DNA from: Fistulifera solaris
Taxonomy: Eukaryota
Length of the DNA: 64,000 bases
Assembly: GCA_030295235.1 (NCBI GenBank)
Contig: AP026144.1
Coordinates: 186,001 to 250,000 of the forward strand
Direction: 5' to 3'
A program made the translations under genes and the position numbers. Within the stretch, counting starts at the first letter, position 1. Each line of letters begins with the position of its first letter. Below are positions 1 through 64,000 of the stretch, in pieces. The notes under the pieces were generated by a model that saw nothing but the letters and a program-made list of their open reading frames with translations, did no database searches and was not told the DNA's origin.

Positions 1-302
1 GCATAGATGTTTTGGATGCGTGGACGACTTTTACATGCGTTATAGCCGAAACTAAGCCAGCAGAACATCAGGACCCGGATATTTGGAAAATGCAATCGAC
101 AATCGAAGCATAATTCTAGAGCGGTACTAAGTACACTTTTTGTATACGGAGTACATGTTTTCGATAGATCACACCGCGTTGACGAGATGCACGATACATG
201 ATACATGAGGCACTTCGAGTTGAAGGGAAAGCCAGCTAACGTTGTTCTTCATCGTTGAATGATCTAAAACACGCCATTCACTCGTTGATTGCCTAGTTGA
301 AC

Positions 303-838
303 ATGTCGAAACGCCTATTGAAGGTATGTGCGGGTTGTGGAGGACAAAAATGTTGAACCGCCTCGAGCGTGTCTGATTGCGTTACCTTGGTTCCTTTCTC
401 CCCTTGTTGCAGGAACGCCAAAAACTTGAGCAGACTCCGTTGAGCTACGTCAAGAACATTGATTTAGTGGGAGACGATTTATTCGTTTGGGATGTTACTC
501 TGAACGGCCCTCCGGATTCGCCATATCATGGGGGTAACTTCATTTTGCGCTTGGAGTTCCCCACTCAGTACCCTTTCAAGGCGCCGGTCCTCAAATTTCA
601 AACGCCAATTTATCATCCTTCGGTTTTGAAACAGACGGGTGAAGTATGCGGTGCTGTCCTGGGCCAATGGGGTCCTACCTTGACCGCTGAACACTGCTTG
701 CTGACAGTCTACAGCCTTCTTCAAGACCCTCAGCCAGATCATCCTCTGGAGGAAGATATTGCACAGCAGTTGGCGACTAATCGTAAAGAGTTTGAAAAAA
801 TTGCAAAAAAGATGACGAAAGAGCACGCGATGAAATAG
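303..838 (+). CDS. Ubiquitin-conjugating enzyme E2; join(303..323,413..838)
   Basis: Exon 1 MSKRLLK, GTATGT donor at 324, TTGCAG acceptor at 412. UBC motifs GPPDSPYHGG, FPTQYPFKAP, IYHPS and active-site GEVC. Confidence 0.92.
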
Positions 839-1934
839 GTCTAAAAAGGAGACGTTTTCTACGAAAATTTTGACCGACGAGGTCGCGCCTAAGACATCAT
901 GCGTACCTTAAACTTATTTGGTTATTAAGTTTTCTCATTGATTTCAAATTGATATTTACTGTTCAATTAAACGAAAATTTGGATGTGGCGTATTTGAGCT
1001 CGTCAAGGGCTTCGAAACATGTCACATTCGCTCAACAACGACGTACTCATCCACCAGTAGCTTGGTATCCGACTGCATCGTAGCTATTGCCCAAGCCACT
1101 CTTAGCATCGCCAGTACCACGATAGAACATCGTTTGGTTTTCAGCTGAATCAAAGCATGATTTGCACAGTTAGTTACAAAATTAAGAAAAAAATCATGAC
1201 ACACACTCGTCAATTCATATCATTTTTCTTGGCAATGTGACGGTCTACAATATTCGATAGATTCGACAGTTACCACTACAAGCACTGCTCTTTTAGGATA
1301 GGGAGAATCAATAGGTACAGACAATGAGAAATAAAATCATCATCACCTAGTAAATACACATAAGGGACCAAGATCTGACAAGATCGGAACGAATAATAAC
1401 GAAAACCTAACCCTATTGTTTTTTGGCTTTCGCATCTATTTACTCATAGCTAAAACTACAGTTCTTTCTAAGTGGGCCGATGATATTGGCAAAATTGTAT
1501 ACTCGACTACTTAATCATTTAGTGTTCTTTTCGAAGCCTCGCAAATAAAAGATCACGCTGATAGTATTACTCGATCCGGTACTGGATTTCCATTGTAATC
1601 ATTCATTTAGAGGACTCAACGCACAAGAAAGCCTTCGCTCACATTTTTAGTGAGTCGCTAATTCATTTTCAGCGGAAGGAGAAAACAACCAAACTCGGAT
1701 GCACCTATTCGAAGTAAAAGTAACTGCAACCCATTGAATCCAATATTCGACGGGGAGAGATTGCGACCATTGAAAGTGACACACACTGCAGTTAGAAACA
1801 TATAACCATCGTTGCTCTGACTATTCGCATCCAGAATCTGTCTCTTGAATCGATTGTCTACCACAAACAAAGGTAGACAGTCAAAGAAAGATTTAAAAAT
1901 CGCCTCTCCGCTCAGTTATATCTTGCAGGCAGCA

Positions 1935-3205
1935 ATGGGTCAATGCTCAACGCTGCCTGCGGAGACTCGTCATTCTCCGTCTGGTCACGTTGCCCAACCC
2001 GCCTTTTCTCCCGTTAGCAGTATGCAGCGAGAAGACAAAAAGAAGCAGCGGCTCAGCGAAGGGGGGCCGACGTGGAAACATGGACTTCAATGCTATTGTA
2101 CCCCAACCAAGAGTAGCTCATGGCACCGTTGGCCAATTTCGTGTTCAGTCAAAGGAAGCCGACAGACAATCGAACGGTGATGACAACGAGGATAACATGG
2201 ACATCGATACGCGAGACGAGGCTCCCATAATGATTTCGGCTCTCCCAGAAGGTGCGGTAAAGACTCGTTGCTACAAGTTAAACCTGAATTCGGAAATAAC
2301 ACATGAAACAAGCCCTGCCAAGCAACAAACTTGTCTTGGACCGTTCAGTGAGCCTCCGCCATTCTTAACATACAGCTCTTCCGAAGATTCATCCCAGGAT
2401 GTAGATATGACTGAAGTGGCAATCAAAACGGCCCAAATTTTTCGAGGAATTACTGTTGGCCGTGACGGGACAATCCTTTCACAAAATGCCAGGGCTACGC
2501 GCAGCAATAGAGGCGCTAAAACAAAACGAGGTGAAAAATCTCGCCAAGCAGTGAAGATTGATAAAGCCAATGACTTGGTCGAAGAAGCTGTTATGAACGC
2601 CCTAGAGACCGATGAGCCTGTGAATATGGTTTCGCTGATCATTGTTGGAGAATACGACGACATGAAGCAGCTCGTTCGTGACGGATCGAAAAAAACTCCG
2701 CGACGCTGAAGGGCTTCCTGATGAGGCACTTTTGGCCATAAACCGACCCAGACCTGGATCATTTGTTACTAAGAATCGATCAAAAGTATCGACCTCGAGT
2801 CATTCCTCACGGAAACGAAATTCCGTCTCTCCTAACTATGTGAATGGCCAAAGGACAGCCGCTATGCAGAGTCTAGAAAACGAGCAAATCACGGTTTCGC
2901 CGCATCCGCTTTCTCCACCAAAGCTGAAGAGCCATCCACGTGATACACGGCCTGCTCGCCGTGAATACCGAGCGAATATGAGGATGCGCCTTGAAGCTTG
3001 CAGCGACTTCATGGATCCGCGACACTCGAGCATGCCAGGGCACAATGACTGGAGTCAGGCATGGAATATATGGAACTGTGTGGGAAGCGGAGCTGTAAGT
3101 CCTTTGCAGCAAACTGCCCCCAACGAAAATTTTGTGGTATACGAAGGCAGAGATGCGAGTTACGGTACTGCAAGAGAAGGGGGAGTAACGGGACGCGCTA
3201 ACTAG
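1935..3205 (+). CDS. Hypothetical protein with N-terminal MGQCS (possible myristoylation/palmitoylation), split by two frameshifts
   Basis: Three overlapping + ORFs (1845, 1990, 2678) join at the G6 run at 2061 and the A7 run at 2689-2695. A possible 5'UTR intron lies at about 1873-1928. Confidence 0.6.
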
Positions 3206-3317
3206 ATTCATTCCCTACTCGTCGCAGCTAGAGTTGAAAAAGCTGCTATAAAACATAAAATACACTTTGCAAAAAATTCTGATTTCTTCTTGCTGGTACA
3301 CAATTTGAAAATTGTTA

Positions 3318-5261
3318 TTAGCTTCGTTTAATTTCATCGAGCCGTTGCCTTAGTAGCTCCACTTCTCGCTCAGTTTGGGCAAATTCTTGCGAGGTCATCA
3401 TAAATCTTACCCTCGACTGCTCTAATTCTTCATGAAGTCGCCAATAGCGAAAAGAAACGTCAGTTACTTCTCGAGAGGAATTGAATTGTAATTCGGTTTC
3501 TTCGCATTGATATTTTTCACCCTTAACGCACATGGTCGTGTTCTCGGACAAATCCAGATCTTTGACGTCGATATAACATGACGCGAGTGGTATTGTCGAC
3601 ATATTAAAGTCGATATCCTTGAGATGCTCGTTAGGATGTTTCAGAAAGTCTGCGATATCCATTCGGTCAAAGTCGTCAAGGACTGCTTTCATTTCCTCAA
3701 AATGTACCTCCAAAGTGGGGTCGTTCAATTGATCAGGCATGGAGGATGGCCCCTGTTTCTCGTCAAATTGTCTGCATTTTGAGGCAACTTCGTTCTTTCT
3801 TTGGCGAGGAGACGTCCTCTTAGAAGGCGGGCTTCTGCATGATCTTTCCTTGTCATTGTTCTCAGCTACCAGACTTTCTTGGGCGGTCCGTCTCTCTTGT
3901 CTCTCTTCCTTGGGAGAAGAAGGCGGAGAAAAAGCAACTTCCACCATCTGAGTTGCTAGAGTTTCCTTCAACGAACACCGACTTGGTTTCTCACGGGAAG
4001 ACGAGCGTGTGAACAGTCTCAGCTCCTTCTCCGTCTGTATATACTTTTCTTCCTTTGGTGTTCGGCTCAACTTGGCTTCTTCGCTTTCAACGAGTGTTTC
4101 TGTACGTTTGGGGACCGTACCAAGTATATGTTGTTCTTCTTTGGATGGGCCGCTATGTTCATCGGTTTTGTCTTCGGTAGAATCAAACGCGCAAGGAAAT
4201 TCGGTTACAGTCAAGAAAAGTGTTTCCTCTTCTTCTTCTATCCTAGCGCTGTGAGCAATCAAGTCTTCCTTACTTCTTTCGGATGGGTGTGACATTGTTT
4301 TGTAAATTGGGTCAGTTTCCGCTTGAGTGCTCGGCAGATCAAGTGAATCGGAAACGTCCGTAGACTCGTTATCTGATGAGGAGTCACTCATTCGGTAATG
4401 ATCATTACTCCGCCTTTTAGAATCATGAGCGAATTCTTTTGACTGCACCGCCTGGCAAATAACTTCAGGAACAAATTCGCCCAGGTTAAGCTGATTGAAC
4501 GAATCCTGCAATTCCGAAGAATGGACTACTTGAATCGTCGCTGTTACTTTCGTTTTCAAGCTGTCATGGGCGATGGTATCGACTCGCGAGTTTTCCTTCG
4601 CCTTTCGAGTTTTTTTTAACAAATGATTTGAGAAGCGTCTTACTTTTCGGCGGAGAATCGATTTCTGGTTTAACTGCCGTTGCGGAGTTTTGACTTTGCT
4701 GTGATTCCGCAACGGCAGCGAAATTGACCTTGATTTCCCCTATGTGTTTTACTTTGCTACTGCCCTTTGGACTCCGCTCCACAGGTTTTACTGCCCCAAA
4801 AATCTCTCCGAAATGGTTCTCTTCACGAAGCTTTTCTTTGGCGAACAGGGTTTCTCTCCTGCCGCTATCGGCGTCCCCCCGCGTAATTTTTCTCGAATGG
4901 TGCGGCGAGGAGACACATTCTTGTCCCGATCGATGTGAGATACACGACCTCTCTGTGTTGTTTTGGGGGATTCAGGATGATCATGATGATCAGATCCGTC
5001 GATGTAAATGTCGTATGTTTCTTCTATTTGTGTTGTTGCAGTTTTAGAAGTATTTTGGTTTGACACCGCTGCAGCGTCTAAAGAGATTCCACTGCATTCC
5101 TCCGCTGAATCGCTCGCTGGCTGCTCCTCTTCCGGATCGTTATCATTTAGAATGCCGTCGATTGAACCATCCAGCTTCGAACTGCTGTGCAACAAGCTTC
5201 GGTCATCCTCGGCCTTGCCGAAAATGTTCATAAAATTCGGTTTCTTCCGAAAGCGCGACAT
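3318..5261 (-). CDS. Low-complexity hypothetical protein with C-terminal coiled coil, split by two frameshifts
   Basis: ORFs 4788..5261, 4564..4782 and 3318..4712 are collinear with junctions at homopolymer runs. Ser/Glu/Lys-rich; C-terminus LHEELEQSR...LRQRLDEIKRS. Confidence 0.6.
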
Positions 5262-5834
5262 GATGCTAGCAAACTATCTTCGCACTATAGAAGAATCCAT
5301 TTAGGTTTTCCTCACTTCGCGACAGATGCTTTTATGAAAAGAGGATGTGTTCGACAGCACCATGTGAATGCACTTTTAGGATCAAGAAGAATGCACTTTG
5401 GTGTTTATTTATTGTTTGTCCTCTCGAGCTCCGCCGCTCAATCAGATATCTAAATGTAAAACGTCTATGTACAGGAACAATTATCAGTTTTGTACGGAGT
5501 CCCTTTACGACGATATGACTTTGTTCAGATACGAATCGAAATTGAGTCACAGGTCACGGTCACTCTGATCAAGTTTACTAATTGGAAAAGTTCCTACTTC
5601 TGTCGCATTCTGTTCCCTTCCAGCTTTTATTGGGAACACCTCAACAAAGGAACAAGGAAATTCAAAGTGAATGCGATAGAAATAAATGAGAGATCATAAA
5701 GCTCGCGGGCATCATGGCGAAAAGAAAACGTGCAATTTGTTTATTATTCTCATTTGAAAGCGAAAAGTCTATTGCGCAGGGGTCAGCAAGTCTCGCAAGC
5801 CAATAGTTCCATTTACGGCTACATAATTTAAAGC

Positions 5835-6311
5835 ATGGAGGTAGAGAGTCGCTGTGATGCAAGCAGCGAAGATACCGCTTTCGGATCCGACGGCCCGGTA
5901 ATTCTGTACGAGTTCATTGGATTAGACGTGCTGGGGGAATGCGATAACACCGATGGATACGGAAGTGACTCATCTTACTGCTCCTACTGCAACGACTCGG
6001 TGAAACTATCCAAAGTCCCGAAGAAAGTGGTCCAGCAGCGAGAACGGCGGCGCTCGTCCATGAACGGAGGCGTTCGTTACTCCGCTTCGGCTACGGGCGA
6101 GATGCCGAGATCTGCCTCTGTCGACGAGATGATGCGCTGGCTTAATATGGGCAGCGACAACATCAATGTGCAATCCAATTTCAGTCTTGCAGTGACGAAA
6201 TTGACTCCACTCAAGAGTTTCGACGGAAGCGGCGGGCAGTTGACTCGCTCCTTTTCGAACGAGGTGCTATCTTCCCAGGCTGTCGCGGGAGGTGCCGGCC
6301 GAGCCGCTTAG
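5835..6311 (+). CDS. Hypothetical protein, 158 aa
   Basis: Clean ATG-stop ORF between AT-richer intergenic spacers; no domain recognised. Confidence 0.55.
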   Translation: MEVESRCDASSEDTAFGSDGPVILYEFIGLDVLGECDNTDGYGSDSSYCSYCNDSVKLSKVPKKVVQQRERRRSSMNGGVRYSASATGEMPRSASVDEMMRWLNMGSDNINVQSNFSLAVTKLTPLKSFDGSGGQLTRSFSNEVLSSQAVAGGAGRAA

Positions 6312-6474
6312 ATGTGAATCATTTCAAATTTTTCCTGTGATTCCAGGTACTCATCGCTCATCGCTACTCAAGATATCTACTGCAGAAACCCCTAAAAATA
6401 TGAATAGGTTTCAATTATTATAGTAATAGATAGTTGAAATGCTTCTCCAACGACTTGCTTAGGCTGAATTACTC

Positions 6475-9080
6475 ATGACTAGATTTGGTCGTGAGTCAAG
6501 CGAGCTTTTCCGCGTCACAAGTACCGGTACGAGTTTTCTAGAAACGATCTTGTTTTGCATCTTGTTTGCACTTTCTCCTTCACGCGTCCTCGCGGTCCTC
6601 TTCGTTCGATTACAACACTGTTTCGTCACAACAAAAGGAAAGAAAGCGGAAGCATTTGACTATTCTGGAAATCAAAAGGAGCAAGGGGGTCTTTCACCAT
6701 GCACCAATGATTACGAGAGAGATTCAAGAAAACAGTGTCGCGGCGCCAGATTCCGAGAACGTCGAAACTCCGCACGGCATTGTCATCGATGAATGGTCGT
6801 CGGCTTTTACGATTGCTTCCAGTAAGAATTCCTCGTGGCCCGTATCCAGCAGTTGTCGTCAAGCTCTGCATCTTTTCCTTCTTTCGAGGGACTATGACGC
6901 GCTGGCAGCCCTATCGATTGCTGTCGAAGCTTCAAGTCACCCTTCCGGCTTGACTTCGTTGCAGTCGCAACCATGGGTATACAGTGGCGGGGGATTGGGA
7001 AATAAAGACGAGTGCTTGTCGATCCAGTTTAATGAACACGATAAAATTCCATTTCATAGCTGTTTTTCGGGCTTGGCGACGAATCGCGCAGCCAGCTTGC
7101 CGTTTGCGAGCCTTTGTATACCGGCGAATTGCACGGCCCTGGATTTGGCCTCGCATCAAATGCTTCCAATACTGCAGCATTATCTCGTATATCCCCAAAC
7201 GACAAAGTGGTTGCAGGATTCTCAGCAACTCAGAGATGAATACGTCACAGTAGTGGAGCGAGTTCATGATATTAATAGCTTTCTGGGGACTGGGTGGGTC
7301 TGCGGGGAGTTCCAAATGCCTTGGAATCCTCTGGCTGTTGCACCGTTCGCCTTCTTATGTATATTGCTATTGCTTTGTGTGGCACGCGCGACTTGGAAGA
7401 GGCACAGTATGGGCAATGAAACATCGGTGTATCGCAGCGGTGAGCTAAGCCGTCTCATCGTGAAAACGAAAAGCTTTGAAACTGGAAATGAAGAAGACGA
7501 GATTCGTGATACCGAGGATGCAGAAACCACTACGATGCTAACGCATTATAATGCCACTCCGCATCATTGCGCCAAACGTGTGATGACACCGTCAACGACG
7601 AGTGAATACAGCATTGATTCCAGCGAGCAAAATGACAATGAATGCATGGATACAGACGCCCTTTCCCAGACCCGTCATGATCATTTTCATTGGCACTGGT
7701 CGTGCGCTTTTGACTTGAAATCAAACTTGCAGAAACTTGTTTCCGTACGTGATGACCGCACCAATTGCTTGGATGGTCTCAGAGTCGGTAGTTTATTATG
7801 GATTCTGCTCGGTCATGTCATGGCCATTGAAAGTAGTACCGGTGCCGGCTACTCCAACCCTGCAGCCTTTTTACCACCTAGCGGCTGGACCACAACCATC
7901 ACCGGGCAGTTACTCTTTAGTTCGCGGATGGCTGTTGACACCTTCTTTTGTATTAGCGGATTTCTCCTAGTTCATAATCTCGATCGGAAAATGAATTGGG
8001 GCAAGCAAAACTGGGGAACGGTCGTTTGTGGCATATACCCCATATTTATTATTTCACGTGCTGTGCGAATACTACCCATTTATTCGTTCTGCTTATGGTT
8101 TTACATGTTTATAGCTCCGCATCTCGGCAGCGGCCCCTTCTGGTATCAGTGGCAAGGGCTGTTGATGCCTTGTCAAGGTTTCCATTGGGTCCGCAATCTG
8201 CTCTTTTCGAACAATTTGATTGATGGACCTATTACTGAAACCTGCTTCTACCACTCTTGGTATCTAGCTGTTGATATGCAGTTGTACGCTTTCTGCTCGC
8301 TCTTATTGCTGGGTACGTACAATCATGATTCACATCGATACTACAGATATCGAGTACAGATGATTGCGGCTCTTTTCATGGTATCATTTTGGTGGACGGC
8401 ATATTGCACGTGGACTCGGGGATGGAGTATAAACACTTTCGATGGTGTTGCAGTTGTACGATACGACGTCGAGGGATATGCGAATCCGCTGGTCCGTGCG
8501 CAGTCTTATCTTGCAGGCATGATGGTTGCGTGCTGCGTGTCGGTCAATGGCAGCGGGAATCAGACCATCAACAGGAGTCGTCGGCGGAACATTTTACTTC
8601 TAGTGGCTCTCGCGGTGATGACTTTTGTGGTATTTATCACTGCTGCTGGAGCGTACGCTCAGCGACCTTGTCAGTACAATGAATGGCCCCGCCACGGACG
8701 ATGTGGATCGACTTGGTCGCCCTTCGTCACGTTCCTTTACACCGCATTCAGCAGAACGATGTGGATTACTGGATTGTGTGTTGTCATTTATTCATGCATC
8801 ACCGACATCTCTTTTCACGATGAAAGCAATATGGTCACTTCATTCTTGTCCTGGAAGGTATGGACCTTTCTTTCTAATTTATCTTTCGGGGCATACTTGA
8901 TACATCCTATTGTAATATTCATCTGGCAACTAGGGGGGGCGACAAAAGGCAATCTTTAGCTTGCTCTCTTTCAGCTTGACTAACTTCAGCATCGCGGTTG
9001 TTAGTTTCGTTGCCTCTCTTATCGTGGCTCTACTTGTCGAATTGCCCGCTGCGCAATTATGGCAAAGGTTAATCTCGTAG
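6475..9080 (+). CDS. Acyltransferase-3 family, NRF-6-like multi-pass membrane O-acyltransferase (start uncertain)
   Basis: CIPANC (NRF domain), LDGLRV...WILLGH, AVDTFFCISG, SWYLAVDMQL, LSFGAYLIHP. After a frameshift near the G run at ~8933 the frame continues to LVELP and a TAG at 9078-9080. Confidence 0.85.
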
Positions 9081-9228
9081 TGCGCAACACGATCTACAAA
9101 GAGGCTCAAGTTTCTCTCACGTTAAGCATGCTCGTTGAATAAAAATAGGTGAAGCAGCATCTCTTAATTACCAACACGATTTGAGTGCTAAATGTCCAGC
9201 ATTTATTACTTCGATATGATATAAGTGA

Positions 9229-10206
9229 TCATTGTTCGCAATCGGGAACGATAGTGCGTTTCCGTTGAAGGACGGGCAACGATCTCCCTTCTTTCTTCGT
9301 CGGCAGACTTGCAGTCTTTCGGTCGTTAGATGATTCTTTGGCGTATTTACGATTGTTCAAAATGATCAATTGGTTGTCAATTGCCTGGATTTCCTGCTTG
9401 AGTGTCCGAATGTTTGACTCTAGCTGACGTTGCGCCTGTTTGATCGATTGTTTGTACGGGGGCGATATACGGGCAATCTCCGCCAACAGATTATGATTCT
9501 CAGCACGTATCTTGGCTGCTCTTTCTATATCTTTCTTGGTATCTTTTTGGACCCGCTCCATTGCTGCTAAGCATTTCTTGATTCCGGCTTCTAAACGTTC
9601 GATTTCTTCCTCTTGCTTTTCGGCTTCGGACTTTTCCGCCTCATGGATACATATATTTATCATGTGCATACTCAAATCATCCACTCGAAGCTTACTTATG
9701 CGAGTAGGTGTTACCGTCTTCTTTTCAGTCCGAAATTGAATTCTCCGTTCTTTGGGTCTCATTTGTGCAATGCCCAACTTGTGTTCTTGAATCTGTTTCA
9801 GTGTTTCCGGCCCAATCCGCTCTTCTTTCTCTAGTTTCGCGCTATCATTCAGTGACCTTTCGGAAAGTGCTCCTTTGATAGATTCCAACATTCTCTTTCG
9901 CGTTTTGGGTGTGGTCGATTGCAGAAATCTCCTTGGGCTTATTTTGCCATCGGAGCGTCCCGTCGGAGACCGCAACGACCCGAAGGAGAGCGATTGAAAG
10001 GAACCATCATTGTGATTACTCATGTTATATTGCCGTACTCGCTTGTGTCCTCGCGGATAGCGTACATTGCATCGGGTAGGACTGTTTTTGGGCGACTGCA
10101 GATGCGACAAACTCAATGTGCTCGTCGATTCACCGAACACGGCTTCACTCGAAGCCACCGAGAACATTGATGAGTCGACTAATTTGCTTCTGTGACGATC
10201 TAGCAT
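9229..10206 (-). CDS. Coiled-coil hypothetical protein, 325 aa
   Basis: Long ATG ORF with a Ser-rich N-terminus and heptad-like charged C-terminal half. Confidence 0.6.
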   Translation of the reverse strand: MLDRHRSKLVDSSMFSVASSEAVFGESTSTLSLSHLQSPKNSPTRCNVRYPRGHKRVRQYNMSNHNDGSFQSLSFGSLRSPTGRSDGKISPRRFLQSTTPKTRKRMLESIKGALSERSLNDSAKLEKEERIGPETLKQIQEHKLGIAQMRPKERRIQFRTEKKTVTPTRISKLRVDDLSMHMINICIHEAEKSEAEKQEEEIERLEAGIKKCLAAMERVQKDTKKDIERAAKIRAENHNLLAEIARISPPYKQSIKQAQRQLESNIRTLKQEIQAIDNQLIILNNRKYAKESSNDRKTASLPTKKEGRSLPVLQRKRTIVPDCEQ

Positions 10207-10811
10207 GATTGTGAAAGAAAGCTATCGTCACCCGGGTATTAGTAATGGAGAAACAAATATAGTTCATTTCAAGTTGTTTGTTGTGTTTCACAAGATTTTG
10301 CAAATGCGGGTTTACGAGCTCATTTCAAGCCAAAAAAGACCGTGCGGGAAACCAGAGAGAAGGAGTTTTTGGACTCTTTGGGTGAAAGATAAGCCCCCAA
10401 GATTGTCAGTCTTACTGGACACGGGAACCGTTCCACTTCTTCGGTTATAGTGCTGAAAAGCGAGCATCTGATATAGGCTGGATAGGTTCAGTACTCTTGT
10501 TTCTTGTCCTCATCAAATAATATACACTGCAGACGGGAACCTTTTTCTTCTTTCCACGTTAGTGTCGGAAGTGTGAACAGAAAAGTACATCAGTTTTCCG
10601 TTGAAATCGGCGAGCGATCCGGAGTATGCGGAGTCTTGCCGTACCCCAAGGCCGCCAAACGGAACATGAGAGGAGTTTTCTTTTCGTGTCTCTCGGCTTT
10701 CTTGATCTTGGCGACATCTCAGGAATATACAAAAGTATTGTCTCGAAACTACGTCGTTGGCACTGCTTTGAACAACCGTTTTCATCCCCAACCGCTGAAG
10801 AATTATACACA

Positions 10812-12023
10812 ATGGGATGCGGAGGTTCCAAAGAAACGGGGGCGGTTGCTCCCAGTAAAAAGAGTGCCCCTCCATCCGAGGTAGGTCACTTACGATAGAT
10901 GCATTCGATGAACAGATAATGATATCCTCCGGAATCATTTTCTTATCGTGTTTCGTACCTTATCTTCTCCCGTTTTAGTCCAAAGATCAAGCAACAGGTA
11001 CTAATTTTGGCAAACAATACCGTCTGGGAAAAGAGGTACGTGTTTGTAAGAGCAAGCGTCTCGGTATCTTTCTGCAGCACAATCATCCTGACACAACAAC
11101 AATAGCTGGGCTCGGGAGCCTTTTCGACAGTTAAAGAAGGATTTCATAAAGAAACAAAGGCAGAGTATGCAGTGAAAATTGTGACAAAGTCCAAATTGAC
11201 CTATGAGGATGAAGCCGCCCTCAAAGATGAAATTTCGGTGCTCAAGGAACTGAACCATCCCAACATTATTCGGCTGTACGATGTCTTTGAAGAGAAGGAC
11301 TACTACTTTTTAGTCACGGAAAAAATGATGGGAGGGGAGCTCTTTGATCGAATCGTTCAGAAATCATATTACAATGAAAAAGAGGCTCGTGATACGGCAC
11401 TAGTGCTCTTTCAGGCGATCAGCTACTGCCATCAGAAGAAGATAGCACACCGCGACCTTAAACCGGAGAACCTTTTGCTGACATCCACCGACAGTGATTC
11501 CAATATTAAGATTGCTGATTTTGGGTTCGCGAAAAAGTGTCCCAAGCCGAATAGCTTGACGACACAATGCGGAACGCCTGGATACGTCGCTCCGGAAATT
11601 TTGGAAGGTACGCCGTACGATATGCAAGCAGATATGTGGAGTTTGGGTGTCATAGTGTACATCATTTTAGGCGGCTATCCGCCGTTTATGGAGCAGAATC
11701 AAAGGGAGCTTTTCCGTAAGATTCGAAAAGGGCAATATCAATTCCATGTCGAATATTGGGGACAAGTATCAGAAGATGCCAAAGATTTGATTCGATCTCT
11801 TCTCGTTGTGAAGCCCAGTGCGCGGTATACCGCCACACATGCACTCAACAACAAATGGATCACCGGCGATGCCAACTCATTGAAAGAGCACGATCTTGCT
11901 GATAATCTCAAGAAGTTGAAGGCGTTCAACGCCAAACGCAAAATGAAGGCAGCTGTCAAGGCAGTAATGGCGACGCAGAAACTGAACTCTTTGGGGGTCA
12001 ACTTGAAGGAGATGTTGGATTGA
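10812..12023 (+). CDS. Ca2+/calmodulin-dependent-like Ser/Thr protein kinase; join(10812..10880,10979..11035,11106..12023)
   Basis: MGCGGSK acylation start; two GT-AG introns keep frame. LGSGAFSTV, YAVKI, HRDLKPEN, DFG, CGTPGYVAPE, and CaMK-type tail LKAFNAKRKMKAAVKAV. Confidence 0.93.
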
Positions 12024-12181
12024 AAGGCTGTTTCATGTGGTCTAGACTAAATTTAGTTTTGTTGAAGATTCATTATCGCTCCATTCTTGTTATTTTCAGC
12101 ACCGCCGCCGGATGCGACTTTTCTTTTCGAATCGAGAAATAGACAAAGCAACGATAGATATCTTCATTTTATTTGCTTATT

Positions 12182-12547
12182 TTATTTCATGTCTTCTTCA
12201 TGATCGCGGATGAATTTGATATATCTGCTTAGATCATTTAATTGCTTGACAGATCGTGCATGCTCCTTCCTGGAGTTGATTCGACGCTTTTGTTCGGTGG
12301 GTTTGATGTGCTCCTCTTGCGCCACGTGGCGTTTGTGAAGAGAGACTTTTTGGTACGTTTCGGGCTCTCGAAATTGATGAATCAGAGTATCCCAATCTTC
12401 GTATTTGAATTCCTTCTTTTCCTTATCGTATCTTTTGCCCAAAACCATTTGCCAATTGTGACGCACTGTAGCGATAGGTGACATTACTGTCCGCGACGAT
12501 GTTGCCCTTTCGCTGACCTTGGCAGCATTTATCAATACAGCTCTCAT
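12182..12547 (-). CDS. Probable organellar (mitochondrial) ribosomal protein bS21-like
   Basis: RHVAQEEHIKPTEQKRR resembles the bS21 signature (R..YEKP.EKR); basic N-terminal presequence-like region. Confidence 0.55.
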   Translation of the reverse strand: MRAVLINAAKVSERATSSRTVMSPIATVRHNWQMVLGKRYDKEKKEFKYEDWDTLIHQFREPETYQKVSLHKRHVAQEEHIKPTEQKRRINSRKEHARSVKQLNDLSRYIKFIRDHEEDMK

Positions 12548-13956
12548 GGTGAAATATCTTTTTTTTGAACAGAAAGTATGTCAATAGTTGTTAACAAATG
12601 GGTTTTGGTGGCAGGTAACGAGCGCTCTGTTATTCTTGTTTTCCTTGCATGTAGAGATGATGATGGTGAACGTGAAAACGGCCTGATAGTCACCGCACAC
12701 CGTACAGACTAGATGGAGACCCGGATGTTGTGTTACTTCGACCTTCGACCTACACAATCAGCAGGTCAGCAGAACAAGTACTTGGAAATGGGCTTTTGTT
12801 GAGCACTGCAACAATCACTAATATAGTTTCGTTGCTTTAATTGTTAGCAGCAATCGACATCAACTCGAGCGAAAACGTCGAATGACTAAAGGCAAGATGC
12901 AACGCTGCTTTAATGTCTACGTAAATATTGCGTGGGCGCCGTAGGGAAATTTCTGGTACCAGTACATTACATGGATGTTACTACTGGATGTTGTTGGAAA
13001 AGGTCTTGCCAGAATCGGACTCCCCGGGCTAGTAGTATCTGGTGTAACCGATACGTGGTATGAGTTGCATTATTTCGCCGTGGTGGACATCGCGTCGCAA
13101 CGTGCCTGTCTCGCGAGTGGTCTCCTCTCAGCTCCCAGTGCTGGTGATTGATATTTTGCACCATGGTGGTGCTGTTTCGATTCGCAACTCGGAAACCATT
13201 ACCATCGACAGCTGTCCTTCTATTCGCTTGGATGTGCCAGCGTCGTTTTGTCCGTCTGATAAATATCGAACAAGAGTGCACCACTTGCGACACTTCCTCC
13301 TACGATCCTTTCGATCTAGCTTGTTGTGGCCATTCTCGAATTCCCAACGGTTTCACCTCAGATTGAGAGGGCGTTGTGAAGCGAATCAAATCAACGTTCT
13401 CACTTGTGACCATGAAGAAAGGAAGATGCGGGCGAAATTGATTTGTTCATTGGAAACGGAGCAAATGAGGAAGCTGTCAAAACGGTCGTCGTTTTGTGAG
13501 ACAGAACGCGCATAACACGATATCTGCGTTTGTGGAGAGCATACAAAGTGGTAACTTACAAAATAATTGCGTTGATTAGTATTCTGGCTGTTTGCATATT
13601 TGTACGGACACAGCGTCCCTTGCGATCGTTTTGTTGTTGTGATGGTCGATTTGTCGTCCGCGGATAGGGGGGAAATAATTGCGTCTAGTAGAAAATCTAC
13701 GGAGAGCTACCAGGTATAGGCAAAAATTAATTGTGACCATGGAGTAGTGAGCCTACAGAAAAATTCGGCTATAATTAGTACTACGGTAATAAGGTTAGGA
13801 TTATTGATGAACCTTTTGTTCGCAGAAACTTATTTCTGTATTACTCCGGAGTACTACGTATTATTTTGCGGCTTTATTTTGGTGATACATCAATACATCG
13901 AAGCGTTAGATGGGAATGAATCATGATCATCATTGAATAACATTACTTCACATGCA

Positions 13957-15010
13957 ATGATAACCGTTGCTGAAGAAGCACGATCTAACGAGAGTTTTCA
14001 AATCGAACGAGATGAACCATCCTTCGGTGACACGAGCCGATGGGTGCAGCTACGGTATCTCGGGCTCTCAATGGTCGTATTGGCTTTGACGATCACGTGC
14101 CCTGGGGACACTGTGCTCATAGATCAGCCCTATCGGCTATGGATACTACTAATATTTTATATTGGGACACTGGTGAGCTTTCGATTGTTACATGGGAGTG
14201 ATCCTGGTTATTTATCAGCTGAGCTCATGGTGGGGCTTGACGACCATGACGACGAAGTTATTTCCTTAATAGAGATGGAAAGACTGCAGGAGTTTGATCG
14301 GGTACATCAACAAGACTCAAACGAAAATATTTTAAGGCGAGCAAGTCACAATAACGATGACAACGACGACGATGATGATTCGTATTACAAGGGAACCAGG
14401 CGGAAAGTATGTCCAATGTGTCATTTTGCTCCGCCTTTGCGAGCCCACCATTGCAAAAAATGCAACCGCTGCGTCGCGACATTCGATCATCACTGCGAGT
14501 TTGTCGGTACTTGCATCGGTGAGAGGAATCATTGTCGCTTTTGGTGGTTTTTAATGTTGCAGACAACTACGTTTCATCTCTGCTGCAATATTGTCGGTTC
14601 GTCACGCTGGGGAGTTTCGTCGCTCTTATGGAGTACCCCGCAAGGCAGTAACATGGATATTGCTCGAGTTGTAGCGGCAAAATTCTATATCTATCCTTTA
14701 TTTCTGGTTTCGCTTATTCTCCTGGCCATTCACAGTCTTTTTTGGCTTGACCAATTCGACAACCTTCGAGTGTACCAAATCGGAACGCTTGGAATATCTC
14801 AAAGGTGCGAATCAGTCGCTGATGGACCTTCCATTTAGCGGTAGATCGGTAGGCACGAATTTGCAAACCTTCTGCTGTCTGCGGGATGATGGTGTTACAC
14901 GGAAAGATAATTGGAAACCGATTCTCTGGAAGCCACCCGGGAAGATTGTACGTGATAGTGCAGACTGGTGGAATCATCCGCTGCAAAACAAGTATTGGAG
15001 TTGTTGTTAG
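13957..15010 (+). CDS. DHHC palmitoyl acyltransferase, one frameshift
   Basis: SDPG, CPMC...[19 protein letters not shown]...CIGERNH. An extra T in the T6 run at 14738-14743 shifts into TNSTTFE...PF...KYWSCC. Confidence 0.92.
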
Positions 15011-15147
15011 GAGGCTAGGATGTCCTTTTGCGCTTGTTATTGGCTTCGCTGAATTTCATGCCTTTACATCAGGTCTCTTTCAAACGGCTCCTCTCAAAAT
15101 TGGTTCCACTGATAGATCAACAAATGCGACTAGCCGCCTGTTGAATG

Positions 15148-16844
15148 TCATAGCTTGCTCCGAATAGGAACCGGTTGTGCCGAGAATCTGGTGCGGTCGT
15201 CGCTGGAGGAAAAATACGAGTCGACTTGACAATTGTATGGTCGGCGCCGAGAAAAGGCGTCGAATGCCGCGCCTATGAAATCAGTAGTTGCTTCATCCGC
15301 CCAACTCGAACTTTGACCAGGAATTGCTTGTTGCCATCCAAGATGGCCTCCGCACTTTGTTTCCATGACTAGAACATTGGGATTGGAAATACTGTAAACT
15401 AATTTTGATTTGAAAGTATTGTAGATCAAAAGTCATCTTCCGCGACCAGCTGTAGAAATGGAACCGATATAAAGCGCGCCAAACGGAACGAGCTCGCGTC
15501 GTTCCTTAATGATTTTGCATCTTTCGTCAATTCAAGTGAGCAGATAAAATTATCGTGAAATAACATGAACAATACGAAAATCATACCTTTATACCCCACG
15601 CGAAAAGCAAATGGGTGCACTGGTTCATTTCGCGCCATTACGGGAGCCACTGCATAGAAAAATGTTGAGTAGGTGGATGCAGCCGTGTTTACTTTCTGAA
15701 GAAGCAAATACTTACTAGCTTCGTCGAATTCGAGTAAAGTCAGAGCTCTTATTGCACGACGAACACAACTTTTGAAATAGGGCTCGTTGTTTTTACTTAG
15801 AGACGCCCAGTTTTCAAGCAGTACTTTCTTTTGTCCAAGCGCTAAAACGGGCGACATGATAAGGTCCGTATTCGCTGCTTGCATCCACATTGGGTTCCCC
15901 AGCGCTGCTCCGCCAGCCACACAACTCGGCAGCGTTCCGCAGAGACCTTCCTCTCCTAGATATTTGCACACAATGTTGGCGCTCAAGGAATTTCCTACCA
16001 AAAACATAGGCGTGTGTGGTGCTAGCCGAGCCGATAATCGTTGTACCACACAACGAAGATCAGCTGTATAGGCGCCGCTATAAGTGCGAGGAGTTCTGAG
16101 AGCGACGCCTCCACACCCACGCATGTTGACACCCGCAGCGATCCAGTCTCGTTTGCAACAGGCTCGTTTCATGGAGCGAACATATCCATAGTTGGAGTGA
16201 TTGTTCATGCCGTGCATTACCAACACAATCGGTTGCGAAATGGGTCCGTGCCGAATAGTTTCAATCAAACAGTCTCTATCACCGCAATCAGCAGTATCTT
16301 TCACCGGTAATTCCCAGTCAATTGCCACAGTTGCGCCATCTATAGTCATTTGCACAATTTCTCGAAATTCGACATATTCGGTAGTCGGACCACGAAATAA
16401 ATATGAGGCTGTACTGGCTACTGCTGCTCGTGTCCCTATGAATAGTTTAGGTCGAAAGGGTTTGTGTAAAAGCGAGTCGTGTGATGTCGCCAGTTGATGG
16501 TAAATGTCTTTCAAAGGTCCATCGGCAATTTGGCCGTAGACTCGGGGGGCGCGAGAAAGTTGTGTCTGCAGATGGACTTCATAACCCAGCAGGATCGCTC
16601 CCAAACTGGATAGAAGCGCAGTCCATCCATTCCTTGTTTGCGGTAAATTTTCTTGCAACAGGGAAGTCGTACGATGCACAATAGCTTCAAGCTTATGTGA
16701 AGAGCACGTTGTCGTCGTCGTCGGCTGAATCATCGTCTCCTCCTCATGCTCCTCGTCATCGCTGCTACTTTCATTTGTGGTGCCTTTTTCTCCACTGCGA
16801 GACTTCTTAACTTTCTTCCAGGAGCATTCGTGCGAAACATCCAT
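15148..16844 (-). CDS. Alpha/beta hydrolase, ABHD1-3/YheT-like (two probable introns, one frameshift)
   Basis: DGATVAIDW, HGMNNHS, NMRGCGG, nucleophile elbow GNSLSA, acid AEDD, His GGHLGW. Short in-frame intron-like stretches near 15650-15715 and 15525-15587. Confidence 0.85.
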
Positions 16845-17255
16845 GATCTATACAAATATGCAAACCCAGAATATAGGCGAAGACAACAATTGACAGCGCA
16901 TTTTTTCGAATAATGTTACCGATACAGGGAAACCCGGATGTGGAGTTGCAGATCGAAATAATAACAATCTCGATCACGCCATTATTTTTTCATGCGTATT
17001 GTGAACCAATTCCATCGCCGCTTTTTCCTACATGAAAATTGCGTGCCATGAAACGCCAACTGACTTAAAAATGACATCCCGACGTCAAAAGAACGAAAGA
17101 TGCGATGCTTTGAATGTCTACGGCGATATCACGTAGCTCAAGGAGTGAAATTTTTGTTGACCTAACTAACATGGCATCATCAGTATCCCCAACATGTAGC
17201 AATGGTACCAAGGAACGGAACTTGTACATTTTGAAAGATTACAAGTGGACTACCT

Positions 17256-20015
17256 CTATAACCAATTTATTTTGGTCGTGTGCGGCAAAGTCGCCGCCCA
17301 CCCGGGCAGATCCACTGATAAATCCAAGTCTTGCAACACCATAGGCTCATCGTAACTACTTTTCCTTTCCAAAATGGACAGTTTGTATTTCCAAGCATGC
17401 AACTGAATGCTGTGTCCCCCTTGCAGTAATTGTGCTGGTGTGAATGCACTTTTCATATCCCGACAAGCTGCACAGACCGACTTTGCCGCCTCGGCTTCCT
17501 TGACACCGATGGCATCATCTGCACTCTGTTCGACACGGAACTCATGTGCGCGCGACATGGCAGAGAGCACACGATCTACCGGGATGGGGAGAAAATGGTT
17601 TGCTACTTCCGTACTGCAAATCGCCGACAATGGCATGTCCTAGGGCATGCAAATGAACGCGCAATTGATGATTGCGTCCAGTGAGGGGACTACAGAGCAC
17701 CAGTGATGTGTCGTCACTTTCGTTGTAGTGCAGTAACTGAAAACGACTGACAGCCGGTTTCCCGTGAACGGCATCTATGATCCGAATACCGTTGGCAGGG
17801 TCGCTCGTATGAATGGGTGCCGAACATTCTAGAATGATGCTATCTTCAATATTCTCGACACTATTCGTTGGTCGCGCCACCAATTGGCACTGTATTACGC
17901 CTAAGCGTCGGCGCTGTTCTTCATGGTGTAAAAGCTGCTTTCCATCGAAACGGCCGTGTACCATGGCTATATACAACTTTCGCATTTGCTGTTGGTTCAC
18001 CTCGGAATGAAACCATCTCGCATGCGTTGGGTCTGGTGTACATAGCAATAATCCAGATGTAACCCGATCAATACGATGAAGTGGATGTATCAATACAGTC
18101 CTGTCGCTTGCAATCTGCCCTTGTAGTAACTGAACTAGAGCATTTTGGTTGTAAGGACCAGCAGGATGAACGGGTACAGTCGTTGGTTTGTTACAGACCC
18201 ATAACGTCGGGTCATTCAACCGGTAGTGCGAAACAACCGCTTCGGAGAGCGTCACTTTCTGTAGTGGAATGTCGCCTTCCGGTAATACAATAGGCGCTTC
18301 ATGCACATGAGAAATTCGTGACAATGAAGAATCGCTGGAGTGCAACAGACGATGCTCATTGACGATAGGTTCCGTCTCGTTGATCCGCAACAAGCCTAGC
18401 TTGATACACTCAGAAAGATATGGTGGGTTCCATTCTCGTTGTAATACCTGTAATGCAGATTGGCCTCGCCACGCCGGTTTGATGCGACACGACAAAGTGC
18501 GAATGACAGGTGGCGGAACACGCAAGTCACCTCGTCGATACGTGGTAGGTGGCCGTATCGTCTCACAAACATTTTTTCGGCAGATCGACACGTTTTTGCT
18601 CGTTTCATCGTATTGTTTTCCGATGTCGCTTTTAGTGTAGTGGGAGTCGACGACTCGTTTTCTCCAACCTTCCGCTTCTGCTCCAATCGCTGTTTCCGCT
18701 TCAAACTGTAAAATCCCCAACACTTTCCGGAACAATCGGTATCCCCACAATTTCGACAAACACTTGCCACGTCGTCTGGCGCAGCACCACGATATTTCTG
18801 CACACGATGTTGAATCTTTTGCATTTGCTTCCAAATGGTTTTCCTCTTTTGTTTGAATCTCTTTCCCACTTGCATAGTTTCGTACAAGGCTTGCAATTGA
18901 TGATATTGTTCCATCAATTGTGCTTCAGAAAAAGCGCGTCAAGTTGGAAAAGTAGCAATTTTGGAGATGCGCATGTGCATGGCAATGATACTCGGAATGC
19001 GCAATACGACATGAATCACAAATCAAGACGGGTTCTCGACACACGGTGCAGACGCAATCCATGGATTGGTCGTACGGAGCTTGACACAAACGGCATTGAC
19101 CCACTACTTCGTCATTGCCATCAAAGTGTTTCCGACCGTCGAAAACGAAGTTCTTGCCTTTCCATAGTGATGGAGCATCGGTTTCTTTCTCATCGCCTTT
19201 GGGAATCACAAAGGCTTCCAAGTATTTGTGAATTCCACCTTGCAAATGTTTGACATTTTGTACGGTCGGTACCGTCTGTCGGATAAACGCCGATGCCTTT
19301 TCACACCGCACACCACCGGTACAATACATGCGTACTTGTTTTCCTTCTAACTGGTGGGCATTCTTATGAACCCAGGGAATGAATTGTTGAAACGTGGTGG
19401 TTTGGGGATTAATGGCATGAACGAAATGACCGAGTTGATATTCCTTCTCGTTGCGACAATCAATCCAAACCGTATTATTGTGATCGGCTTGTAACAACTC
19501 CTGATGCCATTCTGTGGGTGAAATGTAACCTTTTCCCGTTTGCGAGAGAGAAATATTGCAAAAAACACCACCGGTATTGATTAGTTCTTTTGTTTTCCGT
19601 ATGAACAAATCGGGAAAAGAGAAGGTCGTCGTGCTGTACCTTCATCATTTTTTGCAGTCAAGTCCTGTATATTGACGTCAATGTCATCTTCTTTGACTTC
19701 AGAATGTTTAAAGTCTTCATATTTCATGCGCAACTCCGGACAGGGTGTATTTTTCCAATATTCTTGTACGGCTGTCAATCGCTTGTCATTTTCTTCACTG
19801 CATTTCGCCGCATCATCGCGCACGAGCGCCCGAATAAGTGCTTCTAACGATTCTTTTTGATGCGACGCCAAAGTACCGTTGATTCCCTCCGGTGCGACCA
19901 AAATCCGTCCTCGCAAATGCAAATGCGAACACAGTTGATGCAAGGCCTCTTGTAAGGCGTCGACCTGCTCATCAACAGGGTAATATTGATAGAACAGAAT
20001 GACGTATTGGGGCAT
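17256..20015 (-). CDS. Fusion: TrhO/UPF0176-type rhodanese + Cys-rich linker + RluA-family pseudouridine synthase (four frameshifts)
   Basis: LFYQY...LRGRILVAPEGINGTL; IDCRNEKEYQLGHF; YCTGGVRCEKAS; WKGKNFVFDGR and CxxC tail; NKP...VHPAGPY; HRIDRVTSG; PLTGRNHQLRVHL..LGHAIVGD; LHAWKY. Five ORFs abut or overlap with no intergenic gap. Confidence 0.8.
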
Positions 20016-20292
20016 CTTTTGCTGTGTTGTGTGAGTGTTTAAATAATGTTGCTTCTTTGTGCAATGGTATTACCTGGTAGTCTTCAATTTAAAGTGACAT
20101 TCATGGCATCGATTTGAAACCGTTTGTCGTTATTGCAGTGAAATAGGCTTTGGCTTTGGCTTTGGCGGCGTTTGCACTACACGCCTTAATATTTGTATGT
20201 CGAAGAGCCTTGCGAAACGTTGTCTGCGTATTTACTATAGATAATAGTGTTGACCGTTTTTCGCCACGACTGCACTTCAGTCATGAATACAT

Positions 20293-20727
20293 ATCTGGTT
20301 CGGTCCAGAAATTCTGGACCAGATAAATTTCATTCCTTCAGAAAATCTGAGCCGCTCCAGAAATTTCTTGACCAGCTCGAATTTCATTCGTACAGAAAAT
20401 CTGGTTCGTTCCAAAAATTCTTGACCAGTTGTATTTCATTCTTACAGAAAATCTGGGATGGTTTAGAAATTCTGGAACAGTTGTATTTCATTCATACAGA
20501 AATTCTGGATTAGCTAGATTTCAATTATACAGGAAATTTGGGCCGCAGGAATGAAATACAAATGGTCCAGAATATTTGAAATTATTGAGCGGTTTTTTTA
20601 CTAATATAATATTCTGGACCAAGTGTATTTCATTCAAACAAAAAATTATTTGCATTTTCTGGAGACGTGACCACACGTGTACGTAAAAAACAGCTCTCTC
20701 CCGAGTTTTCTGGACCCGTGATAACAC
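20293..20727. repeat. ~52-bp degenerate tandem array (about 4.5 units) with internal palindrome, followed by a 28-bp inverted repeat
   Basis: Units start at 20293, 20345, 20399, 20451 and 20503. GGTCCAGAA-A-TTCTGGACC at 20302-20320. Inverted repeat 20549-20576 / 20608-20635 (26/28). Confidence 0.85.
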
Positions 20728-21081
20728 GGCGCACCCAATTACTGAGAACTGTTATTCGGGTGAATTACTACCAGTGGTTTACTAACCACTAAGCTTATAT
20801 ATTATTCCTTATTTCCTAACGTCAGAATGTAATCTTGACATTCGACTGAATTTTCCATTTTTCATCTCATTTTTTCACATATATATTTCAGTCTGGTTAT
20901 GGTTTTTTTGTGTCGTGACTCGTGACAACAATTTTTTTTGTTTTCCTCGTCGCCGCTCTCGTGCCGCATTTCATGCTCTCGCAGCTCTCTTGTATTATAT
21001 TGGGTTCGACGGTTATAGCCTTCTTTCCTTTTCTGTTTTTGTCATTTCTTAGCTTCTTAATTGTAGCATCTTTCCATTATC

Positions 21082-21541
21082 ATGACGGCAGCAAGCAATT
21101 CTCACAGCCATTCAAGAAACGATCGAAACCTTCGCAATCCTGTAAGTTCGTTCGTTTGCAGTCATCTTTATAACGGATCATGTACTGCAATACGTCAACA
21201 AGAGCATACTCTCACCATATTCCTCATCTTACAAACGCACAGTCATCTCCTGAAGAAGGAGGAGTGGAATCATCACACCGTAACTTAACAGCAACTACTT
21301 CCGCAACAACCAATTATCATTATGCGAATAGTTCCGGAAAATTGTTACAATTCTTGCATTTAATGACGACCATGTTACGTTTACTGTTGTGGCCGGTACG
21401 GAAATTTATGACGCATTTGTTTGATTATTTACCATCCAATGATCCGTCTTTGGATGGCTTGTCACCGACCGTCACCGCCAAAGCCGCGCAACAATTTGTG
21501 CAACTCGTATCTTCCTTGACACCGGAAACACCACCACCACC

Positions 21542-21582
<41 letters not shown>

Positions 21583-22496
21583 TTTGGCAAACACTGGGAT
21601 TCACCGCACTGCAACAACAAGCAACACAAGAAGGAAAGTTGCTGTTGGTGTATTTGCATGCTCCGCTGCATCGACAAGCCAATCATGTATTGCAACAATT
21701 TGCTTCTCAAACGCATCTCTTGGGACCACCACAAACACTACCACCACCACCACAACAACAACAACAACAACTGGTACTGGCTCTAGGAGTCAGTGTTCAC
21801 ACCGCCTTGGGAACTCATTTGCAGCATTCACTCCAAGCCACGGCATTACCGGCCGTGTTTGTCTTGCAGCCGTCAACGACCGTCTCACGACCGATGCAAT
21901 TGTTGGTGCGAGTACAAGGACCGACGCTCGTACAGTACTGTCAATCCAGTCACACCATGGCACCGCTGCTCCAAATACTCCAATCGGCCGTCCAACGCCA
22001 CCAAACCGTCTTGGCGGAACAATTGGCACGACAATGGCAACGACAAGAAGAAATGACGTTGCGGCAACAACAAGACGAAGAATATCAAGCGGCCTTGCTC
22101 GCGGATCAAGAACGAGAACGACTGGCGCAAGAGGCGAAACGGAAACAGGAAGAACAGCTACAACGTGAACAAATGGCATTGCAAGAACAAGAAACGCGTT
22201 TGCAACAAGCCAAAGCACAGATTCGGCCGGAACCGGATGGTACGACACCGAGTGCGATGGTGCGTTTGGTATTGCCGTCGGGACAGAAGATTAATCGACG
22301 CTTTCATGCGGATGATACCATTGGCACAGTGCGATCCTTCTTGATGGTTTATTTTCATGAAAACGAGATTCCGATTCAAAATGTGCGTTTATCGACGAAT
22401 TTTCCGAAACAGCATTACGATGATGATGCGGTGTGTTTGCAAGAGGGTGGATTGGTCCCACAGGCTGTTTTGATGGTGCAAGATTTGGATGCGTAG
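21082..22496 (+). CDS. UBX-domain protein, FAF2/Ubx2-like p97 cofactor; join(21082..21141,21243..22496)
   Basis: GTAAGT...CACAG intron in frame. UAS-like GKLLLVYLHAP, coiled coil LRQQQDEEYQAALLADQE, UBX RLVLPSG.KINRRF...TNFPK. Confidence 0.9.
21543..21581 (+). repeat. (CAA)13 microsatellite encoding polyQ
   Basis: Perfect CAA run inside the UBX gene; a shorter (CCA)n(CAA)n copy lies near 21741-21770. Confidence 0.95.
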
Positions 22497-22750
22497 GGAA
22501 GAAAAATTAAAAGTAAAAAATAGAATAAGGAATGAATGAATGAATGAATCAATAACTATGATTGGTTTCGTGATAATCATTATTTGGTTTCATCCGGGTC
22601 AATCGCTGGGTACCGATAATCAAACTATCATTTAAAGCATCAGCGGAAGCGAAAAGTTACATAGTGTGTGTTATTAATTACCCTCCTCTTTACTCTGGTA
22701 ACCCAAAGGGATGAACAGTCACACGCCCTACCACAACAAAGAATTTCAAT

Positions 22751-23729
22751 TTACTCCATTTGCGACGGATCTTGTCCCTCTCCTCCTTCGTTCGCCTTCT
22801 TCTCCAAACGCAGACACGTTCCATCTTCGTAAATACCCAATGCCCGACACCCGTCAGCCCAGTATTGCTTCCCACCACTCGCATTGTCACGACGCACCCG
22901 CAGTTTTCGGAGTTCCATTTTGATTTGCGTCGGAATGTGTTGACAGGCTTGACACAAATGACTCCCCGCCATGTTCTGCGCGGCTTGGTAGACACCAAAC
23001 AGCTTGGCGGGATAGTACACGGCCCCGCGTCCACGCGTCCGCAAGGGATAGGCCGCACAATGGCGACAACGGAGACCGACTTGTCCCAAGACGACGGGTT
23101 TTTTGCGTCCCTGCGTGTTGGATTCGACATCTTCTTGCGTGGCTTCAAAGACTTCCAATTGTCGACGCACCAGTATTTGGTACTCGGACAACTGTTCGGT
23201 ATCACAGGACATGCTCAAGACGATGCCCGCCGATCGGGGTTTGGTGGGTCGACCCTGCGGTGCTCCGTACATGGGCATAAAGCCCGGATATCCGTACGGT
23301 GGCATCATCATGTGTGGAGGAGGAGGGAACATTCCCGGGGGGAACGGAGACCCGTAATCTCCACTTTTTGTTTCGTCGGTCTTTTCTTCACTTTGTCGTT
23401 GTTTCTTGCTGCGGGGCGGCAACGGCATCGGAGCATTCTGATATCCGGGGGAAACTGCCCGGAGGCATTCCCATGTACGCCATCGGATGATACGGCGGTG
23501 GCATGGGAGGATATCCCGGGTAGTTGTAGTTGGGATACTGCGACAGGTTGTTGTTTCCCGTACTGTTGGGTGTCGATTCATCTTCTCCTTTGCGCTTGGC
23601 GGCAGGAGTGGATGCACCATCGTTGTTACTATCATTATTATGATTAATTGTTATTAGAGCTCCTCCTCCTCCTCTTTCTTCCTCTTCCTCGACTTCTTCT
23701 TCTTCTTCTTTGGTTTGTTTACCCGCCAT
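22751..23729 (-). CDS. Diatom-type Cys/His domain protein with Pro/Met-rich N-terminus (putative transcription regulator), one frameshift
   Basis: LSEYQILVRRQLEVFEA...GQVGLRCRHC...AVYYP...AAQNM...HL..C..IP, a motif I recall as expanded in diatoms. ORFs 23388..23729 and 22751..23635 overlap. Confidence 0.7.
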
Positions 23730-24545
23730 TTTGGAATCATCATCTATTGTTGACGCAAAAAGTGAGCGTTATTGTTCCTTTTCTCAAATTGGAAAGCCTG
23801 CGCGCATTGTCGTTCGCATGATGCGTACAATAAACGTACCTTCCCGGGTGACTTGGGCTTCTTCTTTCGACATGATGTCTTTCCTTATTTATCCGACACG
23901 AATTTTTGCGTATTTTCAATCTCGAAATGCCGATCCCTTCCGATGCAATCAAGAGAGGACCTCACAAAACTCACGCACCAAAAGAGAGATTGAATGAAGA
24001 GAGAGGACGGTTTTTATGGATGATGGTGCGAACGTTGGCTGGTGTCGTAAAACGCAGCAAGAAGTTCCCCACTTGCGAAGAGAACGGAGAGGATGTTTTT
24101 GGCGGCGATTTTAGTATGATATCAAGTGTAATATGTAATTTTACCTATGCCATAGTATTATAAAAATTTGCAATTCCCTACCCGCTAAATACATTTAATC
24201 AACGGCTTGATATTTCCGTTGATTTCACTTAAAAGTTTAAATGGCAAAACTCCATTCGGGACGTGGGACAAAGACAATGCTTCCATGAATGAACCGAGAA
24301 ATCGGTCCCGCACTGGAGCAAGGTACGTACGACGTACCGTTCGGGAGCGCATTATTTTTTTGTTGTTAAAAATTGATAACGATCCTCCGCCAAATACGGG
24401 TACAGTAGGACCATCAAGAAAGACAAAACATCCAACATTGAGAGCATAGAGATCCTTATGTTTCTTGGTAGTGCTTTAGAACAACAATAATTCACAGGGA
24501 CGCTACTCGTACGTGTGTGAAGCCATCGACGGCAAGCCAGATACG

Positions 24546-26135
24546 ATGGACGAATTCGAACGAGATACGCGAAGAAGAAGTAGGAGAGTTTTTGTCAAGG
24601 ATTCGCGCCCTTTTGATCGTTTCTCGTCACCAATGCGTAGCAGACGAAAACGAAAATCAATACACCTTTCTTTGCTCTTGCTGTGCTTGTGGGGACTCAT
24701 TCTCTGCTTTCCGTCAGCGTACGCATTCTCTTCTTCTCTATCGAAAACTACTACTATAGATACAAAAAGAATGTCTTGTCATCCCCGGACGCACCGCCAG
24801 TTGCATTCGTCGCAAACACTCGACGATTCGGAACCGGACAAGTTAAAAACATGGCAATCTACACTCTCCACTGGGTCGCAGCGAGTTCTAACAACTATAC
24901 ACTCATCGCCATGGTTGCAACTGATCACCGTCTTTGTAGGCTACACATTCCATCTGGTGTATTTAACACAACGACAATTCATTTTTCCGATACAATGGTG
25001 GGCTTCCCCGGGAAAAGAATGGAGAGCCTATCGATATTTTGTGGGGATAGGCTACGATTCGCTAGCGGGTATTATCGCAATGATGTTCTACTACCAAAAA
25101 TTTCGTTCACACAACCAGCAACCACCACCGGTGCTAGTGCCCCGGACGATGCCGTGGAAATTCCCTCCAGCACCTCCGTTGAAGACCCAGGCTGCTACCA
25201 ATTTAGTCGAAGCGATCCGGAATCAATATTCGTGGTCTCATGTCGTACACCGTGCCACGTTCCTCTTGACTACCATCTGTCTCATTACCGCGTATTTCGC
25301 GACGGGACGGTTCAGTCTTTTCTGGCAAGATCTATTGTATGAACTGTCCGCCAAGGGGTTTCCTTTGACAACTCCGCAGTTCCGCGCGTGGTCGGTCTTG
25401 TTGGGACATTTGTCGTGGGTCGGGGTGGGTTCCGCCTTGTTGTTTCTCTTTCCCTTTGCTCCCCGGTTCTTTCGACCAGCGCATCCACGCGAACGGGCGT
25501 CTTGGAACAGCGAACAATTGTCCAAAAAACCTTGGCACTGGTTCCGATTTCAGTTTCGTAAACCCCCAAACGGTCAATCCGTGTGGGTTTGGTGGTAAGT
25601 ACCCATGAATCGTTTCATTCGCGGTGTTGTTTTAGCTTAATGGAGTGACTGACTTGATTTGTTGCATCCGTTTCGTGAAACAAGGGTCTTGGGTGGCTAT
25701 TGTGTCAGTTGTTGGTTATTCAATCTAGCGGATTGGGCCAATCACTTTTTGTTACCCGACGCCGTTTTGCAGTTGTCCAATGAATCTGTCGTGTCGCAAC
25801 TGGTGGCACCCGAGTTCAACGACCGAACCGCGTCGTTGATAGGCTATATTGCGCCCTGTTTATCGGCCCCTCTGTGGGAGGAACTGCTGTACCGTGGCTT
25901 CTTGTTACCTGGATTGTGGAGTTGCTTGTTTCGACATAATTTTAGCTTGGCCGCTCTCGTGCAGGCAGTGGTCTTTTCAGCGCATCACATGTCTCTTGTC
26001 GCTGCATTGCCGTTGGCTGTGCTCGGATATGCGTGGGCTGTTTTGTACGGGCTTAGTGGAAATCTTTGGACGGTGTGTCTCGTGCACGCACTTTGGAATT
26101 CCAGGGTCTTTTTGACGGGTTGGTTGGGTCTGTGA
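24546..26135 (+). CDS. CPBP/Abi (CAAX prenyl protease 2-like) intramembrane metalloprotease; join(24546..25594,25685..26135)
   Basis: APLWEELLYRG, FSAHH and HALWN motifs; GTAAGT donor at 25595 and AAG acceptor at 25684 restore the frame; multiple TM segments. Confidence 0.88.
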
Positions 26136-26320
26136 CCTCGTACTGGAACGCTCATTTCGTTTGATGCAGGGTAAGAAAGCGACGCGCTTCACAGCTACTT
26201 AACAATACTTCATACTCCGTATTCTTTGATCCCATGTCTAACTAAGACCATTTCTATTAAGCTTTGTCCATTAGCATAAGTTTATTTTTACAAGGAAATC
26301 AGATCGAGTTCATAGCGTGT

Positions 26321-28118
26321 TCATGCTGCTGCGGGTTTGAACACCCCATATATTTTCTTTTGTCGATTTAACCGTCTTTGAATGCGCTTTCGTGCAACAC
26401 GGAATCGTCTTGAAAGATTAAGCCCACGACGAAAACGCCGCACTCGATCTAAAATCGATGTTTTCCATGTCAATCGTAATAGTTCTAGCACTCCTTGCCA
26501 CGGACGGAGAATTGGATCATTGTCGTCATCTTCGTATTGCAACGCCAATGTCGACGCAGCCTGCATTGCCGCCTCAGCGTCCACTTCACATCGGGCTTTT
26601 GATACGGAAGCAGCTGCAGCAAATAGAGCCGAAAGGGCCGGAAAGCCGGCAACCGCCACAGATTGCAGCAAAGTGGAGCCAAAAGTCCCCGTCGCAGCCA
26701 GAGATTCGAGAAAGGGTAATTCGACCAACGCTGCAGTGGCAGCCGCGCAAAAAACCGCTCAGGGCGGACGTGAAAGGCAAGATGGCCGAAGATCGAGCAC
26801 CTTGATTGGCATAGGTATCACAGACAGCCGCACTGCGTGCCTTGAGAGCGACCGCATCCGTAGCTCGCGCTATGTCTCCTTCGGCTCGGGCGAGATAGTA
26901 GGCCGATTGCACAGCCGCCAATGCAGCTACAACAATTGTTTTGGTGGGAAGTGCACCAGGGACCAACGATCCGAGAACCGGTGCTGGAAGCATCGATAAG
27001 CTAAAAATTTTCCAACGAGAGCTCAATGTCCTGCTTTTCCGCTCAATCATTTCCGAACTGGATAGCCACGACCGACCAACTAAACCAGAGCGTGCAAACC
27101 GTCTATTTCCTACTCCAATCGCTTGTCGACAAAACGAACCGCTTTCTTCAAATGCGAGACTGGCTACGGCTGCCGACAAAATTGCCACTAGCGGACAGAA
27201 CAAGTACACTTCGGTCGTTACTTGTACTGACGCCGAGAGCGAATCCAATAATACTGGTACCAGCAAAGCCAACGTCGCCGCAGTCGCCCCAATACCGACA
27301 CATAACGGTGTAATGGCTTTGGCACGTTCCGCTTGTGCCAGAAAACTCTCGGCTTCGGCCGCACATTGAATACAAGAAGCTGCAATTTCCTTTCCGTCGG
27401 CCACCGCAACACGACCCGTGTATTCGGCACCAATGCCAATCGCCGCCGTCAATGCCGCCGCCGAAGGAGCTAAGACCCCTGTGACATGTCCATTCAGTAA
27501 GAATGGTCCACTGGCCGCCGTAAGTACAGCACTCGACAACAAGGAAAACTCTAACATGGAAAGTTGCGGCTTTTGTCCGGCCAGTCGATCCAACTGTTGC
27601 ACTGCAAGGTCAAAGTTCCGTCACTTGTAATGTGAGCATTGGAGCATTGTAAAAGAAACAACAATACACAGCACTATTCATTTGAGCACTTACTATCTTG
27701 TTCCAAATTCGCCAAAGCCTCCCACACTTGTCGTTCTTTAACAGGATTTTTGATTGATATAATTTTTATACTTGTCGGGCAATTCCGAATTCTGTACCGC
27801 AAACGACTCTTGATATTCCAATAATTGTCGTCTCTGATTATTAATGACTGAACCGCCAATACCGTCAACTTGAAACGCCGATGAAGCACTTTTGATACTA
27901 CTCCGTCGATTCCGTGATTGCTCAAATTCTCCTTCTTTCCCCGCAACACGAGACCCTAGCCATTGCACTCGACTGAGAGCATTGTCTCCAACATCTGCTG
28001 CAAATGAAACGATGGAAGACAGTAGCCCAGGAGTAGAGGCAGCAGCATTCATTTTCATGGAAAGTGCCGATGCCGATGGAGAAAAAAACGTCGATACGAG
28101 GACGGTGGCAATCAGCAT
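26321..28118 (-). CDS. Ala-rich multi-pass membrane protein with bipartite plastid-type signal (intron 27602..27693, two frameshifts)
   Basis: MLIATVLVSTFFSPSASA-LSM signal-like start; GTAAGT/TTGCAG intron; extra bases in runs near 27750 and 26750 rejoin the ORFs. Function unknown. Confidence 0.65.
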
Positions 28119-28877
28119 GTTGCTGTGTCGTATCCGTCGCTTTAATTCTTCCTGATGCCTTGACATTTTAGTATGATTAATCTATGATATCTTTTTGATT
28201 ATAAAGGAACGTTACGATGCAGAGATGGAGCGTTGTTATCTTCCTATTGTGATGAATATATAATACGTTATGTTTCGTTGGTCTGCGTCTTGTTTTCCGC
28301 AGTCACCAAAAAAATCGTTCATCCAAGAATTTCGCAGTGAAAGTGGCTGTGCATACGTCATCGGCCTCCATCGCATCAGTATCTCTCGTAATTGTGCGTC
28401 AGGACCCTTGTCAGGACCAGGACGAAACGCGGCACGTTTGTGTACAATGTCGCAGTGGTGATGATTTCTCATCGACTATACTTTCCTTTCTCCGCGACTG
28501 CTGTTCAGTGTTCAGTCATGAATAAGCTCCTTTGCGAGACATCTTGCCACAAGAAAGCCATTCCTATTCGTTGTGCTAGTTTCGTTTGTTACAGTAACCA
28601 TTACAGCAATAATATTTTTTTTAGCTTCAGTAAAGCACGCGTGAGGATGATAAAAAAACAATATATTATTATTCCTCTTAATGTCGAAACTTTTGGAGTA
28701 TTAAAGGATGATGTTTGAATTCACTGTCAAAACTCTGAATATCCCTAACCCTTTTGTATATCGGTTAGGGTGTTTTATTGTTGCATTTTTTGGCGTGCTC
28801 ATTCTTTTTTTTTTTCTTCTTGTTGCAGTTGAAGAAATCGTATTTCTCTCGTTTTTTAGTAGTAATTTTGATGCAAA

Positions 28878-30089
28878 ATGACAACCATGTCATGGTTCTG
28901 GATCCTTCCACCGGCATTAGCGCTGATTTATTCCTGGACCGCGGAACTCTTTTTGTTTCTGTGGTGGGAAAGCACATTCCTTCGCAAAGGCGCCATAACA
29001 CAACGACTCGTCGTGACCATCGCTTGTGTCGCAACCATTTTGGCTCCTCAACACGATCATCAAGCCCTGCTTGTGGTGAAAATCAGTATTCTACTCATAT
29101 CACTTTACTTTCTGTACGATACACGGACACAAGTGGTGCAAGGCGGTCCGCCTCCTCCTTTCCACACCCCGAGTTCCTCATCGTCACGCGTCATTGTCAT
29201 TACGGGTGCCAATACGGGCATTGGCAAAGAAACAGCACGACTCCTGGCGTCAGAACATACCACAATCATTATAGCGTGTCGAAGTGTCGTCAAAGCACAA
29301 CAGGCGGTCGATGACATTCGTCAACAAATATTGAAAGCCCGTATCGAATGTGTCGAAATGGATCTAAGTTCATTGACATCGGTGCGAAACGCAGCACGGC
29401 AGTTGCAACAGAAATATCCCGTCATTGATGTGTTGATTAACAATGCGGGTCTCATGCATGCTCAATACGAGTTGACTCAAGATGGATACGAACAGGTATT
29501 TCAAGTCAATCATTTGGGACATTATTTGTGGACCAGATTGCTACTGCCATCGGTACTCCGATCACCCAATCCCAAAATCATCAATGTCACCAGTAGTACT
29601 TACATTTTGGGCACACGAGAAAAATCGCAAAACAACACGACGGTTTTTCCATTTCACGATCTACAATGCAATCAAGGACGTGCCTATACCTTGTTTGGAC
29701 AATACGGTGTCTCCAAATTGGCCAATATCTATTTTACCATGTCGTTGGCACAGAAATATACCAACATTCAATGTTGTGCGGTACATCCTGGCTTGGTACG
29801 AACCGATGTCGTCCGCAACATGCCGTGGTATTTGCGTTATCCGAATCAAATCTTTGGTTGGTTGATCCAAGCCTTACAAAAAACACCCACCCAAGGTGCG
29901 TGGGGGACCGTACATGCTACCAATATGAATGTGCAATCGGGATTGTATTGGGTGAATCGTAAACCACAGCCGTTGCGAGGTGTTACACCGATCCAAGTAT
30001 CGGAAGAAGCCGAGCAATTGTGGATGGAATCCGCGAAATTAGTCCAGCTTCCTCCCCAAGATAATGTCGGTTTAGCATCGAAGCAATAA
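28878..30089 (+). CDS. Short-chain dehydrogenase/reductase, retinol-dehydrogenase-like, with N-terminal TM helices
   Basis: TGANTGIG, IACRS, MDLSSL, LINNAG, NHLGH, catalytic YGVSK, VHPGLVRT. Confidence 0.92.
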   Translation: MTTMSWFWILPPALALIYSWTAELFLFLWWESTFLRKGAITQRLVVTIACVATILAPQHDHQALLVVKISILLISLYFLYDTRTQVVQGGPPPPFHTPSSSSSRVIVITGANTGIGKETARLLASEHTTIIIACRSVVKAQQAVDDIRQQILKARIECVEMDLSSLTSVRNAARQLQQKYPVIDVLINNAGLMHAQYELTQDGYEQVFQVNHLGHYLWTRLLLPSVLRSPNPKIINVTSSTYILGTREKSQNNTTVFPFHDLQCNQGRAYTLFGQYGVSKLANIYFTMSLAQKYTNIQCCAVHPGLVRTDVVRNMPWYLRYPNQIFGWLIQALQKTPTQGAWGTVHATNMNVQSGLYWVNRKPQPLRGVTPIQVSEEAEQLWMESAKLVQLPPQDNVGLASKQ

Positions 30090-30212
30090 TAAACAACCAG
30101 CACATTTTATGCGTAACGAACAATAGCTGAGAATTTTCTTCGCTTAACATCTTATATATCTATTTGTCGTGGTGGCTCTTTTTTTCCTTGTTTGATTCCC
30201 TGACATATGCTT

Positions 30213-31520
30213 TTACTTGCGGGGCTTACGACCCACCATGAGGTACATGGCCGTAAACAAACCTTCCTTTCCGGCATCCCGCAAGGCAAATCCACCGGCT
30301 TGTAAGACTTTTTGTGTCTTGATGGTACCTTTGGGTGCCAACCAGAAGAATTCCAAACTGTAAATCATGATATTGGTGAGAATGGCTCCCAACCAATTGA
30401 ATTGGAATCGCTGCGAAAGCGGATTCCACGACGGCAGGAGGGGCGTGTACCACACTTGGACGTTGGGAGTGAGAGCGAGATCTTTCTCCACAATGGGTTC
30501 GAAACCCGCCGCTTGCAGGGCTTCCCAACACACCGTCGTGGTGGTAATATCCGGTAGACCGTTGCCCAATTCAATATCCCGTTTCATGCGGACGTGTTCC
30601 GCATTGTTGGGATCGAAGCGGTCGGTCAAACACCACTCATAACAGGCAAAGACGGCTCCCGGCTTGAGTTTGTCATAAATCTGTTGGTAACAAGCCACAC
30701 GATCGGGAGCATGACACGTCGCTTCAATCGCGTAGGCCCCATCAAAGGTTTCATTTTCAAACGGCAGTTGCATAAAGTCTCCTTGTACTGAAGTCGCGCG
30801 ATGACTCAATCCCGTTTTTTGATTGAGTTCATTCCCACGCTGCACTTGATAGGGATTGAGTGTAATACCGGTGATTTTGGCAGCCACAAATTGACACAAG
30901 TTGCGCATCGGACCACCAACGCCACAACCGACATCCAGAATGTGCGTGGACGGATCACTCAAACAACGCGATCCGAGATGCGCAGCGAGTTGATACTCGT
31001 GTCGTTGGATCGACTGGTGAAAGGATTCTTTGGGGTATTGATAGGAAAAGTGAAAGGAACTGCCCCATCCCCATTCATAAAAAGACGGTAGCCAAGTCGT
31101 AATAGGAATTGACTAACGAACTGTACTGTTCGTTGCGTTCGTTGGTGGAGGTAGTAGTAGAATGCAATTCGTTGTACTTGTCGACGCTGTTGTTGACGGA
31201 TTCACCGGAAGTGAGTCGTTTTTCCTGAAGGAATCAAGAAAGAAAAAATGAGTGATTGATTGAGTGAGTGAGCGAGTGAGTGAGTGTTTTAGATGGATAC
31301 AAAGTACAACAAGGAGTAAAAGAGATCATTATTTTTGACTCACATGAGCCGAAAGTTGACGCCAGAATGTAAAACAACGTCCGATGGGATCGGCGGAAGT
31401 AAAGAGTTGTACCGCCATGACACTTCCGATCACAACTCCTCCGGCTGCCAAAACGGGCGTCGAATCAACTTCCAACAATAAGTTCATCAACGATGCTTTC
31501 GTTTCTTTGAAGCTCTTCAT
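30213..31520 (-). CDS. SMT1: Sterol 24-C-methyltransferase; join(31520..31344,31224..30213) with one extra base at 31079-31083
   Basis: [71 protein letters not shown]/TTCAG intron containing a GAGT-type microsatellite. Confidence 0.93.
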
Positions 31521-31709
31521 TTTAACGAATGTATGCAGCAACTATGTCAATAAAGAAAAGCGTCAATTACAGTTTCTTGAACTTCCTTGTGTTGAGACGA
31601 CTCCTCGTTTTATTTCAATCAATCAAAACAGACAACGGCTGCTGCATGCTATGGGCTATGGGGTACTTGATAAAAAAAGCGTTCGTCATTGCCGAGAGGG
31701 AGAGGATCC

Positions 31710-31801
31710 CCACATTTTCTGGACACGTGAAAACACCACATGTCCACATTTTCTGGGTACGTGAAAACACCACATGCCCACATCTTCTGGGTACGTGAAA
31801 A
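31710..31801. repeat. 34-bp tandem repeat (2.7 copies) in a divergent promoter
   Basis: CCACATTTTCTGG(AC/GT)ACGTGAAAACACCACATG(T/C) units at 31710, 31744 and 31778. Confidence 0.9.
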
Positions 31802-32076
31802 GAACAGACTATAGACCCAAAGTGTTGACCGTTTTTCGACAAGACTCAAGCTCAGTCCTGAGTATGAACAATGATGATGATTCTTCGCTAGTCGCTATTC
31901 CTACGTATCCGACTTATTCCGATCGGCGGACGCGGTGACATTTTCGCAAAACGACTTCGACCCTCGTTTCTCGTCCATAAAGTTCTTGCATGTTTAAAAA
32001 AAGTTATGCGAAAATATCATCCAGGACCTAACATTGAACCAATACATTTCATATAGATAATTAGACTTCACTTAGA

Positions 32077-33267
32077 ATGAATCATCGACGGGAACTTTCC
32101 GCTTCTCGCTCTTGTCATTATGCTATCCTCCGTGAACCGACCTTTGTCTCCAAATGCCGGCAGTCTCTCCTTCATGGCTCACGTCTTGGGTTGCTTGGTT
32201 TATTGCTGATTGCGTGCTGTTCAACTACAATTAGAGCGGCATCTTCGAGAACGACAACCACGGTATCCATAGTGCACGGAAGACACAACACAAAAGCCAT
32301 CACCTGCCAAAGTCGGTGGTGCTGTTCGTCTACAGTCAAACAAACGATACCGTCCCGACAATTACCCACAGACAACAAAAAGAACGTTCCGATTCTGGCG
32401 AAACCCTTCTCGAAAGCTTGGTGGTGGTATCATGTACGTGTCGGATGGTCCGGGGGCATTGCCGGGGCCGTCGGCACCACCTTGTTGTATCCGATCGATT
32501 CGGCCAAAACATTGCGACAAGCGAATCCGGAACAATTTCCTAGTGTCTGGGCGGCCTTGTGGTCGTCCCGTCAGTGGTATCGGGGCGTCGTTCCGGCGGC
32601 CGTGGGTGCCATTCCGGCATCGGCCTTGTATTTCGGGGCCTATGAAGCCATGAAGTCGTTGCTATTGCAGGTCCAAGTGCAACGACAACCCGCCCACCAG
32701 CCACCGACGGTGTCGTCGCGACTCTTATTACACGCCAGTGCGGCTGCTTCCGGGAATATTTTGAGTAGTATGATCTTTGTACCGAAAGAATTCATCAAGC
32801 AGCAATTGCAATACGGATCATCTACGAGTATACAACATTGTTTGGCGCAGCATGGCTTGCGAGGCTTGTATCGGGGATATCAAGCGACCTTGCTACGCAA
32901 CATTCCTTCGGCGGCATTACGATTTGTTTTGTACGAAGAATTAAAGTATGCACTGTATACATCGAGAGGTGAAGAAGCCGTGGGTTCGTGGCGGTTGTTT
33001 GCGGCGGGAGCTGTGTCGGGAGCACTCGCCAGTGGCTTTCTCACACCCATGGATGTTCTCAAGACGCGCATGTCGGTAGGACAATGTCCGGTGGACCTGC
33101 CGGGTTGCTTCCATCATGTACTGGATACCGCCGGATGGACAGCTTTGTATGCGGGGGCTGGTTCGCGCATGTTGTTCTCGGGACTGTTTTCAGCAGCGGG
33201 TTTTGGTACTTTTGAAACAGTCAAGCGGTGGATGAAAGTCTCTTCACGCACAACGGTGCGTGAATAA
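32077..33267 (+). CDS. Mitochondrial carrier family protein, SAM-carrier (SAMC/Pet8)-like, with N-terminal extension
   Basis: Three carrier motifs PIDSAKT, PKEFIKQ and PMDVLKT; GLYRGY..TLLRNIP. The second motif PxExxKQ is typical of the SAM-carrier subfamily. Confidence 0.85.
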   Translation: MNHRRELSASRSCHYAILREPTFVSKCRQSLLHGSRLGLLGLLLIACCSTTIRAASSRTTTTVSIVHGRHNTKAITCQSRWCCSSTVKQTIPSRQLPTDNKKNVPILAKPFSKAWWWYHVRVGWSGGIAGAVGTTLLYPIDSAKTLRQANPEQFPSVWAALWSSRQWYRGVVPAAVGAIPASALYFGAYEAMKSLLLQVQVQRQPAHQPPTVSSRLLLHASAAASGNILSSMIFVPKEFIKQQLQYGSSTSIQHCLAQHGLRGLYRGYQATLLRNIPSAALRFVLYEELKYALYTSRGEEAVGSWRLFAAGAVSGALASGFLTPMDVLKTRMSVGQCPVDLPGCFHHVLDTAGWTALYAGAGSRMLFSGLFSAAGFGTFETVKRWMKVSSRTTVRE

Positions 33268-33770
33268 AAGGTGCAGAATGATATATTATTGGAGAACGAG
33301 TCGACTTGAAAGATTTCAAATTGAATTTCAAGGACGGAACGCCGTTTGGTGTTCAAGTAATTACATATGATAATGGAGTCAACAGGGCAGAGAACAGTCT
33401 GCTGCCGACCGTTATTCATAACAATCAAAGTCAACATGCAAAATGACATTAGCATTAGCTGACTACTCCTGATGCTGATATTTTCCTCAGAAACAGTTCT
33501 GCTACAACAATCGTCTTCGTTTTCACATTGCTACTCTCGTTCGCTCCTTTAATAGAATCCTCGATTTCATCCGACAGCACAAGTTAAACAAACTCACAAA
33601 ATACATCAACATGAATTGACAACAAAAGAGCGGAGCGACGAAAGTCTGCAGAAGCGCGATTCAACCAGGTATTTGCCGCCTGGAGTGGTCGCGTCGATTG
33701 TGACAGAACCCCAAGACCGTTCTAGCCCCGGTTGAAGTGATGGATAGTGTCAAGTTTATCTATCACTGAA

Positions 33771-34376
33771 TCACCTACGCAGACGGTGTTCGACAAATAA
33801 GTAACTGATATTTTCCGACTGTGGGAGAGCAAATCGTTTCTTTTCGAAATGAATAGTCTGGACCAGGCGCTTCCTTTTCAGCGTCTCCCCCTCCAAGTAT
33901 GAAGCTCCTGATGGTCCTTTAAACAATCTAAAAGTGCAGCGATGTGCGGGGTCCCAGCCCCAAGCTGAACCCGGGGGCACCCATACCTCCAAATGGCCTA
34001 AATCAGCAATTTACTGGAAAAAGGCAAGCATTGGTTCCGTCGGAAACGATTACCCATGAAATACACGGCAGTTTGCCCGACTACTCTGTCTAATTGCCCA
34101 TGGCTATTTCCATCCAAGTGTTTCTGCTATCATGGCGCATGTACACGATCAGCGACAACTCCACTCTAGAAATAGTACGAGAACGTCCAACCTCAACCGC
34201 ATCAGAACCTTCATAATCCTGCCAGATTGACACCTCACGTCCGTATTCCTCGAGCTTTTGCAAACTGGGTTTGCGAAGTCATTCCCAAGCTGCTTAGGAG
34301 GCACTTGCTCGGGTCTACAAAGAGAGGAAGGGATGATTCCGAATAAGGTGCAGCGAGCGGTGTTTGCATTCGACAT
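33771..34376 (-). pseudogene. Possible degenerate gene fragment
   Basis: Protein-like pieces across frames (TLFGIIP...PEQ, LRKPSLQKLEEYGREVSIWQD) with in-frame stops. Loosely recalls the N-terminus of the family at 62.6-64 kb; from memory only. Confidence 0.25.
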
Positions 34377-34663
34377 GGTTGAGTTTAAAGGAAAAGGAAA
34401 CAATGGAGAAACTGTGCGATGAGGCTTTGCACTTTTCGCAACCCAAGTTGCGAAAAAGGGAAAAATATGCGCGATCTTGGGCAAACTAAGTTCTGGTACT
34501 GGATCTTCTATGTTTTGGTACCGTGCAACGGGAATATGATTTTTCTAATTAGAAATTGTGAATCCGACATTGATGCATCATCGCGATCGCGGGTCTTTTA
34601 GCCCCCATTTCCCATTTTTATTTTATTTGTGACTTTTAAAAGAGAATAAATAAGTATCAAACT

Positions 34664-36008
34664 ATGACTAGTCTTTTTCCTCTCCTATTACTTGCTTCCA
34701 CACTTCCTTCAGCTGAGTCGGCTTTCGCGATATTTAATTCATCGGAGATTCATTCCTCATTGCGAACAGATGAGATGATTCTACAAAACGATATTCGAAT
34801 GACCAGGCTGTCCAATAATCAAATGATACCATTGATCGGATTTGGAGCTGGAAATGTGCCTCACTCCCATGTGGGAGCTCTCGTAGCGGATGCCATTCAA
34901 CCAGACAAGAAAATATATCTCATCGACACGGCTCGAGAAAGTAAGATTGAGGCCTTGATTTATCGTGACTGGTGCTCAACGTTTCAATACAGAAAAAGTC
35001 AAACCGGAAATACACGTCACTACGAAAGTGTGGTATACTCATTTGGGATATAACCGTACCAAGCTCGCTGTGGAAGATTCGTTAGAAGCTTTCCGAGACG
35101 CCCTGGAGAGTGATATGGTTGATCTCAAACTACACATCCAGCTGCATTATCCAAGGTGCTTTGAAAGTATCGAATGGATGGACTGCGACAGTGAGGAAGC
35201 AATTTTGCATACAAAGGTGAAACAAGTTGGTCCAGATCCTCGTCTGGATCCGAGAAACTCAGTGAAAGGTAGCTGGACGTACCTCGAAGACTTGTACCTC
35301 TCGGCGAACCACCCCGTGGCAAGTATCGGTGTTTCCAACTTTGCGCTCGCTGATTTAGAAGCAATGCACGAGTATGCTCGCGTCCAGCCGCATACTCTCA
35401 TGATCAGCATGTGGTCTATTTCGTACGATTCGCTGCTCGTTGAGCATTGTCGTCGGCACAACATACATATTCAGGTCTACAATGCGCTACAATCCACAAT
35501 GAAATCTCTTGAACATGTTGCGAAAGCGGTTCCGTCGCTAGCAATAACACCGGGTCAAGCGGTGATTTCTTGGCTCGTGGAACAAAACATATCCGTTTTT
35601 CCGCGGACCTCGAAAGTAAGTCGCCTATCGGAAAACTCTGCGACCACTATTGCTTCAATGCCCCCGTTGAGCCCAAAGCAGAGGGAAGACATCGAATTTG
35701 CTCTTCGACGAGGTTTTGGCGAAGATGACATAATTGAAGAGTTACTTATCCCACCCTCTGTTGATGTCGTCTCGTGGTTCCTGGCAATAGCTTGGCTCAT
35801 TGTGATTGGTGTTACGATCCGTGCACCCTCCGTATCTTCGTCGCCTAAGCCGTTGAAAGCGATGTCCAAGACAGGACGCAGAAAGCGTTTCAAACACAAG
35901 CGCCGGAATTGTGAGGCAGCATGTTCAAATTGGGCGATCGCAAATGTTATGTACTTCATGTGGAAGCAAATGAGGCTTTCAAAGATCCACTCGGGTCAAG
36001 AAGATTAA
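34664..36008 (+). CDS. Aldo-keto reductase family protein with signal peptide and C-terminal TM helix, one frameshift near 34960
   Basis: LSNNQMIPLIGFG, IDTA, VTTKVW, LHYP, SIGVSNF, IQVYNAL, FPRTS...RLSEN. Confidence 0.85.
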
Positions 36009-36278
36009 AGTAGGTTCGAAAAGCAAGAGACCGCCGCACTTACATAGCCTTATTTTGCATAATTTTGATCTCATCAATATGATTAACATGAACGGATAAA
36101 TGCTAAATGTCACTTATAATACATAATCAATCTGATGCGGAGCATCTTCGGCCATTAGAACTTGGAGCTCATGCTGCCTAATGGACAATCATGTCCAGTG
36201 CTTGCCAATTGGATGTATATTGTCTGATGACGAACCTTTAATAAGTCCTCTTCCCGTCTTTAATATACATTGCTTCAT

Positions 36279-37876
36279 TTATTTGTCCACGTTTGTTGTA
36301 GGTTCTTGAGCATCAACCTCAAGGCCGTCTTCTCCCTTGCCATCTGCTGCAACGCCACTATTCTTGCTACCCATGCTTTTGTCCACCAGAAATCCTACCA
36401 AAAGAAACCGCAGCCCCGCCGAGATGCGTTGTCCACAGTGGCGTAACTTTCCAGGAAAAATAACAGCATGCCCTCGCTGAACGTTAAGCGTTGCGTCAAG
36501 CGCTTCAAAATACGTTCCTCCGCCTTCGTAATCGATACCACATCCGTTCGAAAGCGCTATCAGAAATGTCCAATCTGACTTATCTGTGTGCATGTCTAGT
36601 TTCTGTCTCTCCTTTCGTGTCACATCATACTTGACCATGTGAGGTTCTCGGTCATCTAAGGAAAGTGACCGTGCCGAGGCGCCTGCAGCATTTTCAAAAA
36701 TAGCATTAACAACAGTATGAACCGCATCTTGGACGGCAGAAGCCAGAATAGGATATTCGCGACAACCCAGAGTCTGCTTTGCATATGTGTAGGCCGAATA
36801 CTGTCCGCTGCATACTTGTTCTGTCACTCGTACCAAGTGGTCGCATTCTTCATGCGATAGCCCTACATCGGCGACGTAAATACAATGTTCCTCTGACACG
36901 GTGACCCAATCGACAGCTATAAAGCATACGTATCGCACAGGTGAAACGAGGAACGTAAGGTGAGAGGCTGATTGTGTCGCAATGACAGGTTCTGAAAAAT
37001 CGTACCTTTCCTCCTTGGAGGCGAAGCGAGTATAGAGGCATGAAAATAACTATCGACGTGGCTCGGACCAATCACTCCGCTACTTCGACCCGTTGCAACA
37101 GACACAGTGTTAGCTATAGCGGTTTGGGTTCTAGTGGTATTTGGCGATGACGGGGCTGCAGTAGTTGTTGAAGGAGATGGTAAATTCTTGGATGATAGTG
37201 CATGTCGTGATGTCCGACCTGTAGACGGTTTATACGGCGATTGCTCCTGAAGTGGCTGGATAGCATGCAATGCTTGCCCTGTCAATTGTAACGGGGCATC
37301 TCGAGGCCAACGTACTGCATAAATGTGCCGTCCAGATACACCCTCTTCCGCCGACCGTATCGCATGACGGCGGACGACCAGTCGCGTATTGTAGGAGACG
37401 GTTTCTTCCGATGCCTTTTTCGAATAGTCCATCTCTACGGGAGTAATGCTCTGGACGCCTTGAAAAGGTGATTGCTCATTGCTTAGAATCGGTTCAGGAC
37501 ACCGTGTCAATTCTGACTCGACGATATTCGTTTGAATCCGTTTTCTCACCGTCACCACAGTATCCGAAGCCGTTCGTCCATATTTCTGCTGGTACTTGTA
37601 AAGTAAATGATCTTGACCAGCGTTGGAAGGATTCGATGATTCGAGTAATTTGAGTGAAATTTGCTGAAGATGGAAAAGAGGAGGGTCCGTTTTGAATATC
37701 CCGTGAGACGAAATTCTCGCGTGCGAATACGAATGATAGTTTTGAGAGCCAGAGGCAGTAAGTGTCAAGTTGTTTTTCTTTTTGCGTGACCTCCTCCGCT
37801 GACGGGGATCACTTTCAAGGGCGCCAGCTGGCGCATAATCGACTTGTTCGGTCGATTTGGAGCAAGAATGACCCAT
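36279..37876 (-). CDS. 2OG-Fe(II) oxygenase (prolyl/lysyl hydroxylase-like) with long N-terminal extension; join(37876..37006,36916..36279)
   Basis: GT-AG intron 36917..37005 joins the frames. MVKY, HTD, YEGGGTYF, FPGKLRHCG..I..GLRFLLVGF (HxD...H...R). Start MGHSCS. Confidence 0.85.
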
Positions 37877-38953
37877 TTTGTGTTGGTGATGTTCAGTTGT
37901 TTGTTATCGACTTTCGAGGAACTCAATTACCTCTTTCCCGCAGCAGACACGACCTTGACACCGTCAGTAATGTGCAGAAGGTTGAATGGCGCTGACGGGA
38001 AAGGAATAGAATGATGGCGTTTAAGGAGAAGTGTCGACACCAGCGACGTTTTGGCGTCAAGACTTTGTCGTCGAAAATAATGAGGGAACTTCTGTTCCAA
38101 TCTTCAGCAAGTCTTCTCCGAGTAGAAGAACGTGATGCAGCTCAATGTTCTTATCTAACAAGATTAGCGCTAGTGTCAAACGCTCCCAAGAAAACACGAG
38201 AAGTAATGTTCCAGAAAAAATAAGGATTGGCTTGACCGAGGCAGAATGAAAGACAAAGAGTCTTTTCTTTCTCGCTTTGCTGCTTCCGAGTGAGCTTTCC
38301 TTTTTGAAAAAGCAGAAAATAAGAATGCTTTCGCTTCCTGTCACTAACAGTCAGCTCAATTCACCACGTTGAAGTGTTTGCAGCGAACTGTTGTTATCGA
38401 TCAAGTTCGGTAACAAATCATCGTTTCTCTTGGAAAAGAAGGGAGCCGAAAGCTTCATCACTTCTACTACAGTGTGGGGTCGTGTCGCGTGCCGCGGGGT
38501 AGTTCTCTACAAAGTACATAATACATAATTCCCCTGAAAACTCTGACTGTTATGCGCCAAATTGCACTATCGACTATAGTGTTTGCGTGGAGGGTGATGC
38601 CCGCTTTCCAAGTTAGTAAATGTGTGTCGCAGAGCGTGATTGCTTTCGGCAACCAGACACAGTGTGATCCATGGTCGAAAACATAAACCTGGTGGTCTCT
38701 TTTCTTCAGTGTAGAGGTAACGCAGCGACAACAGAGGGTTCTCGCGGCTCGCTGTATCGAATATCGAAACGGATCGCTCGCGTGCTCGCGTCGTTCATTG
38801 ACTCAATGCAAGCATTCGAATACTAGTAGTAAACAAGAACGACAATAGACATTAACGTCGACGCATTCAAAGAGAAGTCGTGTATATTTCGTTTAACTAT
38901 TGATCTTCAAAAAGCTCTCAGTGAGAGAAAGGCTAAGAGCGTAATTCATCGTC

Positions 38954-40603
38954 ATGTTATCCTTTACCATTCGACTGTCAACGGGCACAAAATGGACTAT
39001 TACGCTGGAGGAAGGTGCGACCGTTGCAACCACCACCGTCCTTCAAGTGAAGGAGCATCTAATGACGTTGAAAGATCAGCATGAATACCTCAACGACGCG
39101 ACGATCGACACTATTCGATTGATTTTCAAAGGACGCATTCTTGAGAATGAGCGAGTCTTATCCGATTATCAAATCGTCCCCGACGCAACTCTTTTTCTCG
39201 TCAAGAGTGCGAACCGCAGCAACGCGAGTCCGGCTACACCTTCGAATACAACAACTGCATCTAGTGCCCCACGACCTGCTCCAGCGGTCCCACCTGTTCC
39301 TCCTGTAGCCAGCGTGACTAGCACACCTCCACTTTTCAATCCGTGGGGTGCTTCGGGATTCGGCGGTGCACCTCCTTCGCTAGACAGTATGATGAATCAC
39401 CCGCCGAGCCAAGAACAGATGAATCAAGTACTCAACAATCCCATGATTCAAAGCATGCTAGACAGCAATCCCGATTTCTTACGCAACATGCTACAGTCGC
39501 AAATGCAAAACAATCCGCAATTGCGGCAAATGATGGAGTCGAATCCTGCTTTAGCGCAAATGATGAACGATCCTGCCGCGCTCGATCAAGTCATGCAAAT
39601 GATGCGCAATCCAGCGGCCTTTCAACAGGTCTTGCGTCAGCAAGATCTGGCGCTTTCGCAGTTGGAAAATATGCCCGGTGGGATGGCCGCATTGAGTTCC
39701 ATGTATCAGCAATACCAGCAGCCTTTGGAGGAATCTATGATCGGTGGTGGTAGTAGTAACACGAGTCACGCTTCGAATACCAATGGCAATAGAAACGGTG
39801 AAGGCTCTATGGCGGGAGCATCCGGTCAAGCCATGCCGAATCCCTGGGGTAATGCGTCGTCTTCGAGATCCACAAATTCGAGCCGAATTCGGCCAGCAAA
39901 TCCCATGATGAATCCTTGGGCGAACATGGCTGCCATGGCGAACAACAATGGTAGTAACAATCAAGGTGGTGAACCGGATTTGTTCTCGCCGTTTGGTGGA
40001 TTAGGAGCTATGTCGGCGCCTGGGATGGCTCCGTCGCCTGAGCAACGCCAAGCAGTCCTACAGATGATGGAAAATCCGGCTGTACAAAATATGATGCAAC
40101 AGGCTATACAGCAAAATCCAGAAATGTTTCGACAGGCTTTGCTGGCACAGAATCCCATGATGGAACAAATGTTTCGAGGCAATCCGGCCATGCTCGACCA
40201 CATGATGCAACAGATGATGAACCCAGAGACACTTCGTGCTATGTTTCAAATGCAGGATCAGCTGCAAGGATTGAACCTAGGACAAGCCGGTTACCAACCG
40301 GATTCACTGAACTTTTCGAATCTTCTTGGTGGTGTGGCTCCAGCCGCGGAGCAACGTCCTCCAGCGGAGCGTTACGCAGTCCAATTGAGATCGCTCTATG
40401 ATATGGGATTTGACGATGAGCAGCGCAATTTGCAAGCTTTGGAGCAGGTACACGGAAATCTGAATAGAGCAGTAGACTATCTTTTGACAATGCCATTATC
40501 TTCGACCCCTCCTTCAGCAAGCGCGCCAACGAATAATTCAACGACATCGGATACGGGAGCGCCGTCCGAACCGAAGGATGCAGATGATAAGAAAAATGAC
40601 TAG
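38954..40603 (+). CDS. DSK2: Ubiquilin/Dsk2-like shuttle protein (UBL-STI1-UBA)
   Basis: RLIFKGRIL UBL, Met/Asn/Pro-rich STI1 repeats, ERYAVQLRSLYDMGF...GNLNRAVDYLL UBA. Confidence 0.93.
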   Translation: MLSFTIRLSTGTKWTITLEEGATVATTTVLQVKEHLMTLKDQHEYLNDATIDTIRLIFKGRILENERVLSDYQIVPDATLFLVKSANRSNASPATPSNTTTASSAPRPAPAVPPVPPVASVTSTPPLFNPWGASGFGGAPPSLDSMMNHPPSQEQMNQVLNNPMIQSMLDSNPDFLRNMLQSQMQNNPQLRQMMESNPALAQMMNDPAALDQVMQMMRNPAAFQQVLRQQDLALSQLENMPGGMAALSSMYQQYQQPLEESMIGGGSSNTSHASNTNGNRNGEGSMAGASGQAMPNPWGNASSSRSTNSSRIRPANPMMNPWANMAAMANNNGSNNQGGEPDLFSPFGGLGAMSAPGMAPSPEQRQAVLQMMENPAVQNMMQQAIQQNPEMFRQALLAQNPMMEQMFRGNPAMLDHMMQQMMNPETLRAMFQMQDQLQGLNLGQAGYQPDSLNFSNLLGGVAPAAEQRPPAERYAVQLRSLYDMGFDDEQRNLQALEQVHGNLNRAVDYLLTMPLSSTPPSASAPTNNSTTSDTGAPSEPKDADDKKND

Positions 40604-41960
40604 ATTGCTGCTGCTTTTGAATCTTTAACTTTTCTGTACAAATCCATCGTTTCAAATAGGACAGCCATAATTGTACCTTTCGTTGTGCATTTTAAAAATC
40701 TTATGCCCCTTACCAGAAAGACGTCCTCCTACTGACGCCTTTCTATTTAGTGAGAAATGATACGAAAAAATGTGAGCTAAATTAGACTTTGGATTGCTTT
40801 GCGCATTGAGTGACTGTTGTCTCCAATTGTCTTGATCACACACTTAACCCAATAGTCGACGAAAGCAACTCGGAATACTATTCGTTGTCCAATATCAACG
40901 ATTGACTCGTTAGATTGAGTACGTGTTATCCCAAGTCGATTTAATGACACTCGGTGAAGGTATTCTCCGCCATTGCCTCTTTCATCATGGTTTGGATCGT
41001 TGCCATATCGAATTTATGAAACAAACATGGAAAGAAAGTACATCGTCCCTTTCGCTTACCGTGACATGCTCGGCATTTTTTCACATTTCATAGAGCTTGT
41101 GAATGATGAACAGGTTTCGCAGCGGCATTTGAGCGTTTTGGCATGCTTCACTTCGGGCACAGACTTCTTGTTATTGAATTTGCTAGCGAAAAACTTTCCC
41201 CCCCTTAAATTTCCTCAATTTTGTTGTCCAGTCGCCTATCGCTGACCTTGATGGCGTTGGCTTCTTTTCGGAATCTAACGAATGTGAATTCCATGTTCAC
41301 GGGCGGCATTTATCTGTTGCGAAGAAACGATGAGTTATGGTTGCGTGCATCGTACTCCCTTTCGCGCTGGCGCATTCAGAAAAAAAAGGTTTAATGGGAC
41401 TGGCGGCAAAATGCTCCCTGTATCAGCAATATCAACAGTCAAAACGCCAGTGTAGTTTAGGTAGACACAGAGAGTCAGATTTCTAGCGCGGGGGCGTTCG
41501 TTTACGCCGTTCCTTGAAGCTATCAGGTATCCTTCGTCCTCGAGATCCGAAATTTCGAATGATAGCCGACCGAAAGGATACCTTACGAAGGCGTTGACGA
41601 CAGCAATTAACGTGGACCCAATTTGTTGTTGTTTCGATGAGTCATGATGTCGATCATAGTGACGCTAATCGGACATGATCGATTGAATGACGCAACAGAG
41701 AAAGATGGACGCAAAGGCACCTCTCGAGAGCAACTTTTTCGATTGGAATGTTAAGTACTTCTGAGGGCTTTCTACGTAACTGTTTGGGCTTCGATGATGC
41801 CAACTGTTACGCAATGAACGGAACTTTGAACGGTAGTGCGTGAGCGTTCGGCCCCACTTCGAACCAGCGCTTTATGCCATGCAACAAAGTCAACGGGCAC
41901 TTCAGGTGCCATATATGGCATAAAGTGAGCTATTATTTACGCAACAAAGTACACAGCCGA

Positions 41961-44900
41961 TCAAAGGAGATATTCAATCGCTCTGCGAATCGAATACGAG
42001 TTGTCACCAGCCGACAAAGTCACAGGTACCTCAAGTGCCGCCGAAAGCAACTCAGCATACCATTTGTTTCCCACTAGAAGAGCTCGATTGGTAGCATAGT
42101 CGAATCGATCGAAAAACTCAAGCGACAAAGCATGAAGCGATCTTACAAGCCACGTATGTGCACCTGTTCCTTTCTCACGGCTGTTGATTGCCATGACACG
42201 ACGAAGTAGAATAAGTGTCACTAACATCGCGCGACCGACGGCTGTAGCGTCATCAATCATCATTCCCTCTTTCCATTTCGAGTTAAGCTTTACTAGAAAA
42301 TTTTGGGCCTCAAGAACTTCTTCAGCCTTGATTTTGTTCAAATCATCCAACATGTCCTTCTCATAGGTGGAAACTTTTTTCTCTTCAATCTTGAGCTGCC
42401 GACCGGACAGCCTTGAATAGCCTTTCCGAACTCGCACCGACTCGTACTTCTCTCCATAATCCACCTTCAATTCTACCTCTGTCCCATCATTCGGTATCAC
42501 CAGACGTCCTTGGCCAGGGTAGCTGTGGCCTATATAATAGTGCATGGCACCCTCGGGGTCTTCTTTGGCAAAAATACTCGGAGTTTCGTTGCCGTCTGTC
42601 TCGTTCGTAAAAACAAGGATGTTGCTTTCCGCCAGTTTACTTAGGTTTCCGGTGTCGTCGTCGGTGATGTCAAACACCAAGTCGTCTTTTCCGTTTGAGC
42701 CAAAAGACCAGGCTTCCGCTTTCCAATTGTGAACAAATTCCTTCACAATGAGAACATGGTTAGGCTTCAAGTCTTCAGTACGCAAGGGTCCGTATACTCC
42801 CAAATCAACGAGTTCTCCCTCTTCGAAGACAAGAGAAGCTTCACGGCAAAGCGAATTAATAGCGGCGAGGGGTGCTGCTGTTATGAAGAGACCGAGACCT
42901 CCGTTAGGTACTTCGGATTCTTTGGCCTTAAGTTGCAAATGGTGCCCCTTTACGACCAAATTAATCACTCGCTGTTGTGGACACGCATGAATCGTCGTAG
43001 GTAGAATGTAGTGGCGGTAAAAAGGCTTTTCCTTGGGAGGACACGCGCTTGGCCCTAAATATAGTTTGCCCTCGTTTTGCGCTGTATAGGCAAGGTAGCC
43101 TGACCATGCATCTGGCTCTTCAACATTGCACATACGTGGATTGGGTGCTTCGTTTCGAACCCCGAAAGCAAACCACTGTCCAATACTAAGATCTAAGATC
43201 ACGTTGAATTGAATCGGACCTTCCTCTGCCCAAGTACAAGATTCTATCTTTCCATAAACAGCTTTCGTCCGACCGTCTCGACTTATCCATTCGCGATAGT
43301 ATCCTTTGTTTACGAGAAAATGTGAAATCTTGTCCTTGTCACATTTCGCCGCGCCAGCGCCTCGTCGCTTGAGAGAATGCCGAGTTGTTACCACGGCCGT
43401 GTCACTTAGCACTTTGTCAGCAATTTCATCTTCTGATACATAAAGATCGTTCACAATTGACTCTTCTAATCCTTCAAGAGGCACAAATTCATCGTCTGGG
43501 ACGTCGTTGCGCTCGTCTCCGTCATCAAAGAAAATATCGACTAAGTTGCCTCGTTTAGCGACAATGGTTCCATTGTACCATTGCTAAAAACGGAAACGTG
43601 AGAAACAAGGTAAGACCTCATGAAGAAGCAACAATCCTATTACTCACGTCATTCTCATGCCATCTTGCAAAAACACGGGTTCCAATCGTTATTTCTTCTT
43701 CTGCTTTAACCTTTGTTGAATTTGCGCCATAAAATTCTTTGAAGCGTGACTTAAGACTATTGTCTGAATAAAGTGCTTGCCGAGCATATCCCTTGTAAGT
43801 CGACATCGTCTTCTTCTTGAAAGCGTAGGTCTTGCAAAGATTAAATACGCAGCGGTTCCCTGCTTTGCACGGGACACAGTTTTTGCAGAAGAACGGTGAG
43901 CAACAGGCAGAGCAGTCACAGCTGTTCTTCGAGTGTGAATGAGGCTTCTCAGATCGTTTTGAAGTCATCACCTCACTCTCGTCCAGAACGGTAATAAGCT
44001 TTCCGTACATTCGTTCGAATTGTTCCTCCAAATGCGTATTTCTAGATTTTGCTTTCACTGCTCGTGCTTTATGCATAAAAAATTTGATTGTAGACTCTTT
44101 GTACTTGTAGTTTAAGCAGGGGTAAAACACACACCCTCCACCCCGAATGCCACGGCATGCCGCACACTTCTGGCACACCTCCTTGGCTGTACATGAAGCG
44201 CAATGTCCGCATCGACTTTTGACTTTCCTGTCGTGCTGGCTTTCCGGCTCGGCCTTAGCCTTGGCGGTGCCGGAGAATACGCCTCCAGATCCGTAAAGTT
44301 GGTCGAACTGTCTTTCAAGCATTTTATTTCCTTTCATAATTGACTTTGCTTGTTGCTTGGCATTGGCTAGCGTAGTTGGCTTGTACTTGTAGGCCAGACA
44401 AAGAGCAAAGACGCATCGTCCCTTCCGAGTATCACGGCAACTGATACATTTATCACATTTTATCGGATTTGTGCACGATGCACAATTCTTACAGTGACCG
44501 ACAAAACCCCGCCCTGTTCTCGGAGCTTCTCCAGATAAGGATGATTCACTAATCAGCTTCACCTCAGCTGCAAGAGGTCCATCACTCCCAAATATTTTCT
44601 CAAACTTGTGCTCCAAGCGTGGATCCCCTGTTTTTACAGTTTTCGCCTCATTCAGGAAGTTGTTGATACCCAACAAAGTGTAGTTGAAGTCAAGACAAGG
44701 GAGAAACGCACATCTTCCTTCCCGTTTACCGCGGCAGCTGCCACACTTTCCACAAAGGTCTCGATCCAAGCACGTAGCACAAACACCGCAAAAACCGTCG
44801 CGTCTCTCAGCGCACAGATTTTGGGTGGTGTCGGCGGCCGCCGAGTTGTCTGCATGGGCTACCCGACCATTTAGTGGCTTGCTTGTAATGACGCCATTCT

Positions 44901-45723
44901 CTCCATAGATCTTTTCGAACTGTTTTTTAAGTCGAACATCCCTGGCAACTATAGAGAATGCTTGTTCCTTGTAATGGCGTAGAGTGGAATCGTTGATGAC
45001 GTATTTGCAACACGGAGAAAAGACGCAACGTAGTTCATATGCGCACCGAGAGCACTTGCCGCAAACAAACGGGTCCGTGCATGTTTCACAGAAGCCGCAA
45101 CAAGAACCGTTTGCGACGGAAGAATGTTGCAAGGAATGATCTTCTTGTCGGTCGGCTTCTGGACATGAATGCCGACCACTATTGCTACCGACATCTTCTA
45201 GGTTATCGCACGACTGAGCAGCTGTGGCTTCCTCGAAACGAGCTCGACGTGCTGCAGGCTTTTCGTCATCTTCATGGCTCTCCCGTGGTCGCTTACAATC
45301 GCGGGAGTCTTCCAGTAATACAGTTTCTGAAACATCGTCGTCGCCGTACTTGTCATTGCCGTTTGCTTGGGCCATAATATTCGTATTCTCGGCCCCAGAT
45401 GATGTAGTAGTAGGAGTAGAGGTCGATCGAACGTGTGCTTCATCGTCTGGACCTTTTTCGTTCTCGGGAGAAAAATGGTTCGCACCAAAATCTGCTGAAC
45501 CAGCTTGAGTAGACGAGTTTTCACGGGACGTTTGACTCTGCCGAACTAAAGTTTCGGATGTTTCCTTCGCAACATCTCTTGATGCATGCAAAGAATCACC
45601 ATGCACGCAAATCGGAGACTTAGGTGGCAAAGCCTCCGAATTGACTTCTTTTCGTTCGAAGAGAGCTGCATTCTCTGCAGGACGAGCTAGAAAGCCGTCT
45701 GGTGATATCTTCGATGAACTCAT
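41961..45723 (-). CDS. Multi zf-CXXC-like + Tudor + divergent SET protein, 1232 aa; join(45723..43648,43583..41961)
   Basis: A 64-nt GTGAGT...TTTTAG intron joins the two long ORFs in frame and reconstitutes Tudor GTRVFARWHEND/QWYNGTI...DIFFDDGD. Five 8-Cys clusters; SET-like ESEVPNGGLGLF...TNE...ELKVDYG. Confidence 0.8.
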
Positions 45724-46656
45724 TAATCAATGGAAATTTTGTGGGCGGCGTCTTGTGTCAATCGTCAACTAAGCGATATCTCTATCCTTTAAGTGATGCT
45801 TGTAAAGGAAATGACGAAGAATGAAGGCAACAATACATTTTCACTGCTTTGTTTTTTTGTCTTTGGTCCCAAAAGTTCAGCCTTCAGCTGTCGCCTGTCG
45901 CATCGTCCGATGTTCGACGTTCGACGTCAACAGTCCCGGTAATTTTAGTCACGCCCACCACTCGATATTCGACGTTGGAAAGCAACGGGGAGACACCGGG
46001 CTTTTCGACATAACACATCGTGGCGTGCACTGCAAATGATTTTAATGGTATACTTATTGTGATAATGAATGATCTATCTTACTTTTTCAGCAAATCGAAT
46101 AAAGTTTCGGTAGTAATCTGTTTCGAAAAATGTTATTCATGACTGAAATGCAGTCGTGGCGAAAAACGGACAACACGTTGGACCTACAGTAAAGACGGAA
46201 AGACAACGATCCGTTATGCTTTTCGACATAATTCAACATGGCGTGCACTGGAAATGCTTCGGATAGTTTTTATCACTAAATTGAAAGTTATGGTTCGTTA
46301 TCCTAGGAAAAGACCGAAATTTCAGTAGAAGTTTGACCCGAACTAAAGCTGCTGCGTGACTAAAATGCAGTCGTGGATACGTTTCTCTTACACTTGGTTC
46401 CATAGTAAACACGGAAGTCAACGACTTCCGGCACGGGTACTTGTAGAAACCTTTTCGATATTGAGCATCGTTCCGTGTGATGCAAATACTTCGAAATCTG
46501 TCTGTATTGCTAGTAAATGACATGTTTAGGACTTTAGGTCGACCATTAAGATAGGAGTAAAGTAAAAGGGTCGCTTTTAAGCATCATTCACGTCGACACG
46601 TCGACGTCCTGCCTGAATTATTTTTTAATCTTCTTGGAGATATCAACTCCAGCCGT

Positions 46657-48023
46657 CTACTCCTGCCAATACAGAGGCTTTCGCTCCAATTTGCCGTGCT
46701 TCAAACGAACATCCATCATGACTTCTTCGAAGGGAATAGGTTTGATGCTCCTCCATGTATTCACTAGATCGTTTGCCTGTTCAAAGTTCTTGCGCTCAAG
46801 TGCAGCTACATCTGACACGGCATGTGTGGTGATGCAATAGCCGGTCTGCGTATCTAAAACAGCCAAAGCCGGAGTTTCAATGATTTTCAAGTTTTTGGAG
46901 AGCTCGTTTTTGAATGAACTAGTGCCGGTTGGCATAGCAGGCCACGGCATCGTGGCAAAAATCTCTTTGAAATCGGCCAGCGAGCGATCATGAGATACGT
47001 AGACGATTTCCAAGTTCTGAGGCAAGGCAATGGTGCAGTAAAAGTCCTTTAATGCTGGATAGAATTCTTTGCACTCGCGGTTCCACTTGGACGCAAAGTA
47101 GAGTAACGTGAGATCACGATCCTTTGTGCATGCCACAACGGACCTTCTGATTAGTCGGCTTTCCGCAAACAAGTCAGGCCCCAAAATGAGTTCCATGGGA
47201 GTTTCCTGACCAGAAGCGGAAGCAGGGTCCTTTGCGTATGTCCTAGCTTTGAATGTTTGGGAACCCGATGAAACCCCTTTACCAGCCGCTGCTATTGTCT
47301 GTGTATTGCCATTCATTTGCGCCGTCGCTGGTGCAGTCTCAATTTCTGTTGAAGTCGATTTCTTTCCCAGTCCGAAAATGCGACGAACACCTGCTTTTGG
47401 TTGAGAAGCAGGAACTGCGCTAGGCGCAGGTGCAGGAGAGGAACGGCTGTTGATGCTTTGGTTGCCGCCGCTGACGTGCCAGTTGAGCTTCCCACTCCGT
47501 TGATATATTTAGGTTTGCCTGTCAAATTTACTTTTCGCTTGACAACTTTTTTCACCTGTCGACGTGGTTCGGCTGCAGGAGTGCCAGGCGATGTCGTATT
47601 GAAAGGAGGAGAAGCTGCTGGTCGGGTCACGGACGTAGTTGCTCGGAAGGGAGCCGCAAAGGGAGCTAAGACTGACGGTTTGCTAGAAGGAGCCGGTGCA
47701 GCGCGAGCTACTGGTGCAGTAAAAGCTGGCTTGGGAGCTGGAACAGCCGGTTCACTTTCTTCCTCCTCGTAGTACTCTTCTTGTACCTCTTCTTCCACTT
47801 CGTATTCATCTCCTTCGTAGTACTCTTCCTCTTCGTAGTATACCTCTTCCTCGTACTCCTCGTCTATTTCCTCCTCATAATACTCAGACTCTTCCACATA
47901 TTCATCGTCATCGGCCAACTGCGCTTTAAGAGATTGAATCTTTTCCTCCATCTGCTTTCGTTCCAGTTCTTCCTCGAGACGTTTCAGCTCGGCTGCGAGA
48001 TCGGCTGGACCTTTGGTACTCAT
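46657..48023 (-). CDS. Nucleoredoxin/tryparedoxin-like thioredoxin-fold protein with Glu/Tyr-rich N-terminus, one frameshift near 47400
   Basis: LLYFASKWNRECKEFYPALKDFY, LEIVYVSHDRS, MPWPAMP, P.LAVLD. The upstream ORF overlaps its start. Confidence 0.75.
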
Positions 48024-48314
48024 CTCAGCAATAGAACTCGTCTCTAATCCCCCAAATAGCTTTTGCTCGCTCTGCTCACGATTGTTAATCTTGCCTTGCG
48101 ATATTTTGTTTCAAAAAATTACCAGTAGTCAATGATCGCGTGAAGTCGATTAATGACCGTCGGCGAAGCTCAAAGGTGGGAAATGACCCGACCAAGTCAC
48201 GAATGAACGTCAATCACGGCACAAATAATATTGACAAGAGAAGTGGGGACTCGACCGTTTCAAGAGCAAAAAATTAGAAACCCCCAACTAACACCTTTTG
48301 TTATTATTTATACT

Positions 48315-51300
48315 CTACAAACGGTCTTCCACTTCCGAGGATTGAAAGAGAGACACAGATCGATCAGACAATGAACCGGCCGCCATACTATGGCAGTCCT
48401 TTCCTTGGCACGCAAGACTTGTCACGCCGTCGAATTCAGTATCTAAAGTCTTGTAAACATGAATCCAATCGCCCTTAGCTTCATCGTATTCATAGCGCTT
48501 GATGATTCCAGTTGCCGTAGCGACAACTACGAAAAGACCGTTTTCGCTTTGGGATCCATCTAGGCTATTCTTGTCGCCGACCCGTTCGCCGAAACTTCCA
48601 ATGATATCATTTCCCAGTCGTTCGTAGCGATCCTCTCGATTAAGCCGATAAACAGCCACTCGGCCGGAATTCTCATTGAAAGCTGGAGCACCGACGGCAA
48701 TCGTATCTCCAGTGTCAGACAAAATGGAAATCGAAGCTCCAAACTCTTCGTCCGAGTGCACGCCGGACAGTGTAAATATTGGCACCCACTTCTCGCTCTC
48801 AAAGTATCGGTAGCCCAAGACGTAACCAGCATCTTCGTGCAGTAAACTACCCGGAGCACCAGCAACCAAAATAGTGCCATCCTTCGATATTCCAACGGAA
48901 GATCCGAAACGATCACCAGTACCTAGCCCATTCAGCGCATTCTCCTCAATTTTGTTCCAGTCTCCTCCTCTTGCTACACTTCGTTCAAACGTGTAAATGC
49001 GACCCACATCATACAAATATTGAAGGCTGCTACGAGGAGCACCGATAGCTACGCGTAACGTATCATTGAGGAGGGTAACCCCAATCGCTGATCCAAAGTT
49101 TTCTCTTTCAGCAAACGTATCTTCGTCTCCGCGAATTGTAGGTCCAAATTGTCTCCACGTACCGGACGAATCTTCGTACTCAAATACATATGCTCCACCC
49201 ACACTTCGGGTTGACGCAAACGCGTTGAGGAATGGCGCGCCGGTCGCCATAAATGTGGACGACGCGACTGCCATGCTCCATCCGAAACCGCTTCCACTCT
49301 GCTCGCCCTGAACTGTACCTAATAGATCGACGTGTCCGCTTTTCGCAGTGAATGTTCGAACAGTGTCCACAACGGGCATACCGATGAGAAGAAGTCCACT
49401 GTCGTAGGCTAGGCTACTACCGAAACCAGTGTTTCCATCTGGCCATACAGCCTGATGGGAAAATACATATTGGGGATCTTGTTGTGATGGTGATGTTTCC
49501 TGTCGTAGAAAATTAATACGGTGAGATTTGGCGTGAGAGATGAAGTATTTCATTCAGTACGACATACCGGGGATTTTGTTGGAGCAGTAGCTGGTTGTGT
49601 AGGAGAGAACGTAGGGGCGACGTTGCTAGCCAATTGTGCGTTTCCATCGTCACTGGAAGTCAACGTAATTGGCAGGATAACCACTAAAAGAATGAGGAAT
49701 ATGCAAGCGATAGAGCCGATAATATAGTCTCTTTGTGACGTCGGATAGACGTAATCTTGTGCGACTTTGATGAAGCTCGAATCTTTGCTCTTGCTAGCCT
49801 TTTCGCTGGAATGAGAAGCATCAGAGACGGCATCGAAATCATCAATTTTGTCCAGTTTTTGCGATGGCTCGTCTGTTTCTCGTTTGAAGCGTTCTGACGA
49901 GACGGACATCGACGCCTTCTGTTTTACAGCCATTGTTGATGAAGTAGCTAGGCGCGCAGCCAGGTTCTTCGACCCTAGACCTAGTTCTTCTCGTGCTTGC
50001 GTCGCAATACTGAAGTATGACCCACTAGGCAGCGATGACGAATTAGTGTAGGCGCATGAAACCGCATCTTGTGGATCTTCACAGGCTGCCATGTAGAGTT
50101 GGGGATCATCTATGTTTTCAAGCTGATGAAGACCTTCTTCCATTGAAATGAATCCATCGACATCATCGGTAGGAGCGAGGCGAGGTTCATCATGGATGCG
50201 ACACAACTCGTCCGATTTTTCAATCGGAGACCCGACAAAGAAGCCCAGCTCGTCAACCTGGTCATAGTTGACCGATGAAAACCTGTCTCCATTGAGTCCA
50301 TTGTAATAGGCTAAGCCTTCACTGTGTTTTGAGGGTGTCACTTCACTCAAAAGTAGTCTCTTTTCACGTTCTTATCGTCGAGCTGGTAGTTGTTGGAAGT
50401 ATCGGCGAGGGCTATTTCACTTTCACAGCTACCCTCGCTAATTTTCGAGTCCGGAGTTCCAAGAAGAATATAGGATCTACATAAGGTTTCGTAATGGTCG
50501 CGCACCGAGTCGGATGAGAAATCATCGTTGACCTCGTCGCTGCTTTTTGTGCCGCCCTTCAATGACGGGCGGTCTTTGGCGAGTTTGCGGGTTAGGCGAT
50601 CGCCATCTTTACCGCGTTTGCTCGGTTTGCTCTCCTTCTTCGATTTACTGGACCGCGAGCCCACGGAGCTGTCATGACTATTTCTTCGCTCTTTTTTGCT
50701 TTTTTGATGTCCGGACACTCGTATTTTCAACAGATGGATCAACGGAATGACCCTGGCTATCTTCATCCGTCTCAAGTTTACGCCTACTCGAACGAGAACT
50801 AACCGAGCCAGTCCGACTACTTCGTCGCTCCTTCTTCTTGCTTTTTGACTTCTTGCTTGTTTTGCTGCTTGTTGAAACGCCACGACTATTAACGGAAGCC
50901 GTTTCTCGGCTCAAAACACTTGCATCCTCCTCCTTTAAACTTGATTCGCCATTCGCCGAATTTTCCATACTTTTCCGGTGTTCTGTTCGGAGTGAGTTCG
51001 TTCCCACTTTTTCTTCTCGCTCAAGGTTTAAACTCAAAGCTGGTTTTTCTTTGATGGGACTCGAAAACTGAGCTGGGACGGTGTTGCGGCTTGGAGACGA
51101 CTCAACGAGGCCGTCATCGAAGAGGTTACTGGTTTGAATCGTCTTTGCCCGAGAAGATTGCGACCCGTCTTGATTTTCAAAGAAACTGATACTTTCCTTC
51201 ACTTTTGACGTCTTTTCTTGATCGGCATCATACCTACTTCGCGCTTGCTTCCCGATGAATGGAGACTCGGGCTCTTTCGAACGAATGCGCGGGAAGCCAG

Positions 51301-51721
51301 CCATTTCCTCGTCACTCGCGACATTGCTTCCATTCTCTGTACTGATATGGCGGAGAATGAAACGAGGTTCGTCTTTCGTATCCCCTTCGAGTTCGGGAGT
51401 CACACGTGCGGTTTGCTTCGTCCGACTGGGCGGAATGTCCATGCTCTCTTGCGGTGTAAACTTGCTAATGTCGAGTAAAGTTTCATCTCCCGGGGAAGAT
51501 GTGCGATCCGTAGACTTTTCAAACGAAATGTAATGTGATTTTTCGTCAATCGAAGAGTCCTCGACACTGTAAGAGCCAAAGAATGCCCCAACAAAGAGAG
51601 AGTGACTAGTAGGAACGGGCTCGGGGACATCAAACGCATCGAACAGACGATCCATCTGCTCCGTCGTGGTGCTTCTGTCTTTATTCTCTGTTTCACTCAT
51701 TGTGGTTGTTTGTTGCTCCAT
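48315..51721 (-). CDS. Single-pass membrane protein with FG-GAP (integrin-alpha-like) beta-propeller, copy A (intron 49500..49567, two frameshifts)
   Basis: Long charged disordered N-terminus, TM IIGSIACIFLILLVVILPITL, PTFSPT stalk, repeats FGSS...GAP...GR(I/V)Y. Confidence 0.8.
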
Positions 51722-52088
51722 TTCAAAAGAATTCTGGTGCTGAAAAAGCTAGAGTAGAAACCAAGAGTGAGCAATTCTTTCTCGATTGCCAGTGTCATTG
51801 CCAATGCGCCAAGCGGTTTGACATGCATGTGGTTGCGGTCAAGGGTGGGTGATGCGAAGGTGCAAGGATGGGGTGGAGAACGCCGGCAACTCCATACCTG
51901 CCTAAGTAGAATTCTCCACCGCTGTTCAAAATAGACGGTGCTATAGGCGCGCGTTGGTAGTTGAGAATTTGTGTACTAAATTTGAAAAATCAGGTACGAC
52001 AGGCGCGGCGCGGATCAGAGTGGTGGTGGGTTTAAATTATTTATCGTTCATAACTTGCACCCTAAGCAATTAAGATTTACGTTCGTTT

Positions 52089-54243
52089 TTAGCTTCGAAA
52101 ACTGCGAAAAATAGCTATTGCATTGCTATCGACGGATCCAACCGCAAGCTGTCCACCGTCGCCTGTTGATGCGAGACTGGAAATTCGTTGCAAGCCCGTA
52201 GACAAACTATCGTACAAATCTTCCCACTCATTCGAGCTCGGGGAAAAGTCGTAGCGCCTTACCACACCCGATGCAGTGGCCACCAGTACGAAGGGCTGTG
52301 CGTTTTCGTTTATTCCACCTGTCACTGTATTGAGTTCCCCGATTCGGTCTCCACTCTCACCTAAAATGTCAGCTCCTAGCTGCTGGTAAAGACCCGTTCC
52401 TCCTTTTTGATAAACAAGTACCCGACCAGAGCTCTGGTCGAATCCTGAGCTCCAACGGCGAAAACGTTTCCGTTGTCGGATAAGATAGCAACCGATGCCC
52501 CGAATTCTTCGTTGGGCTGATCACCTCGCACGGCAAAAACTAGGCTCCAGGGATCGTCAAATTGTGGTGTGTATTCATGAGCCACTGCATATCCCGGGAT
52601 AGTAGCAAATTCACTTCCCGGTGCACCAGTGAGAAATACAGAACCATCCCTGCTAATATCCACTGATTTTCCGAATCGAACATCGTCTCTGTCCCCGATG
52701 ATGGGTGTTTGTTCCATGGCATTCCAAAGTAATTCGCCAGATTCTGGATGGATTTCTCTTTCAAATGTGTAAACACGACCAGTGCTGGTAGACCAGTCGT
52801 GACTGTTGTAAGGTGCCCCCACAATGACTCGAAGTTTGCCATTTCCTACATGTGAAATAGCAACTGCACTTCCAAAATTTTCATTTGCCGCAAACAAATC
52901 TTCGTCGCCTCTTACTACAGGTTCGACGGGTTCCCATTCACCTCCTGGTTCATATCGATACACGAAAACTCCACCGACGCTTGTGTTGGTCCCTTTTGCG
53001 CTAAGGAATGGAGCGCCAGTAGCCAAGTAACGCGAGTCTGCCAAATCGACTGACCATCCCAAACCAGTGCTACTGTCAGTTTCCTCGAGCAATCCAGTGT
53101 CAGAAGTTTCCGAATACGACCAAAATACCGCGCTGCTGCTAGGAACTCCTGCTATAAGAAGGCTTTCATCGTAGGCGACATTTTGGCCTAATATCGAACT
53201 GATTTGCCCCCTAATTACACTATCTGGTACTGGTTCGTAGCGGAAGGGATTCGTGGGTGGTGTCAAAATGCTATCGATTGTTGGGGCCGCGGTGGGGGCG
53301 AATGATGGCTCGGGCCCAATCGGGGTCATGTCATCCTTTTTCAGCCAAAGCAGCAAGGCCATACCCAGCATCGTAATGAGGAATATTGTTAACAAAATAA
53401 AAACCCTATGCTTGTAAGCCAAGGTAGATTCGTTGGGTTGCGCTGCAAGACTACGTCGCTTCTTCTTTTCGCCGCGAGATGAGCTGGGTTGTTCCGGATC
53501 GAATTCCAAGCCGTCACTGTGCGATAACTTGGTGTAAATTGACTGCTCTTTCATCAAATCAACATTGTCGTTCGATTCAAGCAAGCTCTCGTCTACGGAG
53601 TCGACGAATATGGCATTATCTTGGTCCTCGACATCTGTGAAAACTTCGGTCGATTGCATCTCTTGGTGTGGAGGTAAATAAAAGGAAAATGTCCATCAAA
53701 TTCTGGCTGGTCGTCAGAGCGCGTTTTTTCCTCTTCAACTTCTAGCCCATCGTTTTCTTCTTCTTCTACTTCTTCCATCTCAAATTCTACATCGCCATAT
53801 TCAGATACATCGACATTGTTGGAATGCCCCCACACTTCGTTATCACCTTCGAATAGTAGGCGATGAACATCATTCGAATCTTTCTCATCGGGAGATATTC
53901 GATCCATGCCAAAGATTTTCACCACACTTTTGCTGCCTCTCGTGTTGCTACTGGAACTGCTGGCGCTAGGTGAATCTGGATTCTCCGGAATTGTAGGCAT
54001 GATATCTACTTTCGGTCCACTCGAATCATCGCTGCTACTGGAGGAAGAAGAATCATCGTCATCAGCTTGTTTCTTTTCCGTGTCGGCCCCGCTTTTCATG
54101 GTAATTTCCTCGTCCTCATATTCAGCATCCGATTCGTTGACGGACTCATCGGTAAATTCATCGTCATCATCATCGTCGATGATCTCTATCAGAGTTGCAG
54201 TAGGCATATTAAGACTTTCATCGTCCGAAACAACTACGCTCAT
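52089..54243 (-). CDS. Single-pass membrane FG-GAP protein, copy B, tandem paralog (two frameshifts)
   Basis: Acidic N-terminus, TM VFILLTIFLITMLGMALLLWL, PSFAPTAAPT. Shares ATGAPFL, SVGG, RGDED.FA..ENFGSA, EEFGAS..ILSD and VATA.G...RY with copy A. Confidence 0.8.
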
Positions 54244-54587
54244 TGTTGAGAGAGACCGAATGGAAAAACCAGCTATTGTCTTCGTGCTGGAAGGAACAGT
54301 GAGGGATATCCTATTTTAGAAAAACCAATCTTGCATTTTAATTGCTGTACAAGTATTTATTTGTGTTGAGCGAAAGTAACCGGTCACAGTCACATGCGAA
54401 CAAAATGCAAGTACCTGGTACCAGGTAGTACTGTACAAGCGCGTCTTTATAAGGCGTGAGTCGTGAACTTTAATCGTGTATACCTACAGAAGGAGTGATA
54501 ATCCAACATGTACCTGATACTTGTACCTGGTAGGAAAAAAGGCTAGGGGAGTATGATATGCAAAACAGGTTAAGTTACAATCGTCTT

Positions 54588-56477
54588 TCATGTTTCAGAA
54601 ACAGGATTATCTCGCATGCTTCGAACCAGCCGCTGAATGATATCCCCCTTCTCAATGCAATCTAAAACATGAATCTGCCGTTCACGAGCTACGGTCCGAA
54701 GCTGAGGTACGGTGAGCTGAGCCAAAGGGGCTAACGTTTGAAAGTAGTTGGCGACATGGGGACGAGCAATTGCGGTAGCGTTCAGCAAATTGATCATTTC
54801 ATCGCGACTTTGACAGTTGGATAAGTCGACCTCCGACAGTGCGGCAAGAGCACGGATTTCAGAGATGGCCCAATTGTCCAGTGGATGAGAAAGAACTTGG
54901 TGACTAGCATCGTTCCTACTAGATGATGATTGAGAAGTTTCGTCGAGACGCAGCTTGTCGGTCAGACAACATATGATTTCGGTACGTTCTAAACAACCCG
55001 ATAAGTCAATCGAATGAGCCCGAGCCAAAGCTTTGAGTTGTGAGATGTTTTGACGGTCCAGGTCGAAAACACTTTGGGAACTAGACGACTGTTCTGTATT
55101 TCTTATCGTCTCTTCCAGTTCATTGCCGCTTTTACTGGATGTCCCTTTGCTGTTCGACAAGTCCGATTCGGCGACACTTGATTCGGCTCGCTGCGCAGCG
55201 TGGTGCACACGAGTCCAGCTTCCCTCTGAAGACGTCTCCGCTGACACAAGCAAAGGGTCAGCCTCAGCATCAGTCTCATCACTTGACGATACGCAATCTC
55301 CGATTTCTCCGGTTTTTACAGGTAAGTCTTCATCGAGAACGACAACTTTGGGATCATCGCTTTCGTGTCGCCGTCGCTTGCGACGAAAGGGTTGATCACT
55401 AGCCAAAGAATAGTGCTCCAAAAACTCATCCCTAGTACCTTCCGAGACCTCGTCATTGTCATTTGACCGAATCGATGGCGCCGATAGACAGTCCGCATCT
55501 TCTGGCTGTTGTGCCTCTACGACACAAGTGTTGCTACGCACATAGTTTATATTTTCTTCCATCAAAATCGAAGTATCCTCCCGTTCGTCCACCAAACGTT
55601 CCCGTGGATCCTCCAGATTTACAGTCTCGACGGTAAGTTTGTGCACTGGACGAGCGGCAGGTTTGCGATCTTCTTCTGGTTCTTCTAGTAGTTGCAAACG
55701 TCCACTGGCTACAAAGATATGAATCATATCCGACTTTTCCACGACTTCCTTGGCATCAAAGAATACACCCGCATCATTCATGGTAGCTTTGAGTCGCGAA
55801 ATCGACATGGCTCGCAATTCACTCAAGCGATGTCGGACAGGTTCCGGGGTCGCGACTACATCAATGACTCCTGATTGGATTAAACACTCGACCAGTTCCC
55901 GCCGCTCAGCGAACCGCCGTGTTGTTCGTTGGGATTGTGGAAGTAGCTGCTTGAGTTGCGCAATGGAAAGGCGGTCCAGTTCGTGTTGAGCAAAACGCGG
56001 TTTCCGACAACGCATCCGTTCTTGACGTCCTCGTTCGTATTCAGGATTATTGTCGACGGGCAGTTCGTAACGACAAACTGGGCACGTATTTCCATGATTC
56101 GTCAGCCATTGCTGAATACAAGGAGGATGATAAACATGCGCGCACGGCAAGCGTAACACGGAATGACCTAATTGGATGCCTTCCAGACAGATACAGCATT
56201 CTCGATTGCAGGGATCTATCAAATCTTCTCGAGAGACCTTGACTGTAGGCAATTGGCGAATGGCTTGATGAGACGCCGCCACGGGTTGCGGGGGCTGCGA
56301 TTGCTGCATAGAAGCTCGCAAAGCGGCGGCCATGTCACTTTGAAAGATTTGATCTTGTAATTGGTTTGCGAACGAAGAAGCCAAGTTCGGAAAGTTTTGA
56401 AAGAACCCCGGAAAAGAAAAGGAAGAAACATCATCGTTTTCGTCAGCACGGTTACGCTGATGATGATTCATGTTCAT
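54588..56477 (-). CDS. RING-H2 E3 ubiquitin ligase with repeated SAP-like helical motifs
   Basis: AS..AI..LP, CCICLE...LPCAHVYHPPCI..WL....TCPVCRYELP (RNF115/126 type); five copies of SI.QL(K/R).L....D...C.E(R/K).(E/D)(L/I/M)I. Confidence 0.9.
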   Translation of the reverse strand: MNMNHHQRNRADENDDVSSFSFPGFFQNFPNLASSFANQLQDQIFQSDMAAALRASMQQSQPPQPVAASHQAIRQLPTVKVSREDLIDPCNRECCICLEGIQLGHSVLRLPCAHVYHPPCIQQWLTNHGNTCPVCRYELPVDNNPEYERGRQERMRCRKPRFAQHELDRLSIAQLKQLLPQSQRTTRRFAERRELVECLIQSGVIDVVATPEPVRHRLSELRAMSISRLKATMNDAGVFFDAKEVVEKSDMIHIFVASGRLQLLEEPEEDRKPAARPVHKLTVETVNLEDPRERLVDEREDTSILMEENINYVRSNTCVVEAQQPEDADCLSAPSIRSNDNDEVSEGTRDEFLEHYSLASDQPFRRKRRRHESDDPKVVVLDEDLPVKTGEIGDCVSSSDETDAEADPLLVSAETSSEGSWTRVHHAAQRAESSVAESDLSNSKGTSSKSGNELEETIRNTEQSSSSQSVFDLDRQNISQLKALARAHSIDLSGCLERTEIICCLTDKLRLDETSQSSSSRNDASHQVLSHPLDNWAISEIRALAALSEVDLSNCQSRDEMINLLNATAIARPHVANYFQTLAPLAQLTVPQLRTVARERQIHVLDCIEKGDIIQRLVRSMRDNPVSET

Positions 56478-57551
56478 GATGGGTTTGCACGAAAGTCCTC
56501 GATGGAACGATTAATTTAACGTCTCGAGGACACGCGAAGCTTCTGGCAATAGAAATAGATTGATCCAAATACAAAATCACTGCTGATTGCACAAAGTCGC
56601 TATTCTAATTGCTATATTCTCAACAGCGCTTATGATCTAGCGTTGGTGATAAACGCTCTGTGTTCATTTATCATCAATTGCATCGCATCATCGTCGTCGA
56701 GGAACGAAAAAACTGATGATTCATTCACGAACGAAAATTTAGTCTTTTATGAAAGGTCGCTTGCACTTTGGGTCTATACTAAATAGTACTCCGGTATAGT
56801 AATACGGGAGCGAACCATGCACAAGGAAATTCAATGCAAAAATCACTGGCTGCGTTGCGCTTGCTGTTGAGAATCGTTCTGCATCGTGAAAACGACGACT
56901 TCATAGTTTAGTAAATTTGTAAAACGAAAATTGATCTTTTATTTTATTTTATTAGTTTGGCTCGTGGCTTGGGATTGGGAAAGATTGATTCATGACTGAA
57001 ACGCAATCGTGAGAAGATATCTCCTAGCTAGCTACATTTGGTTTTAGAGTACACGTACGGAAAAAAACCAACGCAAGGCTTTGCCATGCAAATCAAGAGT
57101 CCTTACCCTTTTAGAAGCTTTGTAGGCCTCAGTAACAATATAATTAATGTAAAGCAGCATTTGCAGTGCAGAGTTCGTATTCACTCTTTAAAGATGCTAT
57201 CGGATCGTTTCTCGCATAATTACTACAGGACACAGTTCAGTCATGATCGTAAAACGGATTTCGTCCTTTTGTTAGCTTTTTAGATCTCATTCACAATTTC
57301 AAAGGCGAGAAGCAGCGTTTTTGTTGCGGAGTCCGTACAAGTAGTCCGTATTTAATTCGACATAGGTTCACTAGCTCGTCACGCTACGACAGAACATTTT
57401 TCTTGTTTACTATCTTTCCATCCACAACTCTAAAATGAAACATTCGAAAATCTTGTCTTCATCCATAAAAGACTATACGTTATAGGCATTGACAAGGAAA
57501 TGCAAGTCTTTCTTACTTGTCATCGACCTCTAGCTCCAGTGGTGAAAAAGA

Positions 57552-59047
57552 ATGACAATTCATGAATGCCTGCCGCTGTTGCTTATTCTATCGCTGGTCC
57601 GATATTGTCTCGCAGCCACCGATGAATCATCATCGTCATCGTCTTCCGCGACGTGTTTACCACACTCTCTGCGAGTGCCTTCGACAGTTGTACATCGCCC
57701 TCATCAACTGGTTATCGCACATCGTGGAGCATCGTATCATTTACCCGAGCATACAACAGCCGCATATCGACTGGCTTTAGAATTAGGTGCCGACTGGATC
57801 GAAACCGATGTGGTGGCTTCGTCTGACGGTGTCTTGTTTTGTCTCCACAGTGTCGATTTGGCAGTCACTTCCAATGTCGAAGAAATCTTTCCCGATCAGA
57901 CATGGTACAGTCCAATATTCAATCGAACCGGATACTGGATATTTAATTTCACGGCCGATCAAATCGATCAACTGACGGTCCAGCAACGACTTTCCGAAAG
58001 TCGCAGCACCGCGTTTGATCGTAAGATGCATATACCGCGACTCGAAGATGCGTTGCGCGTATTGAAGGACTGGAACACAGATGACTTACCACAACGACTT
58101 CCGCCCCTTGTTGGAGACAATATTACAACAACGACGAACGCACGTAAACCCTCCTCAGTTGATTTGGCGCGATCCGGAATGTACCTAGAATTTAAGGATT
58201 ACATTCTACAAAAGAGGAAGCAGGCATCGACTTGGTCGATCTGTTGTACCATCACATGGAACAATTTTCAGATTTATGGAAGCCGCTGCTGGAAGATCAA
58301 TGCTACGCTGTGATGCGATTTGATGAGTACGTCGTACCCGGTTTGGTGTTGCAGTCGTTTGATGTTGATGCCTTGTCGCGATTCCATGAACGGTGGCCTT
58401 TGTACTTTTCCGACAAGCTGAATGAAAGCAACAGTTCTTTACGCATATCCCCCGAACCTCCTCATGTTTTACTTTTGAATTATCATGGCTGTACCGGAGA
58501 ATTGGGGGAAGAGTTTTGGTTTCATATCGGTGATTCGTGGAGGTCCTTTCTGAGTGGTATTGGTTGTGATAAACAATGTCTATTTGACAATGAAGAATTT
58601 GGGCACAAAGCAGAAAGTTTTAAGCTCGTCTTGCATCCTTGGACCGAACGACCTGAGCAAACCTTCTTGGTCGACCCGGAAAGGTTTCCGACTGTGTTTG
58701 AGGAAACTCGTCATTTGTTGTGTAAGGTTCCGGCGGTACACGGTATCTTTAGTGAATCTGTTTCTATTGCCGTGGCAGTGGCTCGAATGGGATGTCAAGA
58801 CAGCGAACAAATTGACGGAAAAGGTGATCCATTATCGGACACGACGAAGGAATCAACAACATGTTACGGTAGCAGTCGACAATCAGTTATCTTCAGCGGA
58901 TTACTTTCTTTCTTCTTGGGATCTCTCATGGCTGTATCGATCAGCTCATGCGTCCATCGACGGAAAATGTTGCGGCACTACACCGGTCGCACCACCGTAA
59001 CTTCTAGCGACGAGGAGGACTGTGGAAACGACGCGGAACTCACATGA
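57552..59047 (+). CDS. Glycerophosphodiester phosphodiesterase (GDPD) with signal peptide and C-terminal TM, one frameshift near 58210
   Basis: IAHRGAS..LPEHT..AY.LA, IETDVV.S.DG, YLEFK, LQSFD, LHPWT.R.E, VHGIFSE. Confidence 0.9.
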
Positions 59048-60648
59048 AACTAGAAACTGTCGCAAGCTCAATCCGTCTGTGGCGAAGCTGAGAGTTAGGA
59101 GTTTAATTATGTCATTAGTTTGAGGTGAACAACCCAAAGAGCTATCTTTGGAATGACCGATATAAATTATAAAATTTGTACAATAGAAATGTAGAGCTCT
59201 AGTCAGTGCATAAACTCTCTAGTTTAGTTCTTCTAAATCCAGCGAGAGCGAGTCCAAAAAGACTAGCAATTTTATAAACCTTAATATACTCCTGATGGAC
59301 CTACCCGATCGCGACCAAAATCGAAAAAGTATTCGACCAAGAGATACGGGGAAAAAGGAGCGTTGCAGATGGCTAACGAATGGCGTTTGTTGCATGCGTC
59401 GAATTGACACCTGTGCTATGATGTCAAAATCGTCCCTCCAAAGTACCGAGTAGAATCTCGTAGAAACTAACAAAAGTAGTAAATGCAGTTCGTTTCTTTC
59501 AAGGTCTCAAAATGCCGGTTGCCAATCATCAATGGTGTTTAAGTCACATGGTTTTCCAAAGTTGCAGGAGCAACCCCCGTTTGGAATAAGTTCCGATCAA
59601 TAACTTAAAGGAATTGTACAAATATCGAAATCTTGCCATTGTTGATGGTGACGAGATTGAATTTGAGACAGAATCTCAGCTCGGTAAGCTACCACCATCT
59701 GAATTCGACTCAGTCTTCAGTGGATCGTCCACGAAATTGGCAAATCAGATGTCGCTTCTCTCGTTCGTCACACAAAGTAAACATTGCTAGCCGATGCACA
59801 GGATTGAATGTATTGAAGTGATGACAATTCGATGTTCGATGCTGTTTCTTGTCGAGTGAGTACTCCGTACTGGTTGAACCGGAGCTTTTGGTAAACTGTA
59901 GCGCCATGCAGTGCCGTTTTGATCATGAAAAATTAACTGATACTTGAACGCCATTCAACTTTTGTCGTCGCGGATCCAGTAGAGACGTCGTCATTCTATC
60001 ATTGCTCACGCAGTTTAATTCTCGTCGATACGAAAGCGTGGCTCTCGTTGACAGAGTGGAAGTTCATCGCAGGTCTCTCGTGAAGATCAAGAAGAATGTG
60101 CTGCATCACTTTCATACCAGAATGGCTTGCACTGAACGATGGCGGGCTTCTTTAAAAATGACCTTCACATCTCAAAAGGCAATCCGGTCTTTCACTTCAT
60201 ATCGCCACTCGTCAACGCAAATGAACAACGAGGCACCGTCTCGCCTTTCTACGATCGTCTTTCGATCCGTTGTCCAACTGATCGTTTTGTTTGCTGGTCA
60301 TCCCTGAGAGCCCAACGACGGAAGGTTGCGATGGTATGAAATGAATGATTTGTTGTGGCTTATTGTTGTGACAAAAAGCGTGGAAAGTGGAAACGGCGCT
60401 GCGAGTGCGGATCTTTTTCGACGGTCAATGATGTATCCGTGACCAGGTGTCTTATCGGTACCCAATTACCTCTAATTACACACTAGCATTATAAATCCTA
60501 CTCAAAACTTCGGAGTACATATTATTCGTTATCCCTTTCCGAAATGGTACTCACCACTTACAAACATATTGAGACGGATGACGGTCAAACGGATCGACGC
60601 ATGGCAAAACGTCCGAAACTCCTTTGAAATCAAAAGCAAGAAGCAAAA

Positions 60649-60732
60649 GGTCCACTGCGAGAATCGAACTCGCGACCTGCTAGAAGATCTACATGACCCG
60701 AACCAGCAATCATACCACTAGACCAAGTGGAC
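60649..60732 (-). tRNA. tRNA-Pro(CGG) with a 12-nt intron at canonical position 37/38 (60685..60696)
   Basis: Acceptor GTCCACT/AGTGGAC, D arm TGGTCTAGTGGTATGA, anticodon stem GCTGG/CTAGC with loop TT-CGG-G[intron]T, T arm GCGAG-TTCGATT-CTCGC, followed by TTTT. Confidence 0.93.
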
Positions 60733-62610
60733 TTTTACATTTTTCCATAGTATTTGATTACACAATCGGATTTTTAATGCTTTTCTCTTTCTGAGTTTGG
60801 GAGCAACGAAAGGATTGAGTAATTATTGCTCCATCACTGAAAAGTATATCGCTTTCTTTTCTCTCAGTGTATCTCTCTTTTCTCTTTTGCTTTAGCTGTA
60901 AAATCTCATGTGGACCTTTCTTTTCCTCCTTCGTTACGTTTTTGAAGTTAATAGTCTTACCGATACCAACCATCCTATCGGCTGGAGTCTAAAAACATGA
61001 TATACGACATGAAAATACGACACAATTCGGTATTCGAGTTGTACTCATTTTTTACGAAGGTTTTTTGTTTGCAAGCGCAAGCAAGAGCGGCCAACGCCCG
61101 CGTTTATAACCTCATCGTCAAAAGATATGAACAATGCCCGCTTGTCTTTCAGTTTCTTGTTTATTGTCACGTAATCGACACTCATTCTCGGTTTGGGTGT
61201 TCGCCTTTTGTTGACTTTGTAAATAGGTCGGCTATTGTTGGAGTAACACGCGTTTCGGGGTTGAAACGGCAGTTTTAAAAAATTTGATGAAAACTCAGAG
61301 TACCGCCTGTCTTTGTTTGAAGAAAAACCGCCGACGGAAATCAAAATGTCTTTTTGGAGAATACTGAGACCGAATCCCTGGCCTTGTCGACTCAAGAAGG
61401 CATGGATCGTTTAAAGCGCATTCCCCGTCCACGAGCAAAAGGATTCTAATAAACCTCCCTTTCCTTAACACTGTTTCGCTTTTCCATGAATCGGCGTTTG
61501 TGAATGCGCTGGGTACATTCTTCCGATGGCGTCGTATACAAAAGATGAAGCGATACCTTCTGTATTTACCTCTTGAGCGGCTCCATTTGATTGAAAAGGC
61601 GTCTAATACAATCTGCAATGTTCCTTGACCCTGGTTTCTTCGCTACTCTGAGATTTTCGTCATTTTAAGGGCTCGACCTCAACAACCTTTTATGACAAGC
61701 ATATCGGCGAAGCTAACGAGAAAGATAAATGATAGGCTCATCTTGTTCAAGAATGGCTTTCGTAGCCGCTGACGACGAAAGAAAGAGAGTGGATATTTTT
61801 CCTCGCCGAAAATGCTTTGTCGAAAAAACCACCTACCGGCTACACGTCTATGGTGAATGCTTCGGCTTTGCTTGCGAAAGACTCTGGTTTATTATGAAAT
61901 TGACAAAAATCTCTCTTTCGCATTTTTGCGCTCTGTTGAAATGGGGGTTTATTTTTTTACCGCGAATTCGCCTTTACAATCAGCTTTTCGAATAAAGACC
62001 ATGAAGTTGCCGTGATTTTGAAGAAAATTTGTGTGTTGACTACCTCTGTATGACAAAAGCGGAAGATACTTTTTTGGTGCCGGGAAGGAGTCCGACGGTC
62101 GGATTGTTGACTTCTTCGGCTCGTTCGATAGAAATAGCCCGCTTGTTAGCAAAGGGTTTTACTCGCTGACATTTTCATTTTTGATTTGATTTATCAATCA
62201 ATCGGCTTTTAATCAATGCGCAGAATACATTCGCGCACGCCGTAACGTTTGGTATACACCGTTGAACATTCAAGCTTCCACAGTCCTTGTGAGGGCTCGC
62301 GTTTGCATTATGCATGGATTAGGGTCGAACTTAAAACATTCAGGAAATGAGATAGGGCTTTGTAGACCATGGCGACATAGTTTGCCCTCCCACAGAGCCA
62401 AACGAAGAAGAAACGAGGCGAAAAAAAGACTACTTGAATCGGAACTATTTCACGGCGATTACGCTTATGGCTATGAGTTCAGAGGAGACGAACTGCCTTA
62501 AATTCGAGAGTTTAAGTGATGAAGATCAGATGAACGACAACTAATTATTTGTTTTAAAAACAAGCCCTGCAAGGGATGAGTGCAAATGTTTTTATGAATA
62601 GTTCAAACAC

Positions 62611-64000
62611 CTAGTGCTTTACGTTGGACACCAATGACGAACGCAATCTTTTACGAGTTTTTTGCGACAAATCGCGATGAAGGGAGACAGGGAACTCGGA
62701 TTCCTCCGGCGCAGAAATCAAGGCAACATTATTCTCATAATTCATAGCTTGAATGGACTCGCACAACACATCCGTGTGCTGTGACAATAGCACTTGGTTG
62801 GCGCTTGTATTTCTCCCGGCGCTCTCTTTATCAACAATGTAGCAACCAACTTAGGTCGCAACGATGCAGACTCTCGCAACAGAGTGCGTGACTCAATGTA
62901 ACACTTGTTCAACAAGTACAGTCTATCGATACTTGACCCGTCTGAGCACTTGCTGCCAGATCGATCCAGCACGGTGATGTACAGGTTACGAGACAACAAC
63001 AGCTTCAACCGCGAATAATCTGGATCACTCGGGGGTATTATTTCTCAACAGCAAGTGTACGCAGTCCCGGGTGCCACGCAGCTGCTTCAAAGATATGCTG
63101 TACTTGGGTGCTCCAATCAAACGACCAATAACAATTACTCAAATCAAGATGCACCAGCCTCGAATTTGCTTTGATTGCACCGACAAGTGCATTTGTGACA
63201 GCTTCCACTTTCTCAGACACAAATTGGTGCCAAGAGATGATCCCTATGTTCAATTTCTCAAAGTGGCCCAGTTCTGTTACTCGATTCAAAAATGAAACCA
63301 CAAGATCATCCCAGTTGTCGCGATCGTCATCTCCCCCAACATAAATTTTCAAACTGAGATCTTTAGGCGCAATATTCAAAGACTCGAAATCATTTGGATC
63401 AATGGTGTCCGAGTCGATACTGTACTCCAAAGCCTTGGTATTCGCTGAGAACGGAAGAAGTACGTATTCCGCAAAGTCATCGTAGAACGTTGGAAGCGTG
63501 AGCTCTTCCATGCAGCAGTCCAGATGTAACAGCCGTTTCAAGTTTGCGACACTAAATGGCATTCCGTATTCTTCACAGTCGATAAGGGAAAGCGAGCCAA
63601 AAGACAATTTTCGCGTCTAGAGAGCCTCTACGAATGCAGTTCAAAGGTCACTGACTTCAAAACCATCGTGCGCCTCAAATATCTCGCAAAACTTCAGTTC
63701 GATAGGATACGGTCGTGTCGCCAAAACGACAGAATGTTCTTTCGTCCATTCTCCTATCGAGAATGCGAATCATCGCGTCGGGCTTGCATCCATGATGTGG
63801 GCAAGTTCTTCTGCATTAAACTCCTCAGCAAAGTTCTCGTCGGGCATGAAGTTGCTCATGTCGATTTCAACACGGACGTCGTCTCCTTCATTAGAATTGT
63901 TGAGAGAAGCGAGGAGTGCGGCCACTCTGAAGAAGTCGCCTCGCGAGATTACGCCGCTCAGTTGATATTTGCCCGCGTGGACGGTAAAGGGAAGCTTGAG
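62611..64000 (-). pseudogene. Pseudogene of a lineage-expanded LRR-like hypothetical family (5' end outside window)
   Basis: Collinear fragments LATRPYP, SFGSL, IDPNDF, LGHFE.L, L.LS, HPGLRTL, LLSRN..ITV.D, LLSQHTDVLCE. In-frame TAG (63617-63619) and TGA (63641-63643) plus frameshifts. Confidence 0.7.

Follow-up and report, generated by a model that had tools for sequence, protein, structure and literature searches.

TrhO is, to our knowledge, the only oxygen-dependent route to 5-hydroxyuridine at the wobble position of tRNA. A different modification of the anticodon loop is made by Escherichia coli RluA, the pseudouridine synthase for ψ32 of tRNA and ψ746 of 23S rRNA. The TrhO enzymes of E. 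coli and Bacillus subtilis (YceA/YbfQ, UPF0176; PMC6599085) are built from UPF0176_N, rhodanese and Rhodanese_C in that order, and the accessible part of Sakai et al. 2019 (PMC6599085) gives C200, T201, G203 and R205 as the loop residues needed for ho5U formation. That part also extends to eukaryotes: TrhO is listed as present in Phaeodactylum and Thalassiosira (Supplementary Data 2), a TrhO-TrmR fusion is given for Phytophthora sojae, P. ramorum and Phaeodactylum tricornutum, and eukaryotic TrhO homologues are said to suggest xo5U-type modification. For human TSTD2, the function is unknown according to the accessible part of a 2023 review (PMC10135228). Among the 120 long TrhO relatives listed in our searches, 101 are bacterial fusions of TrhO with a pseudouridine synthase (587-698 aa), with names from Planctomycetales, Pirellulales and Luteolibacter.

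Here we analysed a window of 64,000 nucleotides, the whole stretch considered, from contig AP026144.1 of the diatom Fistulifera solaris, which carries on its minus strand a gene with features of all these systems. The encoded protein shares with TrhO the order of the three domains and the CTGG[IV]RCEK loop. Unlike the E. coli and B. subtilis enzymes, however, it belongs to a eukaryote-type branch, has an insert in the N-domain, a helical and Cys-knuckle extension and an attached synthase, and its activity is a predicted one. The nearest relatives of the N-terminal half are stand-alone TrhO homologues of the human TSTD2 type, eukaryotic where named (median 187 bits, 23/23); 20 of the 23 stand-alone TrhO-like proteins share the extension that follows Rhodanese_C and end there, whereas the diatom protein continues into an S4-like module and the synthase. 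This synthase has PF00849, the HRxD motif and the fold (matches of 3e-12 to 1e-8) in common with the RluA family (E. coli RluA, RluC, RluD and TruC; human RPUSD1 and RPUSD4), yet differs by a conserved insert of ~60 residues that bears a C-x2-C pair and precedes the last strands, by its fusion to TrhO and by reaching no equivalog cut-off. As in the TrhO-TrmR fusion described in the accessible part of PMC6599085, a stramenopile TrhO homologue shares one protein with another, here putative, tRNA-modifying enzyme, but the partner there is a methyltransferase acting on ho5U. The bacterial fusions of Planctomycetes and Verrucomicrobia, abundant and conserved, combine these two enzyme families in identical order on one polypeptide; they measure ~600 aa, compared with ~920 aa for the diatom protein, and nearly all are devoid of Rhodanese_C and the linker, unlike the diatom protein.

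Public protein sets already contain the orthologues of the gene, with names given automatically. A hint of U34 hydroxylation-type chemistry in a diatom, which a preceding sequence-only reading had seen in this locus, is not new, given that diatom TrhO homologues were tabulated in 2019 (PMC6599085, Supplementary Data 2). As for the fusion of TrhO with a pseudouridine synthase, we found no published description in the literature searched, which was covered mostly at the level of titles and abstracts, in journals open without subscription, and included PMC12288880, PMC13602947 and PMC4075521, the last with one mention that proved unrelated.

Five reading frames, one intronless gene

As assembled, the window presents the locus as five stop-to-stop ORFs on the minus strand, at 19581-20069 (162 aa), 18925-19641 (238 aa), 18396-18938 (180 aa), 17542-18924 (460 aa) and 17256-17639 (127 aa), with shared stretches of 61, 14, 529 and 98 bases between neighbours and two frames in alternation, giving four frame changes and an in-frame TGA at 18925-18927. 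The sequence-only reading proposed that single-base fixes near 19612, 18930, 18575 and 17585 would rejoin them into ~920 aa. We compared the window with contigs of public runs of the same organism (X1, X3) and of a relative diverged by ~6-10% (X2, another study). The contigs differ from the window at all four places, each time in a homopolymer of 4 to 6 bases; X1 is possibly the sample behind the window assembly and hence not fully independent, and X2 supports two of the four sites only. At the first site (19615-19618, A4 on the plus strand, T4 in coding sense), the contigs carry one additional base, an A behind 19614, at 7.36 of 7.36 depth in X1 and 15 of 15 in X3. The second (18929-18933, A5 on the plus strand) is one base shorter at 18929 (X1 42.3/42.3, X2 21.3/21.3); with T5 read as T4, the TGA at 18925-18927 moves out of frame and is not a stop between the two halves. 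The third (18572-18577, T6 on the plus strand) gains a T behind 18571 (X1 29.5/29.5), and the fourth (17586-17589, G4 on the plus strand) loses one base at 17586 (X1 37.7/37.7, X2 9.86/9.86). X1 also contains a second version of the locus, ~9% different over 17803-18199.

Applying the four differences opens the frame over 937 codons, of which 919 run from the ATG at 20015-20013 to the TAG at 17258-17256 (gene at 17256-20015, minus strand), in agreement with the size anticipated from the letters. The corrected ORF is collinear with a 925-aa F. solaris protein (P0002) over residues 1-925 of the latter, at 89.3% identity and with 6 gap positions. Within 17100-20143, no joints indicative of introns were seen in the contigs of the public runs. 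This, together with the collinearity with P0002, excludes introns as the source of the frame changes, and likewise stop-codon recoding or programmed frameshifting.

One could still suppose that the frameshifts are real and that the locus is either a pseudogene copy in decay or a set of at least two separate genes; the four frame changes and the in-frame TGA of the assembled window speak for this, as does the second version in X1, since a second copy could mask a dead one. Yet two contigs with 0 letter mismatches to the window still show the corrected homopolymer length (one gap each), every change lies in a homopolymer (two longer, two shorter in the contigs), no further stop interrupts the corrected ORF, and it keeps all 105 of the 105 invariant columns of an alignment of 33 orthologues. 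In addition, the synthase frame 3' of the TGA at 18925 leaves no room for a second gene initiated by ATG. We therefore regard real frameshifts as highly improbable. The five ORFs are one intronless gene, and the frameshifts are sequencing or assembly errors, not biology; for annotation, this means an intact gene in an assembly with homopolymer errors.

Domains of the two halves and of the linker

The protein begins directly with its first domain (MPQYV...) and lacks an N-terminal extension, and the 33 orthologues have 0-80 residues at this place (~18 mid-list). This domain, the acylphosphatase-like UPF0176_N, lies at 19800-20003 on the minus strand, as do all domains below (Pfam PF17773, 1.3e-16, 61.2 bits against a cut-off of 26.2), and is followed by a poorly conserved insert (conservation 0.30) with low pLDDT in the model of P0002. 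An N-domain Lys (K109 of P0002), a possible counterpart of E. coli K112, is invariant in the 33-orthologue alignment. The rhodanese domain (19216-19500, PF00581, 3.6e-10) harbors at 19303-19323 the CTGGVRC active-site loop that had been read from the letters; it aligns to the CTGGIRCEK loop of PDB 4f67, and C-T-G-G-x-R-C-E-K is invariant in 33/33 orthologues. The residues necessary according to the accessible part of Sakai et al. 2019 (PMC6599085) are invariant in all 33 orthologues. The Cys/His-rich tail, Rhodanese_C, is found at 18979-19161 (PF12368, 2.2e-12), and ten of the Cys/His of this region are kept in at least 97% of the 33 orthologues. In searches of the PDB, the TrhO half matched 4f67 (1.6e-26) and 9j5o, a "tRNA uridine(34) hydroxylase" (1.4e-24), with the active-site loop aligned. 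P0002 also lies above the cut-off of the NCBIfam TrhO equivalog NF001133 (182.2 against 170 bits), and the window's own pieces, split by the frameshifts and scored separately, reach 142.9 and 45.9 bits. By homology, the N-terminal half would be an O2-dependent U34 hydroxylase making 5-hydroxyuridine.

The linker (18576-18926) consists of a helical hairpin with a basic patch, a Cys knuckle and a variable tether. In the model of P0002, the helices comprise residues 370-386 and 391-413. The knuckle, C-x2-C-x4-C-x3-C-W-G, is located at 18711-18758, and its four Cys are kept in 91% of the orthologues. Residues 440-490 of the model have pLDDT <50, and the tether of ~50 residues is probably flexible. 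While single domains are modelled confidently, the whole-chain pTM is 0.51, so that the modelled relative placement of the two heads is not trustworthy. Pfam yielded nothing significant on the linker and the pre-catalytic piece, nor any family on the third (18396-18938) and fifth (17256-17639) ORFs taken by themselves. The linker region matches 20 of the 23 stand-alone TrhO-like proteins, eukaryotic where named, and none of the 101 bacterial fusions.

The synthase half starts with a pre-catalytic module (18205-18573) that is S4-like by fold: the TIGR00005 alignment covers it from profile position 3, and the alignment of the synthase-half model with full-length RluD (2ist, target of 321 residues) spans 325 columns, although Pfam S4 (PF01479) gives no match in front of the catalytic domain with E raised to 10. 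The PseudoU_synth_2 catalytic domain follows at 17644-18204 (PF00849, 8.5e-24, 84.9 bits against a cut-off of 26.8) and contains the HRID motif with the catalytic Asp at 18067-18078, just as the sequence-only reading had it; H-R-x-D, a Tyr and an Arg are invariant in 33/33 orthologues. At the end of the synthase domain (17256-17585), the 33-orthologue alignment reveals a lineage-specific insert with a C-x2-C pair, a conserved L-H-A strand and the C-terminus, and the model of P0002 shows strands at 878-888 and 899-906 in this part. Taken together, Pfam and the model return the order of domains that had been claimed, from UPF0176_N through rhodanese, Rhodanese_C and linker to the S4-like module and the synthase.

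Which synthase this is can be narrowed only to a family. The model (pLDDT 85) finds RluD, RluA and RluC as fold matches (E of 3e-12 to 2e-10; 2ist best at 2.9e-12, RluA at 2e-10), with RluD in a pre-50S particle also among the best, and by sequence the best PDB match is RluC (3.2e-16, 62.2 bits), with RluA at 1.8e-13 (53.1 bits). TIGR00005 is the best-scoring synthase model, yet the piece from the window (150.3 bits) and P0002 (149.7) stay below its cut-off of 192.7, and all equivalogs fall short as well: RluA (NF007543) 52.8 against 286, RluC 70.3 against 378, TruC 65.5 against 328 and RluD 40.2 against 351. A homologue search with the synthase half returned 113 matches, of which roughly the top 28 seem to be pieces of fused proteins of this family and the following are generic RluA-family proteins at no more than 77 bits; neither a named eukaryotic orthologue nor a named Pus8 or Pus9 relative was among the 113. 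The synthase half is, judged by these profiles, a member of the broad RluA family. The earlier assignment as an RluA/Pus9-type enzyme acting on position 32 is not supported, as no equivalog cut-off is reached and full-length RluD gives the best alignment to the S4-like plus catalytic layout; because the synthase half matches no specific orthologue, position 32 amounts to a guess.

Conservation and origin of the fusion

The fusion is genuine, and orthologues share it. PF17773, PF00581, PF12368 and PF00849 all occur in one protein in 84 of the 120 best relatives, which leaves no support for orthologues consistently encoded as two genes, and PF00849 is present in 120/120. Those named among the best 120 and the representatives come from diatoms, two bolidophytes, a dinotom and a labyrinthulomycete. 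Five transcriptome entries (P0046, P0047, P0070, P0097 and P0144) carry both halves on one predicted protein, and P0046, P0070 and P0097 are marked "type:complete". A shorter paralogue made of Rhodanese_C plus synthase, suggested by 15 of the best 120 and by several of the representatives, was rejected: the 20 inspected N-termini of short forms begin inside the rhodanese domain, nine of them with V or L rather than M, and these are cut gene calls. A second, unfused diatom TrhO paralogue (P0204, Seminavis, 676 aa) was also found, in which Pfam detects no methyltransferase family.

The TrhO half scores a median of 64 bits against the bacterial fusions but 187 bits against stand-alone proteins (23/23), the named ones being eukaryotic: Symbiodinium "Tstd2" and proteins of Heterosigma, Amorphochlora and Paulinella. 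The synthase half scores a median of 54 and a maximum of 82.7 bits against the bacterial fusions, about as distant as from the PDB entries of RluC (62.2) and RluA (53.1), for slightly different queries. In a quick tree of TrhO, based on SH-aLRT support only, on 16 of the 101 bacterial fusions and on 16 of 80 bacterial stand-alone proteins, with only some of the eukaryote-labelled rows named, the bacterial fusions fall on the bacterial side, and eukaryote-labelled fused and stand-alone proteins group together (97 SH-aLRT). The AU test rejects a topology that places all fusions in one clade (delta lnL 177.7, p-AU 3.8e-72). The tree and the AU test thus point to separate origins of the bacterial and the diatom-type fusions. 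Prokaryote genomes searched with the 33-orthologue alignment gave stand-alone TrhO genes only, the best 80 of 596 matching no query residue beyond ~396. The bacterial layout of ~600 aa was likewise not found in the part of the top 150 HMMER representatives scanned with Pfam (28 of P0203-P0251 left out), which fits the measured distance (medians of 64 and 54 bits).

Proposed function and its alternatives

We consider it probable that this single intact nuclear gene of a raphid diatom encodes a two-headed RNA-modifying enzyme of ~919 aa, both heads of which act on the same RNA, most probably the anticodon stem-loop of U34 tRNAs. In the proposed mechanism, head 1 (residues ~1-440, TrhO/TSTD2-type) would use O2 to hydroxylate U34 to 5-hydroxyuridine, while head 2 (~495-919), joined to it by the tether of ~50 residues, would combine an S4-like RNA-binding module with an RluA-family synthase and its catalytic Asp. 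Both would most likely meet on the anticodon stem-loop of cytosolic U34 tRNAs, so that one binding event may install the wobble hydroxylation and a nearby pseudouridine, with position 31/32 as a candidate. The lack of an N-terminal extension in the protein fits a cytosolic location. We infer the two activities, the substrate and the location, and so also the bifunctionality on one anticodon loop. The independent bacterial fusion of the same pair of families counts for a functional coupling of the two activities. It is a tentative thought, which we hold to be rather doubtful, that stramenopiles arrived independently at the two-headed enzyme of planctomycetes and verrucomicrobia because the same tRNAs receive the wobble hydroxylation and a pseudouridine in the anticodon arm jointly.

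If true, diatom cytosolic tRNAs would carry xo5U-type wobble nucleosides, a chemistry documented so far only in bacteria, and the fusion would open, for the first time, an experimental way to the role of the orphan eukaryotic TSTD2 family, the human protein included. We know of no report of xo5U-type nucleosides in eukaryotic cytosolic tRNA. A conserved eukaryotic TrhO-synthase fusion and a separate bacterial pairing argue that eukaryotic TrhO homologues also work on RNA, and the fusion points to a concrete substrate to test for them. Since Phaeodactylum and Thalassiosira are genetically tractable, the question is directly testable in diatoms. The gain is moderate, as the orthologues and the 2019 table of diatom TrhO homologues were already public and the function is a predicted one.

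In its layout, S4-like plus catalytic, the synthase agrees with the rRNA enzymes RluC and RluD and not with RluA, which counts against an anticodon-loop substrate. The heads might act on rRNA or on different RNAs, with an RluC/RluD-like rRNA synthase and a TrhO-like half that modifies a neighbouring rRNA uridine or aids RNA binding. RluC is the best PDB sequence match and, of the named E. coli enzymes, reaches the highest equivalog score; the best fold match is full-length RluD with the S4 domain included, together with RluD in the pre-50S particle; and the accessible part of PMC10135228 gives no eukaryotic TrhO-type protein with a known substrate. All these scores, however, are far under the family cut-offs, RluA is nearly as close by sequence and by fold, and an invariant TrhO catalytic loop does not befit a mere binding module. 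Moreover, every TrhO enzyme characterised so far acts on tRNA U34, as far as the accessible part of PMC6599085 goes, and the Atlas leads for the synthase half, leads only, are to fungal tRNA pseudouridine 31/32 synthases. Altogether, we deem an rRNA substrate or separate RNAs unlikely, and slightly less likely still that the TSTD2-type head performs another chemistry, such as sulfur transfer or another base modification, in a bifunctional protein that makes no ho5U. The rhodanese fold usually stands for persulfide chemistry. In the TrhO tree, the eukaryote-type proteins stand as a separate group; they bear a helical and Cys-knuckle extension that is absent from the 101 bacterial fusions tested, and the lack of a eukaryotic xo5U nucleoside known to us would suit such a different role. 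Hydroxylation of U34 by head 1 is nevertheless the reading favoured by the score of P0002 above the TrhO equivalog cut-off and by the invariance of the residues needed for ho5U formation as given in PMC6599085, in its accessible part, where the TrhO-TrmR fusions of Phytophthora and Phaeodactylum also tie stramenopile TrhO homologues to xo5U chemistry.

Reading frame of the gene and its surroundings

On the minus strand, positions 17256–20069 hold five stop-to-stop ORFs of 162, 238, 180, 460 and 127 aa, which overlap mutually and alternate between two frames. Pfam places UPF0176_N in the first, Rhodanese and Rhodanese_C in the second and PseudoU_synth_2 in the fourth, all far over the curated cut-offs, and finds no family in the third and fifth; the CTGGVRC motif lies at 19303–19323 and HRID at 18067–18078, both on the minus strand. 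The sequence-only reading had described these ORFs, domains and motifs accurately. It had also proposed to rejoin the frames by single-base fixes, and when contigs of public runs are compared with the window over 17100–20300, one-base differences, all at full local depth, fall on the same four places (19614, 18929, 18571 and 17586). Most of this support comes from run X1, which holds 0.88 of the region's sampled words (two further runs of the same study and the wetland metagenome X2 hold small shares) and is possibly the sample behind the window's own assembly, so that its independence is limited accordingly. The change at 19614 is shared by X3, from the same study as X1, and those at 18929 and 17586 by X2, which belongs to a different study and whose contigs represent a relative ~6–10% different from the window. 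All four sites are homopolymers, 4 to 6 bases long, and the window's count is too high at two of them and too low at the other two. The gene showed no internal joint in this comparison, so introns are ruled out as the source of the frame changes.

The four changes, applied by script, yield 937 open codons and an ORF of 919 aa that starts with the ATG at 20015 and ends with a TAG at 17256–17258; the TGA at 18925, which if real would part the two halves, is out of frame in it. Over its whole length the corrected ORF aligns with P0002, a 925-aa F. solaris orthologue, at 89.3% identity and with a metagenome protein of 953 aa at 84.3%; it carries 105 of the 105 residues invariant among 33 orthologues. 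We are thus nearly certain that this is a single intact gene whose homopolymers were miscounted in the window's assembly; a real pseudogene is very improbable.

Over 17803–18199, X1 contains two versions: the first equals the window's sequence, and the second shows 35 differences from it over 397 bases, a divergence similar to that between the window gene and P0002. Two diverged copies of the gene, either alleles or homeologues, seem to be present in the organism. The stretch immediately upstream of the gene, 20203–20538, is occupied by a tandem array, first of period 52 (4.1 copies, 20293–20508) and then of period 33 (20465–20538). Contig depth there is 2364 in X1 and 802 in X2, against ~10–60 over the gene, with many loose ends, and the array looks like a high-copy dispersed repeat. 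Over 20143–20258, one contig each in X1 and X2 omits 114 bases with ends TA..GT (shorter side, 21 letters); this skip, upstream of the start codon and at the repeat edge, is probably a repeat-length variant and no intron. The neighbours over 11106–16847 and 21174–26135 are ordinary eukaryotic genes: a protein kinase (11106–12023), a DHHC palmitoyltransferase (13927–14838), an alpha/beta hydrolase (15426–16847, minus strand), a UBX-domain protein (21174–22496) and an Rce1-like CAAX protease (25653–26135). Several long ORFs overlapping in other frames nearby, e.g. 21443–22168 and 24641–25342, may reflect more homopolymer errors in the assembly.

The two halves of the predicted protein

P0002 passes the NCBIfam equivalog for TrhO, the oxygen-dependent tRNA uridine(34) hydroxylase (182.2, cut-off 170), and the window's two frameshift-split pieces score 142.9 and 45.9 singly. 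The rhodanese piece matches PDB 4f67 (Legionella Lpg2838, 1.6e-26) and 9j5o ('tRNA uridine(34) hydroxylase', 1.4e-24) with active-site loops aligned. TrhO has been shown to produce ho5U34 using O2, for which the loop residues C200, T201, G203 and R205, and also K112, are needed (Sakai et al. 2019, PMC6599085). The required loop residues are all invariant in our alignment of 33 full-length orthologues, where the rhodanese loop reads C-T-G-G-x-R-C-E-K; equally invariant, in the synthase, are H-R-x-D and the Tyr and Arg of its family. In Rhodanese_C, ten Cys/His are present in at least 97% of these orthologues, and a linker knuckle, C-x2-C-x4-C-x3-C-W-G, in 91%.

The closest unfused relatives of the N-terminal half are proteins of ~400–470 aa (median 187 bits over 23 of 23), and 20 of the 23 have the helical and knuckle extension in common with it. 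Those with names are all eukaryotic (Amorphochlora, Heterosigma, a Symbiodinium protein called Tstd2, Paulinella), most rows being nameless, so that the label 'eukaryote' is partly assumed. From these relatives and the shared extension, we classify the N-terminal half as TSTD2-type; a 2023 review (PMC10135228) gives no known function for TSTD2.

By sequence, the synthase half can be placed only broadly within the RluA family. TIGR00005 gives 150.3 (cut-off 192.7), and the E. coli equivalogs are all far below their cut-offs (RluC 70.3, TruC 65.5, RluA 52.8, RluD 40.2). A search limited to lengths of 188–601 aa recovered pieces of the fused family first and, after them, generic RluA-family proteins of bacteria, none above 77 bits. 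The proposed assignment to tRNA position 32 thus finds no support in these tests; fungal clusters named tRNA pseudouridine(31) and (32) synthases, among the protein-atlas look-alikes, are leads only.

A model of the window's synthase piece (343 aa; 47-sequence alignment; pLDDT 85, pTM 0.77) has full-length RluD (2ist, E 2.9e-12) as its best PDB fold match, whose 325 aligned columns include the S4 domain, followed by RluA (2i82, 2e-10) and RluC (1v9k, 2.2e-10); human RPUSD4 and RPUSD1 match at ~1e-8. Pfam detects no S4 domain in the pre-catalytic piece, so the label 'S4-like' rests on the fold and the TIGR00005 alignment. The AlphaFold model of P0002, built from the 33-orthologue alignment, has a mean pLDDT of 78.6 and a pTM of only 0.51; its domains are confident, two long helices (370–386, 391–413) follow Rhodanese_C, and pLDDT is < 50 at residues 440–490. 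We read this model as two heads joined by a flexible tether, whose modelled relative position is untrustworthy. By the alignment and the same model, the fifth ORF is a conserved insert plus the last strands of the synthase domain, with no separate tail. The window's gene has no N-terminal extension and the 33 orthologues have 0–80 residues before the domain, from which we infer that a consistent plastid or mitochondrial presequence is unlikely.

Distribution and origin of the fusion

A 700-residue query, translated straight through the central part of the gene with the TGA rendered as X, matched 504 proteins at E ≤ 0.001 among 8000 scored. Among the best 120 of these 504, 84 unite the four Pfam families in a single protein of ~900–1200 aa, all 120 contain the synthase family and 119 add at least one TrhO-module family (UPF0176_N, rhodanese or Rhodanese_C); the 36 incomplete proteins are shorter. 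For 20 short forms we inspected the N-terminus (15 among the best 120 and five cluster representatives from an all-against-all HMMER scan with P0002, which gave 316 representatives at E ≤ 1e-30). All 20 begin within the rhodanese domain, and in nine the first residue is V or L instead of M; hence these are truncated gene calls and a paralogue is rejected. The fusion is conserved among the orthologues.

Named matches comprise raphid and centric diatoms (Fistulifera, Amphora, Cylindrotheca, Nitzschia, Pseudo-nitzschia, Seminavis, Thalassiosira, Ditylum), the diatom-bearing dinoflagellate Kryptoperidinium, two bolidophytes (Tetraparma, Triparma) and the labyrinthulomycete Mucochytrium quahogii, with a fused form of 937 aa. 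In five matches from transcriptomes (P0046, P0047, P0070, P0097, P0144) the halves are joined in one predicted protein, marked 'type:complete' in P0046, P0070 and P0097. Two proteins hold the synthase only, P0184 (Mayamaea pseudoterrestris, 351 aa) and P0404 (an MMETSP transcript of 452 aa, 'type:complete'), which share 42% and 38% identity with the synthase piece of the window; split gene models, partial transcripts or, in some species, genuine unfused forms may account for them.

The protein atlas pointed to bacterial TrhO–synthase fusions, which a search among long relatives of an Armatimonadetes TrhO then confirmed: 101 of the 120 matches listed combine PF17773, PF00581 and PF00849 in 587–698 aa, under names such as Planctomycetales, Pirellulales, Luteolibacter and two Pseudomonadota/Proteobacteria MAGs. 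Unlike the diatom fusion, nearly all of these 101 among the matches listed lack Rhodanese_C, and the diatom linker is matched in none of them. Scored against the diatom protein, their TrhO halves have a median of 64 bits, whereas the 80 best stand-alone bacterial TrhO reach 116. Their synthase halves (median 54 bits, maximum 82.7) are about as far from it as PDB RluC (62.2) and RluA (53.1), the query pieces being slightly different.

We placed 68 rows in a TrhO-module tree (quick method, SH-aLRT support only): the window, 15 eukaryotic fusions, 20 stand-alone proteins labelled eukaryotic, and, from bacteria, 16 of the 101 fusions and 16 of the 80 stand-alone proteins. All eukaryote-labelled rows lie on one side of a branch with support 97, and the bacterial fusions form one group (support 100) within the bacterial side. 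The label 'fused' requires four changes on this tree, and a single clade of all fusions is rejected by the AU test (delta lnL 177.7, p 3.8e-72). By this phylogeny, the same two families have been joined independently at least twice, in the same order and with conservation of both active sites. Diatom and bolidophyte fusions group together (support 98); the labyrinthulomycete-type fusions P0141, P0144 and P0151 are placed elsewhere (support 99), with the stand-alone P0183. The eukaryotic backbone is without resolution, and, if its starred branches are true, the 'fused' label must change at least twice; either the eukaryotic fusion would have arisen more than once, or the TrhO tree lacks resolution that deep.

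A possible function and its context

Repeated independent joining with conserved active sites is a classic sign that two activities belong to one pathway or share a substrate. Some RluA-family enzymes act on the anticodon arm. We thus propose a two-headed enzyme that would bind each tRNA once, the TrhO head hydroxylating the wobble uridine and the synthase head isomerising a nearby uridine, while the S4-like module and basic helices may help to grip the RNA. That both heads act on RNA appears reasonably probable; that both act on the same anticodon stem-loop is a tentative suggestion, somewhat short of an even chance. The only TrhO enzymes so far characterised act on U34 of four-codon-box tRNAs (PMC6599085). 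An rRNA target is unlikely, and a different chemistry of the TSTD2-type head is somewhat less likely still.

We class the two-headed protein as an uncharacterised form of known enzyme kinds. Orthologues are present in public protein sets, the 89% identical protein being in NCBI as 'hypothetical protein', and the JGI pipeline names many 'predicted sulfurtransferase/23S rRNA-/tRNA-specific pseudouridylate synthase', so the architecture has already been recognised by automatic annotation. A full-text literature search, with subscription journals mostly outside its scope, returned no description of a TrhO–pseudouridine synthase fusion. Sakai et al. (PMC6599085) tabulate TrhO homologues of Phaeodactylum and Thalassiosira in Supplementary Data 2, and the word 'pseudouridine' is absent from four of their supplement files. 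What is added here is a eukaryotic fusion built on a TSTD2-type module, with an origin separate from that of the bacterial fusion.

The same authors take eukaryotic TrhO homologues to suggest xo5U-type modification and mention a TrhO–TrmR fusion in stramenopiles (PMC6599085). Diatoms hold a second TrhO-type paralogue without synthase, of ~600–680 aa (P0204 of Seminavis robusta, 676 aa; P0203, P0193, P0233), whose C-terminal stretch of ~250 residues has no Pfam match and which is not obviously the TrhO–TrmR fusion as mentioned there. TrhO modules are joined to many further partners, among them GST domains (P0287, P0289), MIB_HERC2 (P0186, P0209), PF14903 (P0281, P0283, P0284), PF07386 (P0291, P0293) and PF13238 (P0286), and the protein atlas lists TrhO–FSH1 proteins in plants.
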